Origin: Acidobacteriota bacterium
GTDB lineage: Bacteria; Acidobacteriota; UBA890; WLXD01
Direction of reading: 5' to 3'
Length of the DNA: 64,000 nt
Assembly: GCA_965248695.1 (NCBI GenBank)
Contig: CBDFKD010000002.1
Coordinates: 1,152,001 to 1,216,000 of the forward strand
In this document: one piece after another, positions 1 to 64,000 of the stretch
Position numbering within the stretch: position 1 is the first letter of the stretch
Layout: the number at the start of each line of letters is the position of its first letter
The notes under the pieces: generated by a model
What the model was told of the DNA's origin: nothing
Databases searched by the model: none
Seen by the model: the letters and a program-made list of their open reading frames with translations, nothing else
Position numbers and translations under genes: made by a program

Positions 1-780
1 GCCGTCGCGTGGCCCGATCGTGAGGCCGGGCGCGTCGATCTCGAGTCCGATACGAAGAACGAACAGGCGGGTATCCTCGTGAACGAGGAGGTAGCCTGGC
101 CCCTCGAACTCCCAGTCGACCCCGTAGTGTTCCTTCCAGTTCCTGTAGGCCCACGCCGGCACCTCGCGCTCTTCGGACAGGTCGGGAAAATACCGCCCGG
201 TCCAGCCGGTCCAATCGAGACCGAGCAGATCCTGCAGGCGCGCGCGCGACGCGCCCGAGGTCGGTGAAGCGAAGGTGTTGAACTCGGCGACGATATGCCC
301 ACCGCGGGCGCCGAAGCTCTCGACGGCGTCTACCTCGGCGTCTTTGAGTCCACCGTAGATCAGCGACGAGTAGTCGAGACCCGCCATGTTGGGGCGCTCG
401 CTCTCGTAGTCGCCGCGATAGACACCGTAGCTGTCGGCGAGATAGAGCAGGTTGGCGTTGGTGAGATCGCCGGGCACGAGATCCCGGCCGGTGCCATGAC
501 CCACGGCGTCATCGGGGTCCGGGCTGAAGCCGACGTAGTCGCTATCCAGACTCCATCCGCGGGAACCCGTAGGATGCGCCACCTTTTCGTGTCGCAGCAC
601 CCAGAACAGCGCTGCGTGCTCTCGATAGTCGGTGTGTGGCACGGTCTTGTCGACCACCAGCACCCGCCATGGGGAGGGGTCTTTGAGATACCAGCGCACC
701 GGGGACGCGACGCAGCTGAACACGGTCGCCAGCATCAGCCCGATTCCCAGCCAAAGGAAGATCCGACCCAGTACCTTCAT
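1..780 (-). CDS. Conserved hypothetical membrane-anchored protein, 3' end runs off the window
   Basis: Not in the ORF track. Manual translation from ATG 780: MKVLGRIFLWLGIGLMLATVFSC...VLVVDKTVPHTDYREHAALFWVL...LYLADSYGVY...IVAEFNTFASPT...WTGWTGRYFPDL. Open to position 1. ATGA overlap with the upstream gene's stop. Confidence 0.8.
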   Translation of the reverse strand, partial: MKVLGRIFLWLGIGLMLATVFSCVASPVRWYLKDPSPWRVLVVDKTVPHTDYREHAALFWVLRHEKVAHPTGSRGWSLDSDYVGFSPDPDDAVGHGTGRDLVPGDLTNANLLYLADSYGVYRGDYESERPNMAGLDYSSLIYGGLKDAEVDAVESFGARGGHIVAEFNTFASPTSGASRARLQDLLGLDWTGWTGRYFPDLSEEREVPAWAYRNWKEHYGVDWEFEGPGYLLVHEDTRLFVLRIGLEIDAPGLTIGPRDG

Positions 781-1451
781 GAGGTCCCCCCCTCGATCAA
801 CCGTAGTCGGACCGTAACCTCCGTTCCGTCTGCAGGCAACACGCCGGGGCGCACCGTGAAATGGGGTCCGCCAGCGACGAAGTCGCGCACCGTGTACCGT
901 GCGTTGCCCACCTTGCTGCCGGGGCACGAGTACAGACAAACGACACAGCCCGAGTGCCAGGCATCGATGTTGGTGCGATGGCCGCCGAAGCGCATGTCGA
1001 AGCCGCGCGCTCCAGCGTCGACGAGGATGTCGGCGAGCGCCAACGGAGATTCCGTGCCCGGCAACAGGAACTCCAGCTCGACCTGCGGACCCTCGATCAT
1101 CTGATCAGGCGCTTGCGTGTCGTTGTCGTACCGTTGCTCCCAGGAATCGATCGCCAGCGCATTGCCCGGCAAGGCGCCGAGCGACTCGAGCGCATCGATC
1201 ACCTGAACATCCGTGACGCTGGCGAGAAATAGCGCGTGGTCGATAGCACCGCCGCCGCGCCACACAATCAGGTGGTAGCCGGCCATGTCGCCTTGGCCGA
1301 AGGCAGTCGATTGGACGGTGGCGGGAAACGCGATTGCACTGCTGCTGACGATGTCGACGGTGCCGCCCGGTTCCGGTGCACACGAGGTTGCGCCTAGGGT
1401 CAGTGCAAGCACGGCAACCGTCAGCCAGCTGTGGTGGGGGCGTAGTCTCAA
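777..1451 (-). CDS. YdjY-like Cys-cluster lipoprotein
   Basis: Signal peptide with lipobox (LGATSC). Motifs HLIVWRGG, ALESLGALPGN and SGCVVCLYSCP resemble E. coli YdjY. TTG start at ~1451 is an estimate. Confidence 0.65.
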   Translation of the reverse strand: MRLRPHHSWLTVAVLALTLGATSCAPEPGGTVDIVSSSAIAFPATVQSTAFGQGDMAGYHLIVWRGGGAIDHALFLASVTDVQVIDALESLGALPGNALAIDSWEQRYDNDTQAPDQMIEGPQVELEFLLPGTESPLALADILVDAGARGFDMRFGGHRTNIDAWHSGCVVCLYSCPGSKVGNARYTVRDFVAGGPHFTVRPGVLPADGTEVTVRLRLIEGGTS

Positions 1452-1509
1452 GACAGTCTTCTCTCGTGGCAGGCGTTCCGTCCAGGTCAATACTAGGCTG
1501 TCGGAAGCG

Positions 1510-1941
1510 ATGTTCGAATCACTGTTCTTGGAATCGGCGTTTGTCGTCCTGGTACTGGCCGGCCTGACGATCGCCACGTACTTCACGGCCGTGAGGTACC
1601 ACTGGATGCGACCGGATCCCGGTTGGATCCCGCCGGTGTGTCGACTCGACGAGGGCACCTGCGAGGCGGTGGTGTTCACTCCGCAGGCAAGGGTGTTCGG
1701 GGTGCCCAACTCGTTGCTGGGACAGGCCTATTATCTGGCCTTGCTGGTGGGTGTGTTGCGAGGTGTTGCCCTGCAGCCGCCGTGGGTGTTCGGCTATCTG
1801 GCGCTGGCGGCTACGACGGTGGCGCTGGCAGCGTACCTGTCGTACGCGCTCATCTACGTGCTTCGCGTGCGCTGCACGCTGTGTTTTGCCAGTCACGCGA
1901 TCAACTTCATTCTCTTCCTGCTGTTGGCCTCCAGCCTGTAG
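1510..1941 (+). CDS. Vitamin K epoxide reductase (VKOR) family protein
   Basis: Loop cysteines C..C, ARVFGVPNSLLG motif, C-terminal CTLC, about 4 TM helices. Confidence 0.85.
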   Translation: MFESLFLESAFVVLVLAGLTIATYFTAVRYHWMRPDPGWIPPVCRLDEGTCEAVVFTPQARVFGVPNSLLGQAYYLALLVGVLRGVALQPPWVFGYLALAATTVALAAYLSYALIYVLRVRCTLCFASHAINFILFLLLASSL

Positions 1942-2919
1942 CTACTGCACCAGCAGATCTGCCAGTGCGAGCGACACCAGACCGACGGTCACCCCCGCCA
2001 GCAGGTCGACCACGTAGTGGTAGCGTCCGTACACCGTGCTCACGAACATCAACCCGCCGATCACGATACCGACGATCGCGCCGGTCTCGCCCCAGACTCG
2101 CCAGCACCAGACCATGAAGACGACGCAAGTCGAGCTGTGAGCGCTCGGCATTGCTCCTCCCTTGTGCGCCGTCGAGCTCCACATCACGCGGTTCGTCCAA
2201 TCGCTAATCAGGTAGCCGGTCAGTCGCCGCTCGGTCTCGGGTAGCAGTCCCTCCGAGACCAGGGCCCACCGCGGGCCCCAGAGCGGAACCCACGGGTACG
2301 CCGAGTAGCTGATCGCGTATCCCAGGCACACGGCTAGCGCCATCGCCTCGAAGCGGCGATAGTCCCCGGCAGCGTAGAGCGCGATGCCGAGCACTGGCGT
2401 GTAGAGCAGGTAAAGCCAGTAGGAGATGTTCATGAGCTCGGTCATCCATGGGGGTCGACCGCGCGCCAGCCAGACGCTGGGGTTGCCGAGCCAGCGCTGC
2501 TCGATGTCGATCAGCGGACGATCGTAGGAGAACTCTGGTGCGTGGAACAGGTGCAGCGTGTGTCCTGCCCATGTGTAGGCCCACCAGAAGTAGAGGATTG
2601 GAAACCACAGGCGCGCGAACAAGAGCACAGCCGAGCCCGGCGCATCTCCCTGTCCGGCCGTTGCCAACCCGAAGAACCCGATGGCGACCATCAGGTTGAC
2701 GATGTGGATGCGTCCGCGGTTGGCGGCCGGCCTGCGAGCGAGCAGGTGGTGCAGGGAGTTCACCGCCGCGAACGGAATCGTCAGCAAGCAAAGAAGGGTG
2801 CCGATCTGCAAGACAGGAAGCTCCGCGAGACAGGCTCGAACCGGGCGCGAGCGCGCCGCCGATTCTAGTCGCTGTGCGCCGACGGGGTGCCCGGTCAGCT
2901 CGACGGATATGCGTAACAA
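1942..2919 (-). CDS. PAP2-family membrane phosphatase/phosphotransferase (PAP2_3/Aur1-like); true start probably downstream
   Basis: GAMPSAHS and GRYHYVVDLLAG motifs, multiple TM helices. Confidence 0.8.
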   Translation of the reverse strand: MLRISVELTGHPVGAQRLESAARSRPVRACLAELPVLQIGTLLCLLTIPFAAVNSLHHLLARRPAANRGRIHIVNLMVAIGFFGLATAGQGDAPGSAVLLFARLWFPILYFWWAYTWAGHTLHLFHAPEFSYDRPLIDIEQRWLGNPSVWLARGRPPWMTELMNISYWLYLLYTPVLGIALYAAGDYRRFEAMALAVCLGYAISYSAYPWVPLWGPRWALVSEGLLPETERRLTGYLISDWTNRVMWSSTAHKGGAMPSAHSSTCVVFMVWCWRVWGETGAIVGIVIGGLMFVSTVYGRYHYVVDLLAGVTVGLVSLALADLLVQ

Positions 2920-3087
2920 GACCCACGAAAGAGCTGTGCCGGACGAAGCGTCACCATGGGAGACAGCGTATGTGCCTGGACAGCGCTCTGCGGTCTTACT
3001 AACCTGAGTGGGAGATACGGGGCGTTCGATACCATTTGCTGCGCGGGCCCGGGGGCGGCTGGCGTGGCGCGACAGATCGGGGTGGGA

Positions 3088-3933
3088 ATGCTCGACTCGC
3101 GGCGGAATTGTGCGGCGGCGCTCTGTCTCCTTGGCATGCTGGTGATTAGCGGGCCGGCCCTGGCGCAGGATCTCAGCGTCGCTGCGCCGAGTAAGGCCTG
3201 GACGAACGAAGCACAGCTAGCGTTCGTCAACGCGTCGGGAAACAGCTCTGGAACGACGCTGGCGGTAACCGATCGGTTCACCTTCAACGGCGACTTTTCT
3301 GAGCTCATCATCTTCGGTGAGATCTATCGCGCCACCTCGACCCAGCGTGCGCTGACGAACCGACCGAACGGAACGGTACGGGAAACGCTCACCAGCGAGA
3401 CAATTGCCCAGCGCTACGAGTTCGGTGTGAAGTACCGCCAGAATTTCATGGGCAACATCTTCTGGTACCTCGGCGGTGATTGGTTTCGGGACCGCGCTGC
3501 CGGCATTGAAAACCGGGTTACCGGCCACGGCGGACTCGGACTTCGGTTCGTCGAGAACACCGGCGCGACCGTCGTCGGCGAGGCCGGCATAGCAATGGCA
3601 CGTGAGACCGAGGTTTCGGCTCCGCAAGACACCTACGTCGCCGGGCGGCTTGGTCTCGACGTCAAGTTGGGGCTCTCCTCCACCGCTGACCTCACGATCG
3701 GCGGCGAGTTCCTCGCTAATCTGCAGGAAACCTCCGACTACCGGTTCAACGGCCGCGCGGCGATTACGGCACACATGAGTCAGCTGTTCGCGCTGCGCTT
3801 CAGTGGCATCCTGCGCACCGACAATGTGCCGCCGATTCTGCTGGTCGATACCAATCCCGCCAATCCGCCGGCGCCGTTCATCGTCGGGCGCAGCGACCGG
3901 TTGATCATCGGCTCGGTAGTGATGACGTTCTAG
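3088..3933 (+). CDS. DUF481/YdiY-family outer-membrane beta-barrel
   Basis: Signal peptide, ASGNS motif, alternating beta strands, terminal Phe. Confidence 0.75.
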   Translation: MLDSRRNCAAALCLLGMLVISGPALAQDLSVAAPSKAWTNEAQLAFVNASGNSSGTTLAVTDRFTFNGDFSELIIFGEIYRATSTQRALTNRPNGTVRETLTSETIAQRYEFGVKYRQNFMGNIFWYLGGDWFRDRAAGIENRVTGHGGLGLRFVENTGATVVGEAGIAMARETEVSAPQDTYVAGRLGLDVKLGLSSTADLTIGGEFLANLQETSDYRFNGRAAITAHMSQLFALRFSGILRTDNVPPILLVDTNPANPPAPFIVGRSDRLIIGSVVMTF

Positions 3934-4086
3934 TGGCCTGTAACAGATGAACGTTTGATCCGCAGGTCTTGGTCGTCGTGGGAGGGCCGCCGATTAGGGT
4001 CGACCACACCGGCGGCATACAATATTGCCGAGTCGGGCCGCCGCCCGGTGATCGCCCCCAACCCCGTACCGTGGCGAGGAAACCGC

Positions 4087-4695
4087 ATGTCCGAATGTTC
4101 TTCCTGCGTCCGTCGATTGCTTCTGATGCTGGTTGCTCTGGTGGCGATCGGTTGCGGGCCGAGGGAGCTGGGCACCCCGACCGCTGATGAGATCGAGGTG
4201 CTACTGGACAGCACGTTCCCGCGCGCGGCCGGACAGGTTGAGGTGCGCGACATCGAGAGAACCGAGGGCCACGTCCGCGCACGTGCCGATTACGCCGGCT
4301 CCGATGTCACGCTGTTCCTGGTGGCCGGGGAATCGACCTGGATCGTCGACGGTGCCGAGATGGGGAGCAATACTTACACCACCGAACAACTGCACTCGAT
4401 CGGCGATTCGTTGGCACTGATGCAGGAGGTCTCCGACGCGCTGGCGGTATTCCGCGCCGAAACCGGAGCGTATCCTCGGCTCGAGGATCTGGTGGGCTTG
4501 GGCGATCTCGTGCCAGATTACTACTCTCCACCGGAGACCGGCTTCGTCGACGGCTGGGGAAACGGCCTGCGCTACAGGACGCAAGCCGACGAGTACACCC
4601 TGACCTCGGACGGGCCCGACGGGCGCGGCGGCACTACCGATGATCTGTTCCTCATCACCGGTCCTGGCGAGGAAGCGGCGAGCCCGACGCAGTAG
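4087..4695 (+). CDS. Lipoprotein with C-terminal GspG (T2SS pseudopilin)-like domain
   Basis: Lipobox VAIGC; G.YP and DGWGNGLRY...YTLTSDGPDGRGGTTDD motifs. Confidence 0.7.
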   Translation: MSECSSCVRRLLLMLVALVAIGCGPRELGTPTADEIEVLLDSTFPRAAGQVEVRDIERTEGHVRARADYAGSDVTLFLVAGESTWIVDGAEMGSNTYTTEQLHSIGDSLALMQEVSDALAVFRAETGAYPRLEDLVGLGDLVPDYYSPPETGFVDGWGNGLRYRTQADEYTLTSDGPDGRGGTTDDLFLITGPGEEAASPTQ

Positions 4696-4698
4696 TCG

Positions 4699-5187
4699 CT
4701 AGCCGGACTCCGTCCCCTCGGCACCGTCGTCGCGGAGCTTTCTGAAGAACGCGCGCAGAATCTCGCCGCATTCGTCGTCGTGTGTCGCGTGGTGCACCTC
4801 ACGCAGGTGCGGCGCTAGCGCCGGATCGGGGAGCTGGATAGCGGAGCCACAGGCGCCGAGGCGTGGATCCCGTGCACCGTAGACGAGGCATTCGACGCGG
4901 GCCAGGATGATGGCGCCCAGGCACATCGAGCAGGGCTCCAGCGTTACCACCAGTGTCGAGCCATCGAGGCGCCAGTCGCCGGCGATACGGCCAGCCTCTC
5001 GCAGCGCCAGAATCTCGGCGTGTGCCGACGGGTCATCGAGCTGTTCGGTGCGGTTGTGGCCGACCGCGATGAGCTCGCCGCCGCGCAACACAACGGCGCC
5101 GACCGGCACCTCGCCCTCCTCCTCCGCCTCGTTCGCCTGCACGATCGCCAGGCGCATCCACGCGTCGATGTCGAGGTGGCTCGTCAT
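4699..5187 (-). CDS. tadA: tRNA adenosine(34) deaminase
   Basis: EVPVGAV, HAE, TLEPCSMC and GARDP motifs; adjacent to tRNA-Arg(ACG). Confidence 0.92.
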   Translation of the reverse strand: MTSHLDIDAWMRLAIVQANEAEEEGEVPVGAVVLRGGELIAVGHNRTEQLDDPSAHAEILALREAGRIAGDWRLDGSTLVVTLEPCSMCLGAIILARVECLVYGARDPRLGACGSAIQLPDPALAPHLREVHHATHDDECGEILRAFFRKLRDDGAEGTESG

Positions 5188-5233
5188 GCGGAGCAGACCA
5201 TCAGACTTCCCCGCGGTCTGCTGGAGAATGAGG

Positions 5234-5307
5234 CGCGCCCCGGAGGACTCGAACCTCCAACCTCCTGGTCCGTAGCCAGACGCTCTGTCCAATTGAGCTA
5301 GGGGCGC
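5234..5307 (-). tRNA. tRNA-Arg(ACG)
   Basis: GCGCCCC/GGGGCGC acceptor stem, D-arm TAGCTCAATTGGACAGAGC, anticodon arm TCTGG-CTACGGA-CCAGG, T-loop GGTTCGAGTCC; followed by CCT, so full CCA is not encoded. Confidence 0.97.
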
Positions 5308-5446
5308 ACCTGAATAACGCTCGAACCGAGTCGGCAAGCATAGCACCGTGGTTTTGGGCCGGCAAAACGTGTTCGCCTACCGTCTGCCGGCTGCGGTGGT
5401 GAGTTGCCCGGGCCCTGCTAAGCTAAGCACAGGGGGTGGGTTCAAG

Positions 5447-6271
5447 ATGCGATCAAGACTCTTGATCTGCTTGCTCGCCGTGGTGGTGTCGGCGGCAGCG
5501 CCGGCGCAGTCCGAGCTCGACACACGGCTACGTATGGCAGTGTCCAAGCTCGAGCAGGGCGACGCGATACACGCTCTCCTCGACCTCGAGGCCATCCTCG
5601 CCCGCGACGATCGCTACTGGCCGGCGTATTACCACCTGGGGCGCACGCAGGTACAGCTGGGCGATGATCTCGGCGCCAAGGGTTCGTTCCTCCGCGCCGC
5701 GGAGCTCAACCCCGGCCTGCCGGAGTTGCACTACCTCATCGCCACCGTGGGATGGCAGCTGGCCGACTTCGAGGTCGCCTGGACGCATGGAATCGCGGCC
5801 ATCCAGGCTGGCTACGATCAGCGCCTTGTCGAGCAGGTGTTCAAGGAGCTACGGCACTATTCCGACGAGCCGGCCGATCTGGCGCGGCGTCTGGCGGCAC
5901 CTCGCGTGGTGGTGCTCGAACCCGCAGACAATGCCGACGGTGCCGATGGGGGTGGCCGCGACGCCGCGCTAGCGGCGGTAGCGCGCGAGCTGCGAACGGC
6001 GATTTTCCGCTCGCTGGAGCTGGCCTCGGTGCAAGACGCCGGCCTGGCCGGGTATCGAGTCGAGCTCGAGCACCGTGATCCTGAGCCATCCGACGAGCTC
6101 CCGGTGCCCGGTGTCACCACATCTTCATTCGGTGTGGTGCTTGTCGCCGTGGCCGATGGCGCGCAGCTTGCCGACTATGTCGTGCATCTCGCCGGCGCGC
6201 CGGACGAGCCGCAGTCGATGTTCGAGATCAGCCATCTGGTTGCAAAGTTCGAGACGGTCATCGATCGCTAG
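5447..6271 (+). CDS. Secreted TPR-repeat protein
   Basis: Signal peptide; TPR motifs (AYYHLGR, AAELNP); paralog of 27666-28646. Confidence 0.75.
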   Translation: MRSRLLICLLAVVVSAAAPAQSELDTRLRMAVSKLEQGDAIHALLDLEAILARDDRYWPAYYHLGRTQVQLGDDLGAKGSFLRAAELNPGLPELHYLIATVGWQLADFEVAWTHGIAAIQAGYDQRLVEQVFKELRHYSDEPADLARRLAAPRVVVLEPADNADGADGGGRDAALAAVARELRTAIFRSLELASVQDAGLAGYRVELEHRDPEPSDELPVPGVTTSSFGVVLVAVADGAQLADYVVHLAGAPDEPQSMFEISHLVAKFETVIDR

Positions 6272-6310
6272 CCGGTCAGATCGACCGGCCAGTCCCGCAG
6301 GAGCCCAGCG

Positions 6311-7654
6311 GTGAGCACCGAGCCATACGCCACGCTGATTCGCGGCGGCACTTTGATCCTCCCGGACGGCGATACCGGCGTCCGCGCCGCGCCTGGCGAT
6401 CTGTTGATGGAAGGCGACCGGATCAGCCGCTTGGGAGTGGTCGACACCCCGCCCGAAGGTGCTCGTGTCATCTACGCCAGCGGCTGCGCCGTGCTGCCGG
6501 GCTTCGTACAGACGCACGTGCACCTCTGCCAGACGTTGTTTCGCGGCACCGCCGACGAGCTGCCGCTGCTGTCCTGGTTGCGCGAGCGCATCTGGCCGCT
6601 CGAGGCGGCGCACACTCCGCAGTCGATTCGCGCCAGTGCCCGGCTGGCGGTGGCGGAGTTGCTGCTCAGCGGTACGACGGCGGTCCAGACGATGGAGTCG
6701 GTGCACCATACCGGCGTCGTCATCGAGGTGCTGGCGGAGTCCGGAATGTTCGCGGTCACCGGCAAGTGCCTGATGGACGATCCCGCAACCTGTCCGCCGG
6801 AGCTACTCCAGCCCACCGAGACGGCGCTGCGCGAGGCGGTCGATCTTGCGGAATGGTGGGACGGAACGGCGCATGGACGTATCCGGATATGTCTCGCCCC
6901 GCGCTTTGCGGTGAGTTGCACAGACGCGTGCATGAGCGAGGTGGGCGAGCTGGCGTTGGCGGGCGGGTGGCGAGTGCACACGCACGCCTCGGAGAACCGC
7001 GACGAGGTGACGCTGGTCGAGCAACGGACGGGTCGGCGCAACGTCGGCTACCTCCACGACGTCGGCATCGCCGGCTCGCACGTGGGTCTGGCCCACTGCA
7101 TCTGGGTGGACGACGACGAGGTCGATACGCTGGCCCGCACGGGCACCCACGTGCTGCACTGCCCCGGCAGCAACTGCATGCTGGGCTCCGGCATCGCCCC
7201 CGTACCTCTCTTGCTGGAGCGTGGCATAGGCGTGAGCCTCGGTGCAGACGGCGCCGCTTGCAACAACACACTCGACATGTTCCGCGAGATGCGGCTGGCG
7301 ACGATGCTGCAGAAATCGGTGCACGGCCCGCTCGCCCTGCCTGCCTCGACGTTGCTCGACATGGCCACTCGTCGTGGCGCCGAAGCGCTCGGCTGGGGAA
7401 GGGAGATGGGCGCCCTCGTGCCTGGTTCGATCGCCAACGTCGTCCTCGTCAGCCTCGACGGCACTCACGCCACTCCGGCACCCGACCCACTCTCGACGCT
7501 GGTGTACTGCTGCCGGAGTGCCGACATCCGTGCCGTGTGGCTTGCCGGCGAGCAGGTAGTCTCCGAGGGTCGTCTGTCGCTGTGGGACGAGGAGGAGATC
7601 CGACGCGAGGCGCATCTCGAGGCACGAGCGCTGGTGGTACGGGCCGGCGTATGA
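6311..7654 (+). CDS. Amidohydrolase, MtaD/DadD-like (MTA/SAH/5'-deoxyadenosine deaminase)
   Basis: PGFVQTHVH, HTHASE, AHC, HCPGSN and GADG metal-binding motifs. Confidence 0.85.
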   Translation: MSTEPYATLIRGGTLILPDGDTGVRAAPGDLLMEGDRISRLGVVDTPPEGARVIYASGCAVLPGFVQTHVHLCQTLFRGTADELPLLSWLRERIWPLEAAHTPQSIRASARLAVAELLLSGTTAVQTMESVHHTGVVIEVLAESGMFAVTGKCLMDDPATCPPELLQPTETALREAVDLAEWWDGTAHGRIRICLAPRFAVSCTDACMSEVGELALAGGWRVHTHASENRDEVTLVEQRTGRRNVGYLHDVGIAGSHVGLAHCIWVDDDEVDTLARTGTHVLHCPGSNCMLGSGIAPVPLLLERGIGVSLGADGAACNNTLDMFREMRLATMLQKSVHGPLALPASTLLDMATRRGAEALGWGREMGALVPGSIANVVLVSLDGTHATPAPDPLSTLVYCCRSADIRAVWLAGEQVVSEGRLSLWDEEEIRREAHLEARALVVRAGV

Positions 7655-7777
7655 CGCCGGGTCGGAGGAGGAGGCCGAGCGCGATCTTCTAGGACCCGCT
7701 GCCCCGAGCGTCGCGATCTAGCTCTGCGGACCCACGACGGGGAAAGCCTCCCGCGAGTCTCTCGTATGCGGATCCGG

Positions 7778-10126
7778 CTAGGGCGGTTGCTCGAGGCTCC
7801 GTATCAACTCCAGCGCCTGGGGATCCTGGGGCGACAGGGCGAGTAGCCGTCGTGCGTACCCAATCGCGCGCTCCCGGTCGCCGGCGTCGCGCGCGAAGGT
7901 TGCCAGGGCGACCAGGATGTCGCGATCGCTCGGGAATCGCTCGTGGGCTGCTTCTAGCACCTCCAGCGCACCTTCGACGTCGCCGGACGAGTGCACACCG
8001 ACACCGAGCACGTAGGCATAGCGAGCGACACTCGGTGCCAGCTCGGCAGCGCGCTGCAAAGGAGCGAGAGCGTCGCCCTGGCGTTGCTGCCGTACCAGCG
8101 TCAGCCCGAGGCTGTGGTGAAGGGTGGCCTCCTCGGGCAGTAGCTCGATGGCGCCACGGAGGACGCGCTCACCTTCGCTGTCACGTCCCTGGGCGCGGTA
8201 CAAGTCGGCGAGGTTGAGATAGGCAGGGGCGAATGTCGGGTCGAGCCGGAGCGCCTGCCGATAGTGGCCTTCCGAACCAGATGCATCGCTGCGCACGAGG
8301 GCCAGCCAGCCCAGGTTCGTTTGCCCCTCAGGACTGTCGGCGTGAAACGACTGGGTGCGCTCGTACTCCGCCAGCGCTTGCTGCAGCGCCGACCGGTATT
8401 CCGCCGGTATCGCCTCGGACGGAATCGGGCCGAGAGCATATGCGGCGGCGAGACGAGTGGAGAGGTTCGGGTCGCGCAGCATCGGTGCCAGAACGCCGGC
8501 GATGGCACGTTGGTCAAGGCCTCCAAGCGCAGCAACCGCGGCGCGGCGCACCAGCGGCTCGCGGTCGCGGAGCGCTTCCTGCACAGAACCGAATGACGCC
8601 TGTGTCAGGAACGGTGCCAGCAGCTCGAGGGCGGTGGCTCGCACGATCGCCGGGCTTTCTACGTTGTTCACCACTTGCAGGAGGCGCGGCTCCGACTCTC
8701 GATGGCCGGCGCGTGCTCCGGAGATCGCCGCCGCCCAGGTGGGGCCGCGCCTTCGTTCGTCCCCGTACAAGCGGCGGATCGCCGCGGACGCCCACGCCGC
8801 GCCTTCAGCGGCATGGCACGAGTCGCAGGCGTTGGGAACTCCGAGCGCGACGCTCTGGTCTGGCCGCGGAATACGGAAGCTGTGGTCTCGGCGGGGGTCG
8901 ACGACCATGTAGGTACTGGCCGGCATGTGGCACGAAACGCACCCGGCGGCCTCGGTGCCGATCTGGTGGAAGTGATGCTCCGGCGTGTCGAATGTAGCCG
9001 CCAGGTGACACTGGTTGCACAGCGCGTTGCCCTGAGCGTACACCCGCAGGCTGTGCGGTTCGTGGCAGTCGCTGCAGGTGACGCCGGCCTCGTACATGCG
9101 ACTCTGTACGAACGAGCCGTAGACGAACACTTCGTTGAGGATCTGCCCGTCGGCGTGATAGAGCCCGTCTTCCAGAAGCGCGATTCGGTGGGTATCAGCC
9201 AGAGGCGCGCCGAATTCGTAGTTGTCGGCCAGAGTGCCGCGGCGTGCGTGGCAGCGTCCGCACGTCTCGACCTCGGGCTGTGAGTCGCGCGCCGGTGTGC
9301 GGGTCGCCAGGCTGGTTGTCGCGTCGATGGTCCATGTCGGATTGCCATTGCTCAGGTCCACCACGAGCTGCGTCGCGGTGGCGTCGAGCTCACCAGCAGC
9401 CGGCTCGGCGTCGTCTTCGGCCGCGTCCGCCCATGCTGCGTGCCGCGATCCGGGGCCGTGACATGCCTCGCAGGAAACGTCGATCTCCGAGAAGGTGGTC
9501 TCGTAGCGCTGCTCGTCGGCGACGTAGCGCTTCTCGAGGTTGGTGGAGTGGCACTCGGCGCACATCCGGTTCCAGTTCTGGCTGACTCCGGTCCAATGCA
9601 GCGGATCGCCGGGCTTCAGAACCTGGTCCGGGTATAGGTCGAACCAGCGCTGCCCTCCAGAGGTCGCCGGCCGGCTATCCCAGGCGACACCGAGCGCCTG
9701 GTAGCGCCCCCCGGGCAAACCCACCAGGTACTGCTGCAGCGGCTCGACACCGAACGTGAACGCGATCGGGTAGTCGGTGAGCTCTCCGCCCGGACCTACT
9801 GTGCGCACCGAGTAGTTGTCTCCGACGCGAGAGAAACGGGTTTCCGTCCCGTCATGGACGAATGAGGCGTCGTTGAAGTCGCCGAGCACCGTGTCGGCAG
9901 AGACGTGCTGCATGGCGCGATCATGGTGCGAGCCGGTCCACTGGTCGTTCTGGCGCGCGTGGCACCCGGTGCAACGGGCGCGCCCGACGAAGGTTGCCGG
10001 GGATGGTTCCGGCGCGTCGCGGCTGACGGACGCCGGTTCCTCGACGCCGAAACCGCAAGCCGCGCACGCCAGGACAACTCCGATGACAATGGCGCTGCGC
10101 TCGGCAGATAGCTTGTCGTGTGACAT
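7778..10126 (-). CDS. Octaheme c-type cytochrome with HEAT and TPR repeats
   Basis: 8 CxxCH motifs (CTGCH, CAECH, CEACH, CGRCH, CSDCH, CNQCH, CVSCH, CDSCH); HEAT then TPR repeats in the C-terminal half. Confidence 0.9.
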   Translation of the reverse strand: MSHDKLSAERSAIVIGVVLACAACGFGVEEPASVSRDAPEPSPATFVGRARCTGCHARQNDQWTGSHHDRAMQHVSADTVLGDFNDASFVHDGTETRFSRVGDNYSVRTVGPGGELTDYPIAFTFGVEPLQQYLVGLPGGRYQALGVAWDSRPATSGGQRWFDLYPDQVLKPGDPLHWTGVSQNWNRMCAECHSTNLEKRYVADEQRYETTFSEIDVSCEACHGPGSRHAAWADAAEDDAEPAAGELDATATQLVVDLSNGNPTWTIDATTSLATRTPARDSQPEVETCGRCHARRGTLADNYEFGAPLADTHRIALLEDGLYHADGQILNEVFVYGSFVQSRMYEAGVTCSDCHEPHSLRVYAQGNALCNQCHLAATFDTPEHHFHQIGTEAAGCVSCHMPASTYMVVDPRRDHSFRIPRPDQSVALGVPNACDSCHAAEGAAWASAAIRRLYGDERRRGPTWAAAISGARAGHRESEPRLLQVVNNVESPAIVRATALELLAPFLTQASFGSVQEALRDREPLVRRAAVAALGGLDQRAIAGVLAPMLRDPNLSTRLAAAYALGPIPSEAIPAEYRSALQQALAEYERTQSFHADSPEGQTNLGWLALVRSDASGSEGHYRQALRLDPTFAPAYLNLADLYRAQGRDSEGERVLRGAIELLPEEATLHHSLGLTLVRQQRQGDALAPLQRAAELAPSVARYAYVLGVGVHSSGDVEGALEVLEAAHERFPSDRDILVALATFARDAGDRERAIGYARRLLALSPQDPQALELIRSLEQPP

Positions 10127-10167
10127 TGTTCGGCTAGCCTAGACCACACACCGAGATCGACGCGTCG

Positions 10168-10638
10168 ATGGGGCCGATGAACATATCGCCGGTTGCGACT
10201 CTGCTGCGGGACCCACTGGCACACTTTCTGATCGCGGGCGCGGCGCTGTTCGGGCTGGTGACGCTGTTGGGCGACGAGAGCGCCAGCTCGAACGGGGCTA
10301 TCGTGGTCACCGCGCGAGATACCGGAGGCCTCGCCGAAGCATGGGAGCAGCAGTGGCAGCGACCCCCGACGGAGGCGGAGTTGCTCGGCCAGATCCGGGC
10401 CCATGTGCGCATCGAGATGCTGTATCGAGAGGCGCTCGCCATCGGCCTGGACGAGAACGACTCGGTGATCCGTAGACGGCTCGCACAGCGAATGCAGTTC
10501 GTCCTCGAGGCGGATTCCGACACCGGAGAAGAAGATCCGTTTGCCGCGCTTCTGCGTCGCTACGATGTGACAATCGAGGACGAGCGCCTGCAGGAGCTGT
10601 TCGCCGAGTCGGGCGCGACGGCGGATGCGCCCCGGTGA
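10168..10638 (+). CDS. Short PpiC-type peptidylprolyl isomerase-family homolog lacking the central region
   Basis: LLRDPLAHFL, WQRPPTEAEL and LYREALAIGLD..D.VIRRRL motifs, followed almost directly by the C-terminal LRRYDVTIE. Confidence 0.7.
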   Translation: MGPMNISPVATLLRDPLAHFLIAGAALFGLVTLLGDESASSNGAIVVTARDTGGLAEAWEQQWQRPPTEAELLGQIRAHVRIEMLYREALAIGLDENDSVIRRRLAQRMQFVLEADSDTGEEDPFAALLRRYDVTIEDERLQELFAESGATADAPR

Positions 10639-11642
10639 GAGCCGGGAGCACCGGCCGCTCTTGGGCAGTGACGCTCGGCGCGCTGACCCTGTTGTCGGGC
10701 GCCGCCGAGCCGGCGGTGGCGCACGAGCTATGGCCCGAGTACCTGCAGATCCGCCAGACCGCGCCCGGCGCCTACAACGTGCTGTGGAAAGTGCCGATTC
10801 AGGATCTTCCGCTGGGCCTGGCGCCGATATTCCCCGCCATCTGCCGTCCATCGAGTGAGACGCTCGTCACCCGTACGCCGATCGCTCGGGTCGAGCGCTG
10901 GACGGTCGAGTGTGAGGGCGGACTCGAGGGCAGGACCGTTGCGGTTGAGGGTCTGGCGGACGCCAGCGCCGAAGTTCTGGTGCGCATCGAAGATGCGGGT
11001 GGCGTCCGAACGGTGATGTTGCGACCGCCGAACCCGTCGCTGGTGGTCAGTGCGGCGCCCTCCACGACAGAGGTGGCGAGGACGTACGCCAGACTGGGAG
11101 TGGAGCACATCCTTGCAGGAATTGATCACCTGCTGTTCGTACTTGCGTTGCTGCTGCTGGTGGAGAGCCGCTGGCTGTTGGTGAAGACGATCACCGCGTT
11201 CACCGTTGCCCACAGCCTTACGCTGGGGCTGGCCACGCTGGGCTTTGTGCAGGTCCCGGCGAGCGCCGTCGAGTCCATCATCGCGCTCAGCATCGTGTTC
11301 GTTGCAGCTGAGTTGGTGCGCGCGGCCCGCGGTGATGCCACCCTGACGGTGCGTTATCCGTGGGTCGCCGCCTTCGGCTTCGGGTTGCTGCACGGACTCG
11401 GCTTCGCCGGTGCGCTCGTCGAGCTTGGCCTGCCGCAAGGGGATATCCCCGTAGCCTTGTTGTTCTTCAACGTCGGTGTCGAGATCGGCCAACTGTTGTT
11501 CGTCGGGATGCTGTTGGCGCTTGCCGCGCTCGCCACGCGCATCCATGTTGGCTTGCCCCGGTGGGCCGCGGCGCTGCCACCGTACGCGATCGGTATCGTC
11601 GCGGCGTACTGGTTCGTCGAGCGATTCGCAACGATCTTCTGA
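10635..11642 (+). CDS. HupE/UreJ-family membrane protein
   Basis: AH after signal peptide; GVEHILAGIDHLLF, TAFTVAHSLTL, FGLLHGLGFA and FNVGVEIGQL motifs. Confidence 0.9.
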   Translation: MRAGSTGRSWAVTLGALTLLSGAAEPAVAHELWPEYLQIRQTAPGAYNVLWKVPIQDLPLGLAPIFPAICRPSSETLVTRTPIARVERWTVECEGGLEGRTVAVEGLADASAEVLVRIEDAGGVRTVMLRPPNPSLVVSAAPSTTEVARTYARLGVEHILAGIDHLLFVLALLLLVESRWLLVKTITAFTVAHSLTLGLATLGFVQVPASAVESIIALSIVFVAAELVRAARGDATLTVRYPWVAAFGFGLLHGLGFAGALVELGLPQGDIPVALLFFNVGVEIGQLLFVGMLLALAALATRIHVGLPRWAAALPPYAIGIVAAYWFVERFATIF

Positions 11643-11653
11643 TCGAGTCGCTG

Positions 11654-12877
11654 CTACCAGTCGAACGACACCCGCCACTGGTATATGGACGTCGGGTCGG
11701 TACCGAGATCGGTGATGTCGGCGTGTGTGTAGTTGAACATCAGCCGCACGTTCGGGTTCCAGTACCAGTTCAGGCCGGCGGTGAAGGCAGCGAGCTCGCC
11801 GATGCCTGACGCGGTGCCCTCGCTGAGGTCGGCACGGGCGTAGCGGGCGGCGATCTCCCAGGCGCCGGAGCCACCGTCGCCGACGAAGTTGCTGTTGGGT
11901 CTCAGTCGGTCGAATCGGGTTCCGGTGTACGGCCGCGACTCCCCGGTCAGAAAGTAGCTTCCCTGCACGTACCAGCCGTTGAGCGACGGGTCGTCGAGCT
12001 GCACCGATTTGACCGACGCGTGCACATACTCGCCCTGGAGGCCCAGCGAGCCGATGTTGGCGGAGACCTCTCCCTGGAAGTAATCGGCCGAGGTTGCCGG
12101 AACCGATAGCTGCACGAGCTTCGGTGCCGTGTGGACATCCGGTCGCAGATCGAGGTTCAGGTTCCCGTCGATGAACTTGTGGGTGTAGGCGGCGCCCAGA
12201 TGCAGCATCCGGCGTCCGCAGTCCTCCAGGATCGGAGCGTGCGTTACTCGGGCGGTCAGGTTGTAGTCATCGCCCACCGCGCCGGCGAAGCCGTCGGTCT
12301 CGCGAAACACTCCAGCGGCCCAGCTGGTGCGGCCGTCGATGAGCTTCTCCAGGCGCACACCGAAGTTGCGATCGGGGGAGAAGACGATCGCAAGCGACCG
12401 CTCCATGAAGGTGATGAAGCGGCTGCTGGTCTGTTCCTCGATGCTCCATGGTTCTTTCTGGTGCCCGAACCGCAGCGTCATCGGCAGGTTGCGGACCCCC
12501 AGGTAGGCGTCCTTGATATCGGCCTCCCCGCCGGCGAAGTCGAGCTCCACCTTGTAGTCGACGCTGTCGTACATGCGACCCTGCACGTGCAGCCGGGCGC
12601 GCCGCGCCTCGCTGGAGTTCTCGAGCTTGCCGAAGACGCCGCCGAAGGCGTCCTCGTCGGCGAAGAACGCAGTGTCGAGATGCAGACGTCCCCCGACGCG
12701 GATCTGGATCGGCGGTTCATCCTGGGCGGCCGTCTTTGCCTCCGGCTCGGCCGGGGTTGACGAGTCGGTCGCTTCGGGCGCAGGCAGCACAGGCTTTTGT
12801 GCCAGAGCGTGGCCAGCGTGCAGGAGCGCCAGGGCTGTCGCTGCGAGGCTGAGGATACGGTGGAGCGGTCGTCTCAC
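11654..12877 (-). CDS. OprO/OprP-family phosphate-selective porin
   Basis: RRARL, TSSRFITFMERS, YFLTGESRPY, GAWEIAARY and GLNWYWNPNVR motifs. Confidence 0.9.
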   Translation of the reverse strand: MRRPLHRILSLAATALALLHAGHALAQKPVLPAPEATDSSTPAEPEAKTAAQDEPPIQIRVGGRLHLDTAFFADEDAFGGVFGKLENSSEARRARLHVQGRMYDSVDYKVELDFAGGEADIKDAYLGVRNLPMTLRFGHQKEPWSIEEQTSSRFITFMERSLAIVFSPDRNFGVRLEKLIDGRTSWAAGVFRETDGFAGAVGDDYNLTARVTHAPILEDCGRRMLHLGAAYTHKFIDGNLNLDLRPDVHTAPKLVQLSVPATSADYFQGEVSANIGSLGLQGEYVHASVKSVQLDDPSLNGWYVQGSYFLTGESRPYTGTRFDRLRPNSNFVGDGGSGAWEIAARYARADLSEGTASGIGELAAFTAGLNWYWNPNVRLMFNYTHADITDLGTDPTSIYQWRVSFDW

Positions 12878-12980
12878 ACTGGATCTCGTCGGCTCTTTGG
12901 GGCGCTAGCGCACGCGCCGCCGGCCCCGAATCGGTGTTGCCCTTGCACTTCGCTAATCCAGCGACAATGAACCAGGGCGA

Positions 12981-13019
12981 AGCAAAGGGTGTGTTAACGG
13001 CTCGTCAAGGGAATATTAG
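12981..13019 (-). promoter_or_regulatory. Putative OmpR/PhoB-type direct-repeat operator upstream of the porin
   Basis: Minus-strand hexamers CTAATA, TTGACG, TTAACA and TTTGCT at an exact 11-bp period. Confidence 0.4.
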
Positions 13020-13107
13020 AGGTTCATCCCGCGCCGCGACGGTCGTGCGACGTCCTGCCAGACGGCTGCTAGTCTAGGGCGGGCGTCCCCCTCCTGCCCG
13101 AGCCCGT

Positions 13108-14091
13108 ATGACGTTCTTGTCGCTTGTCTTCGGCCTCGTCGTCCTGTCATTGGGCGCCGAGGCGCTAGTAAAGGGAGCATCCCGCATCGCCGTCTCCCTG
13201 CGCGTCTCGTCGCTCGTCATCGGTCTGACCGTGGTTGCGTTCGGGACCTCGATGCCTGAGATGGTTGCCGGTGGGGTGGCCGCCTGGAACGGCAACACCG
13301 ACATCGTTCTTGGCAACGTGTTCGGTAGCAACATCGCCAACATCGGTTTGATTCTGGGCATCTCCGCCTTGCTGCGGGCCATCCCGGTACAACGGCAGAC
13401 ACTGGTGCGTGAGTTGCCGTTGATGCTGATGGCCACCGCCGCCGTCTACTGGCTGGCCGGAAGGGGCGAGATCGGGCGCGGAGCAGGGGTTGTGCTGGTC
13501 GCAGCGCTGGTGGTGTTCACTTGGCTGGCGCTGCGCTGGGCCCGTCAGGAGACTGACGCTGCGGATGCAGCAAGAACCCTGGTGCAACCTTCTACGGCGC
13601 CATCGGACGGCTCCACTGATTCCGATTCCTCGGACAACGCTCGGAGTCAACTAGCAGTCGAGTGTGCTCGGGTGGTTGCCGGGTTGGTTGGTCTCGGCGT
13701 CGGCGCCCAGCTGCTGGTCACGTCGGCGGTCCTGCTCGCGCGTCAGTACGGCATCAGCGAGTTCGTCATCTCGGTGAGCATGGTGGCGCTGGGAACGTCG
13801 TTGCCTGAGTTGGCGACGTCGGTGGTGGCGGTGTTTCGGGGCCAGACCGACGTGCTAGTGGGCAACATCGTTGGTAGCAACATCTTCAATCTGCTCGGCG
13901 CGCTCGGAGTGGCCGCCATGATTCGCCCGTTGCCGGTGGCGCCGGAGATCGTCGCGTTCGATCTGCCGCTCGTGTTCGTGTTCAGCGTTGCCATGAGCCT
14001 CGGCCTGGGCCTGCACCGCGCTCTAGTGCGGTGGGAGGGAGCGGTGTTGCTCGTCGGCTACCTCGTGTACGTCGGCCGGCTGTTCGTCTAG
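13108..14091 (+). CDS. Calcium/sodium antiporter (YrbG-like, CaCA family)
   Basis: Two alpha repeats, GTSMPE...GNVFGSNIAN and GTSLPE...GNIVGSNIFN. Confidence 0.92.
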   Translation: MTFLSLVFGLVVLSLGAEALVKGASRIAVSLRVSSLVIGLTVVAFGTSMPEMVAGGVAAWNGNTDIVLGNVFGSNIANIGLILGISALLRAIPVQRQTLVRELPLMLMATAAVYWLAGRGEIGRGAGVVLVAALVVFTWLALRWARQETDAADAARTLVQPSTAPSDGSTDSDSSDNARSQLAVECARVVAGLVGLGVGAQLLVTSAVLLARQYGISEFVISVSMVALGTSLPELATSVVAVFRGQTDVLVGNIVGSNIFNLLGALGVAAMIRPLPVAPEIVAFDLPLVFVFSVAMSLGLGLHRALVRWEGAVLLVGYLVYVGRLFV

Positions 14092-14186
14092 GTGAGGGAG
14101 GCGCTGCCGGGAACCGTGGAGCACAACGGCAGCCTGGATTATTGTGGGACCCTGTCAGTCTTACTCTGAGGACCCCTGGAGGACTC

Positions 14187-15797
14187 ATGCGACGCGCTTC
14201 GTCTCGATTTGCTGCCATCTTCGTGCTGCTCCTCGCCACGGCCCTGGCACCGGGCGCGGCACTTGCCCAGCAGCAGGGCCTCGGCGAGCTCGAATTCGCC
14301 AACTCTGGTGCCCCCGAAGCCCAGGACATGTTCGTGCGTGGCCTGCTCTTGCTCCATAGCTTCGAGTACGACGATTCGCGCGAGGCCTTCCAGGCGGCTC
14401 AGGAGATTGATCCTGATTTCGCCATGGCGTACTGGGGTGAGGCACATACGCACAACCACCCGATCTGGCAGCAGCAGGACCGCGATGCCGCACGTGCGGC
14501 GCTGGCCAAGCTCGGGGCAACCCCGGCGGCGCGCTACGCCAAGGCGGGGACGGAACGCGAGCTCGACTACCTGCGGGCGCTGGATGTTCTCTACGGCGAC
14601 GGCGACAAGCGCGCCCGCGACTACGCCTACAGCGATGCGATGGAACAGCTGATGCGCAAGTATCCAGAGGATGCGGATGCGCGCGCCTTCTACGCCCTGT
14701 CGATTCTCGGCACCTGTCACGACGGCCGTGATGTAACGCGCTACATGAAGTCCGCCGCCGTCGTCGAGGAGGTCTACCAGCGCAACCCCGAGCATCCGGG
14801 GGCGCTTCACTACCTGATCCATTCGTACGACGATCCCACCCACGCGCCGCTGGGGCTGCGTGCGGCGCGGCGATACTCCGAGGTGGCGCAACGCGCCGGT
14901 CACGCACTGCACATGCCGACGCATATTTTCGTTGCGCTGGGCATGTGGGACGAGGTTGCGGGTCTCAACGAGGAATCCTGGCAGGCTTCGCTCCGGCGAC
15001 AGCAGAGCAAGGGCCTCGCCAAGCAGGCGCGTGGCTTCCATGCGCGCTTGTGGGAGCACTATGCGTTCCTGCAGCAGGGTCGGTACAGTGCCGCGCGCGG
15101 CCTGATCGACGAGTTCGCCGAGGAGCTCGGAACGGACGGCGACAGCCAGGGTATGCGCGGCGTTCTCGGTGCCATGCGGGCGGCGCAGATCGTTGCTGAG
15201 GGAAGTAGCGACCTGGCGGGCATCGTCAGCGACCTCGACGTCGGCGGCGCCACGCGCGCCAGCCATCAGTACGCTCAACTGGTATCGGCTCTGGAGCGCG
15301 AGGATCGCGGCGCCGCGGAAGCCGCGCTACGGGATGTCTCGGCGATGTTGGGCAGTGCCGACGCCGGCGACTGGCGTGGAGGCAGCGCCCCGGCGCGCAT
15401 CGTCGAGCTGGAAATGCGAGCGCTGCTGGCATTGGACGGCGGCGATGCCGAAGGTGCGATCAGGCAGCTCGAGGAGGCGGCAACGCTAGAGGACGAGCAG
15501 CCGTTTGCCTTCGGGCCGCCGGTGCCGGTAAAGCCGGCTCATGAGCTGCTGGCGGATGTGCTGCTCTCCACCGGCCATCCGGCGGCGGCGATCGAGCACT
15601 ACGACCGCGCCCTGGGGCGCACCCCGGGGCGGGCGATCACCTTGCTGGGCCTGGCGCGTGCGGCCGAGGCGGCTGGGGAGGGAGGGCGCGCCGTTGCGGC
15701 CTACGCGCAGCTGCGCGTCAACTGGGACAACGCCGACGCCGATCTGGCCGACCTGGCGGAGATCAGAGGGGCTGCGGCAACCGGCGAGGAGCGTTGA
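14187..15797 (+). CDS. Secreted TPR/His-motif protein, paralog 1
   Basis: RBS GGAGG, signal peptide, LLHSFEY, AMAYWGEA, HPGALHYLIH and HALHMPTHIF motifs. Confidence 0.8.
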   Translation: MRRASSRFAAIFVLLLATALAPGAALAQQQGLGELEFANSGAPEAQDMFVRGLLLLHSFEYDDSREAFQAAQEIDPDFAMAYWGEAHTHNHPIWQQQDRDAARAALAKLGATPAARYAKAGTERELDYLRALDVLYGDGDKRARDYAYSDAMEQLMRKYPEDADARAFYALSILGTCHDGRDVTRYMKSAAVVEEVYQRNPEHPGALHYLIHSYDDPTHAPLGLRAARRYSEVAQRAGHALHMPTHIFVALGMWDEVAGLNEESWQASLRRQQSKGLAKQARGFHARLWEHYAFLQQGRYSAARGLIDEFAEELGTDGDSQGMRGVLGAMRAAQIVAEGSSDLAGIVSDLDVGGATRASHQYAQLVSALEREDRGAAEAALRDVSAMLGSADAGDWRGGSAPARIVELEMRALLALDGGDAEGAIRQLEEAATLEDEQPFAFGPPVPVKPAHELLADVLLSTGHPAAAIEHYDRALGRTPGRAITLLGLARAAEAAGEGGRAVAAYAQLRVNWDNADADLADLAEIRGAAATGEER

Positions 15798-17485
15798 CCA
15801 CGGCGTTGGGTTGGCGGCAGTCGCCAGGCCCTTGGCCTGATTCAGGCCTGGCGCAAGGCCATCGGCCGCCAAGGCGCCGGAGACACCTGGTCGGTCTGGT
15901 AACGACGGTTGTCGCGTGCTTCGCTGCGACGACCGGGACGGGGAGTGCTCTGGGGCAAGTCGGTGGCCTCGGTGTGCTCGAATTCGCCAACTCGGGAGCG
16001 CCCGAAGCCCAGGACGCCTTCCTCCGTGGGCTGCTGTTGCTCCACAGCTTCGAGTTCGAGGACGCGCGCGAAGCGTTCCAGTCAGCGCGGAAGATCGACG
16101 CTGACTTCGCCATGGCCTACTGGGGCGAGGCTCAGACCCACAACCACGCGATCTGGCAGCGTCAAGATCTCGCCGCGGCGCGTGCCGTGCTGTCGAAGCT
16201 CGGGGCCACCCCCGAGGCCCGCTATGCCACGGCAGGCACCGAGCGCGAGCGCGACTATCTGCGTACGCTGGATGTGCTGTACGGAGCGGGGGACAAGCGC
16301 GAGCGCGATTACGCCTACAGCGACGCCATGCTGCGGCTCATGCTGGCGTACCCGGACGACGCCGATGCTCGAGCGTTCTATGCGCTCTCGGTGCTAGGCA
16401 CCTGTCACGACGGGCGTGACGTGAACCGCTACATGAACGCAGCGGCAGTCGTCGAAGAAGTCTACCAACGCAATCCCGATCACCCTGGAGCGCTCCACTA
16501 CCTGATCCACGCGTACGACGATCCGACCCACGCGGCGTTGGGTCTGCGAGCCGCCCGGCGGTACTCGCAGGTGGCGCAACGAGCGGAGCACGCGTTGCAC
16601 ATGCCGACGCACATCTTCGCGGCGTTGGGCATGTGGGAGGAATCGGCAGCGCTGAACGAGCAGTCATGGCAAGCCTCGCTGCGTCGGCAGCAACGGAAAG
16701 GCCTCGGTACCGAGGCGCGCGGTTACCACGCCCGAGTCTGGGAGCACTACGCGTTTCTGCAGCAGGGACGTCTTGCCGCGGCGCAGCTGCTGGTCGACGA
16801 GTTAGCCACTGCTCCGGGCACCGAGGCAGACGGACCGCTGTTGAGGGTGGCTCTCGCAACCGTCGCGGCGCATCAGATCGTTGCTGCCGGTGGCGGCGAT
16901 CCGGGCGCGGTCGTCACCATTCTCGATGTCGGTGGACCGACGGGCGCCAGCCTGTACTACGCGCAGCTGGTTGCGGCCCTGAACCGTGGAGAGCGCGCCA
17001 TCGCCGAAGGTGCGTTGCGCGCTGTCTCCGAGATGCTCGCCACGCCCGCGGCCGACGATTGGTTGGGACGCAACGAACAGAGCCGAATTGTGGAGCTCGA
17101 GATGCGCGCTCTGCTCGCCCTCGACGCCGGCGATCGGGCAGGTGCGATCCGGCAGCTCGGGCAGGCGACGGCAATCGAGGATCAGCTACCGTTCGACTAC
17201 GGGCCGCCGAATCCGGTGAAGCCGGCCCACGAGCTGCTGGCCGACGTGTTGCGCGAAACCGGCGACGCGGTCGCTGCGATCGAGCACTACGATCGTGCTC
17301 TCGAGCGTACGCCCGGTCGCGCCATCGCCCTGCTGGGTCTGGCGCGCGCCGCGCAAACCGCCGGCGATAGCAGGCGAGCCTCTGCGGCCTATGCGCAGCT
17401 GGGTGTCAACTGGGCCAATGCCGACGACGATCTGGCCGAGCTGGCAGAGGTTCGCGCCGCGATGGCGTCGAGCCAGGAGCAGTGA
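15794..17485 (+). CDS. Secreted TPR/His-motif protein, paralog 2
   Basis: Colinear and highly similar to 14187-15797; 4-nt overlap with it. Confidence 0.8.
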   Translation: MTTALGWRQSPGPWPDSGLAQGHRPPRRRRHLVGLVTTVVACFAATTGTGSALGQVGGLGVLEFANSGAPEAQDAFLRGLLLLHSFEFEDAREAFQSARKIDADFAMAYWGEAQTHNHAIWQRQDLAAARAVLSKLGATPEARYATAGTERERDYLRTLDVLYGAGDKRERDYAYSDAMLRLMLAYPDDADARAFYALSVLGTCHDGRDVNRYMNAAAVVEEVYQRNPDHPGALHYLIHAYDDPTHAALGLRAARRYSQVAQRAEHALHMPTHIFAALGMWEESAALNEQSWQASLRRQQRKGLGTEARGYHARVWEHYAFLQQGRLAAAQLLVDELATAPGTEADGPLLRVALATVAAHQIVAAGGGDPGAVVTILDVGGPTGASLYYAQLVAALNRGERAIAEGALRAVSEMLATPAADDWLGRNEQSRIVELEMRALLALDAGDRAGAIRQLGQATAIEDQLPFDYGPPNPVKPAHELLADVLRETGDAVAAIEHYDRALERTPGRAIALLGLARAAQTAGDSRRASAAYAQLGVNWANADDDLAELAEVRAAMASSQEQ

Positions 17486-17537
17486 GCGTGGCGATCGGGA
17501 ATCGCCAGCACCTGGCCGGCTGGCGTTGCCGGCACCC

Positions 17538-18311
17538 ATGAAGCGCAAGGCATTCGAGCGTCAGCTCAAGCCCTTGCAGCTGGAGCTGGTCCGGCTTCAA
17601 GAGTGGATCAAGCATGAAGGGCTGCGGGTGTGCGTGATCTTCGAGGGACGCGATGCGGCCGGCAAGGGGGGCATCATCAAGCGCATCACGGCGCGCACCA
17701 GCGCCCGGGTGTTTCGCGTCGTGGCGTTGCCCAAGCCGAACGGACGCGAGCGCACGCAATGGTATTTCCAACGTTACGTTAGCCACCTGCCCGCGGCCGG
17801 CGAGGCGGTGCTGTTCGATCGCAGCTGGTACAACCGCGCCGGCGTCGAGCCGGTGATGGGGTTCTGTACCCCCGAGCAGCACCAGAAGTTCCTGCGGCTG
17901 TGCCCGGACTTCGAGCGCTCGCTGGTGGAGTCCGGCGTTCACCTGGTGAAGTACTGGCTCACCGTTGCCCCGGAACAACAGCGCGAGCGCTTCCAGGAGC
18001 GTATTGATGATCCGCGCAAGCACTGGAAGCTGAGTCCCATCGACCTCGAGGCGCAGAGCCGCTGGTATGCCTACTCGCGTGCCCGCGACGCGATGCTAGA
18101 GGCTACCGACACCGACGCGGCGCCGTGGTACGTGGTCGACGCCAGCGATCAACGGCGGGCGCGGCTCAACTGCATTGCTCACCTGCTGAGCCTGTTCCCC
18201 TATCGTGAGTTGCCGCACGAGGCACCGGAGCTGCCGGCGGTCGACGACGACGACCGCTACGACGATGCTGCTGCTCTCACGCCGCGTCGCTGGGTGCCAC
18301 AGACCTACTGA
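17538..18311 (+). CDS. ppk2: Polyphosphate kinase 2
   Basis: FEGRDAAGKGG, FDRSWYNRAGVE and WKLSPID motifs. Confidence 0.95.
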   Translation: MKRKAFERQLKPLQLELVRLQEWIKHEGLRVCVIFEGRDAAGKGGIIKRITARTSARVFRVVALPKPNGRERTQWYFQRYVSHLPAAGEAVLFDRSWYNRAGVEPVMGFCTPEQHQKFLRLCPDFERSLVESGVHLVKYWLTVAPEQQRERFQERIDDPRKHWKLSPIDLEAQSRWYAYSRARDAMLEATDTDAAPWYVVDASDQRRARLNCIAHLLSLFPYRELPHEAPELPAVDDDDRYDDAAALTPRRWVPQTY

Positions 18312-18976
18312 GTCGCCTCTGCCACCGACGCCGATTGGGCTTTCGGCGCATCGCAGTGGACCACGATCGTGCCCGCCACCAGGTCGAAGGCACGCTGCTT
18401 GCGTTCCGAGAAGATCGCCACGATGGCGTCGATCCAGAAGAACTCGAGGAAGAACGGAATGCGGCGCACGATGGCCTTCATCATTCCCAGTCGGAGACCG
18501 TTCTCGGTGACCACGTGGATGCCCAGCAGCCACTTGCCCAGCGTCTGTCCGTAGCGCCACTCGAGCACCGGAAAATAGCCCAGCGACATCAACAGCACGG
18601 CGATCGCGATGGGGGCGAGGACTAGCACACCGAGGCCAAGCGGCACTTCATCTGCGCCCATCAGGCCGAAGGTGAGCAGGCTCACGCCGACCAGCGCCGC
18701 TCCGGCGCAGAGAACCAGCAAGCCGACGCCGAGGTCGATCAGAAAAGCAGCGGTACGACGACCGACCGATGCGAGCCGCACCGGCACATCGGCGAGGTAG
18801 GCGAGGGCCACCTCGCGAGGATCGCCCATGCGGTTGATCGCCTCCTGCATCGACTCCTGGGCCGCAGCGGTCTCCTCCAGGTGCACGCGCAGATCCAGCT
18901 GGATACGGCTGCGCTCGGGCGAGGCTGCAGGAACGTTCTCCATCACCTGACGAACGTACTCGTCGATCGCGGTCAT
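18305..18976 (-). CDS. RDD-family membrane protein with N-terminal HAAS-like helical domain
   Basis: RRTAAFLID, GQTLGK and QRAFDLVAGT motifs; N-terminal AINRMGDP. Confidence 0.85.
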   Translation of the reverse strand: MTAIDEYVRQVMENVPAASPERSRIQLDLRVHLEETAAAQESMQEAINRMGDPREVALAYLADVPVRLASVGRRTAAFLIDLGVGLLVLCAGAALVGVSLLTFGLMGADEVPLGLGVLVLAPIAIAVLLMSLGYFPVLEWRYGQTLGKWLLGIHVVTENGLRLGMMKAIVRRIPFFLEFFWIDAIVAIFSERKQRAFDLVAGTIVVHCDAPKAQSASVAEATQ

Positions 18977-19305
18977 CGGTTGCCTCCGTCTCCGAGCAGA
19001 TCGTCGACCGTGCCGACGAACGATCTCCATTCGCCGATCAGGCGCTGCACCTGCTCGCTCCCCGCGGATGTGACGCGGTAGTACTTGCGCGGCACACCAC
19101 GCTCTTGAGTCTCCCAACGCGGCTCCACATAACCCGCCTTCTCGAGGCGATACAGCACCGGATACAGGGTGCCGTCCTTGATCTGGAAGCTGCCCTCGCC
19201 ACGCTCCTGCAATGTCGTAACGATCTCGTAGCCGTACATCTCGCGCTCCGAAAGCAGCTTCAACAGCACCATCTCGAGGGTGCCGCGCTTCAGTTCTCGT
19301 TCCAT
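18973..19305 (-). CDS. PadR-family transcriptional regulator
   Basis: YGYEI, GTLYPVLYRLE and RKYYRVT motifs; overlaps the RDD gene start. Confidence 0.92.
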   Translation of the reverse strand: MERELKRGTLEMVLLKLLSEREMYGYEIVTTLQERGEGSFQIKDGTLYPVLYRLEKAGYVEPRWETQERGVPRKYYRVTSAGSEQVQRLIGEWRSFVGTVDDLLGDGGNR

Positions 19306-19332
19306 GGTCCGTATTGGTGTGTGTGACTTAAT

Positions 19333-19449
19333 AACTTGTGTAACAAGATAACTTATATAACGAGTGTAGCGCAAGACAACGGTCAGAAAGGGCGCGGTTG
19401 CCAGGTCATCTGTTGGCAACTATAGTGATAGATAATCTAGTAGAGATTA
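19333..19449. promoter_or_regulatory. Divergent promoter region with putative PadR operators
   Basis: AT-rich. Tandem imperfect palindromes ACTTGTGTAACAAGA and ACTTATATAACGAGT at a 17-bp period; plus-strand TTGCCA-N17-TATAGT (19398-19426); palindromes GTTGCCA-N10-TGGCAAC and TAATCT-N5-AGATTA. Confidence 0.65.
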
Positions 19450-19490
19450 CTTGTATCCATCCATCGGCCAACGAGAGAGCGCAGACGGAC

Positions 19491-19853
19491 GTGCACGCGA
19501 ACGGTCCATCCCCAGCCGACAGCCATCTTCCGCTCAGCAACCTCACCTTCCATGTGCTGTTGGCGTTGGTCGATCGAGCGGCGCACGGGTACGCCTTGGG
19601 CAAAGAGATCGAAGAGCGCTCCCGAGGCAAGCTCAAGCCGACGACCGGAGCGTTGTATCAGGCGCTGCGGCGCCTGGAGACAAACGGCCTGCTGGCGTCG
19701 ACCGATGCCCCGCCGGGTGCCTCGAGCGACCAGCGACGCAAGTATTTCCGGCTGACGTCGCTCGGCCGTACCGTGCTGCAGCTCGAAGCGGCGCGGCTGG
19801 AGGAGCTCGTGGCTGCGGCGCGCGCCAAGGCGCTGGCCGCCGAGCGGTCCTGA
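19491..19853 (+). CDS. PadR-family regulator (ADOP-associated type)
   Basis: FHVLLAL, HGYAL, GALYQALRRL and RRKYFRLT motifs. Confidence 0.88.
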   Translation: MHANGPSPADSHLPLSNLTFHVLLALVDRAAHGYALGKEIEERSRGKLKPTTGALYQALRRLETNGLLASTDAPPGASSDQRRKYFRLTSLGRTVLQLEAARLEELVAAARAKALAAERS

Positions 19854-19864
19854 GTCTGCCGACC

Positions 19865-22525
19865 ATGAGCCGCTTGCTGTTTCGGATCCTGGTGGGGATG
19901 TATCCGCCTGCCTGCCGCCGCGACTACGGCGCCGCCATGCTTGCGACGCTGGATCAGCGACTGCGCCAGCATCGAGCCCGCCCGATCAGCGGCCGCCGGT
20001 CGCATGGTTTCGTCTTGCGCGAGGCGCTCGGGCTGCTTACCGGGGCTGTGAGGCAGTGGGCTGAGACACTTCGGATCGGAGACCACGACCACCGGTCCCT
20101 TCCGTCCGCCGGGATCAGAGATGCCATGCGGGGGTTTCCGCAGGATGTCCGATATGCGTTCCGCAATCTGATCGGGAACGCTTCCTTTGCAACCGTCGCG
20201 ATCGTCACGATTGCTCTCGGGGTTGGTGCCAACACGGCGATCTTCAGCATCGTGAACGCGGTGTTGCTGCAACCCCTCCCATATGTCGAGAGCGATCGCC
20301 TCGTCCGGATCTGGCCGGGCAGCAACATCACCAAGGCGATCCACGAACGCCTGCAGGAAGAGTCTTCGGTCTACGTCGGGACGACCGTGTGGTCCGGGTG
20401 GGAATTCACCATCACCGGCGTCGATGAGCCCGAGTCGCTGTCGGGTGGTGTGGTGGCGACGAGCCACTTTGATGTGCTCGGTGCGGCCCCCATGCTCGGT
20501 CGCAGGTTTCGCCACGAGGACTCGCTTCCCGGCAATGACGATGTCGTGCTTCTGAGCCACGGTCTTTGGCAACGGCGGTTCGGGGCTGATCCAGACATCG
20601 TCGGGCGGCGGGTGGACATCGGCAATGACGGCGCTGCATCACGGCAGGTAATCGGCGTGATGGGCCCCGATCATCGACCTCTGCGCGACGAGTGGGAGCT
20701 GTGGGCTCCGCTCATGATCGATCCCGCCGGCGAGTACTACTATTCCTCGTGGTACCTGCAGGCAGGCGGCCGGTTACGGCCACAGATTGCGCTCACGGAA
20801 GCATCGGCGGAGCTCGCGGCGCTCCTTGTGCGCCTGGGAGCCGACGACCGTCTGGGCTTGTACGACAAGGAGGCGCTGCCGCTGGCGCGAGTTGTCGGGC
20901 TCCATGAGCACACCGTCGGCTCCGTCCGGACGACGTTGTTGGTGTTGCTGGGTGGGGTTGCTCTCGTGCTGCTCATCGCTTGCACCAACGTTGCCAACCT
21001 GCTGCTGGCGCGCTCGGCCGCCCGGCGGCGCGAGCTCGCCGTACGGACCGCCTTAGGGGCAGGGCGTGGCCGCATACTGGCGCAGTTGCTCACCGAGTCC
21101 GTCTTGCTGGGCTTGATCGGTGGCGTCGTCGGTACGGCACTCGCCGTCCAGCTCGTCGGCTCCGTGGCGCTGTTGATGCAGGGGGCGCTGCCGCGCGCGG
21201 AAGCCATCAGCGTCGACCTGGTGGTGCTCGGATACGCGTTGTCGATTTCGATCCTCGCCGGCCTGCTGTTCGTAACGGCGCCGGCGCTCCACTCACTGCG
21301 CGGCGATCTGAAGGTGTCGCTGGCAGACGGCGCTCCGGGTGCTGGTGGCAGCCGTGGCAGCCTGCGCACGAACCAGGCCCTGGTCGTTGCCGAGGTGGCG
21401 CTGTCGTGCATTCTGGTGGTTGCCGCGGCCCTCCTGGTGCGCAGCCTCACGCAGCTGTGGGCTGTGCCGTCAGGGTTCGATGCGCGCGACGTCGTGACCA
21501 TGCGCGTCACCGCGCCGGATGCGCTCTATGCCGATGGGCCACAGCGTCGGCAGTACTGGAACCAAGCGATGGAGCGCGTCGCTGCCGCGGCAGGAGTCGA
21601 CAGCGCCGGCGCCATCCACATCCTGCCGCTGGCCCTCGGTAACTGGAGCTTCCCGTTCCTGGCCCAGGGCCACGAACCGGAAGAGGGGAAACCATTGCCG
21701 ACGGCCAATTTCCGGGTAGTGGCGGCCGACTATTTTCAGACCATGGCGATTCCGCTCATCGCGGGAAGGCTGTTCGATGATGGCGACGGATCTGCAGATC
21801 CCGGAGTAGTGGTCGTCAATCATCGGCTGGCGGAGCAGTACTGGCCCGGTGAGTCGGCGATCGGAAAGAATCTGGCGTTGTTCGGAAACCAGGATCTCGA
21901 GGTGGTGGGCGTGGTCGGCGATGTACGCCAGCACCGACTCGACTGGCCGGCGCCGGTGAGCATGTATCGTCCGGCCCGACAGTGGCCGCTTGCGAGCATG
22001 GTTGTCGCGGTGCGCTTGCAACAAGGGGCGAGCGTCGCACCGACGATGCAGGCAATTCGCTCACTCGATTCTGAGGTGCCGATCTCCGAGGTCCAGAGCA
22101 TGCGAGAAGTGATGGGCGGCTCCCTCGGTCGCGAGCGGCTCTCCGCCTGGCTGCTCAGCAGCTTCGCCGCCCTGGCGCTGGTGCTCGGTGCGGTGGGCGT
22201 GTACGGGGTCATGTCGTGCGTCGTCAGCCGCCGTACGCGCGACATCGGCATCCGCGTGGCCCTCGGCGCTCCGGCGGGAACCGTCGTTCGGGAAGTCCTG
22301 GCGGGCGGCATGGCGCCGGTCGTGATCGGTGTGGTTCTGGGGCTTGTCGGAGCACGGCTTGCCAGCCGGCTGCTCGCCAGCATGCTCTTCGGCGTCGAGC
22401 CAACCGACCCGTCGACGTACGTGGCGGTGGCCCTCACCCTGTTGCTTACGGCGCTACTGGCTGCGATCCTCCCGGCCCGGCGCGCGTCCCGTGTCGATCC
22501 GATAGTCGCCCTCCGATCCGATTGA
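19865..22525 (+). CDS. ADOP-type duplicated ABC permease (MacB/FtsX domains)
   Basis: DVRYAFR, ALGVGANTAIFS, LLIACTNVANLLLAR and RRASRVDPIVALR motifs; no adjacent ATPase gene. Confidence 0.92.
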   Translation: MSRLLFRILVGMYPPACRRDYGAAMLATLDQRLRQHRARPISGRRSHGFVLREALGLLTGAVRQWAETLRIGDHDHRSLPSAGIRDAMRGFPQDVRYAFRNLIGNASFATVAIVTIALGVGANTAIFSIVNAVLLQPLPYVESDRLVRIWPGSNITKAIHERLQEESSVYVGTTVWSGWEFTITGVDEPESLSGGVVATSHFDVLGAAPMLGRRFRHEDSLPGNDDVVLLSHGLWQRRFGADPDIVGRRVDIGNDGAASRQVIGVMGPDHRPLRDEWELWAPLMIDPAGEYYYSSWYLQAGGRLRPQIALTEASAELAALLVRLGADDRLGLYDKEALPLARVVGLHEHTVGSVRTTLLVLLGGVALVLLIACTNVANLLLARSAARRRELAVRTALGAGRGRILAQLLTESVLLGLIGGVVGTALAVQLVGSVALLMQGALPRAEAISVDLVVLGYALSISILAGLLFVTAPALHSLRGDLKVSLADGAPGAGGSRGSLRTNQALVVAEVALSCILVVAAALLVRSLTQLWAVPSGFDARDVVTMRVTAPDALYADGPQRRQYWNQAMERVAAAAGVDSAGAIHILPLALGNWSFPFLAQGHEPEEGKPLPTANFRVVAADYFQTMAIPLIAGRLFDDGDGSADPGVVVVNHRLAEQYWPGESAIGKNLALFGNQDLEVVGVVGDVRQHRLDWPAPVSMYRPARQWPLASMVVAVRLQQGASVAPTMQAIRSLDSEVPISEVQSMREVMGGSLGRERLSAWLLSSFAALALVLGAVGVYGVMSCVVSRRTRDIGIRVALGAPAGTVVREVLAGGMAPVVIGVVLGLVGARLASRLLASMLFGVEPTDPSTYVAVALTLLLTALLAAILPARRASRVDPIVALRSD

Positions 22526-22602
22526 CGGGATCGTAGCCGCCGGCGGCCCTCTCGTGACAGACTGGGCGGGTTGACGAATCCCCGCATCATGGAAGGGCGA
22601 GA

Positions 22603-23919
22603 ATGAACTGGAAGTCAGCAGCAACAATCGCCGCCATCGTCGCTTCCAGCGCGCTGCCCGGGGTCGAGGCTGCCGTCGGCCCGGCCTCCACGGCAGTACC
22701 AGTCGCGGACGACGTACAGATGATCCCCGTCGAGGGCGAGGCGGCGAGTTACTGGAGCCGCTGGCGCGGACCCTCCGGGCAGGGTCTGGTCACCGGCAGT
22801 GGATATGTCGACACGTGGTCGGACACAGACAACGTCCTATGGAAGGTCGCCGTACCCGGCCGCGGCAACTCCTCGCCGATCGTCTGGGACGATCGCATCT
22901 TCCTCACCAGCGCCACGGACCGCGGCGCTCGCGTTGCCCTCCTGGCCTTCGATCGTGGTGATGGCGAGCTACTGTGGGAGGTCTCTCCCGGTCGCGCCTC
23001 GGCCGGGAGCGTGCACGAGAAGAACGGTTACGCGTCGGGAACCGCAGCCACCGATGGCGAGCGCGTCTATGCCTATCTCGGCAACCACGGTCTGATCGCC
23101 GTCGACATGCAGGGCGAGCCCGTCTGGCGGCGCGAGCTCGGCCAGATTCAGGCGTCGCACGGTACCGCCGGATCGATCCTTCTGTACCGCGACCGGGTGA
23201 TCTTCTACCAGGACATGCGCCGCGGCAGCCAGGGAGGCTCGTTTGTGGCCGCCTTCGACGCCCGCACCGGTGAAACCGTGTGGCGCACCGATCGGGAAGA
23301 GAACACTGGCTGGGGAACGCCGATCGCCATCCGTGTAGGCGACCACGACGAGATCGTGGTCAGCAGCCAGTACAAAGTCTACGGCTATTCGGCGAGCACC
23401 GGAAACGAGCTCTGGAGCGCTGGCGGTAACCTGTTCGAGGTCATTCCCACACCCGTGGTCGGCCACGGTCTGGTCTTCGCCTCGTCGGGCCGCGCCGGGC
23501 CGACGTTGGCGATTCGCCCCGGTGGCCGCGGAGACGTAACCGACAGCCACGTGGCCTGGAGCAGCCCCAAAGGGTCGCCGTTCGTCCCGTCGACCCTGGT
23601 CTACGGCGACAATCTCTACATGATCAACGACATGGCGTCGGTGCTGACGGTCTACCGGGCTTCCAGCGGCGAGGTCCTGTATCAGGGACGCCTCGGACGG
23701 GCGCAGCGCGAGAGCTTCTCGGCGTCGCCGGTGGTGTTCGACGGCAAGGTATTTCTCACCAACGACGCCGGTGAGACGTTCGTGGTAGCGGCCGGCGACG
23801 AGTTCGAGTTGCTGCACGTGAACCGCATCGGCGAGCGCACGCTGGCGTCGCCGGCGCTGGTCGACGGACGGTGGTACGTGCGCACCGAGGGGCATCTGCT
23901 GGCGTTGGGTGGCGCCTAG
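22603..23919 (+). CDS. PQQ-binding-like beta-propeller protein
   Basis: WSRWRGPSGQG, WKVAVPGRGNSSPIV, repeated G..W blades. Confidence 0.88.
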   Translation: MNWKSAATIAAIVASSALPGVEAAVGPASTAVPVADDVQMIPVEGEAASYWSRWRGPSGQGLVTGSGYVDTWSDTDNVLWKVAVPGRGNSSPIVWDDRIFLTSATDRGARVALLAFDRGDGELLWEVSPGRASAGSVHEKNGYASGTAATDGERVYAYLGNHGLIAVDMQGEPVWRRELGQIQASHGTAGSILLYRDRVIFYQDMRRGSQGGSFVAAFDARTGETVWRTDREENTGWGTPIAIRVGDHDEIVVSSQYKVYGYSASTGNELWSAGGNLFEVIPTPVVGHGLVFASSGRAGPTLAIRPGGRGDVTDSHVAWSSPKGSPFVPSTLVYGDNLYMINDMASVLTVYRASSGEVLYQGRLGRAQRESFSASPVVFDGKVFLTNDAGETFVVAAGDEFELLHVNRIGERTLASPALVDGRWYVRTEGHLLALGGA

Positions 23920-23981
23920 CGAGCCTGCGTCGTCGGTTAGCAGTGGCAACCGCCGAAACCCCGCGGTGATCGCTCGACACA

Positions 23982-24024
23982 GCCTGCGATCCGGCTTCAA
24001 ACGCGGCCTGCGATCCGACTTCAA
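23982..24024 (+). repeat. 19-bp direct repeat, two copies, 24-bp period
   Basis: GCCTGCGATCCG(G/A)CTTCAA at 23982 and 24006. Confidence 0.8.
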
Positions 24025-24258
24025 GCTGGACCGTTGAAACGGTAGCTGGTACTGTCGGCAGCGCTCCGGGTCCCCCCCGCCCAAAACGTCCGTACCGGGT
24101 TCAGGGCCAGTTCCTGCCCGTTTCGCGCGAGCTCAAACCGTGCCGAGCTCGTCGCCTGCGTTGGCGACGACCAGGCGGTGCAACGGCACCGCGTACGGTG
24201 GCCTCGCGACAGCTCGCGTGCGCCGTCGGTCCGGCACCGCGTCCCCTCGAGGTCTGTC

Positions 24259-24767
24259 ATGAATCGTCGCGTGCGGGCGTTCTCGGTGAAGTCCTACAAC
24301 CAGCCGCGACGCGACCAGCGATAGCAGGTGATCGTCGCTGCGCGCGAGCTAGAGATGATGGTCGTGCCGGAGGGCGGCTCGCTGTACCAGCACAACATGA
24401 GCATGATCGTTGATGGCCACACCTGCATCGCGGCGGCCGCGTACAGCCGAGCGCTCACGGTTAGCTCCAGGGTCTCGCGCCGCACTGGGAAATCTGGATG
24501 TTCGAGCAGGGCGGCATGACCCCGCACCAGGCTCTCCGCAGCGCCACGCTATCGGGTGCCGAGTACCTCGGCCTCCATGCCGACATCGGCTCCGTCGAGG
24601 TCGGCAAGCTCGCCGATCTCGTCGTCCTCGACGGCAACCCGCTGGAGAACCTGCGTTTGTCGGAGTCGACTCGCATGGTGATGGTCAACGGCCGATTGTT
24701 CGACGCCGTAACGCACCAGATCGGCAATCATCCGCGCGAGCGGCAGGCGCTCTACTGGGAGGAGTAG
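24259..24767 (+). pseudogene. Amidohydrolase remnant (C-terminal domain of a large secreted amidohydrolase type)
   Basis: MNRRVR-AFSVKSYNQPRRDQR*QVI...VVPEGGS...DGHT with in-frame TAG at 24322, then a frame change or deletion into HWEIWMFEQGGMTPHQALRSAT...GKLADLVVLDGNPL. Confidence 0.8.
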
Positions 24768-24794
24768 CGTTCGCTCCGAGAGGAGAATTGCGGC

Positions 24795-25196
24795 TCAGGT
24801 GAGGTAGTCAGACAGCAGGGTGGCGGTGTCAGGAAACGCTTGCGCCAGCTTTCGGTCGAGGGTGACAAGCGGCGCGGCGAGACCTCTGGCGACGGCAACG
24901 AACTCACAGTCATAGGCGCTGCATCCGGAATCCAGAGCAAGCGCCAGGACTTCATCGTCCGGGACCGCGTACTCGTGGCGCCCTACCAGCAGGGCTGCTT
25001 TCCGTGCAACGGCAAGCGCGTACGCTAGCGTCATCGCTTCGACGCGGAGCATTTTCAGCAGTGCGTTGCGTAACTCGCTACGCCATAGCAAAGGAGCTGC
25101 CCACTCGGCGTCCACTTGCAGCGCGGCTTCGGCGTCCTCGGAACGCTCGACCGGTACGAGGAGCGCCATGATGATGTTGGTGTCGACAACGATCAC
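24795..25196 (-). CDS. vapC: VapC-family PIN toxin
   Basis: IVVDTN, SAYDCEFV and LVTLD motifs; GTGA overlap with the antitoxin stop. Confidence 0.9.
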   Translation of the reverse strand: MIVVDTNIIMALLVPVERSEDAEAALQVDAEWAAPLLWRSELRNALLKMLRVEAMTLAYALAVARKAALLVGRHEYAVPDDEVLALALDSGCSAYDCEFVAVARGLAAPLVTLDRKLAQAFPDTATLLSDYLT

Positions 25197-25432
25197 CGGC
25201 GACCTTCCTCGATCGCCGTCAGGATTTCCTCCACGGTGACGGTGCGCAAGCACTGGCTGCGCAACTCGCGGGCTTGGTCAATGATCGCCTGGACGTCGAT
25301 ATCGTCTGGCTCGGTCGCCTGCCGGAGGATCTCGATTACCTGTCGGTTGAGGCTCCGATTCTCGCGCGCCGCCACCGCCCGCAGGCGGTACAGGAGCGGC
25401 TCCGGGATGTTCTTCAAGGTCAGGCTGGCCAT
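25193..25432 (-). CDS. Arc/FitA-like ribbon-helix-helix antitoxin
   Basis: MASLTLKNIPE..LR..A....RSLN..VI and C-terminal AIEEGR. Confidence 0.88.
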   Translation of the reverse strand: MASLTLKNIPEPLLYRLRAVAARENRSLNRQVIEILRQATEPDDIDVQAIIDQARELRSQCLRTVTVEEILTAIEEGRR

Positions 25433-25474
25433 GGCGTCGACCCGCATGCTCCGGGGAGACGGACACGCCGACGA

Positions 25475-25500
25475 TGATTCCCCGGCGCGCCGGGGAATCA
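25475..25500. repeat. Perfect 26-bp palindrome upstream of the TA operon
   Basis: TGATTCCCCGGCGCGCCGGGGAATCA equals its own reverse complement. Confidence 0.85.
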
Positions 25501-25641
25501 ACTATACCAAGCGGTGGACCCGTTATGGAACCGGTTTGGTTTCAACGCGAAAGGCTGACCAGCGAAGCAGGACATGGTGTCCACTGTGTCGGGCGCACTC
25601 TCTATCTCGAGGCTCCCCGAGTTGGCGGCCGATGGACATGT

Positions 25642-27507
25642 TCACACCGACGATCGGTCGGCGGCGAGGAACTGTGACCTGTAGAGGCTGGCGTACAGTC
25701 CATCGCTCTCCAGCAGCTGGGCGTGCGGACCGATCTCGACGATGCGCCCATCGTCCATCACGACGATGACATCGGCGCGCACTACCGTCGACAGTCGGTG
25801 CGCGATCACGATCGACGTGCGACCTTGGAGCAGAGTTCCGAGCGCCTCCTGAATGAGCGCTTCGGTCTGCGAATCGAGCGACGAGGTGGCTTCGTCCAGG
25901 ATCAGGATCTCGGGGTCCCGCAGGATCTCGCGGGCGATTGCGAGGCGTTGACGCTGCCCGCCCGAGAGCTTCACACCGCGCTCGCCAATGAGCGTATCGA
26001 AGCCCTCCGGCATGCGTTCGATGAACTCGAGAGCGTTGGCGGCGAGCGTCGCCTGACGAATCTCCTCTTCGGCGGCCCCCTTGCTGCCGTACGCGATGTT
26101 TTCGCGCACGCTGCGATCGAACAGGAAGATCTCCTGCGGCACCAATCCGACGTGGCGCCGATACCAGTGCAGATCGAGCTCGCGCAGGTCGTGACCGTCG
26201 ACGCAAACTCGACCCTGGGTGGGATCGTAGAAGCGCGGTACGAGGTTGGCGAGCGTCGTCTTGCCGGCGCCGGACCGACCGACCAGCGCCACCATCGAAC
26301 GCGGCTCGACCACCAGATCGAGTCGGCGCAGGACCGGCCGGTCAGCGATGTACTCGAACTCGATCTGGTCGAATCGGATCGCTCCTTCGACCCGGTTCAG
26401 CCGGCGGCCGTCAGCAGGCGAGACGATTTCCGGCGCCGTATCGAGAATCTCGTAGATACGCTCGAGCGAGGCCAGCGACCGCTGCAGCCGCGGGTTCAGG
26501 CCGGTAAGCCGGCCGACGGCGCCGAACATCTGCATCAGGTACATGAAGAACGCGAACAGCCCGCCGACGGTGAAATCGCTGGTGACGATCAGGTAGACGC
26601 CGCCGAGCACGATGATCGTCGGGGCGACTCCGCCGACCAGACTGAAGAAGTTGTTGGTCCACAACGCGAACATGTCGCGGCGTACCTGCGCCCGGACGCT
26701 GGCGTGAAGAACGTCCACGAAGCGCAGCGATTCACGTCGCTCCGAGGCTGTCGCCTGCACCAGCTGATGACCCGACAACGACTGGTGCAGCGCCTGGCTG
26801 AACGTCGTCCATTTCTCGCGCGCGGTCTTCGAAAGCAACCGCAACCGCGGCGAGATCAGGAACTGGAATCCGAAGATCACCACCGCCAGCAGCAGCCCGC
26901 CGCTCGCCATGCGCCACTCGATGAAGAAGATCATCACGACGTAGCCGAGACCACGGATGACGTCGACCGCGGCGCGCGCGAACGTGTCGGCCATGACGCC
27001 GTCGAGGCTGTCGACATCGTCCACCTGGCGCGACATCAACCAGCCGGTCTCCTTGTCGTTGTAGTAACGCAGCGACAGGCCCTGCATGTGGAGATAGAGG
27101 CTCAGACGCAGGTCGCGCAAGACCTTGTTGTGGAACAGCGCCGCGGCGTAGCCGATGCCGAGGCCGAAGAGGACGCTCAGCACGGTCATGGCGATCAACA
27201 CCAGGCCCCAGTACAGAACCTCGTCGGGGCTCGACCGCTCGACCGCATCGTCCACCACCCGGCGAACGATGAGCGGCGACACCAGCGCCAGCGGCGTGCT
27301 CAGAAGCAACAGGACGAAGATCGTCCAGGCATAGGTGCGGTGCGGGCGCGCCCAGGGCCAGAAGCGCACCACCAGCGGCCAGGCACGAGACTTGGTCTCG
27401 GCTGCGAGCTGCTCAGTTGCCTCGCCCGCGGGTTGGCCCGCTATCTCGCTCGCGGGCGGTGCTGTCGCCTCGTCCTCCGATCGCCCGGTTGCCCCCGCGT
27501 CGCTCAT
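25642..27507 (-). CDS. ABC exporter, fused TMD and ATPase (MsbA-like)
   Basis: GRSGAGKT, LSGGQRQ, ILILDEATS and AHRLST motifs. Confidence 0.93.
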   Translation of the reverse strand: MSDAGATGRSEDEATAPPASEIAGQPAGEATEQLAAETKSRAWPLVVRFWPWARPHRTYAWTIFVLLLLSTPLALVSPLIVRRVVDDAVERSSPDEVLYWGLVLIAMTVLSVLFGLGIGYAAALFHNKVLRDLRLSLYLHMQGLSLRYYNDKETGWLMSRQVDDVDSLDGVMADTFARAAVDVIRGLGYVVMIFFIEWRMASGGLLLAVVIFGFQFLISPRLRLLSKTAREKWTTFSQALHQSLSGHQLVQATASERRESLRFVDVLHASVRAQVRRDMFALWTNNFFSLVGGVAPTIIVLGGVYLIVTSDFTVGGLFAFFMYLMQMFGAVGRLTGLNPRLQRSLASLERIYEILDTAPEIVSPADGRRLNRVEGAIRFDQIEFEYIADRPVLRRLDLVVEPRSMVALVGRSGAGKTTLANLVPRFYDPTQGRVCVDGHDLRELDLHWYRRHVGLVPQEIFLFDRSVRENIAYGSKGAAEEEIRQATLAANALEFIERMPEGFDTLIGERGVKLSGGQRQRLAIAREILRDPEILILDEATSSLDSQTEALIQEALGTLLQGRTSIVIAHRLSTVVRADVIVVMDDGRIVEIGPHAQLLESDGLYASLYRSQFLAADRSSV

Positions 27508-27665
27508 GCGGCGACGATAACAGCGCGCTGCGGCCACCGTGATCGGGATCGTTCTGCCGGCGCCGGGGCAGCCTGGTCCCTTATGCTGTACGGGTGTCAC
27601 GCGAGTCGGCGTAGTCTCCTAGGACCAGCGCGGTGCCTTTCCCCAACCGGAGTATTGCAGCTGTG

Positions 27666-28646
27666 ATGAGTCCCGGATCGAAATCGAGCCTCAGCGCCGC
27701 GAGGGCGATCTCGATGGTAACCGTTGCCGCTATCTCGGTGCCGCTTGCCTGGGCGTCGGCCGCCCAATCGCAGGACACGCGCGAGCACCTGGCGCGTGCG
27801 TCGCTGATGGCGCAGGAGAACCGCCTGCCAGAGGCGCTCGAGGAGCTCGATGCGGCGATCGAGGCAGAGCCGGACCTGTGGGAAGCGCACTATCAGCGTG
27901 GACGTACGTTGGGGCTGATGGGTCAGCTCGACGAGGCGGTGAGCGCCCTACTTCGCGCCGCGGCACTGAATCCGGGCGCGGCACACGTCCACCAGCTCGC
28001 CGCCGTGGCCGCCCGCGGCGCCGGCGACAATCAGACGGCCTGGGATCAGCTCATCCTCGCCTATCTCGCGGGCGGCGATGTCACCGCTCAGATTCAACGC
28101 ATGGCCTCGTCGGGTCCGCCGCCGGACGATTTCTAGGAGCGTGTCACAGCGCCACGCGTTTACGTTCCGGAGCTGGATCTGACAGAGATCGAGAGCCGCG
28201 CCGAGGGCCCGTTCGATCGCAATATCATGGCGCGCGGTAACACGCCGGCCGCCGACGGCGCACCGGCGCAGGGGAATCGCAGTGGGACCCCGGCGGACGT
28301 CCTCGGCCGCGAGCTGGTAATCGAGACGCAGGCCGACCTACTGGCGGTGGAAACGCAGTTTCGCGGCTCGATCGCCGAGTCGCGCACGTACGGTCTGGTC
28401 GTTGATCCCGAGATCGCCGAGTACGAGCTCCGCATCGCGGTGGACCAGCTGGCGGAGCGTCCACCACGCGCGATGTCGGGGTATCTCGAGCTCGTTGCTC
28501 TGGCCAGCGGAGTGGTGGGCTACCGGCGCAACATAGACCTGGCCGACATCAGCGCCGGCGGCGTGCTGCGCGGTGAGGTCGAGCTCATAGTCGACGAGCT
28601 CGAGGCGTGGATGCGGAAGCTGCGGGAGTCGGAGGATCAACGCTAG
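27666..28646 (+). pseudogene. Secreted TPR protein interrupted by an in-frame TAG (28134-28136)
   Basis: ORFs 27633-28136 and 28227-28646 share one frame with no other stop. PPDDF*ERVTAPRVYV aligns with EPADLARRLAAPRVVV in the 5447-6271 paralog. Confidence 0.7.
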
Positions 28647-28730
28647 CAGGCCACACTTCCACCACGGCCTGCTAGGGTCGCGACTCTGGTGAGACCGACC
28701 GCTACCCAAGCCGAAATCGGCGTCCTGACA

Positions 28731-29627
28731 CTAGCGAAAGCGCAGGCTGATCCCGACCATCGCCGTCCAGTCCGTGGCGTTGTCGGTGACCCCACGGATC
28801 GCCGACAGATCGAGCTGCAGGTCGGGGCTCACCACCCAGCTGACTCCGCCGTCAACCAGCACGACCGACTCACCGTGACTGGTGTCGGGAGTGGTGGTCG
28901 CCACCTCGACGAAGGCACCCCGATTGTCGGTCAGCGCGAAGCCCAGGACGGCGGCGAAGAAACCCTGCGCAAAGCGATCCTCGCTGGCCTCGTCGAAGGC
29001 CGAGACGACGCCGGCGTTGAGCGCCACGCTCGCCGAGCCGCTCACCGGCAGGTCGGCCGAGATCAGAGCTGCCGGTTGGAGCTCCCCCGGACGAAGCGCC
29101 GGGCTGCCGATTGGCAGGGCAGTCGATATCAGCACCGCAATCGTCGGCCCCTCGCTCTCGGTGAGCTGCCACTTGGCCTCGACGGTCGGAGCGGCGATGC
29201 CCTCCGTGCTCGATCTGGGTATGCCGGCGCCGCTCTCTCGGGCGATCACCAGTCCGCTGGTCTTGAGACGCATCTCGACCCGATCCGCGACCCCGTAGCG
29301 CATCACGAGCGGCGTGCCGAGGCCGCTCGATCGACGGTCGCCCTGACGCGACCAATCAAACGCAGCGCCGGTCTCTATCTGGAAGACACCTGTGCCGACG
29401 ACGTAGGGCCCACACCAAAACCCTGGACGGTCGGTGCCGATCACTTCGACAGGCTCGACCGTCGGCTCGCCGTCCGGGCTACTGACCACCTGCGCGGCAA
29501 CGGTGTTGGGGAATGCCACGGCGGCAACTGATACGAGCGCGGCTGCACGGGCGAACGCCCACGAAGGAGTCACGAGCATGGCGGCAACGATAGCGGGCGA
29601 TTCACCCACGGGCGAGACGATGGGCAT
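28731..29627 (-). CDS. Outer-membrane transporter, MetA-pathway-of-phenol-degradation (SphA-like) family
   Basis: TDRPGF motif, FQIETG, RYG..DRVE, terminal GISLRF. Confidence 0.75.
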   Translation of the reverse strand: MPIVSPVGESPAIVAAMLVTPSWAFARAAALVSVAAVAFPNTVAAQVVSSPDGEPTVEPVEVIGTDRPGFWCGPYVVGTGVFQIETGAAFDWSRQGDRRSSGLGTPLVMRYGVADRVEMRLKTSGLVIARESGAGIPRSSTEGIAAPTVEAKWQLTESEGPTIAVLISTALPIGSPALRPGELQPAALISADLPVSGSASVALNAGVVSAFDEASEDRFAQGFFAAVLGFALTDNRGAFVEVATTTPDTSHGESVVLVDGGVSWVVSPDLQLDLSAIRGVTDNATDWTAMVGISLRFR

Positions 29628-29666
29628 GGAACTTGGCGACCCTCTCTGGAGGACTGCTCGGGGCGG

Positions 29667-31163
29667 TCAGAGATCCATCAACGCTTCGACGTCCGGGTCG
29701 AGCCTCGGCGCCGGCGACGCGAGCGAGATACCGAAGAACAGCAGCAGGGAAACCAGCAACGCCAGCGTGCCGCCGTGGATGTTGTGCGGCAGCGAGATGT
29801 TGAACAGCTCCACCGAGAAGTTGATCACCAGGCTCGTGGCGACGGCGACGTTGGCGGCCAGGGCGGTGGCGCGTTTCCAGTTGAACCCTACGGCCACCAC
29901 GGGCACCAGCGCCGCCCCGAACGTCCCCCAGCCGAAGGCGCCCAGGAGCGCTACCAGGCGCGCATTCTGGTAGTGCGAGTACAGCGCGAAGGCGGCGGCC
30001 ACCACGCCGATAATCACCGTCGCCGTCCGCGCCCAGAACAGCTCGTGCTGCAGCGATCGGCCGCGTAGCGCGACCGGGATGTCGTGCACGATGGCGGCGG
30101 CGCCGATGTTGAAGAATCCGTCTGCGGTCGACATGATGGCGGCGAACAACCCGGCGATGACGACACCGGCGAGCAGTGGGTGAGCGTAGGTCTGCAGGAA
30201 TTCGGGTGCAGCGGCGTCGGCGGTGGCGAGCTCCGGATGGGCTCCCTGCAGCACCAGGGCCCGCATCACCAGACCGATGCCGATCCACAACAGCGACGCC
30301 ACCATGTAGCCGAACACCGTGAGCGCCGGCACCCACCGGTAGTCGCGCAGCCGCTGGATCATCATGCTCTTGGTCAGCAGGTGCGGCTGGCCGGCGACGC
30401 CGACCACGAACATGAACATCCACGACATACAGCCGATGATCCCCAGCGTTCCCCATGGGCCGGCCGCTTCCCGGTCGTCGAGAGCGATCGTCTGCATGAC
30501 CTCGGTCGGCCCTCCGGGCAGCGCCACCCAGGCGGCGATGAATACCAGCACCGCGGCCACGATCATCACCGATCCCTGGAAGACGTCGGTGTAGACCGAG
30601 GCCAGGATTCCGCCGGTAACGCAATAGAACAGCAACACCGACAGCGACACGACGGCGCAGGTCACGAGGCTGACGTCAGCGAACGTCGCTGTGCCCTGGA
30701 GAATGCTCTGCAACACGGTGGCCATCGCCAGGATCTGCGTCGCCAGGTATCCCATCACACCGAGCAGGATCGCCAGCGCGGTGAGCAAACGGGTGGTTTC
30801 GTTGCCATAGCGAGCGGCGACGGCGTCGGGCAGCGACACCGTGTCGAAGAACCCGGCAAACATGCGCAGGCGCTTGGCGATCAGGAAGTCGTTGACTCCC
30901 CAGCCGGCGGCGGCCGTGAGCACGATCCAGATCGAGGCGATTCCCATCGAGTACACCAACCCAGGGCCGCCGACAAACCCGAACCCGCTCATCGTGCTGG
31001 AGAAGATCGCCAGACCGGTGACCACGATGCCGATGTCGCGCCCGGCCATGAAGAAGTCGCGTGTGGAGCGTGTGCGGCGCATCGCCCATAGGCCGACTCC
31101 GATGCAGGCGACCATGTAGGCGACCACGAACCCGAGCACGATCTCGGTACGCAGCGCCTCCAT
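29667..31163 (-). CDS. Sodium:solute symporter (PutP-like)
   Basis: DFFMAGR, MSGFGFVGGPG, VYTDVFQG, GQPH and AAIMSTADG motifs. Confidence 0.9.
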   Translation of the reverse strand: MEALRTEIVLGFVVAYMVACIGVGLWAMRRTRSTRDFFMAGRDIGIVVTGLAIFSSTMSGFGFVGGPGLVYSMGIASIWIVLTAAAGWGVNDFLIAKRLRMFAGFFDTVSLPDAVAARYGNETTRLLTALAILLGVMGYLATQILAMATVLQSILQGTATFADVSLVTCAVVSLSVLLFYCVTGGILASVYTDVFQGSVMIVAAVLVFIAAWVALPGGPTEVMQTIALDDREAAGPWGTLGIIGCMSWMFMFVVGVAGQPHLLTKSMMIQRLRDYRWVPALTVFGYMVASLLWIGIGLVMRALVLQGAHPELATADAAAPEFLQTYAHPLLAGVVIAGLFAAIMSTADGFFNIGAAAIVHDIPVALRGRSLQHELFWARTATVIIGVVAAAFALYSHYQNARLVALLGAFGWGTFGAALVPVVAVGFNWKRATALAANVAVATSLVINFSVELFNISLPHNIHGGTLALLVSLLLFFGISLASPAPRLDPDVEALMDL

Positions 31164-31705
31164 CAGCGGCGCGCCTCTACGCGTCGCGCGGATCTGCCGC
31201 GCTCGGCCAGGAGACGCTCGAAGGCTGCTTCATCCTCCGGCGTGTAGACCCAGCGATCGAAGCCGATCACGAAGGCGACCGTGAGGATCGTCGACAGCGG
31301 CCAGAAGCCCAGCATCACGAGCGCGGTCGAGATGTGCATCCCGAGCACGAGCACCGCCTGGGAGCCGGCCGCGTAGCTGCTGTAGGTAACGACGATCGCC
31401 GTCCACAGCAGGAGCAGAAAGGCTGTGCACCCGAGAAGCGTCGGCGCGAACCCTCGCAGCGAGCCGTTCTTGCGCACCCCGAGCGCCATGAGACCGGCGA
31501 AGATCAGCAGCTGGATCGCTCCGAACGCCCAGCCGAGTGTGAGGGTGTAGGCGTGTCGCGCGGCGCCGTCGCCGCCCGAGAACATCGCGCCGATGCGGGA
31601 GTGCGGAACGTGGCCGGCAATCTCGGAGCCCGGGGCGACGAGGATGCCGACCACTATCAGCGCCAGCACCAGCAGAAGCGCGAAGATCAGCTTGGCCGGG
31701 TTCAC
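31163..31705 (-). CDS. Hypothetical 4-TM membrane protein coupled to the symporter
   Basis: Four hydrophobic segments; stop overlaps the symporter start by 1 nt. Confidence 0.7.
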   Translation of the reverse strand: MNPAKLIFALLLVLALIVVGILVAPGSEIAGHVPHSRIGAMFSGGDGAARHAYTLTLGWAFGAIQLLIFAGLMALGVRKNGSLRGFAPTLLGCTAFLLLLWTAIVVTYSSYAAGSQAVLVLGMHISTALVMLGFWPLSTILTVAFVIGFDRWVYTPEDEAAFERLLAERGRSARRVEARR

Positions 31706-31814
31706 GTGTCGATGACCGTTTCGCCTCGAGAGTTGGCGCTAAGCTAGGCTGTTGAGTCGCGTGAGCGGCTACGGAGCATCACGGTTCGCCGAAGGACCGT
31801 CAACGGAGACGAAG

Positions 31815-32594
31815 GTGCCGACTCTACTCGATCTGGAGAACAAGCGGGTCGTGATCACCGCCGGCGCTGCCGGCATCGGTAGGACGGTCGCCGAGCGCTT
31901 CCTCGAGGCCGGGGCGCGGGTTCACATTTGCGATACCGATCAGGTTTCCCTGCAGGAAGCAGCTGCAACGCTCCCCGGTCTCGGCACCACGGTGGCCGAC
32001 GTCTCCGACCCGGAACAAGTGGAGCGCGTCTTCGCGGAAGCAGCGACGACGCTGGGCGGGCTCGACATCCTGGTAAACAACGCCGGCGTCGCCGGGCCGG
32101 TGGCGCCGGTCGAGGAGATCTCGGTTGAAGGCTGGCGCACGACGCTGGCGGTTAACCTCGACGGTGCGTTCCTCTGCGCACGACAGGCCGTACCATTCTT
32201 GAAAGCGGCCGGCGGTGGCTCCATCGTCAACATGTCGTCGACCGCTGGCCTCTTCGGATGTGCGCGGAGATCGCCTTACGTGGCGTCCAAGTGGGCCCTC
32301 ATCGGTTTCACCAAGACGCTGGCCATGGAGCTCGGGCCGCACCGGATTCGCGTTAATGCGATCTGCCCCGGGAGTGTCGAGGGAGAGCGTATCGAGCGGG
32401 TTCTCGCTGCCGAGGCGGCGGCGCAGGGGGTCTCGCCTGAATCCGTGCGCCAGGACTGGCAGGGTGCGATGTCGATGCGAGCCTTCGTGGCCCCGGACGA
32501 CATCGCCGCGATGATCCTGTTCGTCTGCTCCGACGCCGGCAGCATGGTCTCTGGCCAGGCGTTGGCCGTGGACGGACATACCGAGGGCATGTAG
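31815..32594 (+). CDS. SDR-family oxidoreductase
   Basis: TAGAAGIG, NNAG, YVASK and VNAICPG motifs. Confidence 0.92.
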   Translation: MPTLLDLENKRVVITAGAAGIGRTVAERFLEAGARVHICDTDQVSLQEAAATLPGLGTTVADVSDPEQVERVFAEAATTLGGLDILVNNAGVAGPVAPVEEISVEGWRTTLAVNLDGAFLCARQAVPFLKAAGGGSIVNMSSTAGLFGCARRSPYVASKWALIGFTKTLAMELGPHRIRVNAICPGSVEGERIERVLAAEAAAQGVSPESVRQDWQGAMSMRAFVAPDDIAAMILFVCSDAGSMVSGQALAVDGHTEGM

Positions 32595-32659
32595 CCGGCG
32601 TCTGCGACGCTTGATGCGCCCGGATGGCCGCTTGATGACTCGGGAACGACGGGCGTCCG

Positions 32660-35047
32660 CTAGTCCTGTCGGCTCGCCGATTGTGTGAGCACAAAGGCGC
32701 TACGGCCGTGTGTGAACGCCGCGACCCCGAGCTCGTTCGCCTGCAGGTCGAACACCGCCACGTTGGGCATGCCCTGATCCGGGCCATGGAAGGACCACTC
32801 GGCGCCGCGAGCGTTGTCGATCTGCTCCCACAGGCCAATGTCGGAGCCGACCCAAGCTTTTGGCGCATTGCCCGGCTGGATGACGATGGTATTCATCGGC
32901 AGGTTCACCGGCGGGCTCACATCCTTCCACACCGGCTTGCCCTTGTTTGCGTTGGTTGTGCGGAACACATGGCCGGGGTCCCCGGGCGTGAATTCCTCAA
33001 AGCCGGACAGCGTCACCCACAGCATGTTCTTGTCGTCGGGATCAAATGCGATATCGGTGACAGATCGCCGCGGGACCTGCTTGCGCTTGTCGGCATTGTT
33101 CCATTTCTTGCCGCCGTTCTTGGTGTAGTAAACCTCACCGAAGGCGGTGCCCATGGCGATGGTGTTGCACTTCGGGTCTGAAGGCGCGAACGCGAGCGCC
33201 CTCACGGTGTCGCCGGCGCTCAACTTCGGACCCTGGTCCTTCCAGGTAGCGGTAGCGCCGCTGAAGAAGTTGGTCGACTTCCAGACACGGTCGGTGCCTG
33301 CCACGAACACGTCATCGTCCTGGGCGCACTTGGCGAAGACGCTGATGAACGGCGCGGCGTCGGTGTTTATTCCGGTGTTCTCGAGAGTGCCCGTCTGGCC
33401 GCCGTCCAGCGTGCGCACCAGGAAGAGGTTCTGGGACGAGACCAACCAGTGATCGGGGTTGCTTGCCGACACCTCCGTATCGGCGCCATCGCCGCCAAAG
33501 ACAGCACTCCAGGCGTCGCCGGCTGCACGCTTGTTGCCCGCATCCCGCACGCTGGTGCCATTGTCCTGGGCGCCGCCTAGCATGAAATCCAGCGAATCCT
33601 CGCGGATCGCCCCATGGTAGAACTGCGTCAGCGTCAGGTTGTCGTTGAGTGACTTCCATTTCTTGCCGTTCTTGGAGCTGAAGACGCCACCGTCGTTGCC
33701 CGAGATCAGCGTCTTGCCGGCGAAGGCCAGCGCGTGCACGTCGACGTGCCCCGGCAACACCAGCGTCCACTTCTTTCCGGTCAGCTTCCACAGGTAGATG
33801 CCGCCGGCCCAGAGGACATTGGACTTCTTGGGATCGACCAGCAGCACGTGGTCGTACCAGCATTGAGAGCCGCAATAGGTGTCCTCACCGTGCCCGTCGC
33901 CCAGTGCGGGCACGGCGATCTCCTCGAAGCTCGGCACCCTGGCACCGTCGCGAGCGCTGGCGTTCGTGGTCTTGAATAGACCCAGGAGGCCACTAGTGTC
34001 CTTGTCCTGTATGCCGACGTAGAGCACGTCGCCGTCGGAGGGAGCGATCGCCAGCTCGACCCGACCTACCGAAGCGTCGTTCCACGGTCCACTGAGCTTC
34101 GTCCACGTCAGGCCGCCATCCGTGGATCGGTAGACGCCGTTCTCGGCCGCGCCAAATGTGTTTCCTGCTGCTGCGTACTGGGTATTGAAGTCCTTCGGAT
34201 CGACGACCAGGTGGGACGCTTGCGCCGCAAGCGTGAGCACCCAGGTGACGCCGCCGTCCGTGCTCTTGTACACGCCGGAACCGGCCTTGGCCGCTTGTTG
34301 CGCGTTGCCGAACTGCGTGTTGGCCAGCATGACGGTGTCGGGGTCCCGCGGGTGGACGACGATAGTGCTGCTGCTCGTTCCGTTCAGGTCGGTCGTGTTG
34401 ATGAGCTTCCACGTATTGCCGCCGTTAGTGCTCTTGTAGACGCCGACGCCCGCGTAGGCATCGCCCGAGAACACCGCCTCGCCCGAGGCCGCGTAGATGA
34501 CCTTGGTATTGCTCGGCGCGTAGGCAATGGCGCCGAACGCCAGCGTTGCAAGATCATCACCGGCCGATTTCCATGTCTTGCCGTTGTTCTTCGAAAGGTG
34601 CAGCCCACCCTGGGCTGCGCCGATGACCATCTCCTTGCTCTTCCTGGGATTCACGGCCACGGCCGCTACCCTGCCGCTGATCGAAGCCTTGTCAGTAAAG
34701 GCGTCAGCGAATCGGTTCTCGAGCGGCGACGGGCCAACGCTCTTCCAGTTGGCGGCGCCGCGGCGTTGCGGAAACGCTGCTTCGTAGGCGGCGATGTCAC
34801 GCACCGCGCGTGTTCTCGCATCGGAGGGAATGTAGCCGCCGGGATAGGCGCGCTGCTCGTACGCCCACACGGCGCGCTGCCACGCCTTGCTGGTGCGCAT
34901 GTTTTCCGTTACCTGATTCTCCGCCTGTGAGAAGGCCGACTGGTACCCGCCGAATGTCGGCACGGCGGTGGCCAGCGTCACAAGCGTGACGGTGAAGGCG
35001 AACGGAATCCGGACTCTACTTGTGGGACCGGAACGGGATGTGCTCAT
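32660..35047 (-). CDS. Secreted BNR/Asp-box (VPS10/GH74-like) beta-propeller protein
   Basis: Signal peptide; repeated S.DGG.TW boxes; SGRV, HVDVH, GNDGG and GGAQDNG motifs. Confidence 0.85.
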   Translation of the reverse strand: MSTSRSGPTSRVRIPFAFTVTLVTLATAVPTFGGYQSAFSQAENQVTENMRTSKAWQRAVWAYEQRAYPGGYIPSDARTRAVRDIAAYEAAFPQRRGAANWKSVGPSPLENRFADAFTDKASISGRVAAVAVNPRKSKEMVIGAAQGGLHLSKNNGKTWKSAGDDLATLAFGAIAYAPSNTKVIYAASGEAVFSGDAYAGVGVYKSTNGGNTWKLINTTDLNGTSSSTIVVHPRDPDTVMLANTQFGNAQQAAKAGSGVYKSTDGGVTWVLTLAAQASHLVVDPKDFNTQYAAAGNTFGAAENGVYRSTDGGLTWTKLSGPWNDASVGRVELAIAPSDGDVLYVGIQDKDTSGLLGLFKTTNASARDGARVPSFEEIAVPALGDGHGEDTYCGSQCWYDHVLLVDPKKSNVLWAGGIYLWKLTGKKWTLVLPGHVDVHALAFAGKTLISGNDGGVFSSKNGKKWKSLNDNLTLTQFYHGAIREDSLDFMLGGAQDNGTSVRDAGNKRAAGDAWSAVFGGDGADTEVSASNPDHWLVSSQNLFLVRTLDGGQTGTLENTGINTDAAPFISVFAKCAQDDDVFVAGTDRVWKSTNFFSGATATWKDQGPKLSAGDTVRALAFAPSDPKCNTIAMGTAFGEVYYTKNGGKKWNNADKRKQVPRRSVTDIAFDPDDKNMLWVTLSGFEEFTPGDPGHVFRTTNANKGKPVWKDVSPPVNLPMNTIVIQPGNAPKAWVGSDIGLWEQIDNARGAEWSFHGPDQGMPNVAVFDLQANELGVAAFTHGRSAFVLTQSASRQD

Positions 35048-35559
35048 TGGTTACCTCCGGCTCGTCCTTGTGGTTCGGTGTCGGCTTCGGCCATGCCGTG
35101 CAGCCACCAGCGAGTTCCCTCGCTACTGCCGAGGAGCTCCAGCTCGACCTCGACGGCCTGACCTATGAGCTCAGGCGGTGGCGGGGTCGCTGTGAGCGCG
35201 TCGATTGTGGAGTCGGGGATGCACATGTTGTCCAAGTTGTCGCCCACACCCGTAACGCTATCGATGCGGATTCGCAGGCTCACGAGACGCTCGGCGTCCG
35301 GCTCGGGGAGGCGCAAGCGTAGGGTTGATGCATCCGGCCCGTCCGTCGCGGAGATCAGGAAGGCCTGCGCCACACAGCGGTTCGGTGGTACCTGGGCCGG
35401 AGCCGGCGGACTCTGCCGCGGTTGGGCATCGCTGTTTGCTTGCGCCGCCTGTACCGTCCCGCCAGACGCGGCGTCTCTTGCTTCGTCCGCGATAGTGCAG
35501 GCGCCGACCAGGAGCGCGGGGCCCACAGCAACCAACGGCGCGATTCGGATTCCGCTCAC
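35044..35559 (-). CDS. Hypothetical lipoprotein
   Basis: Lipobox LVGAC; 4-nt overlap with the propeller gene start. Confidence 0.6.
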   Translation of the reverse strand: MSGIRIAPLVAVGPALLVGACTIADEARDAASGGTVQAAQANSDAQPRQSPPAPAQVPPNRCVAQAFLISATDGPDASTLRLRLPEPDAERLVSLRIRIDSVTGVGDNLDNMCIPDSTIDALTATPPPPELIGQAVEVELELLGSSEGTRWWLHGMAEADTEPQGRAGGNQ

Positions 35560-35632
35560 TTCTTCCCAGGTTCAACGTGGAGCACGGATCCTAGGCTTCG
35601 CTATGGACCGGGCGCAAGGGATTGCGCTAGCG

Positions 35633-36628
35633 CTACAGGTCTACCAGCACCTTGCCGTAGGCTCCACCCTCGACAGCCTCGTGAGCAGCGACGATCTCGT
35701 CGAGCGCGAATCGCGGGCCCAGATGGTGCTTCAGCTGTCCGGCGGCGAGCCAGCGCGAGATATCGGCTACGGCGCGCTCCTTGGCCTCCTCGGGCATACC
35801 GAACACGAGGACGTGATGCACGGTCACGTTCTTGTACACCAGCGCGTAGAACGGAACCGCGGGTTCGGGGTGCGCCTGCGACGCGTAGGTGGCGATGATG
35901 CCGTTGTTCTTCACCACCGCGGTGGCGGCGGCGAGATTGCCGCCGAACTCCACCTCGACGACGCGATCGACCCCGTCCTCGCCGGCTAGCTCGTTGATGC
36001 TCGCCGCCACGTCTGCGGTTCGATAGTTGATCACATGATCGGCACCGCCTTGGAGGGCGAGCTCCGCCTTGTCGTCGTTGCTGACGGTGGCAATGACCGT
36101 GGCGCCATCGAGCTTGGCGAACTGCACCGCGTAATGGCCCACTGCTCCGGCCCCACCGGTCACCAGCACCGTCTGTCCGGAAACCGACCCGTCGGCGAAC
36201 ACGCACCGGTGCGCGGTGATCGCCGGGATACCGAGGCACGCGCCTGCATCGAGTCCCGCGGCCTCTGGCAGAGCTACGGCGCAGTCGGCAGCGACCACGG
36301 CGAGCTCGGCCGCGGTGCCGAATGCCCGCCCCCACTGCGCCTCGTATACCCAGACGCGCTCGCCGACGCGCGCCGAGTCGACGCCGTCGCCGTCGCCAAC
36401 CGATTCGATGGTGCCGGCGCCGTCGAAGTGCGGCACCACGCGATCCCCGTCGCCGGCGCCGCGTCCGCCGAGACGGCGTTTCACGTCCACCGGATTCACC
36501 CCGGAGACGGCGATCCGGACCCGCACCTCGCCAGCGCCTGGCCGTGGCATCTCGACCTCGCCGACCGAAAGTACTTCCGCGGCGGGGCCGAAACGGTCGA
36601 ACCAGGCGGCACGCATGGTCTCTGACAT
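35633..36628 (-). CDS. NADPH:quinone reductase (MDR/zeta-crystallin family)
   Basis: SGVNPVD, GGAGAVG and GKVLV motifs. Confidence 0.92.
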   Translation of the reverse strand: MSETMRAAWFDRFGPAAEVLSVGEVEMPRPGAGEVRVRIAVSGVNPVDVKRRLGGRGAGDGDRVVPHFDGAGTIESVGDGDGVDSARVGERVWVYEAQWGRAFGTAAELAVVAADCAVALPEAAGLDAGACLGIPAITAHRCVFADGSVSGQTVLVTGGAGAVGHYAVQFAKLDGATVIATVSNDDKAELALQGGADHVINYRTADVAASINELAGEDGVDRVVEVEFGGNLAAATAVVKNNGIIATYASQAHPEPAVPFYALVYKNVTVHHVLVFGMPEEAKERAVADISRWLAAGQLKHHLGPRFALDEIVAAHEAVEGGAYGKVLVDL

Positions 36629-36634
36629 GGCCCG

Positions 36635-38281
36635 CTACTCCCGGCTGCCGGCGGTTTCGGCAGCGCGTTCAGCCTTGGCGCGCCTCACCATCTCGCGTAC
36701 GTCGGCGCGTAGCTGCTCGCCGTCGTAGACGATGCCGTCCTTGATCGTGTACTTAACGCCGCCGACGCGGGCCACCGAGCCGTCGTCCATCAGCTTCACG
36801 GCGCCGGTGCCGTAGAGAACCTTCAGGTTCTCCAGCGGGTTCTCTTCCACGAGGATCATGTCGGCCAGGTAGCCGCGACGCACGATGCCGACCTTGAGGT
36901 GGTCGGCCTCGGCGCGCGGCTTGTTGATCTCCATCGCCGAGTGCATCGTCGCCGCCCGGATGACCTCCAACGGGTGGAATCCTGCCTCCTGCAGCAGCTC
37001 CAGCTCCCAGATGTAACCGAACCCGTACAGCTGGTAAATGAAGCCGCTGTCGGAGCCGGTGGTCACTATGCCGCCGCGATCTTTGTACTCATCGAGAAAC
37101 TGCATCCACACGCGGTAGAAGTTCTTCCAGGCGATCTCGTCCCAGCTCGTCCAGTAGAACCAGTAGGAGCCGTGCGCCTGGCGCGACGGCTGGTAGAAGT
37201 CCCACTGTGACGGCAGCGTGTACTCCGCATGCCAGTCAGCGTTGCGTGCCCGCATAACGTCGCGGCCAGCGGAGTAGATCGTCATTGTCGGGTTGATGTA
37301 AAAGTCCAGGTCTAGCATCTCCTGCATGACCGCGTTCCACTTCTCGCCGCCCGGGTTGACCAGCTCCCATTGCCGCGCCACCTGGCCGAAACGATGCTGC
37401 TCGTTGGAGTAGTTGTAGTCGACCGGGTACGGCTGCAGGCTGTGGTCTTCATACATCGCCTCGAACAGACCGTAGTAGTGGGTGATGGAATCGAGGCCGA
37501 GCCGGGCCGAGTCGAGCGCGTTCATTTCCCCCACGCCCGTCTGCGCCAGGTGCGCTGTCGAGCCCATGCCGTGCTTGTGGGCCTCGTCAATCAGCGCCTC
37601 CATGATGTCCGGCGACGAGGAGCCTAGCTTGAGGCCGTCGGCGCCCCTCTGGGCGGCGTACTGAACCCATTCGCGCGCCGAATCGGGATCGTCGACCCTG
37701 GGTCCCTGATAGTCGGCTCCGGAGCCGGGCCGTACGAACGACACCATTCGTGGCGCCACGATCTCGTTGTTGTCGGAGCGCTCGCGCTCGTGCAGCGAGA
37801 ACTCGAAGTTGCCGTGCCCGACTCCACGTGAGGTGGTGATTCCGTGCGCCAGCCAGAGCTTGTAGGAGTACTCCGAAGCCGGAGCCTTGGTGCTGCCGCC
37901 GGTATGAACATGTAGGTCGATGAACCCCGGCAGAAGGTACATGCCGGAGGCGTCAATCTCGTGATCGGCATCACCCGGACGCCGGTTCTCGTCGATCGGC
38001 AAGCCCGGATAGCCGACGTTGCTTACCTGGGCAATTCGGTTCCCTTCGACCACCACGTCCACCGGCCCCATCGGCGGACCGCCGGTGCCGTCGATGAGCG
38101 TGGCGCCACGGATGATCAGCCGGTCGAAGGGGCCGACCCCCTCATCGGATCTTCGATCCGGGGCTGGAATCATGCCGCCGAAACCGTCGTCCTGGGCTCC
38201 GCCGTCAAGCGGCGCCGAGAGCATCACGGCGAGCGAGAGCATCAGGACGCTGACGAGGGGGCGACGCCGTACGGTGTTCAT
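36635..38281 (-). CDS. Secreted amidohydrolase-family protein
   Basis: Signal peptide; PGFIDLHVH, GSDSG and ADMILVEENPL motifs. Confidence 0.88.
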   Translation of the reverse strand: MNTVRRRPLVSVLMLSLAVMLSAPLDGGAQDDGFGGMIPAPDRRSDEGVGPFDRLIIRGATLIDGTGGPPMGPVDVVVEGNRIAQVSNVGYPGLPIDENRRPGDADHEIDASGMYLLPGFIDLHVHTGGSTKAPASEYSYKLWLAHGITTSRGVGHGNFEFSLHERERSDNNEIVAPRMVSFVRPGSGADYQGPRVDDPDSAREWVQYAAQRGADGLKLGSSSPDIMEALIDEAHKHGMGSTAHLAQTGVGEMNALDSARLGLDSITHYYGLFEAMYEDHSLQPYPVDYNYSNEQHRFGQVARQWELVNPGGEKWNAVMQEMLDLDFYINPTMTIYSAGRDVMRARNADWHAEYTLPSQWDFYQPSRQAHGSYWFYWTSWDEIAWKNFYRVWMQFLDEYKDRGGIVTTGSDSGFIYQLYGFGYIWELELLQEAGFHPLEVIRAATMHSAMEINKPRAEADHLKVGIVRRGYLADMILVEENPLENLKVLYGTGAVKLMDDGSVARVGGVKYTIKDGIVYDGEQLRADVREMVRRAKAERAAETAGSRE

Positions 38282-38570
38282 GTGAGCTCCGAGATTCTGG
38301 ACGCGGGAGCGCTCCGCCGAGGGTGCGGGGCGGCAGCGTCGTTCGAGCGACCGGGCGCGCTAACTCTACTTAGGCGCCGAGTAGGAGACAAACGTCGGCA
38401 GCTGACCGCGGGATCTGCCGCGGCCGGATCGCGCCTGCCGAATCGTGGCTACGGCACCTTTGACCATCCGCCGGGAGCGCGCATACCATCCCGCCGTCCT
38501 CGAGATCGGAAGGGAGGCCGCGTCGGCGCTCTTGTGCGATCGTGCCGCCGCGCAAACAGGAGAGAGAGCG

Positions 38571-38990
38571 ATGAACGGAATCAACACCGGCAAGCTGCTC
38601 ATCAGCGGCATCGTCGCCGGCATCGTCATCACCGTAAGTCAGCTGGTGCTCAACGTCGTCGTCCTCGGCGGCGCACAGGACGCCGCCCTCGAGGCTCTGG
38701 GCGTCGAGCCTGTGGGTGGTTCCCAGATAGGGATGTTCGTCGTGATGACGTTCGTGGCCGCCGGTACGATGATGTGGCTGTATGCGAGCCTGCGGGATCG
38801 TCTCGGGGCCGGCCCCAGGACGGCCGCCTGCGCCGGCGTCGTCGTGTGGGTGCTCTACTATCTCCAGGGAATCAGCAACTTCTGGATCCTGGGAATGACG
38901 GGGACGGAGCTGGTGGTTCCGGCGCTGATTTGGGGGCTGATCGAACTACCCGTAGCGGCGATCGCAGGAGCGTACTTCTACAGCGACTAG
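38571..38990 (+). CDS. Hypothetical 4-TM membrane protein
   Basis: RBS AGGAG; four hydrophobic helices. Confidence 0.7.
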   Translation: MNGINTGKLLISGIVAGIVITVSQLVLNVVVLGGAQDAALEALGVEPVGGSQIGMFVVMTFVAAGTMMWLYASLRDRLGAGPRTAACAGVVVWVLYYLQGISNFWILGMTGTELVVPALIWGLIELPVAAIAGAYFYSD

Positions 38991-39097
38991 CGCCTGAAGC
39001 GGACATCCCCGGTGAGCTCCGGGGGCGTCAGAATCGACTGGGGTGAGTGCTTGGCCGTGGCCGTGAGCCAGGGCCGTGTCCACTTGAGGTACTGGCG

Positions 39098-39937
39098 ATG
39101 AAGAGACGGTTGTGCGTCGGGGGCGCTGGGGCCGTTCTGGGGCTGGTCTTGGCGGCGCCGCCAGTGGTCGGGCAACAGACCTCGCCGTCGGTCGTCGGGC
39201 AGCAGACGTTGCCGGTCGGCGGCGAACAGACTTCGCCGGTGGCCAACACCGCGTCCGCAGCTACTGGCGACGGGCGGCGCACGCTGGCGCGGCTACCGCA
39301 GAACCTCGGCCGGGGCATCGTCGGGGTGTTCTCGTTCGACTCCCTCCTCCCGGTGCTTGTCGGTGCCGCTGCCACCGGGGCGGCGCGCGGGTTCGACGAC
39401 CACGTGGCGTTTCCCGACGGTGCCAACAGCGACTTCGGCGAAATCGGCAACAGCTTCGGCAACCCCTTCTTCGTGGCCGCGGCGGCGACCGGCCTGTTGC
39501 TCGGTGGGCGCGCGGCCAACAGCGGCAGCTTCCGTGATGCGAGCTACGATCTCTTCACCGCCACCGCGGTGAACTTCCTCTACACCGAGGCGCTCAAGCG
39601 ATCGATCGATCGAACGCGCCCCAATCGGGCCGACAACAAGTCGTTCCCCTCCGGCCACACCTCGAATGCATTCACCTGGGCGACGGTGATCGATCACCAC
39701 TTCGGCAAGAAGCTGGGCCTGCCGATGTACGCTTTCGCGACCCTGGTGGCGGGATCGCGGATCCATCGCGGCAGCCATTTTCTCAGTGATGTGGTGGCCG
39801 GTGCCGCCGTCGGCTTCATCACCGGTCGTTCAGTGGTGCGCACCGCGGGCGAGCCAACCGACGAGAACCGGATGACCCTTGTGCCCGTCGTTGGCCCGCG
39901 GGGTCAGCGGGGCATGGTGGTGGTGGTTGCCTTCTAG
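39098..39937 (+). CDS. PAP2-family phosphatase
   Basis: K....R.RP, SFPSGH and SR....HFLSDV..G motifs. Confidence 0.88.
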   Translation: MKRRLCVGGAGAVLGLVLAAPPVVGQQTSPSVVGQQTLPVGGEQTSPVANTASAATGDGRRTLARLPQNLGRGIVGVFSFDSLLPVLVGAAATGAARGFDDHVAFPDGANSDFGEIGNSFGNPFFVAAAATGLLLGGRAANSGSFRDASYDLFTATAVNFLYTEALKRSIDRTRPNRADNKSFPSGHTSNAFTWATVIDHHFGKKLGLPMYAFATLVAGSRIHRGSHFLSDVVAGAAVGFITGRSVVRTAGEPTDENRMTLVPVVGPRGQRGMVVVVAF

Positions 39938-40288
39938 TGGCCGGCCGCCTCTCCGAACAGCCGCCGTGCCGTGGGCGCGGACAGCGCCGCCAGCGAGATA
40001 GGTACGGGATACGTAGCCGGCGCTGGCAACGAACGAGCGCGCCCGCGACCTCCAGTCGTCGAGGGTCGGCAGAGCGACGCCGGTACGTGCTCCGGTCGAC
40101 GTCGTCTCGTGCAGGGCTACCAGTGTTGCCGGCTCAGCGTAGGGCAACGGCCGCCAGAGCACGGTGTTCATGGCCGAGAACATCGCCGTAACAAGGCCGG
40201 TTCCCAGTGCGAGTACGACCACTGCGATGGTACTGGACCCCGGACGTGTCGTCAGTAGCCGCAACGGTATCGGCAGACGGTGGCTCAT
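39934..40288 (-). pseudogene. 5' fragment of an ADOP permease
   Basis: LALGTGLVTAMFS..NTVLWRPLPYAEP..LV matches the N-terminus of 19865-22525; similarity is lost after about 95 aa. Confidence 0.75.
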
Positions 40289-40493
40289 TCAGGGTGACGG
40301 GTGCGCCCGAGCGCATCGCCTCCGCGACGGACGCACATCTCGACCGCCAAGTCGGTCATCCGCGCACCACCCTTCGAGTAGGAGCCAATAGGTGGAGACT
40401 ACCGTAGCTAGGGAGAAGGAGCGGGAGCCGCGGGGACGTCACCGTCGCGGGACCCGGGAACCGCTCACAATCCGAGCTGATGTCGGGTCTGAT

Positions 40494-41228
40494 ATGTTTC
40501 GATTTGCCATGAGACGGACGATTGCGGCCTGGGCAGTTCATCTGCTGACCGGCAGCGGTGCGATCTGGGGCCTGCTGGCGCTCGATGCGGTGGCCCGAGA
40601 TGACGCGCGTTGGGCCCTGATCTGGATGGTCGCCGCGATGACCGTCGATTCTTTCGACGGCATGCTGGCACGCGCCGTGGGCGTAAAGAAGGTGCTGCCG
40701 GGCTTCGACGGCGCGTTGCTCGACAACACGCTCGACTACCTGAACTACGCTGTGGTACCTGCCTATTTCGTGTGGCGGATGGGCCTGGTGCCGTTAGCTC
40801 TCGGACTGCCGATCGCCGCGGCGATCCTGCTGGCCTCCGCCTATCAGTTCTGCCAGTCGGGAGCCAAGACCAGCGATCATTTCTTCCGCGGCTTCCCGTC
40901 GTTCTGGAACGTGGCCGTGTTCTACATGTATTTCGCGAACATCGACGGGCGCGCCAGCACGGCGATCTTGGTGTTGCTGTGCATTGGCGTTTTCGTGCCG
41001 CTGAAGTGGGCCTACCCGTCGCGTATGCTCGAGATGCGTACGTTGACGCTGGCGGTCACGATGCTCTGGGGTGTCAGTGTGGTCGCCATACTGGTTCAGT
41101 TCCCGGCTCCGGCGAACTGGCTGTTCTGGCTGTCGTTTTCGTACGTCGGGTTTTACGCTGCGGTCAGTGTGTATCTGACCCAGAACGCTGCACGCCGAGC
41201 GTTCGCGGCGCGGCGCGATCGCGCGTAA
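40494..41228 (+). CDS. pcs: Phosphatidylcholine synthase
   Basis: VHLLTGSG; CDP-alcohol motif D..DG..AR...D..LD...DYL.Y; AKT.DHFF.GFP.FWN. Confidence 0.88.
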   Translation: MFRFAMRRTIAAWAVHLLTGSGAIWGLLALDAVARDDARWALIWMVAAMTVDSFDGMLARAVGVKKVLPGFDGALLDNTLDYLNYAVVPAYFVWRMGLVPLALGLPIAAAILLASAYQFCQSGAKTSDHFFRGFPSFWNVAVFYMYFANIDGRASTAILVLLCIGVFVPLKWAYPSRMLEMRTLTLAVTMLWGVSVVAILVQFPAPANWLFWLSFSYVGFYAAVSVYLTQNAARRAFAARRDRA

Positions 41229-42705
41229 GGCGCGAGACCACCATGATCGTGGTCAGCGAGCAGAGCACGGTCAGCGTCTTGAAGGGGAACCGCACGGCAC
41301 CGCCGGCATCGATCATCGGGTAGGGCAGCAGGGCGGGAATACCGAGGATCGGCTCACCGCCACCGAAGCGCATCACGAACGAGACCGCGAAGCCGGCCAT
41401 CGACCCGATACGGTTGGCGCGCCGATCGTAGAGCGCCAGCACGAGCTGCGGGAAGAGGATGCAGTAGACGAAGTCGCTCGACAGGTACCAGAGCGCGTAG
41501 ACGCTCTGTACCTGCAGCGCCAGAATCGTGGCCGATACACCGACGAGCACGATGGTTCGTCGGATCACGCGGGTCAGCTGATCGGCGGACACGTCCGGTT
41601 TCCACAGCGGTCGGTAGACGTTCCACGCGCCCATGGATGACGCTGACAGAATCGACGAGTCGACCGATGACATGACCGCGGCGGCGAGCGCGCCGAGCCC
41701 CAGCGCGGCGATCCAAGGATCGGTCAGGTAACGCAGCACCCAGGGGAGGATCAGCGCCGGTTCTGGCGTCGGGACTCCCATGGCCTCCCAGTCGACACCG
41801 GCTCCGACGATGCCGATCAACACTGCGGGCATTGCCGCGATGACGCATACCGCCGCGCCGATGAGCGAGGCCGTCCGCGCGGCGCTCGCGTCGCGCATCG
41901 CCAGCACGCGCTGGAAATACGCGTGCCACGGCAGGCCGCCGAAGATCAGCATGAGCATCGAGTCCCACCAGCTCCAGTAGGTGTTCCCCCATGCCGGGTC
42001 GCGCCAGGATCCCCACTTCGGCATGAAGGCCGCCGCGGAGCCCATGCGCTCGACGTACGCGGCCCATGCCGCGTCGATGCCGCCCAGTGCGCCAGCGGCA
42101 ATCGGCGCCACAAGCCAGAGGCCTCCGACGAGCAGCAGGAGCTGTACGACGTCGGTCAACGCCACCGCCCACAGACCGCCGATCAAGGTGTAGCCCACGG
42201 CGACGGCCGCCGACAGCAGGATGGACACGGTGAAGTCGAGGTCGAGTACGGTGCCGAAAGTAGTGCCGAGCGCCGTCAGGATGGCGGCGCTCCAGAAGAC
42301 CTCACCGGTCAATGCCGGGAGGTACAGGAGTGCCGCCATGCGCCGCCCGAACCGCTGGTGCAGTGGGTCGAGCATGGTGGTGAACCCGTGGCGCCGCATG
42401 ATGGGGGCGAAGAACAGACCACCGACCACCATGCTGAGCGAATAACCCCATGGCGCCTGCACCCATACGAGCCCGTTGGAGTAGGCAGCCTCAGCCGAAC
42501 CGTTGATATAGCCGCCGCCCACCCATGTCGCCGACATGGTCAAGACGCCCACCCAGATCGGCAGCGCCCGCCCGGCTAGCAGCATGTCCTCAGCGGTGCC
42601 GCACGACTTGCGCCGGGCAGCGTAGATGCCGATGGCGAAGATCACTGCATAGAGCACGGCCATCACCAGCACCGCGCCCCACTGGACGTTCGAAGGCTCA
42701 GACAT
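41164..42705 (-). CDS. Sodium:solute symporter similar to the high-affinity choline transporter SLC5A7/CHT1
   Basis: ATWVGGGYING.AE, WVQAPWGYSLS, TMLDP, GGLPW.AYFQRVL and SSVDSSILSASS motifs. Confidence 0.85.
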   Translation of the reverse strand: MSEPSNVQWGAVLVMAVLYAVIFAIGIYAARRKSCGTAEDMLLAGRALPIWVGVLTMSATWVGGGYINGSAEAAYSNGLVWVQAPWGYSLSMVVGGLFFAPIMRRHGFTTMLDPLHQRFGRRMAALLYLPALTGEVFWSAAILTALGTTFGTVLDLDFTVSILLSAAVAVGYTLIGGLWAVALTDVVQLLLLVGGLWLVAPIAAGALGGIDAAWAAYVERMGSAAAFMPKWGSWRDPAWGNTYWSWWDSMLMLIFGGLPWHAYFQRVLAMRDASAARTASLIGAAVCVIAAMPAVLIGIVGAGVDWEAMGVPTPEPALILPWVLRYLTDPWIAALGLGALAAAVMSSVDSSILSASSMGAWNVYRPLWKPDVSADQLTRVIRRTIVLVGVSATILALQVQSVYALWYLSSDFVYCILFPQLVLALYDRRANRIGSMAGFAVSFVMRFGGGEPILGIPALLPYPMIDAGGAVRFPFKTLTVLCSLTTIMVVSRLTRDRAAPRTLGVQRSGSDTH

Positions 42706-42864
42706 CGATCGGTAGTGAACAACGGATCGCATGCTACGATCCAGCCAGGCGCTCGTGATTACGGGTGCCACGGGCGGTTGCGGCATTAACTCGTGCCGCC
42801 CGAATACAGGTTTCTCACGGTTTCCGGAGGGAAGCGCGTGACGGTTCGGTCGAGGCTATGAGCG

Positions 42865-43075
42865 GCCTATTGAGCCGGGCGGTAATGGGAGCCGCCGATA
42901 CGGACACGCTCGAAAAGGAGGTGATCTAGTGTTGTCTGATAAACACGGCTTAACGGAGGTGGCAGCCCCGTAAGGGAGATCCTTCCTTTCGAGCTGAAGG
43001 CTCCAGCGTTGTTGGCGCTGTTGAGGGATCCGTCCCCGATGCGGGGAATCCCACTGCCACCGACCATGAGCTACA
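42865..43075 (+). ncRNA. Candidate structured ncRNA or leader containing a 14-codon sORF
   Basis: Nested helices TTGAGCCG/CGGCTTAA, GGCGGT/GCCGCC, GGTGGCAG/CTGCCACC and GATCCTTC/GAGGGATC plus several small hairpins; SD AAGGAGGTGATC; sORF at 42929-42973. Confidence 0.55.
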
Positions 43076-43076
43076 A

Positions 43077-43117
43077 ACGAGGGCCCCGGCGCCGAACGGC
43101 GTCGGGGCCCTTGTCTT
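43077..43117 (+). terminator. Strong GC hairpin, putative intrinsic terminator
   Basis: ACGAGGGCCCCGGCGCC-GAAC-GGCGTCGGGGCCCTTGT followed by CTT. Confidence 0.7.
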
Positions 43118-43175
43118 GATAGCCTCGGGGTGCCCGCACGAATCGTACGCACAGATTCTCGAGTCTGGCCAACAC

Positions 43176-44090
43176 ATGCAGCGTGCCGTCGTCATTGCCA
43201 ACCCCATTGCCGGCCAGGGGGCTCCGATGCGGGCTGCGGAAGAGGCCCGCGGCCATCTCGAGCACCACGGCTGGGAGGTCGGGGTTCGACCGACGAGCGC
43301 GACCGGGCATGCGACCGAGATCGTCCAGCAGTGCCTGCACTCCACGGAGCTGATCGTCGTCGTCGGTGGCGACGGCACCGTACGCGAGGCGGTCGCCGGG
43401 CTCGACGGCGCGTCGGTGCCGGTCGGATTCGTACCGATGGGCAACGCCAACGTTCTGGCGCGTGAGCTACGGATCCCGCGGAACCCGCAGCACTCCATCC
43501 CTTTGCTCACCGCCGGGGAGCCACTGGCGATCGATGTGGGCCGCGTCGAGGGCATGATCTTTCTGAGCATGGTCAGCGTCGGCTACGACGGCTGGACTAT
43601 CGCCGGTGTCGATTGGCTGCGCGGCACCCGCGTCGGGGGGTGGCTGTACCGACACGGCGGCTCGAGCTGCCTCTACGTGCTCGCCGGATTGCCGCCGCTT
43701 CTGCTAAGAACGGTTCCCAACCGGGTTCGCATCGAGGCCGATGGCCAACTCCTGACACGGCGTTACCCCTCGGCCGTTTTCAGCAACGCCGAAGCCTACG
43801 GGCTGGGGTGGGCAATGACTCCTGGAGCCAACATCCGCGATGGTCGTCTCGACCACCAGGCCAACCGACGCTCCGCACCGTGGTTCGTTCTTTGGACCAT
43901 CGCCGCCTCCATCCTGCACCGCCGTGTGCCGGGGGTAGTGGCGGAATACGGCGGCGCGGCGGGGTACCGCGTCACCGCTGATCGGCCGTTCCGATGGCAG
44001 GTCGACGGTGACCCCATGCCGCCCCGTCGCGAGCTGCATATCGAGCTATTGCCGCGCCACGCACGGATTGTCGCGCCGCCGCCCGACTAG
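43176..44090 (+). CDS. Diacylglycerol kinase-family lipid kinase (YegS/DgkB-like)
   Basis: NPIAG, GGDGT, PMGNANVLA and QVDGD motifs. Confidence 0.88.
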   Translation: MQRAVVIANPIAGQGAPMRAAEEARGHLEHHGWEVGVRPTSATGHATEIVQQCLHSTELIVVVGGDGTVREAVAGLDGASVPVGFVPMGNANVLARELRIPRNPQHSIPLLTAGEPLAIDVGRVEGMIFLSMVSVGYDGWTIAGVDWLRGTRVGGWLYRHGGSSCLYVLAGLPPLLLRTVPNRVRIEADGQLLTRRYPSAVFSNAEAYGLGWAMTPGANIRDGRLDHQANRRSAPWFVLWTIAASILHRRVPGVVAEYGGAAGYRVTADRPFRWQVDGDPMPPRRELHIELLPRHARIVAPPPD

Positions 44091-44713
44091 GCTCTCGGCC
44101 CGCTGACGTGGGGGCTTTCTCGAACGAAGAAGCGCAGTGGTGCGTCTTGCCATTCCTCGGCGTAGCCGATGCCGACGCGTGTCCCGCTTTGGATTGCCGA
44201 AGTCGGCAACGGCCGCAGGCACCGACGCTCGATACACAGGCGGCCGGGTCGCGTCAGGTCGACGCCGTTGAGCGTGCGAGTGATGCCGAGTGCCTGGCAG
44301 AGCTTGGCGGGTCCCGAGCACAGCTCGGTATCGCGGCGGGCCCGCACCCGGCGGGCGTACATGTGCGATACGCCTGTCTCTGGCTGCAGTGCTCGAATCA
44401 ATACGCCCATCGGCTCCTCGGCCTGCCCGGCCACCGCATTCACACAGTGGTGCATGCCGTAGACGAAGTAGACGTAGGCGTGGCCGCCGTCACCCCACAT
44501 GCTCTCGTTGCGCTCGGTGCGCCGGCCGCCGTACGTGTGGGCCGCTTTGTCCTCGATCCCGAGATAGGCCTCGGTCTCGACGATGACGCCGGCGGTTCGA
44601 ACTCCACCGACCAGGCTGACCAGTCGCTGACCGAGCAGGGCGCGCGCCAGCGTTGCCGCATCGCGACGAAAGAAGCGCCGCGACAGACACGGCGCGGAGG
44701 CACGCTTCGTCAT
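44087..44713 (-). CDS. mpg: DNA-3-methyladenine glycosylase (MPG/Aag)
   Basis: IVETEAY, YVYFVYGMH, GPAKLCQALGI and RVGI motifs. Confidence 0.92.
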   Translation of the reverse strand: MTKRASAPCLSRRFFRRDAATLARALLGQRLVSLVGGVRTAGVIVETEAYLGIEDKAAHTYGGRRTERNESMWGDGGHAYVYFVYGMHHCVNAVAGQAEEPMGVLIRALQPETGVSHMYARRVRARRDTELCSGPAKLCQALGITRTLNGVDLTRPGRLCIERRCLRPLPTSAIQSGTRVGIGYAEEWQDAPLRFFVRESPHVSGPRA

Positions 44714-44745
44714 GGACTCAACTCTGCAGGGCTCCCGGCGGCCGA

Positions 44746-46440
44746 TTAGTAGCCGGTGGCCGTCCCGGCGCCCCGTCGATCGGCGTGGCCGGCGAGATAG
44801 CCGTCCGGCGTGCGCATGATGCCGGCGGCCATACCGATGGTGCCGCGCTCGCGCAGCTCGTAGCCCATGCGCCAAAGATCGGTCTGCGTTTCGGCCGAGA
44901 TCGCGAAGCGCTCGTGGTAGATGACGTCCGGAAGCCATTGGCTGTGGATACGCTCGGCATCGATCGCCTGCTGGATATCCATGCCCCAAACGGTGACGTT
45001 GAGGTAGATCTGCAACACGGTGTTGATGATCGTCGGGCCGCCCGGGCTCCCCATGGTCATGAAGAACTCACCGTCGCGGCGAATGATCGTCGGCGTCATC
45101 GAGGATAGGGGTCGCTTCCCCGGCTCGACGGCGTTGGCCTCGGCGCCGAGCATGCCGTACTGGTTCGGAACCCCGGGCTTGGCGGAGAAGTTGTCCATCT
45201 GGTTGTTCCACAGAAAGCCTGTGCCGGCGGCCACGGCGCCCATTCCATACCCGCTGTTGAGTGTCGTGGTCACTGCAGCGACGTTGCCCCAGCGATCGAC
45301 GACGGTGTAATGCGTTGTCTCCTCCGACTCCGCCGCGCCGTGGGCGACGCCGGCGCTGTCGCCGGCAAGCCCATCTCGGGGTAGCAGCTGCCGGCGACGC
45401 TCGATGTAACGCGGAGAAGTGAGGCGGGCTACCGGGACATCGAAGAAGCGCGGATCACCGAGCCAGTAGTTGCGATCGGCGAACGCCAGTCGCTGGGCCT
45501 CGGTGAGCATCGAGATCGCCGCGGCGGAGTGGTAGCCGGCCGCAGCAAGCTCCGACACACGCACCAGCCCGAGCATCTGGGCAATCGTCGTGCCGCCCGA
45601 GCTCGGTACCGGATGAGTGATCCACTCGTAGTCGCCGTGCGTGAAGAGCAACGGGTCGCGCCAGTCGGAGCTGTAGCTGTCGAGATCCTTGTGGGTGATC
45701 AAGCCATCGTGGGCTTGCATGTCGGCGACGATGAGGTCGGCAACGCGTCCGGAGTAGAAGCCGTCGCGGCCATGCCGCGAGACCGCCTCCAGCGTGTCCG
45801 CCAGATCCGACTGCACTAGAATGTCACCCATCTCGGGTCCATCGCCGGCCAAACGAAACGCCGCCACAGTGGCCGGGAACTCACGCAGCTTGCGCACCCG
45901 TCGCAAGCTGCTGCTGAGCCTGTATGAGACCGGGAAACCGTCACGCGCGAGCGCGATGGCTGGCGCCAGCACCTGTTCGTGGCTCAGGTTGCCGTCGCGT
46001 TCGATGAGCGCCAGCATCCCGTCGACGCTTCCCGGGACGCCGATGCCCTTGTGGGTCTGCGTGCTCAGCCCGTCGATCATCTCGCCGTTGGCGTCGAGAT
46101 ACATGTCTTCAGTCGCCGCCGCCGGTGCTCTTTCGCGGAAGTCGAGCGCGAACGGTTCCCCGGCCGCCGGCAGCCCGACGAGAAAGCCGCCGCCACCGAT
46201 GTTGCCGGCTGCAGGATAGGTCACGGCGAGCGCGAACTGCACTGCCGCTGTAGCGTCGAAGGCATTGCCGCCCGCCTGCATAATCGCCACCCCGACATCG
46301 GTGGCGAAGCGCTCCGGCGAGGCGACCATCCCGCTGGCTGCGAAGCTGGGCCCCGAACGAGCCGAGGCCGGGGCAACCGAGGCGCCGGCGATAGCGACAA
46401 CCAGGGCGAGGGCGACTCCGTTGAGTCTGCGTAGCGTCAT
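44746..46440 (-). CDS. ggt: Gamma-glutamyltransferase
   Basis: GGNAFDA, GNIGGGGF, ETTHYTVVD (Thr nucleophile), GKRPLSSMTPT and GSPGG motifs. Confidence 0.95.
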   Translation of the reverse strand: MTLRRLNGVALALVVAIAGASVAPASARSGPSFAASGMVASPERFATDVGVAIMQAGGNAFDATAAVQFALAVTYPAAGNIGGGGFLVGLPAAGEPFALDFRERAPAAATEDMYLDANGEMIDGLSTQTHKGIGVPGSVDGMLALIERDGNLSHEQVLAPAIALARDGFPVSYRLSSSLRRVRKLREFPATVAAFRLAGDGPEMGDILVQSDLADTLEAVSRHGRDGFYSGRVADLIVADMQAHDGLITHKDLDSYSSDWRDPLLFTHGDYEWITHPVPSSGGTTIAQMLGLVRVSELAAAGYHSAAAISMLTEAQRLAFADRNYWLGDPRFFDVPVARLTSPRYIERRRQLLPRDGLAGDSAGVAHGAAESEETTHYTVVDRWGNVAAVTTTLNSGYGMGAVAAGTGFLWNNQMDNFSAKPGVPNQYGMLGAEANAVEPGKRPLSSMTPTIIRRDGEFFMTMGSPGGPTIINTVLQIYLNVTVWGMDIQQAIDAERIHSQWLPDVIYHERFAISAETQTDLWRMGYELRERGTIGMAAGIMRTPDGYLAGHADRRGAGTATGY

Positions 46441-46733
46441 TCGGGCAACTCCATGGATTGCGGCGCCTGCGTTGCGTTGCCGAGCTGGCGGACGAACCAG
46501 AACATTCCGAGAACGATGGCGATCAGCGCCACGACCATGGCGATCAACGAGATCTTGTTCCAGCGTGACAGCTTGATCGGCCCGGGGTCCGGGGCGTGCT
46601 CGCGCGCCGCTTCGATGAGGCGATCGGCGCACGGCGGGCACTCCTTGCAATGCGCGATGATGCGCGCCTTCTTGCGCTCGCCGAGCTCGTCGCGCGCGAA
46701 GTTCACCAGGTCTTGCTCGGTCATGTGGATCAT
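46437..46733 (-). CDS. Small zf-HC2 (ZAS anti-sigma-like) membrane protein
   Basis: H...HCKECPPC motif, one TM helix, RBS GAAGGGA, ATGA overlap with ggt. Confidence 0.7.
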   Translation of the reverse strand: MIHMTEQDLVNFARDELGERKKARIIAHCKECPPCADRLIEAAREHAPDPGPIKLSRWNKISLIAMVVALIAIVLGMFWFVRQLGNATQAPQSMELPE

Positions 46734-46844
46734 GCATCCCTTCATATCATCCGAACACCGGTGGCCTCGACCGGTGTGCTCGTCAACCCTGCGTACGTTC
46801 CGCCTGGCCGGCAGGCGAACTGGCCGTTCCGTTACCATTGTGCG

Positions 46845-48269
46845 ATGAGCCGACGGAGGATCGTCCGCAGCCCCTTCCTGCTTCCGGTCTTGATTCCGGT
46901 GCTGGCCGCGACGGCCTGTGCGCCTGAAGATGACCTGCCAGATCGTCGCGGCGTCGCGGCAGCCAAGCAGCGCGAGCGCGGTGCCGGCGACGCGCAGCGC
47001 GTCCGAGGCGCGCCGGACTATCTGTCGCGCGCCATGATCGAGAGTTCCCCGGTCGCCGGGCGCCACGCTGGCTGGGATCGGGAGCGACTGTGGAGCCCGC
47101 ACGTCGACTGGGAGCCAGTGGTCGCCGCCGACCGGGGGTCGGGGTGGGTCTACCAGATGGCGAGCCGCTACTTCGCCTCTCCCTGTGACGGCTGCCCGGA
47201 TCCGATCATGGTGTTTCGCCGCTCGGCCGATGGCGGGGTGACCTGGGAGGACGATCGGTATCCGTTTCTCGAAGGCCGCTGGCAGAACGATCCGCAGCTC
47301 GTGGTTGCCGGCGACGGCACCATCTTCGCCGCCTGGCTGCAGGACTGGCGGCCGGGGGTACGGCTGTCGCGCTCGGTCGACAACGGCGCCACGTGGAGCG
47401 AGCCGATGCATTTCACCCGCGATCGACAACCACGATGGTCCGACCATCCCCTGCTGCTGGTTTCTGACGATGGCCGGGACATCTACGTGGCGTTCAACAA
47501 CGGCGACAGCTGGGTGGCGGCGTCGCACGACGGCGGCTCGACGTTTGCGGCCCCGGTGCGTACCAACGATGACGATCGGTACTGGTTTCAGACCGGTGGT
47601 CTAGTCGCCGACAACGGTGACGTGTTTATCGCCGCGGCGGACTACTCGCAGAGCTACGATGGTGAGGCGCATATCAACGTCCTGCGATCGACCGACGGCG
47701 GTAGGTCGTGGTCCGGGGCACGCGTGGATACTTCCGCGGAGATGCCCGCGTGCGAGTGGGCGGAGGGCTGCTACTCCGGATTTCTGGGACCGCGCGCTGG
47801 CGTCGCGATGGACTCCGCGGGCACGTTCATGCTGGTGTACAACGCCGGCGCCCGCGGCGGACGTTCGCAGCGCCTGTGGTATCGGACCTCGATCGACGCC
47901 CTCAGCTGGGGACCGCGCACGCCACTGTCGCGCCCGGAGGCGCTCGTCGACTTCGCGTTCCCGGTGGTTGTGGCCGGCCCCGCTGCGGGTGATTTCCGCG
48001 TCGCATGGATGGACGACCGGCGGGGCTCGCAGAGCCGCTGGAACACCTGGTTGGCGCACACTACGGATGCCGGCGCGACATGGGGTGAGCGCTTGCGTCT
48101 GTCGGGCGGCGGACCGCAGACCAGCTACTCCGATGCCGACGGCTACGCGTTCCCCTACGGGGACTACTTCCAGCTCGTAGTCGACGGCGACGGCCGCAAT
48201 CACGTCGTGTGGGGCGCCGGCGAGAGCTACGACGGCAACGGCGGCGTCTGGTACACGCGCGGCCGTTGA
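46845..48269 (+). CDS. Sialidase-like/BNR-repeat lipoprotein
   Basis: Lipobox ATAC; repeated S.DGG.TW boxes; C-terminal YGDY. Confidence 0.8.
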   Translation: MSRRRIVRSPFLLPVLIPVLAATACAPEDDLPDRRGVAAAKQRERGAGDAQRVRGAPDYLSRAMIESSPVAGRHAGWDRERLWSPHVDWEPVVAADRGSGWVYQMASRYFASPCDGCPDPIMVFRRSADGGVTWEDDRYPFLEGRWQNDPQLVVAGDGTIFAAWLQDWRPGVRLSRSVDNGATWSEPMHFTRDRQPRWSDHPLLLVSDDGRDIYVAFNNGDSWVAASHDGGSTFAAPVRTNDDDRYWFQTGGLVADNGDVFIAAADYSQSYDGEAHINVLRSTDGGRSWSGARVDTSAEMPACEWAEGCYSGFLGPRAGVAMDSAGTFMLVYNAGARGGRSQRLWYRTSIDALSWGPRTPLSRPEALVDFAFPVVVAGPAAGDFRVAWMDDRRGSQSRWNTWLAHTTDAGATWGERLRLSGGGPQTSYSDADGYAFPYGDYFQLVVDGDGRNHVVWGAGESYDGNGGVWYTRGR

Positions 48270-49135
48270 GCACCGCGCCGGCAGCAGACATGTGGGCGGC
48301 TCCGGGGCGACTCCGCCTCGCGGGCACCGTTGCCCTCCTCGCGCTGCTGGCATTGATAGCCAGTGGGGCGGTCGACCAGCGCGCCCAGGACAGTTCGGGT
48401 GTGGTATTTCGCCGCGCCGTGATCACCTTCGCTGCGGCGCGGGCGCTCGATGGGGCGATCTCGCTGGCGCAGGGAACCGAGATCGCGTTGCAGCCCGCCG
48501 GGATGGGGGTGACGATCAGCGCCGGCGAGCTGCTCGATCCGATCAACGACCTGGTGGAGCAGTTCTCGTCGTTGATGTTGGTGGCCACCACATCGCTGGG
48601 TCTGCAGAACATGCTGCTTCGGGTGAGCGCGTGGTGGGTGTTCGGTACCCTGTTGGCGCTGCTTGCCGTGGCGCGGATGGTCATCCTCTGGTACCCCGAG
48701 CTGGGCTCGGAGCCGCTGCGCCAGCTCATCAGCGGCGCCTTTGTCGTGGTGCTGGTGGTTCGCTTTGCCTTGCCGCTCTACGCTCTCGGCTCGGGTCTGT
48801 TCTTCGAGCGGTTCCTGGCGCCCTCGCAGGCCGAGGCCGTCGGCGCGATCGAGCAGACCAGCGGCGACATACGCGAGCTCGAACGACTCGGGGCCGAGAG
48901 TGAGCTCGACGCCGACGCCACCTGGATGGCGCGCGTCTCGACGTGGTTTGCGGACGCGGTCGAGCGGCTCGACGTCCGCGAACGCCTCGAGGCGTTCCGC
49001 GAGCGTCTGACCGCCGTGACCGAACAGGTGCTCCACCTGGTCGTCGTCTTCACCCTGCAGACCATCGCGCTGCCGCTGGCGTTCCTGTGGATCCTGCCGC
49101 GCGCCGTGACCTGGACCATGCGACGTCTGGCCTGA
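48266..49135 (+). CDS. Conserved hypothetical membrane protein
   Basis: FAAARALDG.IS..Q and GELLDPINDLVEQFS motifs; TM helices; overlaps the upstream stop. Confidence 0.7.
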   Translation: MSTAPAADMWAAPGRLRLAGTVALLALLALIASGAVDQRAQDSSGVVFRRAVITFAAARALDGAISLAQGTEIALQPAGMGVTISAGELLDPINDLVEQFSSLMLVATTSLGLQNMLLRVSAWWVFGTLLALLAVARMVILWYPELGSEPLRQLISGAFVVVLVVRFALPLYALGSGLFFERFLAPSQAEAVGAIEQTSGDIRELERLGAESELDADATWMARVSTWFADAVERLDVRERLEAFRERLTAVTEQVLHLVVVFTLQTIALPLAFLWILPRAVTWTMRRLA

Positions 49136-49362
49136 CCGACGACGGTGTTCCGACCGCCACCGAGGCAGTGCCTCCGCCGCGGCGATCGCCGGCTCTCGTG
49201 CGACTCATCCGGGTGACCGCCAGGTTCCTCTGTGACTCGGCACGGCGACCGCCAGGCTCCCCTGCCGCTCAGCGTGGGAAGCTGCTACCCTGGCTCACTG
49301 CTGGGGCCCGCGCTGTGTGCGGTCCCCTTGTTGCAGAACGGTTCGATGGGAGTGTTTGGTAA

Positions 49363-49638
49363 GTGAAGAAGATCTACGTTGGAAACCTGTCCTGGGGCAG
49401 CGGTGACGCCGAGCTACGCGAGTACTTCTCCGCCTATGGCGAGGTGCACTCGGCGGCGGTGATTACCGACCGCGATACCGGCCGCTCGCGCGGGTTCGGG
49501 TTTGTCGAGATGGAAGACGCGGACGCCGAGAAGGCGATCTCTCAAGCCGACGGCCAGGAGATGGACGGCCGCCGGTTGCGCGTCAACGAGGCCCAACCGC
49601 GCGGCGAGCGCGGAGGCGGAGGCGGCGGACGCTGGTAG
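49363..49638 (+). CDS. RRM RNA-binding protein
   Basis: RNP2 IYVGNL, RNP1 RGFGFVEM, Gly-rich tail. Confidence 0.95.
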   Translation: MKKIYVGNLSWGSGDAELREYFSAYGEVHSAAVITDRDTGRSRGFGFVEMEDADAEKAISQADGQEMDGRRLRVNEAQPRGERGGGGGGRW

Positions 49639-49696
49639 CGTCCTGACCGCGTAACACCCGACGTCGTAGCCAGATGTCGGTCAACCCGATGCTTGT

Positions 49697-49730
49697 AGAG
49701 GGCCGCGACGTTCCGGCGTCGTGGCTTCTT
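49697..49730 (+). terminator. Putative intrinsic terminator after the RRM gene
   Basis: GCCGCGACG-TTCCGG-CGTCGTGGC hairpin followed by TTCTT. Confidence 0.55.
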
Positions 49731-49755
49731 GTGCCGGCATGAATCCCCGGCGCAG

Positions 49756-50130
49756 TCAGGGGGACGACGTCGATCGCGAAAGCCGCGGTAGCCAGGCCGA
49801 CAGTCGGCGAATCTCCGTGAGCAGCGCCAGACGTCGGGCTATCAACTCGGGGGTCAGGTCAGCCTTTCGATGTCCTGTTGATCGATCGGTCGACCCGACT
49901 CGCGTTTCATCTCGATTAGGTTCTCGAGCCTCACTAGCCACAATTCCAAGTCCTCGTGCTCGACAGCGTGACGTGATTCGTATGCGGAAGCATACGTGCC
50001 GCGGTCGGCAATCATCAGATCCAAGGATAGCGGCTCCTCCCAGTTTCCCTCGAGCTTCACCACGCGGTGCATCCGGTAGATTCCGCCCGACAGGGGGATG
50101 ATGCCGGAGTCGATGGTGAAACCCGAGGCC
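49756..50130 (-). pseudogene. 5'-truncated nucleotidyltransferase-like gene plus small overlapping partner ORF
   Basis: C-terminal LIEMKRESGRPIDQQDIERL motif without a recognisable N-terminal catalytic region; downstream short DLTPELIARRL.. ORF. Confidence 0.5.
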
Positions 50131-50259
50131 CGAATCACCGGCCGTTGCGTATCTGCACTGGGCGTCGGCTGAGTGGGCAGGTCAGCTTCTCGATCTCCGC
50201 CGCACACGGAATGTCTTCGTCCCATGTCGTCCGGCACCGCAACGATGTAGGCTCGCCTT

Positions 50260-50312
50260 GGCTCGGTCACTGCGGCTAGGTCACTGCGGCTAGGTCACTG
50301 GGGCTCGGTCGC
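50260..50312 (+). repeat. 14-bp tandem repeat, about 3.5 copies
   Basis: GGCTCGGTCACTGC GGCTAGGTCACTGC GGCTAGGTCACTGG GGCTCGGTCGC. Confidence 0.8.
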
Positions 50313-50388
50313 CTACGGTCGATGAGGCTCGGGATCGGACTGAGCCACCGCGGCGGCCGCTGCTGCTTCGGATGACAAGGGAGGATCG

Positions 50389-51591
50389 ATGATCGCCAGA
50401 CGAGCTCTCCGTCGACGCCTGGTCGAGACCGCGACCATCGGGGCGTGCCTCGCCGTCAGCGTTCCCGCCAGTGCCGTCCCCGAGACGCGGGGCTACGTGA
50501 TCGCGATGGTTCACACGGCGACCTACGCGGACACCGACACCTGTCCCATGGGCGGCAACGGGGGGCCGGTCGAGCTGCGGACGCGACGCGTGATGGGCGC
50601 CGGCTACAGCGAGGCGGAGGCGCTCGAGATCCTCGCCAATGGGGGCCGCGACGCTGAGGGGAATCGGGTGGAGGCGGCGGCGCTGTTCGGCAGCTTTGGC
50701 CGCGGGCAGGCCTGGGGCGGTCTCGAGGTCAACCCCGGCAACGCCCCGTATCTGCTGCCGGACCCGCACATCGAAACGGCGCAGGGCCGCTTCGCGCCAG
50801 GCTTCAATCTCGACGGCCGCGTGGACCCGGATGACTTCGAAGATCCCGATACCCACGAGAAGGGCGTCGACAACGGGATCTGGCAGGTCATCGGCTGTTT
50901 CGACACGTTCCATGTCAGACAGCCGGTACGGGCGTACAACGAGAACATCACCTGGGACGCGGTGCTCGACGGGATGCCGGCGTGGCTGATCTCCGTTTCC
51001 GGCGACGATCTGAGCCGTGACGGGCATGTGACGGTAACGTTCGACCGGGCGCTGAACGTCGCCCTGCGCGACGCGAGCGGCGGTCTGTTGTCCGGCGCGA
51101 CCTACACGATCGACCCCGATCCGCGCTCGCACAGCGTCTTCAGGGGCCGTATCGACAACCAGGTACTGACCATCGAGCCGGGGGACTTCTCGATGCAGGG
51201 GGAGTCGCAGTTCTATGCGATTCTCCGTTTCACGCACACCCAGCTGCGTCTTCAGATGAAGCCGGATGGAAGCGTGACGGGACTCCTCGGCGGCTACCAG
51301 CCCTGGTCTGATTACTATCAGTGGCTGGCCGTTCGCGGAGAGACCGACGGGCAAATCGATCTGCCGGGCGTTTACTACGCCATGAAGCGCCTCGCCGACG
51401 GCGTGCCCGATCCGGCGACCGGTGAGAACACCGCCATCTCCACCACCTACTGGCTGGAGGCGGTACCGGCGTTCCACACCGACACGTCGGGCGGCGTGGT
51501 GAGCGTCGCGGTGGGCGCGGGGCCGAAGCTCAGTGGCCCCGCGGCAACCCAGATCGTGGCGCCGCCGGGCGCGACGGAAGCGCAGCAGTGA
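50389..51591 (+). CDS. Secreted hypothetical protein, first gene of the DUF1592 operon
   Basis: RBS GGAGG, signal peptide, GFNLDG and GVDN...IGC motifs; 4-nt overlap with the next gene. Confidence 0.75.
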   Translation: MIARRALRRRLVETATIGACLAVSVPASAVPETRGYVIAMVHTATYADTDTCPMGGNGGPVELRTRRVMGAGYSEAEALEILANGGRDAEGNRVEAAALFGSFGRGQAWGGLEVNPGNAPYLLPDPHIETAQGRFAPGFNLDGRVDPDDFEDPDTHEKGVDNGIWQVIGCFDTFHVRQPVRAYNENITWDAVLDGMPAWLISVSGDDLSRDGHVTVTFDRALNVALRDASGGLLSGATYTIDPDPRSHSVFRGRIDNQVLTIEPGDFSMQGESQFYAILRFTHTQLRLQMKPDGSVTGLLGGYQPWSDYYQWLAVRGETDGQIDLPGVYYAMKRLADGVPDPATGENTAISTTYWLEAVPAFHTDTSGGVVSVAVGAGPKLSGPAATQIVAPPGATEAQQ

Positions 51592-53300
51592 CAACCGACT
51601 CGGCGGCGGCAGGTCGCGCTGCAACACCTCCGGGACGCTGCCCCCCCGTACCCTGTCGGCGGCGACACCGTCGCCGGCTGTCGATACGGCGCACGTTGCC
51701 GCTCGCCCTGGGGTTTCTGCTCGTGGCTCCCGCTGCGTCCCCGGCGCCGAGTCCCCCCGGAGACTTGAGCTTCGTTCGCCTGACGGAATCGCAGTACCGT
51801 CGGGCCATCCACGACATCTTCGGCGAGAGCATCCGTGTCGACGACAGTGCCGTCGACCGGGGCGCCCGTGAACGCGGGCTGCTGGCGATCGGAGATCGGA
51901 AGCTGACGCTAAGCGCCGCCGAGCTCGAGCGTGCCGAGACGCTGGCGCAACGAATTGCCGAGCAAGTGACCGATCCGCGGCGCCGGGCCACCCTGATTCC
52001 CTGCACGCCGCAAGACGTCGGTCGGCCGGATGAGGCCTGCGCCACCCGGTTCGTCACCGGGGTGGGGCTGTTCCTGTTCCGCCGTCCGCTCGACGACGCC
52101 GAGGTCGGCGCCTACGTTGCCATGGCGAACGCCGCGACGCGCACCCTCGACGACTTCTATACCGGCCTGCGTGCGTCGCTGGCCGGGATGCTCGTCGCCC
52201 CCGACTTTCTGTTTCGCCTCGAGCGCTCCGAGCCCGACCCCGACCGATCTGGAAGCATGCGTTTGGACGCCTACTCGCGGGCCGCGCGCCTCAGCTTCTT
52301 TCTGTGGGACAGCGCACCGGACGGGGAGCTGATCGAGGCGGCGCGATCCGGCGAGCTGTTCACGCCGGAGGGATTGAGCCGACAGGTCGAGCGGCTGCTC
52401 AACTCGCCGCGCCTGGAGCATGGCCTGCGCGCGTTCTTCTCCGACATGCTGGGGTTCGACGAGTTCGCGACGTTGACCGTCGACTCGAGCCTCTATCCCA
52501 AGTTCACCAAGAACGTCGAGGACGACGCCCGAGAGCAGACCTTGCGGACGATCGTCGACCAGCTGCTGCGCAAGAACCGCGACTACAGGGAGCTGCTCGT
52601 TACCCGCGAGACCTTCCTGACGCCCTCGCTCGCCGCCATCTACGGTGTGCCGCTGGTGCGATCGCAGGAGATGGGTGGGGCTGTTCCGTGGGTTCCCTAC
52701 CGCTTTTCCGATGACGATCCACGGGCCGGCTTGCTGACCCACGTGAGCTTCCTGTCCCTGCACTCCCATCCCGGTACCTCGTCGCCGACGCTACGGGGCC
52801 AGGCGGTGCGCGAGAACCTCCTGTGCCAGATCGTGCCGCCGCCGCCCGGCGACGTCGATTTCAGCTTCGTCCAGGACACCAACAACCCCGACTTCAAGAC
52901 CGTGCGCCAACGCTTGTCGGTGCATCGCGAGAATCCGACCTGTGCCGGCTGCCACAGCCTTACCGATCCGATCGGCCTCAGCCTCGAGGTGTTCGACACC
53001 TCCGGCGTCTACCGGACAACCGAGAACGGAGCGCCGATTGACCCGAGCGGCGAGCTCAACGGAACGCCGTACGAGGAGATCACCGGTCTCGTGGAGATTC
53101 TCCGGCAAGAGCCGGCCGTAACTTCCTGTCTGATCAACCGGGCCTTTTCCTACGGCGCTGCCAGAGGACCGACCCGAGATGAGCGTGCCTGGCTTGACGA
53201 GCTGGCGTCGGAGCTGCGACGCGACGGCGTGAGGTGGCGCGACCTCATGCAGCGAATCACGCAGCAGCCCGACTTCTACACGCTCGGCACCGACGCCTGA
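51588..53300 (+). CDS. DUF1587/1595/1592/1588/1585 (PSD/PSCyt3-type) domain protein
   Basis: RLT..QY, FRRPL, RLSFFLW.S.PD..L, SPTLRG..VRENLLC..VPPPP and CAGCH..DPIG motifs. Confidence 0.88.
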   Translation: MTTDSAAAGRAATPPGRCPPVPCRRRHRRRLSIRRTLPLALGFLLVAPAASPAPSPPGDLSFVRLTESQYRRAIHDIFGESIRVDDSAVDRGARERGLLAIGDRKLTLSAAELERAETLAQRIAEQVTDPRRRATLIPCTPQDVGRPDEACATRFVTGVGLFLFRRPLDDAEVGAYVAMANAATRTLDDFYTGLRASLAGMLVAPDFLFRLERSEPDPDRSGSMRLDAYSRAARLSFFLWDSAPDGELIEAARSGELFTPEGLSRQVERLLNSPRLEHGLRAFFSDMLGFDEFATLTVDSSLYPKFTKNVEDDAREQTLRTIVDQLLRKNRDYRELLVTRETFLTPSLAAIYGVPLVRSQEMGGAVPWVPYRFSDDDPRAGLLTHVSFLSLHSHPGTSSPTLRGQAVRENLLCQIVPPPPGDVDFSFVQDTNNPDFKTVRQRLSVHRENPTCAGCHSLTDPIGLSLEVFDTSGVYRTTENGAPIDPSGELNGTPYEEITGLVEILRQEPAVTSCLINRAFSYGAARGPTRDERAWLDELASELRRDGVRWRDLMQRITQQPDFYTLGTDA

Positions 53301-53311
53301 GGAGACCAAAC

Positions 53312-54658
53312 ATGAGCGAATTCGACAAGATCAGCCGGCGCACCGTGCTGCGGGGCGTTCTGGGCGGGGGAGCCTCCGTTGCGGTCGGGCTGCCGGTGCT
53401 CGAGTGCGTTCTGAACACCAACGGCACCGCCTATGCCGCCACCGGCGCTTCGTTGCCACCGTGCTTCGGGACGTGGTTCTGGGGTCTCGGGCTGTCCCCC
53501 GGACACTGGGAGCCGACGACCACGGGGGCCGATTACATCCTGCCGGATCACCTCGCTTCGCTGGCGCCCATCAAAGAGAAGATGAACCTGTTCAGCGGCA
53601 TGCAGGTGTTCCTCGACGGCAAGGCCAATCAGAACCACTATTCCGGCGCCCAGTGCCAGGCCACCGGCATGGTCTCCAGGAACGGCAGCGACTACACCAC
53701 GAGCATCGACCACGTCATCGGCGAGACGATTGGCAAGGGCACACGGTTCCGTTCGATCGAGATGGCCTGCGACGGCGACGGCCAGGCCGGCTGGAGCGCC
53801 CGCGGCTCCAATGGGATGAATCCCTCCGAGATCTCGCCCCTACAGCTGTACGCACGTATCTTCGGCGATGGGTTCGTTGATCCCGGGGTTGCCGATTTCA
53901 AGCCCGATCCGGCCGTGATGGTGCGTCGAAGCGTGCTTTCTGCCGTTTCCGACCAGCGCAAGAGCCTGATGGCCACGGTTTCCGCGTCGGACCGGGCGCG
54001 ACTGGACGAGTACTTCACGTCGCTGCGCGATCTCGAGCAGAAGCTGGCCTTCGAGCTCGAGCGACCCGAGCCGCTGCCCGCCTGCGCGGTCCCGGGGGAA
54101 GCCACCACCGACGACATCGGCCCGCTCCTCGGCCAGGTCGGGCAAACGCACCGACACTTCGCGCAGCTGGCCGCGCACGCTCTGGCCTGCGGCCAGACGC
54201 GAGTCTTTAATCTGACGCTGGGCAACGCGTTCTCCAGGCTCCGCATCCCCGGGGAACCAAGTGGCTACCACTCGCTGACGCACGAGGAGCCCATCGATAC
54301 CGAACGCGGCTATCAGCCCAAGTGCAAGTGGCTCGCGGAACAGTGCATGGCCTTCTTCGCCGAGCTGGTGCAGACGTTGGACTCGATCCAGGAAGGCGAC
54401 GGCACGCTGCTGGACCGGACCGTGGTGTTCGCGTTCACCGACCACGGCGAGGCGCGGATGCACTCGATGAAGCGCTTCCCGATTCTGACCGCTGGCAGCG
54501 GCGGCGGCAGGATGAGGACCGGGCTGCACGTGGCGGCCGAGGGCGACGCTGCCACACGCGTCGGCTACACGCTGCAGAATGCGTTCGGTGTGGTGAGTGG
54601 GGCCTGGGGGACCGAGTCCAACGAGGTGTTGCAGCCCTTCAGCGAGGTGCTGGCATGA
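53312..54658 (+). CDS. DUF1552 (HXXSHH) family protein
   Basis: SRRTVLRG..G..VGLP.LE, D..RLDEYFTSLR.LE, HSLTH and GTLLD motifs. Confidence 0.88.
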   Translation: MSEFDKISRRTVLRGVLGGGASVAVGLPVLECVLNTNGTAYAATGASLPPCFGTWFWGLGLSPGHWEPTTTGADYILPDHLASLAPIKEKMNLFSGMQVFLDGKANQNHYSGAQCQATGMVSRNGSDYTTSIDHVIGETIGKGTRFRSIEMACDGDGQAGWSARGSNGMNPSEISPLQLYARIFGDGFVDPGVADFKPDPAVMVRRSVLSAVSDQRKSLMATVSASDRARLDEYFTSLRDLEQKLAFELERPEPLPACAVPGEATTDDIGPLLGQVGQTHRHFAQLAAHALACGQTRVFNLTLGNAFSRLRIPGEPSGYHSLTHEEPIDTERGYQPKCKWLAEQCMAFFAELVQTLDSIQEGDGTLLDRTVVFAFTDHGEARMHSMKRFPILTAGSGGGRMRTGLHVAAEGDAATRVGYTLQNAFGVVSGAWGTESNEVLQPFSEVLA

Positions 54659-56040
54659 GGCAGGGGGGTACCGGGACGCGGAGTCGTTCGTCCCGGTCGG
54701 GGCGCCACGCGGCCGTGCCGCTGGTTGCGGCTGCGGCCGTCGCCTCGCTTGCTATCGGCCCACTACCGCCGCCGGGCCCGGACATCGTGGTGCCTCCGAC
54801 CGTGCCGCCCGGCATCACGCTCGTGGAGGTGAGGCGCGACTTGATCGGATCTTCGGACGAGCTGCTGTGGACGCGGCTCGGCGACGCCGAGGGGCGGACC
54901 CTGCTGTTCGGGGACGCGGATCCGCCCGGTGTCGCGACCTGTGTGGACGACTGTGCCTCGCAGTTTCCGCCGCTGCTGGCGCCTGACGGTACGGAGGCGT
55001 TCGGGCACTGGTCGCTGGTGCGGCGGCCCGACGCGGGGATGCAATGGGCGTATCAGTCGCGCCCGCTCTACACCTGGTCCGCGGAGCAGGAGCCGGGAGA
55101 GGTCGCGACCAACGTAGGGCTCGCCGAAACGACCGGCTCGAAGGTGTCGGAGGGCCTGATTCCGGCCGGCACATTGATGCCGCCAGAGGGATGGCACGTG
55201 GCCCGGTTCGACCCAGCCGTGTCGACGCCCGTGCCCGATGGCATCGAGGTGAGGTTGGTTGCCTCGGCCCACGCAGTCATCTTGACCGATTTCAATGGCC
55301 GTACGCTCTATGCCTTCGACGGCGATGCCACCGACGATGGTCAGACCTGCTCCGATCACGGCTGCGACATTCGCTGGTCTCCTGTGGCCGCGGCGCAGCT
55401 CGCCATGGAGGTCGGCTACTTCTCCGTCGTCACCCGGACCGATGGGTCTCGGCAGTGGGCCTACCGGCAACAGCCTTTGTATCGGTACGCCGGCGACCTG
55501 CTTCCGGGAGATGTCCATGGCGATGACGCCGATCCCCGTTGGCGAGTGGCGGTATTGACGCGGAACTTCCGGCCACCGCAGGTGGCGGTCACCTCGCTGG
55601 AGGGCTACGGCGACGTTCTCTCGATAGACGGTATGAGCCTCTACATGGGTACGGCCTTCGAGAAGTACTGGGGGGGACGAAGCATGCGCGACAGCTTCAG
55701 GGTCCTTTACTCCAGGGGGAAGCGATTGGGCGGCGGCGCCTGCGTGGGCGACGAATGCCTCGAGACCTGGCGTCCGTTCCCTGCCCCTGCGGACGCGGAA
55801 TCGAACGGGTTCTGGGAGGTGATCACCCGTCGCGACGGAAGCCGACAGTGGGCGTACAAGGGATTCGCCCTGTATACGTTTTCCGGCGATGAGGCCCCCG
55901 GGCAGCACCGGGGGCAGGCGACATATTCTTTCGTCGAGCTCGACGAGTCGCCCGCCAACCTCGAGCGAGCCACTTGGTTGGCTTTCGTGGGCAGCGCCGG
56001 GGGAGGAGCGGGGGTGTACTGGAACATTGCCAAGCCGTAG
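54655..56040 (+). CDS. Secreted protein with three COG4315/Lipoprotein_15 (Yx[FWY]xxD) modules
   Basis: Three C..C...[FW].P / R.DG..QWAY...LY.[WYF]..[DE] repeats. Confidence 0.82.
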   Translation: MRQGGTGTRSRSSRSGRHAAVPLVAAAAVASLAIGPLPPPGPDIVVPPTVPPGITLVEVRRDLIGSSDELLWTRLGDAEGRTLLFGDADPPGVATCVDDCASQFPPLLAPDGTEAFGHWSLVRRPDAGMQWAYQSRPLYTWSAEQEPGEVATNVGLAETTGSKVSEGLIPAGTLMPPEGWHVARFDPAVSTPVPDGIEVRLVASAHAVILTDFNGRTLYAFDGDATDDGQTCSDHGCDIRWSPVAAAQLAMEVGYFSVVTRTDGSRQWAYRQQPLYRYAGDLLPGDVHGDDADPRWRVAVLTRNFRPPQVAVTSLEGYGDVLSIDGMSLYMGTAFEKYWGGRSMRDSFRVLYSRGKRLGGGACVGDECLETWRPFPAPADAESNGFWEVITRRDGSRQWAYKGFALYTFSGDEAPGQHRGQATYSFVELDESPANLERATWLAFVGSAGGGAGVYWNIAKP

Positions 56041-56137
56041 TCCGGAGTGTTTTCCATCGCGACCGCCGCGCAGCGAACTTGCTGTGCCGGCGGGCGGTTC
56101 GATGCAGCCTCGAGAGGGGCCTTGCAAGAGAGGCAAG

Positions 56138-56506
56138 ATGCGACGTTTTTCGGCGTACCTGGTTACTGTAGCTGTCCTCACCATCGCCACACCGGCTCTC
56201 GGGAGCGAAGTAACGGTTACCGGTGAGCTGGTGGACCACATCTGCTTCACCCGGAGCGGGCACGACGGCGGCGCGGGCCCCGACCACGCTGCCTGCGCCA
56301 AGTCGTGCGCCGGCAACGGGCAGCCAGTAGCGCTGGTGACCGACAGCGGCGATATCTACAGGCTGGCGGGCACGGTCGCCGCCGACAACAACGCCGCCCT
56401 GGTGCCGCACATGAGCCACACGGTCGAGGTAACCGGTGAGCTCGGCGAAGTGGACGGCATTCCGACAATCACGGCCGACGCGGTCACGCACATCTCCGCC
56501 AGCTGA
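56138..56506 (+). CDS. Small secreted His/Cys-rich protein
   Basis: Signal peptide; GELVDHIC...DHAACAKSC..G.P. Confidence 0.7.
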   Translation: MRRFSAYLVTVAVLTIATPALGSEVTVTGELVDHICFTRSGHDGGAGPDHAACAKSCAGNGQPVALVTDSGDIYRLAGTVAADNNAALVPHMSHTVEVTGELGEVDGIPTITADAVTHISAS

Positions 56507-56510
56507 GCCC

Positions 56511-56957
56511 ATGAGTCTCAAGACGTTCGTGCTCGCGGCAGCTCTGACGCTGGCCGTTGCGTCGCCGGTGTCGGCGCAGATCATGGAGATGAACGGGACC
56601 TGGGAGATGATTCCCGACAAGTGCCTCGGCTCCTGGCCCGACCAGGAGACGCTGGTGTTCAACAGCATCGAGGGCATCCAGCGCTACACCGCGACGTGGA
56701 TCGACAACGGCGCGAGCGGAGGCCGCGAGTACGAGATTCCGTACGACGGGCACGACCACGCGGCCAGCAGCGCCCTGGCCGACACCGTCTCGGTCCGTCG
56801 TCTCGGCGAAAAGTCCGAGTTCGTGGTGAACAAGCGCGACGGGCAGATCACCGAGAACTACACGCGCGTGCTGGTCGACGACGACCGCACTCTGATCTCG
56901 GTCGGTCGCAGTGAGACCGGGGAAGTTCGTTGGGTACGGGTCTTCGAAAAACAGTGA
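56511..56957 (+). CDS. Secreted hypothetical protein (lipocalin-like)
   Basis: Signal peptide, NGTW motif, C-terminal VFEKQ. Confidence 0.65.
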   Translation: MSLKTFVLAAALTLAVASPVSAQIMEMNGTWEMIPDKCLGSWPDQETLVFNSIEGIQRYTATWIDNGASGGREYEIPYDGHDHAASSALADTVSVRRLGEKSEFVVNKRDGQITENYTRVLVDDDRTLISVGRSETGEVRWVRVFEKQ

Positions 56958-57002
56958 GTCGGTCGGGCCGCATCGCGATAACTCGCCGACGAGCTGCATT
57001 CC

Positions 57003-57030
57003 TGTAACCAAACCACCTGTCGGAGCGACT
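57003..57030 (+). promoter_or_regulatory. Putative ECF-sigma promoter upstream of iorA
   Basis: TGTAACC-N16-CGACT. Confidence 0.4.
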
Positions 57031-57091
57031 AGTGTGTCGTGGAAGCTGCGAGCGTCGCAGCCTTCACGGACTCGCATTCTCTGGAGGAGAG

Positions 57092-57550
57092 ATGGCCCGT
57101 CTCACTCTGAACGTGAACGGTCGTGACCACACCATCGAAGCGCCCCCGGACATGCCGTTGTTGTGGGCGATCCGCGACCTCATCGGGCTGACCGGCACCA
57201 AGTACGGCTGCGGCATGGCGCTCTGCGGCGCCTGCAAGATCCACATCGACGGTACGCCTACGTATTCGTGCCAGACACCGGTTTCTTCGGTCGGCGACCG
57301 CAAGGTGACCACCATCGAGGGACTGTCATCGGATGAGCTTCATCCGGTCCAGCAGGCATGGGTCGCCGAGGACGTCCCGCAATGCGGCTACTGCCAATCT
57401 GGGCAAATCATGACCGCCGTGGCGCTGCTCGACGAGCACCCCGATCCGACCGACGAGCAAATCGACGCGGCGATGGCGGGCAACATCTGCCGTTGCGGAA
57501 CCTACGACCGGATCCGTCGGGCCATTCACCGGGCCGCCCGGGAGGCTTGA
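57092..57550 (+). CDS. iorA: (2Fe-2S) subunit of an isoquinoline 1-oxidoreductase-type enzyme
   Basis: GTKYGCG...[13 protein letters not shown] and NICRCGTY motifs. Confidence 0.88.
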
Positions 57551-57553
57551 GCG

Positions 57554-59653
57554 ATGCACGAATACGTGAAGCTCGATCGGCGTGAGTTCCTGAGGCTCGG
57601 AGGCACGGTTGGCGGTGGTCTCGTTCTGGGGCTCTACGTCAGTGACGGAGACTGGGCGGAGGCCAACGGTCCCTTCCAACCGAATGCCTTCGTGCAGATC
57701 GATCCGACCGACGGCATCTCGATCTGGGTCGCCAAGGCCGAAATGGGACAAGGTGTCCGCACCGCGCTGCCGATGATCGTGGCCGATGAGCTGGACGCCG
57801 ACCTGGACTCGGTCCGGATCGTCCAGGCGAACGCCCACCCCGAAAAGTATGGGTCTCAGATGACCGTGGGCAGCAGAAGCATCCGCGGCAACGGCTTTAC
57901 CTCGCTTCGAAGAGCCGGTGCCGCCGCCCGGGAGATGCTCGTCGTCGCCGCCGCGACACGCTGGGGTGTCGCAGCCACGACCTGTCGCACCCGTGCCGGT
58001 CGCATCCTCCACGAGGAAACCGGGAGGAGCCTCGACTACACCGATGTGGCGGAGGCGGCTGCGGAGTTGCCGGTGCCCGAGAGCCCGAGGCTCAAGGATC
58101 CGTCCGAGTTCCGGTACATAGGGAAGCCGATGGCGCAGTTGGATACGCCGCTTCGAGTCACCGGCGCGGCGACCTTCGGCACGGACGTCCGTGTCCCGGG
58201 TATGAGGTACGCGACCGTTGTGCATCCGCCGGTGTTCGGGGGCAGCGTCGCGAGCTTCGACGCGACCCGGGCGCTCGAGGTAACGGATGTCCGCAAGGTG
58301 TTCGAGGTCTCGCGCGGTATTGCCGTGGTCGCTGACAACACCTGGGCCGCCTTCTCCGGTGCTGCCGCTCTGGAGGTGACCTGGGACGACGGCGATTTCT
58401 CGATGGACAGCGCCGACATCAGAGCCAGCTTCGCTGCCCTCGCGGAAACAGACGGAGGTGTGGCACGGGACGACGGCGACGCAGGTAGGGCTCTGGAGCG
58501 CGCCGCGATGCGACTGGAGGCCACCTACGAAGTGCCCTACCTGGCGCACGCCACCATGGAGCCGATGAACTGCACGGCCCACGTGCGCGAGAGCCATTGC
58601 GAGGTCTGGGCGCCGACCCAGAGCCCGCAGGGAACGCAGAGCACTGCAGCGGAGATCACCGGCTTGTCGGTGGAAGACGTCACGGTGCACGTAACGTTCA
58701 TGGGATGTGGCCTCGGCCGTCGGGCGCGCACGGACTTCGTCGAGGACGCCGTCGAGACCTCGATGAAGCTCGGAGAACCGGTACAGGTGGTCTGGAGCCG
58801 GGAAGAAGACATGCAGCACGACTTCTACCGTCCGGCCACCTACAACCGCCTCGAGGGTGGCCTCGATGACGACGGAGTCCTGCAGGGACTGAAGATCCGA
58901 GTCGTCGCGCCGCCGCTCTTTCGCGGCAGAGGCGAGGTCGACCGTTCTTCGCTAAGCGGCATCCTCTCGATGCCCTACTCCGTCCCGAACTGCTTCGTGG
59001 ACAACTGCCAATCGGATGTGCCCGTGGTCGTCGGCCACTGGCGTTCCGTCGGTCCGTCTCAGAACGTCTTCATCCTCGAGAGCTTCATCGACGAGCTTGC
59101 CCACGCGGCCGGTGCCGATCCGATCGAGTTCAGGTTGCGGATGCTCGGAGAGCACCCGAGGCTGCGTCATGTGCTCCAGGTCGCAGCTGACAAGGCCGGT
59201 TGGAATGCACCGGCACCGCCAGGCCGCGCGCTGGGCGTGGCGATCGTTGTGGAGAAGGGTGGCTATGTTGCCCAGATCGCCGAGGTCTCGGTCGACAACG
59301 GCCGCCCTCGGATCCATCGGGTTACCTGCGCTTTCGACTGCGGACTGATCGTGAATCCAGCAACCGTCGAGGCACAGGTGACCGGAAGCGTCGTGACGGG
59401 CCTGTCCGCGGCGCTTGACGGTGCGATCACCATCGAGGGCGGTCGGGTTGTCCAGAGCAACTTCCACGACTACCAGCTGATGCGCATCGACGAGATGCCG
59501 CAGGTCGACGTCCACCTGGTAGACAGCGCCGAAGATCCCGGCGGCGCTGGTGAGGCCGCGGTCCCGCCCATAGCTCCCGCCGTGACCAACGCGCTTTTCA
59601 CGCTGACCGGTAAGCGAATTCGATCGCTCCCGCTCTCCGAGCACCAGTTGTAG
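57554..59653 (+). CDS. iorB: Molybdopterin subunit, IorB/xanthine dehydrogenase family, with Tat signal
   Basis: [25 protein letters not shown] and [10 protein letters not shown] motifs. Confidence 0.88.
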
Positions 59654-59811
59654 CGGTATCGAAGTTCGGTTCGCAGGTCTGTCCGGCGACCCAGCTAAAA
59701 TGCCGCACCTGATCAGCGATCTGGCTGTGACGATAGAACCAGGCGGAGACTCGCATGATAAGACTGGCGACCGCGATGGTCGGTGTGCAGGTGATCGTGC
59801 CGGCCATGGAG

Positions 59812-61215
59812 GAGATATAACCGGAAGTTGTGGATGGGAGGAAAAAGAAAGGCGGCGTAACCTTCGCTGGGATCATCAACAACCAGCAGCCGGCTGTGGA
59901 GGCCGGGAAGGAGACGCCACTCGTGCTCAAGATTATCGGTGGATCGGACGCGGAGGAAGGACAGCTGACACTGGACGTCGATGAGCTCGCCCGGCAGGGC
60001 GCGCTGCAGATGCTGGCAACAGCACTGGAGTGGGAGGTTCAGGAGTATATCCAGAGCCACGCCGGGCAACTGGATGAAGCCGGCCGTCGGCAAGTGGTAC
60101 GCAACGGTCGGGCTCGCGCACGCAAGATCACGTTGGGGTGCGGGACGGTGCAAGTAGCCGCGCCACGGGTCAACGACAAGCGGCTCGACGAGCAGGGACT
60201 GAGGCAGCGGTTCAGCAGTCGGATCCTGCCGCCCTACATGCGGCGCTCGCCGAAGGTGGCGGAGGTGCTGCCGGTGCTGTACCTGCGGGGCCTGTCGACG
60301 GGCGACTTCAAGGAGGCGCTGCCGATCTTACTGGGACAGGAAGCCAGCGGGCTGTCGGCATCGGCGATCTGCCGGCTGACGAACGCCTGGAGCACGGAGT
60401 ACGAGGCATTCCGGAAGCTGGATCTGTCCACCAAGCAGTACGTATACGTGTGGGCGGACGGTGTGCACTTCAACATTCGACTCGAGGATGATCGGCTGTG
60501 CACGCTGGTGATCCTGGGCGTTTTGCCGGACGGAACCAAGGAGCTCATCGCGGTCGAGGACGGGTATCGAGAGAGCACCGAGAGCTGGGCGTTCGTGCTC
60601 CGGGAGCTGAAGCGTCGAGGCATGCGGGCGCCGCTCGTGGCAGTGGGTGATGGGGCGCTGGGGTTCTGGGCGGCGGTGCGGGATGTATGGCCCCAGACTC
60701 GAGAGCAACGATGCTGGGTGCATCGGCTTGGCAACGTGCTCGACAAGCTACCGAGGCGGCTGCAGGCCAAAGCCAAGCGCGCGCTGCACGAGATCATCGG
60801 TGCGCCAACGCGCGAGGATGCTCAGGAGGGCATGGCGCGGTTCGCAGCCGACTACGGCGCCAAGTACTCCAAGGCCGTGGCGTCGTTGCAACGCGACTCC
60901 GACAAGCTGCTGACGTTCTACGACTTCCCCGCCGACCACTGGGTTCATCTGCGCACGGCCAACCCGATCGAGTCGGCGTTCGCCACCGTACGCCTGAGAC
61001 AACGCGTCACCAAGGGCGCCGGCTCACGCACCAAGGCGCTGACGATGGCATTCAAGCTCCTGGAGATGGCACAGCAACGATGGCGCCGCATCAACGCTCC
61101 TCACCTCACTGCCCTCGTACTCGAGGGCGCCACATTCGTCGATGGAGTTCACCTGATCGCTAGCGAAGACGCCGCCTGAACAAATCCACCGATCCACAAC
61201 ATTTGCAAATAACTC
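59812..61215 (+). mobile_element. IS256-family insertion sequence
   Basis: Imperfect terminal IRs (GAG.TAT......A.GTTGTGGAT); 9-bp TSD GCCATGGAG at 59803-59811 and 61216-61224. Confidence 0.92.
59923..61179 (+). CDS. IS256-family transposase
   Basis: RNG, WADG, GDGALGFW, QRCWVH and N.IESAF motifs; GTG start after AAGGAG. Confidence 0.93.
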   Translation: MLKIIGGSDAEEGQLTLDVDELARQGALQMLATALEWEVQEYIQSHAGQLDEAGRRQVVRNGRARARKITLGCGTVQVAAPRVNDKRLDEQGLRQRFSSRILPPYMRRSPKVAEVLPVLYLRGLSTGDFKEALPILLGQEASGLSASAICRLTNAWSTEYEAFRKLDLSTKQYVYVWADGVHFNIRLEDDRLCTLVILGVLPDGTKELIAVEDGYRESTESWAFVLRELKRRGMRAPLVAVGDGALGFWAAVRDVWPQTREQRCWVHRLGNVLDKLPRRLQAKAKRALHEIIGAPTREDAQEGMARFAADYGAKYSKAVASLQRDSDKLLTFYDFPADHWVHLRTANPIESAFATVRLRQRVTKGAGSRTKALTMAFKLLEMAQQRWRRINAPHLTALVLEGATFVDGVHLIASEDAA

Positions 61216-61438
61216 GCCATGGAGCGCGTTCGAAGCTACGACCTCGAGAGCGGCAAGGTCGTCTGGGAGAGCGACGGTCTGACGATGAACGCCATCCCGT
61301 CCCCGGTCTACGACAACGGTCTCGTGTTCCTCATGAGTGGCTTCAGGGGCAACGACCTCATGACCTGCCCCCCAATAATCGGGCCAGTCTGAGAGTTTAG
61401 GATTTGAGGCTCTCAGGATGGCGCGGGAAGGGGGAAGA

Positions 61439-61717
61439 ATGGCGCGGAAGCGGTACACTGTAGAGCAGATCATCGCCAAGCTCAGGGAGGCAGAGATCGA
61501 GCTAGCGAAAGGGGCCAAGACACCGGAGGCATGCCGCAAGCTGGGAATCAGCGAGAACACGTACTACCGGTGGCGTAAGGAGTACGGCGGCCTGAGGGTG
61601 GATCAGGCGAGGCGACTCAAGGAGCTGGAGCGCGAGAACGGCCGGCTCAAGAAGCTGCTGGCGGAGACGATGCTCGACAACGCCATCCTCAAAGAGGTGT
61701 CGTCGGGAAACTTCTGA
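61439..61717 (+). CDS. IS3 OrfA (outer element)
   Basis: EQIIAKLREAE, TYYRWRKEYGG and LERENGRLKKL motifs. Confidence 0.9.
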   Translation: MARKRYTVEQIIAKLREAEIELAKGAKTPEACRKLGISENTYYRWRKEYGGLRVDQARRLKELERENGRLKKLLAETMLDNAILKEVSSGNF

Positions 61718-62031
61718 GCCCGACACGTCGACGTCGGGCGGTGCAGAAGGCGCAGCAATCGCTGGGTGTGTCTGAGAGGCGAGCCTGCAGAGTGCTGGGC
61801 CAGGTGCGCTCGACGCAGCAGTATCGAGCCAAGGTGCCGCAACAGGAGACGGCGCTGGTGGAGCGGATGACCCAGTTGGCGATGCAGTACGGGCGCTACG
61901 GATACCGGCGGATCACGGCTCTGATGGTGCGGGAAGGGTGGCGAGTGAATCACAAGAGGATCGAGCGGTTATGGCGTCGTGAGAGGCTGAAGGTACCGAG
62001 AAAGCAGCCCAAGCGCCGACGCTTGTGGCTC

Positions 62032-63291
62032 TGACCTGACCCCCGAAAACGGATCCGGATGTAATCTCACGATCTGGGTCAAGAACGGGAGGTCAGAATG
62101 CCGAGTAAGAGGCACAGCGCCGAGCAGATCGTACGCAAGCTCCGGGAGGCTGAGGTGGAGCTGGCTCGAGGGGCGACGGTCAAGGATGCCTGCCGCAAGC
62201 TAGCAATCACCGAGCACACCTACTACCGGTGGCGGCGAGAGTACGGCGGACTGAAGCTCAACCAGGCCAGAAAGCTCAAGCAACTGGAGAAGGAGAATGC
62301 CCGGCTCAAGAGGCTGGTGGCGGAAAAGGAACTCGACCTGTCGATCCTGAAGGAAGTGGCGGAGGGAAACTTCTGAGCCCAGCTCGGCGGCGAGAGGCGG
62401 TGGCACATGTACGGGGGCGGCTGGGCGTCTCGGAGAGGCGGGCGTGTCGGGTACTGAAACAACCACGCACGACACACCGGTACGTGCCAAGAGAGCCGCA
62501 ACAGGAGCAGATTTTGACGGAGCGGATCGTGGATTTAGCCCGACAGTACGGGCGCTACGGATATCGGAGGGTGACAGCGTTGCTGCGCATGGAGGGCTGG
62601 TCCGTGAACCACAAACGAGTGCAGCGTATCTGGCGGCGCGAAGGGCTGAAAGTACCGAGAAAACAGCCCAAACGAGCACGGCTGTGGCTGAGCGATGGCT
62701 CCTGCATCCGGCTGCGCCCACAGCACCGGGATCATGTCTGGGCGTATGACTTCCTGCACCACCGGACGCACGACGGTCGGGCTATGAGGCTGCTGACGAT
62801 CGTCGATGAGTACACACGAGAAAGCCTGGCGATCCATGTAGCACGGAAGCTCAACTCTGAGGACGTGCTGGAGCAGCTCGGGAGGTTGTTCGTACACCGG
62901 GGCATACCTGAGCACATCCGGTCGGATAACGGACCAGAGTTCACCGCCGAGGCGGTTCGCGACTGGCTGGGCCGGTTGGGCGTGGGGACGCTGTTCATCG
63001 AGCCGGGCTCGCCGTGGGAGAACGGTTACGTGGAGAGCTTCAACGGCAAGCTACGCGACGAGCTGCTGGATGGAGAGATCTTCTACACGCTCAAGGAGGC
63101 AAAGGTTCTGATCGAGAGATGGCGTCAGCACTACAACCGCATGCGACCGCACAGCTCGCTGAGCTATCGGCCGCCCGCACCCGAAGCGACGTTGTTGAAG
63201 CCGGCTGCGCTCCGCTTCGCCGGCCTCAACAACCTCTTGTCAGCACCGAGTTACTGAGATAAGACATGGTACTAACCGCGGGGTCAGGTCA
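62032..63291 (+). mobile_element. IS3-family element (inner, apparently intact)
   Basis: IRL TGACCTGACCCC and IRR GGGGTCAGGTCA; orfA and orfB with a GGGAAAC -1 frameshift motif. Confidence 0.92.
62098..63257 (+). CDS. IS3 transposase OrfAB (programmed -1 frameshift near 62370)
   Basis: orfA 62098-62376; orfB carries the DDE motifs WAYDF, SDNGPEF and ESFNG. Confidence 0.9.
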
Positions 63292-63301
63292 CTGGTGGCG
63301 C

Positions 63302-63868
63302 AATGATGGATCGTGCGTGCGGCTGCGGCCGGAGAGGAAAGATCACGTCTGGGCCTATGACTTCGTGCACGAACGAACTCACGACGGGCGAGCGTTTCGT
63401 CTACTGACGATCGTGGATGAGTACACGAGAGAGTGCTTGGCAATCGATGTAGCACGCAGGCTCAACTCCGAGAACGTGCTGGAGCGACTCGCTGAGCTGT
63501 TCGTGAACCGGGGTGTTGCCGATCACATCCGCTCCGACAACGGACCGGAGTTCACTTCTCGGGCAGTGCGTGAATGGCTCGAGCGAATCGGTGTGAAGAC
63601 GCTGTTCATTGAGCCCGGATCGCCATGGGAAAACGGCTATGTGGAGAGCTTCAACGGCAAGCTCCGAGACGAGCTGCTGAACGGCGAGATCTTCTACACG
63701 CTCAAGGAGGCGCAGTGCTTGGTGCACCGCTGGCGCCGCCAGTACAACCAGGTGCGGCCCCATAGCTCGTTGGGCTATCGACCGCCTGCACCCGAAGCGA
63801 CGTTGTTGCAGCCGGCTACGCTCCGCTTCGCCAGCTCCAACAATCTCTTGCCAGTACCGATTCTATGA
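63302..63868 (+). pseudogene. 3' half of the outer IS3 orfB
   Basis: NDGSC..WAYDF..SDNGPEF..ESFNG continues the RRRLWL that ends at 62031. Confidence 0.85.
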
Positions 63869-63918
63869 GTTACGAAGTGGCCCAAACACTTGGGGCAGGT
63901 CATGGTGGCTTAGCGGCC

Positions 63919-64000
63919 TCACGGTCTGAGCCCCACGCCTTTGAGCCTGGCGATGAATTGCTCCTGCGTGCCCGCGCCCTTCATGGAGTTGCAGGCGCCG
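63919..64000 (-). CDS. C-terminus of an HNH-endonuclease-domain protein (partial)
   Basis: GACNSMKGAGTQEQFIARLKGVGLRP*, matching the CN..KG end of an HNH motif. Confidence 0.55.
   Translation of the reverse strand, partial: GACNSMKGAGTQEQFIARLKGVGLRP

What the first reader, a model, noticed from the sequence alone, without database searches (positions are those of the whole stretch)
42865..43117. Unrecognised two-domain structured RNA with a 16S-complementary SD, 14-codon sORF, switchable anti-SD and terminal hairpin
Seen by eye: domain 1 is a 3-way junction (42870-77/42946-53 closing GGCGGT/GCCGCC and CGGACA/TGTCTG). Its loop holds AAGGAGGTGATC (42915-26), a 12-nt perfect complement of the 16S 3' end, with its GGAGG core 7 nt before GTG 42929 (MLSDKHGLTEVAAP*, ending 42973). 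Domain 2 is closed by GGTGGCAG/CTGCCACC (42958-65/43054-61) and has several internal hairpins. AGATCCTTCCTTTCGAG (42977-93) can pair either with the SD region CTCGAAAAGGAGGTGATCT or with GAGGGATC (43023-30), giving two mutually exclusive folds. A 17-bp hairpin follows. I do not recognise it as tmRNA, RNase P, SRP, 6S or a known riboswitch. Inference: a ribosome-binding or translation-sensing RNA, a small-peptide mRNA, or an attenuator between a choline transporter and a lipid kinase.
Basis: partly seen in the sequence, partly recalled or inferred. Interest (0 to 1): 0.85.

Follow-up and report, generated by a model that had tools for sequence, protein, structure and literature searches.

The report
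Folded RNA gene with translated mini-ORF
The flagged stretch is a real, stand-alone gene for a roughly 370-base, knotted RNA that carries its own very strong ribosome-binding site and a conserved 14-codon reading frame; relatives occur in several bacterial phyla, and the only catalogued one is a mycobacterial small RNA of unknown function.

Summary

- **Stand-alone gene.** It is single-copy, with its own promoter and terminator. It occurs once in 23 of 26 genomes of its order, including all 12 high-quality ones. Neighbouring genes differ between lineages, so it is not an attenuator of the transporter or kinase genes.
- **Structure.** Covariation over 80 homologues supports P1, P2, P3, the terminator and two long-range pseudoknot helices. 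91% of cells pair against 36-50% in slid controls, and 0 of 500 shuffles reach the observed values.
- **Ribosome-binding site.** AAAGGAGGTGATCTAG complements the last 16 nt of this genome's own 16S rRNA. A conserved anti-SD after the stop hairpin masks it.
- **Coding signs.** Frames are 13-15 codons, starts are only GUG or UUG, and close pairs show excess synonymous change.
- **Relatives.** Rfam has no match. A divergent form in other phyla links weakly to Ms_IGR-5 (RF02471). The scan had noted that form before, on other DNA.

Function is unknown. My best reading is an RNA that switches between a closed fold and a ribosome-loaded, translated form.

The parts
42732..42740 (+). Likely promoter: extended -10 TGCTACGAT, putting the start near 42743-42747
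   Evidence: TGCTA[CG]NNT is kept at this place in relatives of the family and order. Most other lineages have TTGACA-17-nnAnnT about 35-45 nt before P2. The start site is inferred, and the simple consensus scan found no promoter here.
42772..42801 (+). P0, a lineage-specific 5' hairpin (GGGCGG...CCGCCC)
   Evidence: Seen with compensatory changes by eye in the upstream alignment (GGGCAG/CTGCCC, GGCAAC/GTTGCC). Not counted formally. A metatranscriptome contig reaches back to about 42764.
42815..42841 (+). P1 hairpin (TCACG...CGTGA)
   Evidence: Outer 5 pairs: 77.8% of cells paired, 4 of 5 pairs with changes on both sides.
42842..42877 (+). P2 (CGGTTC/GAGCCG) enclosing P2a. The P2a loop TGAGCG 42859-42864 is the 5' strand of pseudoknot PK2.
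   Evidence: P2: 97.5% paired, 5 of 6 pairs covary. P2a: 87.9% paired.
42878..42896 (+). P3 hairpin (GGGCGGT/GCCGCC). Its loop TGGG 42886-42889 is the 5' strand of PK1.
   Evidence: P3: 97.9% paired, 6 of 6 pairs covary. The three G-C pairs of PK1 never vary in 80 sequences, so PK1 is neither supported nor refuted.
42907..42912 (+). 3' strand of PK2 (CGCTCG), 1 nt before the 16S-complementary stretch
   Evidence: PK2: 93.3% paired, 5 of 6 pairs change on both sides, for example GC:66 and AU:12.
42914..42929 (+). Extended Shine-Dalgarno AAAGGAGGTGATCTAG, complementary to the last 16 nt of the genome's own 16S rRNA (one G.U)
   Evidence: Besides the rRNA gene itself, only one other 13-mer complement exists in the 5.9-Mb genome. 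GGAGGTG[AG]T[CT][CT] is kept in all 111 homologues read.
42929..42973 (+). Mini-ORF: GTG plus 13 sense codons plus TAA (MLSDKHGLTEVAAP*)
   Evidence: frame length 13-15 codons, indels in threes, starts GUG or UUG, excess synonymous change in close pairs.
42958..42965 (+). 5' strand of P7 (GGTGGCAG), inside codons 10-13. It overlaps a second SD-like GGAGG at 42955-42959, 8 nt before the last sense codon.
   Evidence: P7: 98.1% paired with compensatory changes. It covaries in a second phylum, for example GGTGGTGT/ACACCACC and GGTGACG/CGTCACC.
42966..42976 (+). P6 hairpin with the stop codon in its loop (CCCC GTAA GGG)
   Evidence: 72.4% paired in a poorly aligned stretch. Compensatory stems read by eye (CCTC/GAGG, TCG/CGA).
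42977..42994 (+). Anti-SD strand AGATCCTTCCTTTCGAGC, able to pair with 42908-42927
   Evidence: 60 of 83 against 13.1 expected. In this family the lower stem GCTCGAAA/TTTCGAGC covaries and competes with PK2 for 42908-42912.
43004..43046 (+). 3' domain hairpins P8 (CAGCG TTGTTGG CGCTG, 43004-43020) and P9 (CCCCG ATG CGGGG, 43034-43046)
   Evidence: Present at the same places in homologues. Their columns were too shifted in the alignment to count.
43050..43061 (+). Conserved 3' element CCCA + CTGCCACC: the 3' strands of PK1 and P7, side by side
43077..43119 (+). Intrinsic terminator: GC-rich stem 43081-43110 (extendable to 17 bp), then TTGTCTTGA
   Evidence: 91.5% paired, 11 of 12 pairs covary. 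The simple terminator scan did not call it, because the tail is short of T.

Best explanation
Window about 42745-43119 (+) is a stand-alone, single-copy gene for a structured RNA of about 370 nt that contains a working mini-mRNA.

Shown:
- A 5' domain (P1-P3) reaches over with two loop-to-strand helices. PK2 lies just before the ribosome-binding site. PK1 and P7 lie over codons 10-13.
- These helices close the stretch 'SD - GUG - 14 codons - stop' into a loop.
- The SD complements the whole single-stranded 3' tail of the organism's own 16S rRNA.
- The SD can be masked by an anti-SD placed right after the stop hairpin.
- The reading frame behaves like a translated one.

Inferred: the RNA alternates between two states.
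- In the closed, compact state the SD is paired and P7 is formed.
- In the open state a 30S subunit has displaced the shorter, bulged anti-SD pairing, using its longer complement. The translating ribosome then melts P7 and P6.
- At the stop codon the ribosome covers the anti-SD, keeping the SD free for the next round.
- What the open state or the 14-residue peptide does downstream is unknown.

The RNA belongs to a multi-phylum group whose only catalogued relative is the uncharacterised actinobacterial sRNA Ms_IGR-5.
For: Stand-alone gene:
- One copy in the genome.
- One match in 23 of 26 genomes of the order, and in 12 of 12 that are at least 90% complete.
- 24 of 151 sampled genomes of the phylum, one each.
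- Promoters lie at a fixed distance, and the terminator covaries.
- Neighbours are unrelated across lineages. No neighbour family occurs in more than 20 of 130 loci.

Structure:
- 91.4% of cells pair, against 36-50% when slid.
- 39 of 54 pairs change on both sides.
- 311 such cells, against 83 +/- 12 in shuffles; 0 of 500 shuffles reach it.
- P7 also covaries in another phylum.

Ribosome site.

Translation:
- All 33 homologues found by model, not by pattern, keep GTG, 13-14 further sense codons and TAA or TAG.
- There are 92 unique frames, 86 of 14 and 6 of 15 codons.
- In a second phylum 19 of 20 keep 13-15 codons, with starts GTG 16 and TTG 4, and stops TAG, TAA or TGA.
- In 20 independent pairs differing by at most 2 nt, frame 0 shows 13 synonymous and 12 non-synonymous changes. 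The control frames show 4/21 and 1/24 (p 0.002).

Expression hint: contigs of 248-309 nt from three marine metatranscriptome runs cover only the RNA (about 42764-43073, 88-92% alike) and not the flanks.
Against: - There are no RNA reads or ribosome footprints from this organism. The metatranscriptome evidence is assembled contigs of relatives, which show neither strand nor ends and could include DNA.
- The simple scans found no promoter-like and no terminator-like site in 42400-43500.
- The codon signal fades at larger distances. In 32 pairs with up to 8 differences, frame 0 gives 21/54 against 19/48 and 15/55 in the other frames.
- The third positions of GAG GTG GC[GA] are fixed by RNA pairing, not by the peptide.
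- 66 of the sequences came from a pattern that itself demanded GTG and TAR, so only the model-found sets are unbiased.
- PK1 never varies, so it is untested.
- The alternative partner of the anti-SD is not above chance.
- The switching and displacement steps are inference only.
- One homologue (L189) has the stop out of frame.
Confidence: 0.6

Rival explanations
1. Small-peptide gene. The 14-residue peptide is the functional product, and the elaborate RNA only stabilises the message and tunes its translation.
For: - Coding signatures.
- Strong promoters and a maximal SD.
- CC2171, the best weak Rfam match, turns out to carry 22-30-codon frames behind the same full-length SD. Such 'sRNAs' can therefore be small-protein messages.
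Against: - Residues 2-9 differ almost completely between lineages.
- The conserved C-terminal EVA(S/A) codons have invariant third positions and covary with a distant RNA strand.
- About 300 nt of covarying, pseudoknotted RNA is far more than known small-protein messages carry.
- The synonymous excess is seen only between very close pairs.
Confidence: 0.2
2. Non-translated RNA that binds 30S subunits or the 16S 3' tail (a decoy, sponge or assembly helper). On this reading the 'frame' is a by-product of structural spacing.
For: - The complement covers the whole single-stranded 16S tail, longer than ordinary ribosome sites.
- Variation within it (A->G, C->U) keeps pairing with the 16S tail through G.U.
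- The GAGGTGGCG codons are fixed at RNA level.
Against: - A decoy needs no stop codon or fixed frame. Yet length changes come in threes: 6 frames of 15 codons, and 13, 14 or 15 codons.
- The start varies only between GUG and UUG, and the stop only among stop codons.
- Close pairs show frame-specific synonymous excess.
Confidence: 0.1
3. Cis-acting leader or attenuator of the downstream diacylglycerol-kinase-family gene (or of the divergent symporter).
For: - The kinase-family gene follows the RNA in the 10 loci of its own family examined.
- It starts about 60 nt after the terminator.
Against: - Outside that family the downstream gene is unrelated: M20 peptidase, histidine kinase, PALP enzyme, DUF2911, LMW phosphatase, DUF7133 or DUF4159. 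In other loci it is convergent: DHDPS, PepSY or SDR.
- The RNA nonetheless stays single-copy and conserved.
Confidence: 0.03

Closest known systems
Ms_IGR-5 (Rfam RF02471), an actinobacterial sRNA first found in Mycobacterium smegmatis
   Same: The Rfam consensus printed shares:
- GGAAGGAGGUGGUCC near its 5' end.
- A frame ending ...GUGAGGUGGCUGCCCGCUAG.
- A downstream CCCC-GCAGUCACC able to pair with GGUGGCUGC, as P7 does.
- A terminal hairpin.

It aligns end to end with the divergent relative L092 (24.4 bits, E 0.0008). Passages read call it a validated but uncharacterised sRNA that is NAD-capped (bioRxiv 10.1101/2021.12.14.472595), and it is seen by RNA-seq in Streptomyces lividans (PMC8079986).
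   Different: - The model does not find the window's RNA at all. Even L092 stays below the 45-bit cut-off.
- The model starts at the SD and lacks the P1-P3 domain and PK2.
- In the passages I read, nothing is said about a reading frame, the 16S complement or pseudoknots.
- I could not fetch an actinobacterial sequence to compare directly.
CC2171 (Rfam RF01867), an alphaproteobacterial sRNA of unknown function
   Same: - It is the best weak Rfam match in the window (25.8 bits, E 0.0014) and in a relative (22.3 bits).
- Both share GAAAGGAGGUGAUCC, one base, a start codon, and a terminal hairpin.
- Both are stand-alone transcripts. Northern blots in Methylorubrum are described in passages of bioRxiv 10.1101/2022.01.24.477521.
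   Different: - It is far below the 75-bit cut-off.
- In all 8 loci read (2 above the Rfam cut-off), the transcript begins about 12 nt before the SD.
- Those loci carry 22-30-codon frames (MSH.../MSS...).
- They have no 5' domain, no GAGGUGGC element and no P7-type pairing.
tmRNA (a structured RNA with pseudoknots and a short internal reading frame)
   Same: Several pseudoknots surround a 10-to-30-codon frame in a housekeeping-type, single-copy RNA.
   Different: - tmRNA has a tRNA-like domain and no SD or start codon (recalled).
- The genome's ordinary tmRNA lies elsewhere, and Rfam finds no tmRNA here.
Dual-function sRNAs with a small ORF (RNAIII/hld, SgrS/SgrT, SR1/SR1P; recalled from my own knowledge)
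   Same: A stand-alone transcript that is both a structured RNA and a message for a very small peptide.
   Different: - Those families are narrow in distribution and act by base-pairing with targets.
- Here no target was found.
- The family spans several phyla, and the frame sits inside pseudoknots.

Membership tests
Ms_IGR-5 (RF02471) | Score at or above the Rfam gathering cut-off (45 bits) | tested here: not met
   There is no match in 42700-43200 even at E up to 10. A whole-genome search gives only two chance-level hits elsewhere (E 2.2 and 4.2). The divergent relative L092 scores 24.4 bits.
Ms_IGR-5 (RF02471) | Shared architecture: long SD, short frame ending GAGGUGGC...UAG, distal strand pairing with GGUGGC, terminal hairpin | tested here: met
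This shows likeness of design, not membership.
Ms_IGR-5 (RF02471) | Actinobacterial host | tested here: not met
   Record titles of relatives name Acidobacteriota classes and other phyla, none Actinobacteria.
CC2171 (RF01867) | Score at or above 75 bits | tested here: not met
   25.8 bits.
CC2171 (RF01867) | Short leader and a 22-30-codon frame beginning MSH/MSS, as in the family members fetched | tested here: not met
Leader-peptide attenuator or riboswitch | A conserved regulated gene directly downstream | tested here: not met
   The one exception is a sub-clade that always sits next to purU, but in two orientations.
Known riboswitch or other Rfam family | A match to a curated covariance model | tested here: not met
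tmRNA, RNase P RNA, 6S RNA | A match to RF00023, RF00010 or RF00013 at this locus | tested here: not met
   tmRNA and RNase P RNA lie elsewhere in the genome. 6S was found nowhere in the genome, and the fold here is not a long irregular hairpin.
Dual-function sRNA | Translated small ORF within a stand-alone structured transcript | tested here: inconclusive
   Comparative coding signals and own promoter and terminator fit. No ribosome profiling is available.
Dual-function sRNA | Base-pairing with target mRNAs | tested here: inconclusive
   No site in the genome complements the conserved 3' element with fewer than 2 mismatches in 17. Only this one element was tried.

The most novel reading that the evidence does not exclude
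The RNA is a built-in reporter of translation-initiation capacity. It is a mini-message that needs the complete, mature 16S 3' tail, a formylated initiator tRNA on a weak GUG start, and mostly UAG/UAA termination. Its open or closed state would feed back on one-carbon (formyl-folate) metabolism or on ribosome supply.

The hints are genetic only:
- In one sub-clade the RNA always sits beside purU (10-formyl-tetrahydrofolate hydrolase). 13 of 164 loci are involved, 5 distinct co-directional (6 rows; L175 repeats L092) and 7 divergent.
- In M. smegmatis IGR-5 lies next to MSMEG_5795, the orthologue of the folate/D-amino-acid enzyme Rv0812.
- A class-IV aminotransferase gene also directly precedes the RNA in one acidobacterial lineage (2 loci; a third hit lies more than 5 kb away).
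Probability: 0.12. Interest if true: 0.9.

Novelty: new variant of a known kind. Interest (0 to 1): 0.8.

Why it matters
Large, pseudoknotted bacterial RNAs of unknown function are rare. This one has features I found described in no paper I could search:
- A ribosome-binding site matching the entire free 3' tail of 16S rRNA.
- A reading frame of fixed length, locked inside pseudoknots and conserved across several phyla.

If the ribosome really opens and closes this RNA, it would be a new way for cells to read out translation status. It would also give a function to Ms_IGR-5, a validated but uncharacterised sRNA of mycobacteria and streptomycetes. Cultivable hosts with relatives exist, so the question is directly testable.

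Tried and rejected
No better than shuffles.
- **Hairpin GTGTT/AACAC inside the frame.** 58.5% paired, weak, not general.
- **Anti-SD pairing alternatively with a downstream GGAGG-like element (window GAGGGATC).** Mean best run 5.56 against 5.17 in shuffles. Only 1 of 90 sequences beat 95% of its shuffles.
- **Kissing between the frame (CACGG) and the P8 loop (CCGUG).** 60.1% against 59.9%.
- **Trans target of the conserved 3' element.** Nothing better than 2-3 mismatches in 17, all inside coding-looking sequence.
- **RNase P, tmRNA, 6S.**
- **Acido-1 and Acido-Lenti-1 (RF01686, RF01687; named in passages of PMC2864571).** No match.
- **cow-rumen-1.** 16.4 bits in the window and absent from the relative L060.
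- **A 'class' search.** It returned the same 26 genomes as the order.
- **Stop-codon bias.** TGA is 56% of stops in 2436 long frames of this genome. It is 0 of the 33 stops found by model and 2 of the 20. The sequences are related, and the loop context may matter, so I treat this as a lead only.
- **Metatranscriptome runs with small word shares.** These are no evidence of habitat. X1 is DNA, near-identical, and may be the source of the window.
- **Papers.** Li et al. 2013, which named IGR-5, is cited from recall and from others' passages; I did not see it.
- **Rows dropped.** Of 90 unique full-length homologues, 4 with insertions over 75 nt and 6 with a different 3' domain were left out of A5. 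35 pattern loci (L139-L173) were never scored with R1.

Full report
**What is there.** AAGGAGGTGATC lies at 42915-42926, and GTG at 42929 opens MLSDKHGLTEVAAP, ending with TAA at 42973. The + strand folds far better than shuffles: -134.3 kcal/mol, z -6.5, against z -3.8 for the minus strand. Rfam at curated thresholds finds only a tRNA elsewhere in the window. In permissive mode the best of 8 weak hits in 42700-43200 is CC2171, at 25.8 bits against a cut-off of 75. The flanking genes are a sodium:solute symporter family gene (minus strand, start at 42705) and a DAGK_cat/YegS-type kinase gene (plus strand).

**It is a gene of its own.**
- BLAST finds one copy in the genome and matches in 12 of 61 relatives.
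- A covariance model of the core (R1, from 12 sequences) finds exactly one match in 23 of 26 genomes of the order. That includes all 12 genomes that are at least 90% complete. The class holds the same 26 genomes.
- R1 finds the RNA in 22 of 151 sampled genomes of the phylum. A shorter model of the translation module (R2) finds 24 of 151, one match each. The RNA was not found in the other 127.
- Neighbouring genes are unrelated between lineages. The kinase-family gene follows only within the window's own family. Elsewhere the neighbours are peptidases, a histidine kinase, a PALP enzyme, GreA, a sulfatase, an MFS transporter and others, some of them convergent.
- Over 130 oriented loci, no neighbour family recurs in more than 20. 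The largest clusters are partly antisense artefacts of the RNA itself.

**Ends and expression.**
- Conservation runs upstream of the flagged start. Most lineages show TTGACA, 17 nt, then an A-rich -10, about 35-45 nt before P2.
- The window's order instead keeps an extended -10, TGCTACGAT at 42732-42740. This puts the start near 42745 and adds a 5' hairpin.
- The simple consensus scans called neither a promoter nor the terminator.
- The RNA ends in a hairpin that covaries.
- Contigs of 248, 253 and 309 nt from three marine metatranscriptome runs of different studies lie only on about 42764-43073, 88-92% alike. The flanks are uncovered. A DNA run covers everything. This is a weak hint of an abundant discrete transcript in close relatives, no more.

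**Structure.** I counted pairs on 80 full-length homologues (A5; 10 of 90 unique sequences were dropped, as told under Tried and rejected).
- Overall, 91.4% of cells form pairs, against 36-50% when partners are slid by 1-3 columns. 39 of 54 pairs change on both sides. There are 311 such cells, against 83 +/- 12 in shuffles, and 0 of 500 shuffles reach the observed values.
- Well supported: P2 (97.5%), P3 (97.9%), the terminator (91.5%) and two long-range helices.
  - PK2 joins the P2a loop to CGCTCG, just 5' of the ribosome site (93.3% paired, 5 of 6 pairs covary).
  - P7 joins GGTGGCAG in codons 10-13 to CTGCCACC 90 nt downstream (98.1% paired). P7 also covaries in a second phylum: GGTGGTGT/ACACCACC, GGTGACG/CGTCACC, GGTGGTA/TACCACC.
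- PK1 (P3 loop TGGG with CCCA, next to the P7 3' strand) never varies, so it stays untested.
- The picture is a 5' domain that clamps both ends of the stretch 'SD - start - frame - stop'.

**The ribosome site.**
- The genome's own 16S rRNA ends ...CTGGATCACCTCCTTT. AAAGGAGGTGATCTAG (42914-42929) complements all 16 nt with one G.U.
- Apart from the rRNA gene, the genome has only one other 13-mer of this kind.
- Right after the stop hairpin lies an anti-SD. 60 of 83 unique homologues hold a full complement of the SD core there, against 13.1 expected from shuffles and 2 of 83 in a control window.
- In the window the pairing extends to 18 bp with two bulges (read). Its lower part competes with PK2.
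- A second GGAGG (42955-42959) sits 8 nt before the last sense codon, much as the first sits 7 nt before GUG. Whether that holds a terminating ribosome is my inference.

**Is the frame translated?**
- All 33 homologues found by model keep GTG, 13-14 further sense codons and TAA (11) or TAG (22).
- Over 111 sequences there are 92 unique frames, 86 of 14 and 6 of 15 codons. The insertions lie at different places and always come in threes. 66 of these sequences came from a pattern that demanded GTG and TAR.
- In a second phylum, found by model only, 19 of 20 frames have 13, 14 or 15 codons. Starts are GTG (16) or TTG (4). Among those 19, stops are TAG (16), TGA (2) and TAA (1). One sequence, L189, is shifted; its out-of-frame stop is also TAG.
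- Among 20 independent pairs differing by at most 2 nt, frame 0 shows 13 synonymous and 12 non-synonymous changes, with 24% synonymous expected (p 0.002). Frames 1 and 2 show 4/21 and 1/24.
- Against a peptide-centred view, the signal disappears in pairs with up to 8 differences. Residues 2-9 are almost free between lineages. The conserved GAG GTG GC[GA] has fixed third positions because it is one strand of P7.

**Relatives and the closest known family.**
Most are labelled Acidobacteriota (Vicinamibacteria, Thermoanaerobaculia and others). A few are labelled Krumholzibacteriia, Latescibacteria or Fibrobacteraceae.
- R1 matched 66 of the 80 loci I gave it. Of the 14 it missed, 2 look like chance. 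The other 12 form a divergent type labelled Nitrospirota, Myxococcota, Spirochaetales, Alpha- or Deltaproteobacteria. These are MAG labels, which may be unreliable.
- This type keeps the SD, the frame, the GAGGTGGCG element, the stop and the CCCAG-CGCCACC strand. It is single-copy in 5 of 5 genomes tested and occurs in 31 of 121 sampled genomes of that phylum.
- No Rfam family reaches its cut-off on it.
I tested that: RF02471 aligns end to end with L092 at 24.4 bits, E 0.0008, below the 45-bit cut-off. Its consensus shows the same module. It does not find the window's RNA.
- Passages I read call IGR-5 validated but uncharacterised and NAD-capped, longer than first reported, and seen by RNA-seq in Streptomyces lividans.
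- CC2171, the other weak hit, shares only the long SD, the start and the terminator. All 8 loci I fetched (2 above the Rfam cut-off) carry 22-30-codon frames.

**How it most likely works.**
- Shown: a stand-alone, compact, pseudoknotted RNA; a maximal SD that can be masked; and a frame under frame-keeping selection.
- Inferred: a 30S subunit, with its longer complement, displaces the bulged anti-SD. The ribosome then has to melt P7 and the stop hairpin. At the stop codon it covers the anti-SD, which begins 4 nt downstream. The RNA would thus flip between a closed form and a ribosome-loaded open form.
- What reads out that state is unknown. I found no base-pairing target.

**A lead, not a finding.** The divergent sub-clade always sits next to purU: 13 of 164 loci, 12 distinct genomes, 5 distinct co-directional (6 rows; L175 repeats L092) and 7 divergent. 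IGR-5 lies next to MSMEG_5795, the orthologue of the folate/D-amino-acid enzyme Rv0812. A class-IV aminotransferase gene directly precedes the RNA in 2 acidobacterial loci. This suggests, weakly, a tie to formyl-folate and hence to initiator-tRNA formylation.

**Verdict.** The attenuator reading is wrong. The ribosome-engaging and small-ORF readings are each half right. The RNA is a new, larger variant of a poorly known family, and its function is open.

Noticed in passing
L083, L087, L092, L102, L109, L111, L126, L137, L142, L177, L178, L191 (and L175, which repeats L092): In the divergent sub-clade a purU-like gene always lies next to the RNA. In 5 loci it is just downstream on the same strand. 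In 7 it is about 250-615 nt upstream on the opposite strand.
   Followed up: partly
L195-L202 (members and weak matches of Rfam CC2171): All eight carry GAAAGGAGGTG[AG]TCC, one base, then GTG or ATG and a 22-30-codon frame (MSH.../MSS...) ending before the terminator. The 'sRNA' CC2171 therefore looks like a small-protein message.
   Followed up: partly
G000:C2:1942713 (minus strand), outside the window: This is the only other 13-nt exact complement of the 16S 3' tail in the genome (GGAGGTGATCCAG). I did not look at what it precedes.
   Followed up: no
whole genome G000: No 6S RNA (RF00013) was found at E up to 0.001, although RNase P RNA and tmRNA were found.
   Followed up: no
window 42765-42834, minus strand: There is a weak c-di-GMP-II riboswitch match (18.6 bits against a cut-off of 53.5, E 0.32). 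It lies antisense to the 5' part of the RNA and is probably chance.
   Followed up: no
L050 and L131, just upstream of the RNA: A class-IV aminotransferase gene ends about 190-210 nt before the mini-ORF on the same strand. M. smegmatis IGR-5 likewise lies next to the class-IV enzyme gene MSMEG_5795.
   Followed up: partly
run X1, record 2: The DNA run that holds the window also holds a contig from a second organism with a homologue of the RNA. Its flanking letters match the L026-type sequence.
   Followed up: no
L189: This is the one homologue in which a 1-nt deletion puts the conserved TAG out of frame, giving a 20-codon frame. It could be a sequencing error or a real exception.
   Followed up: no
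window 5234-5307, minus strand: A tRNA gene, the only Rfam match in the window at curated thresholds.
   Followed up: no
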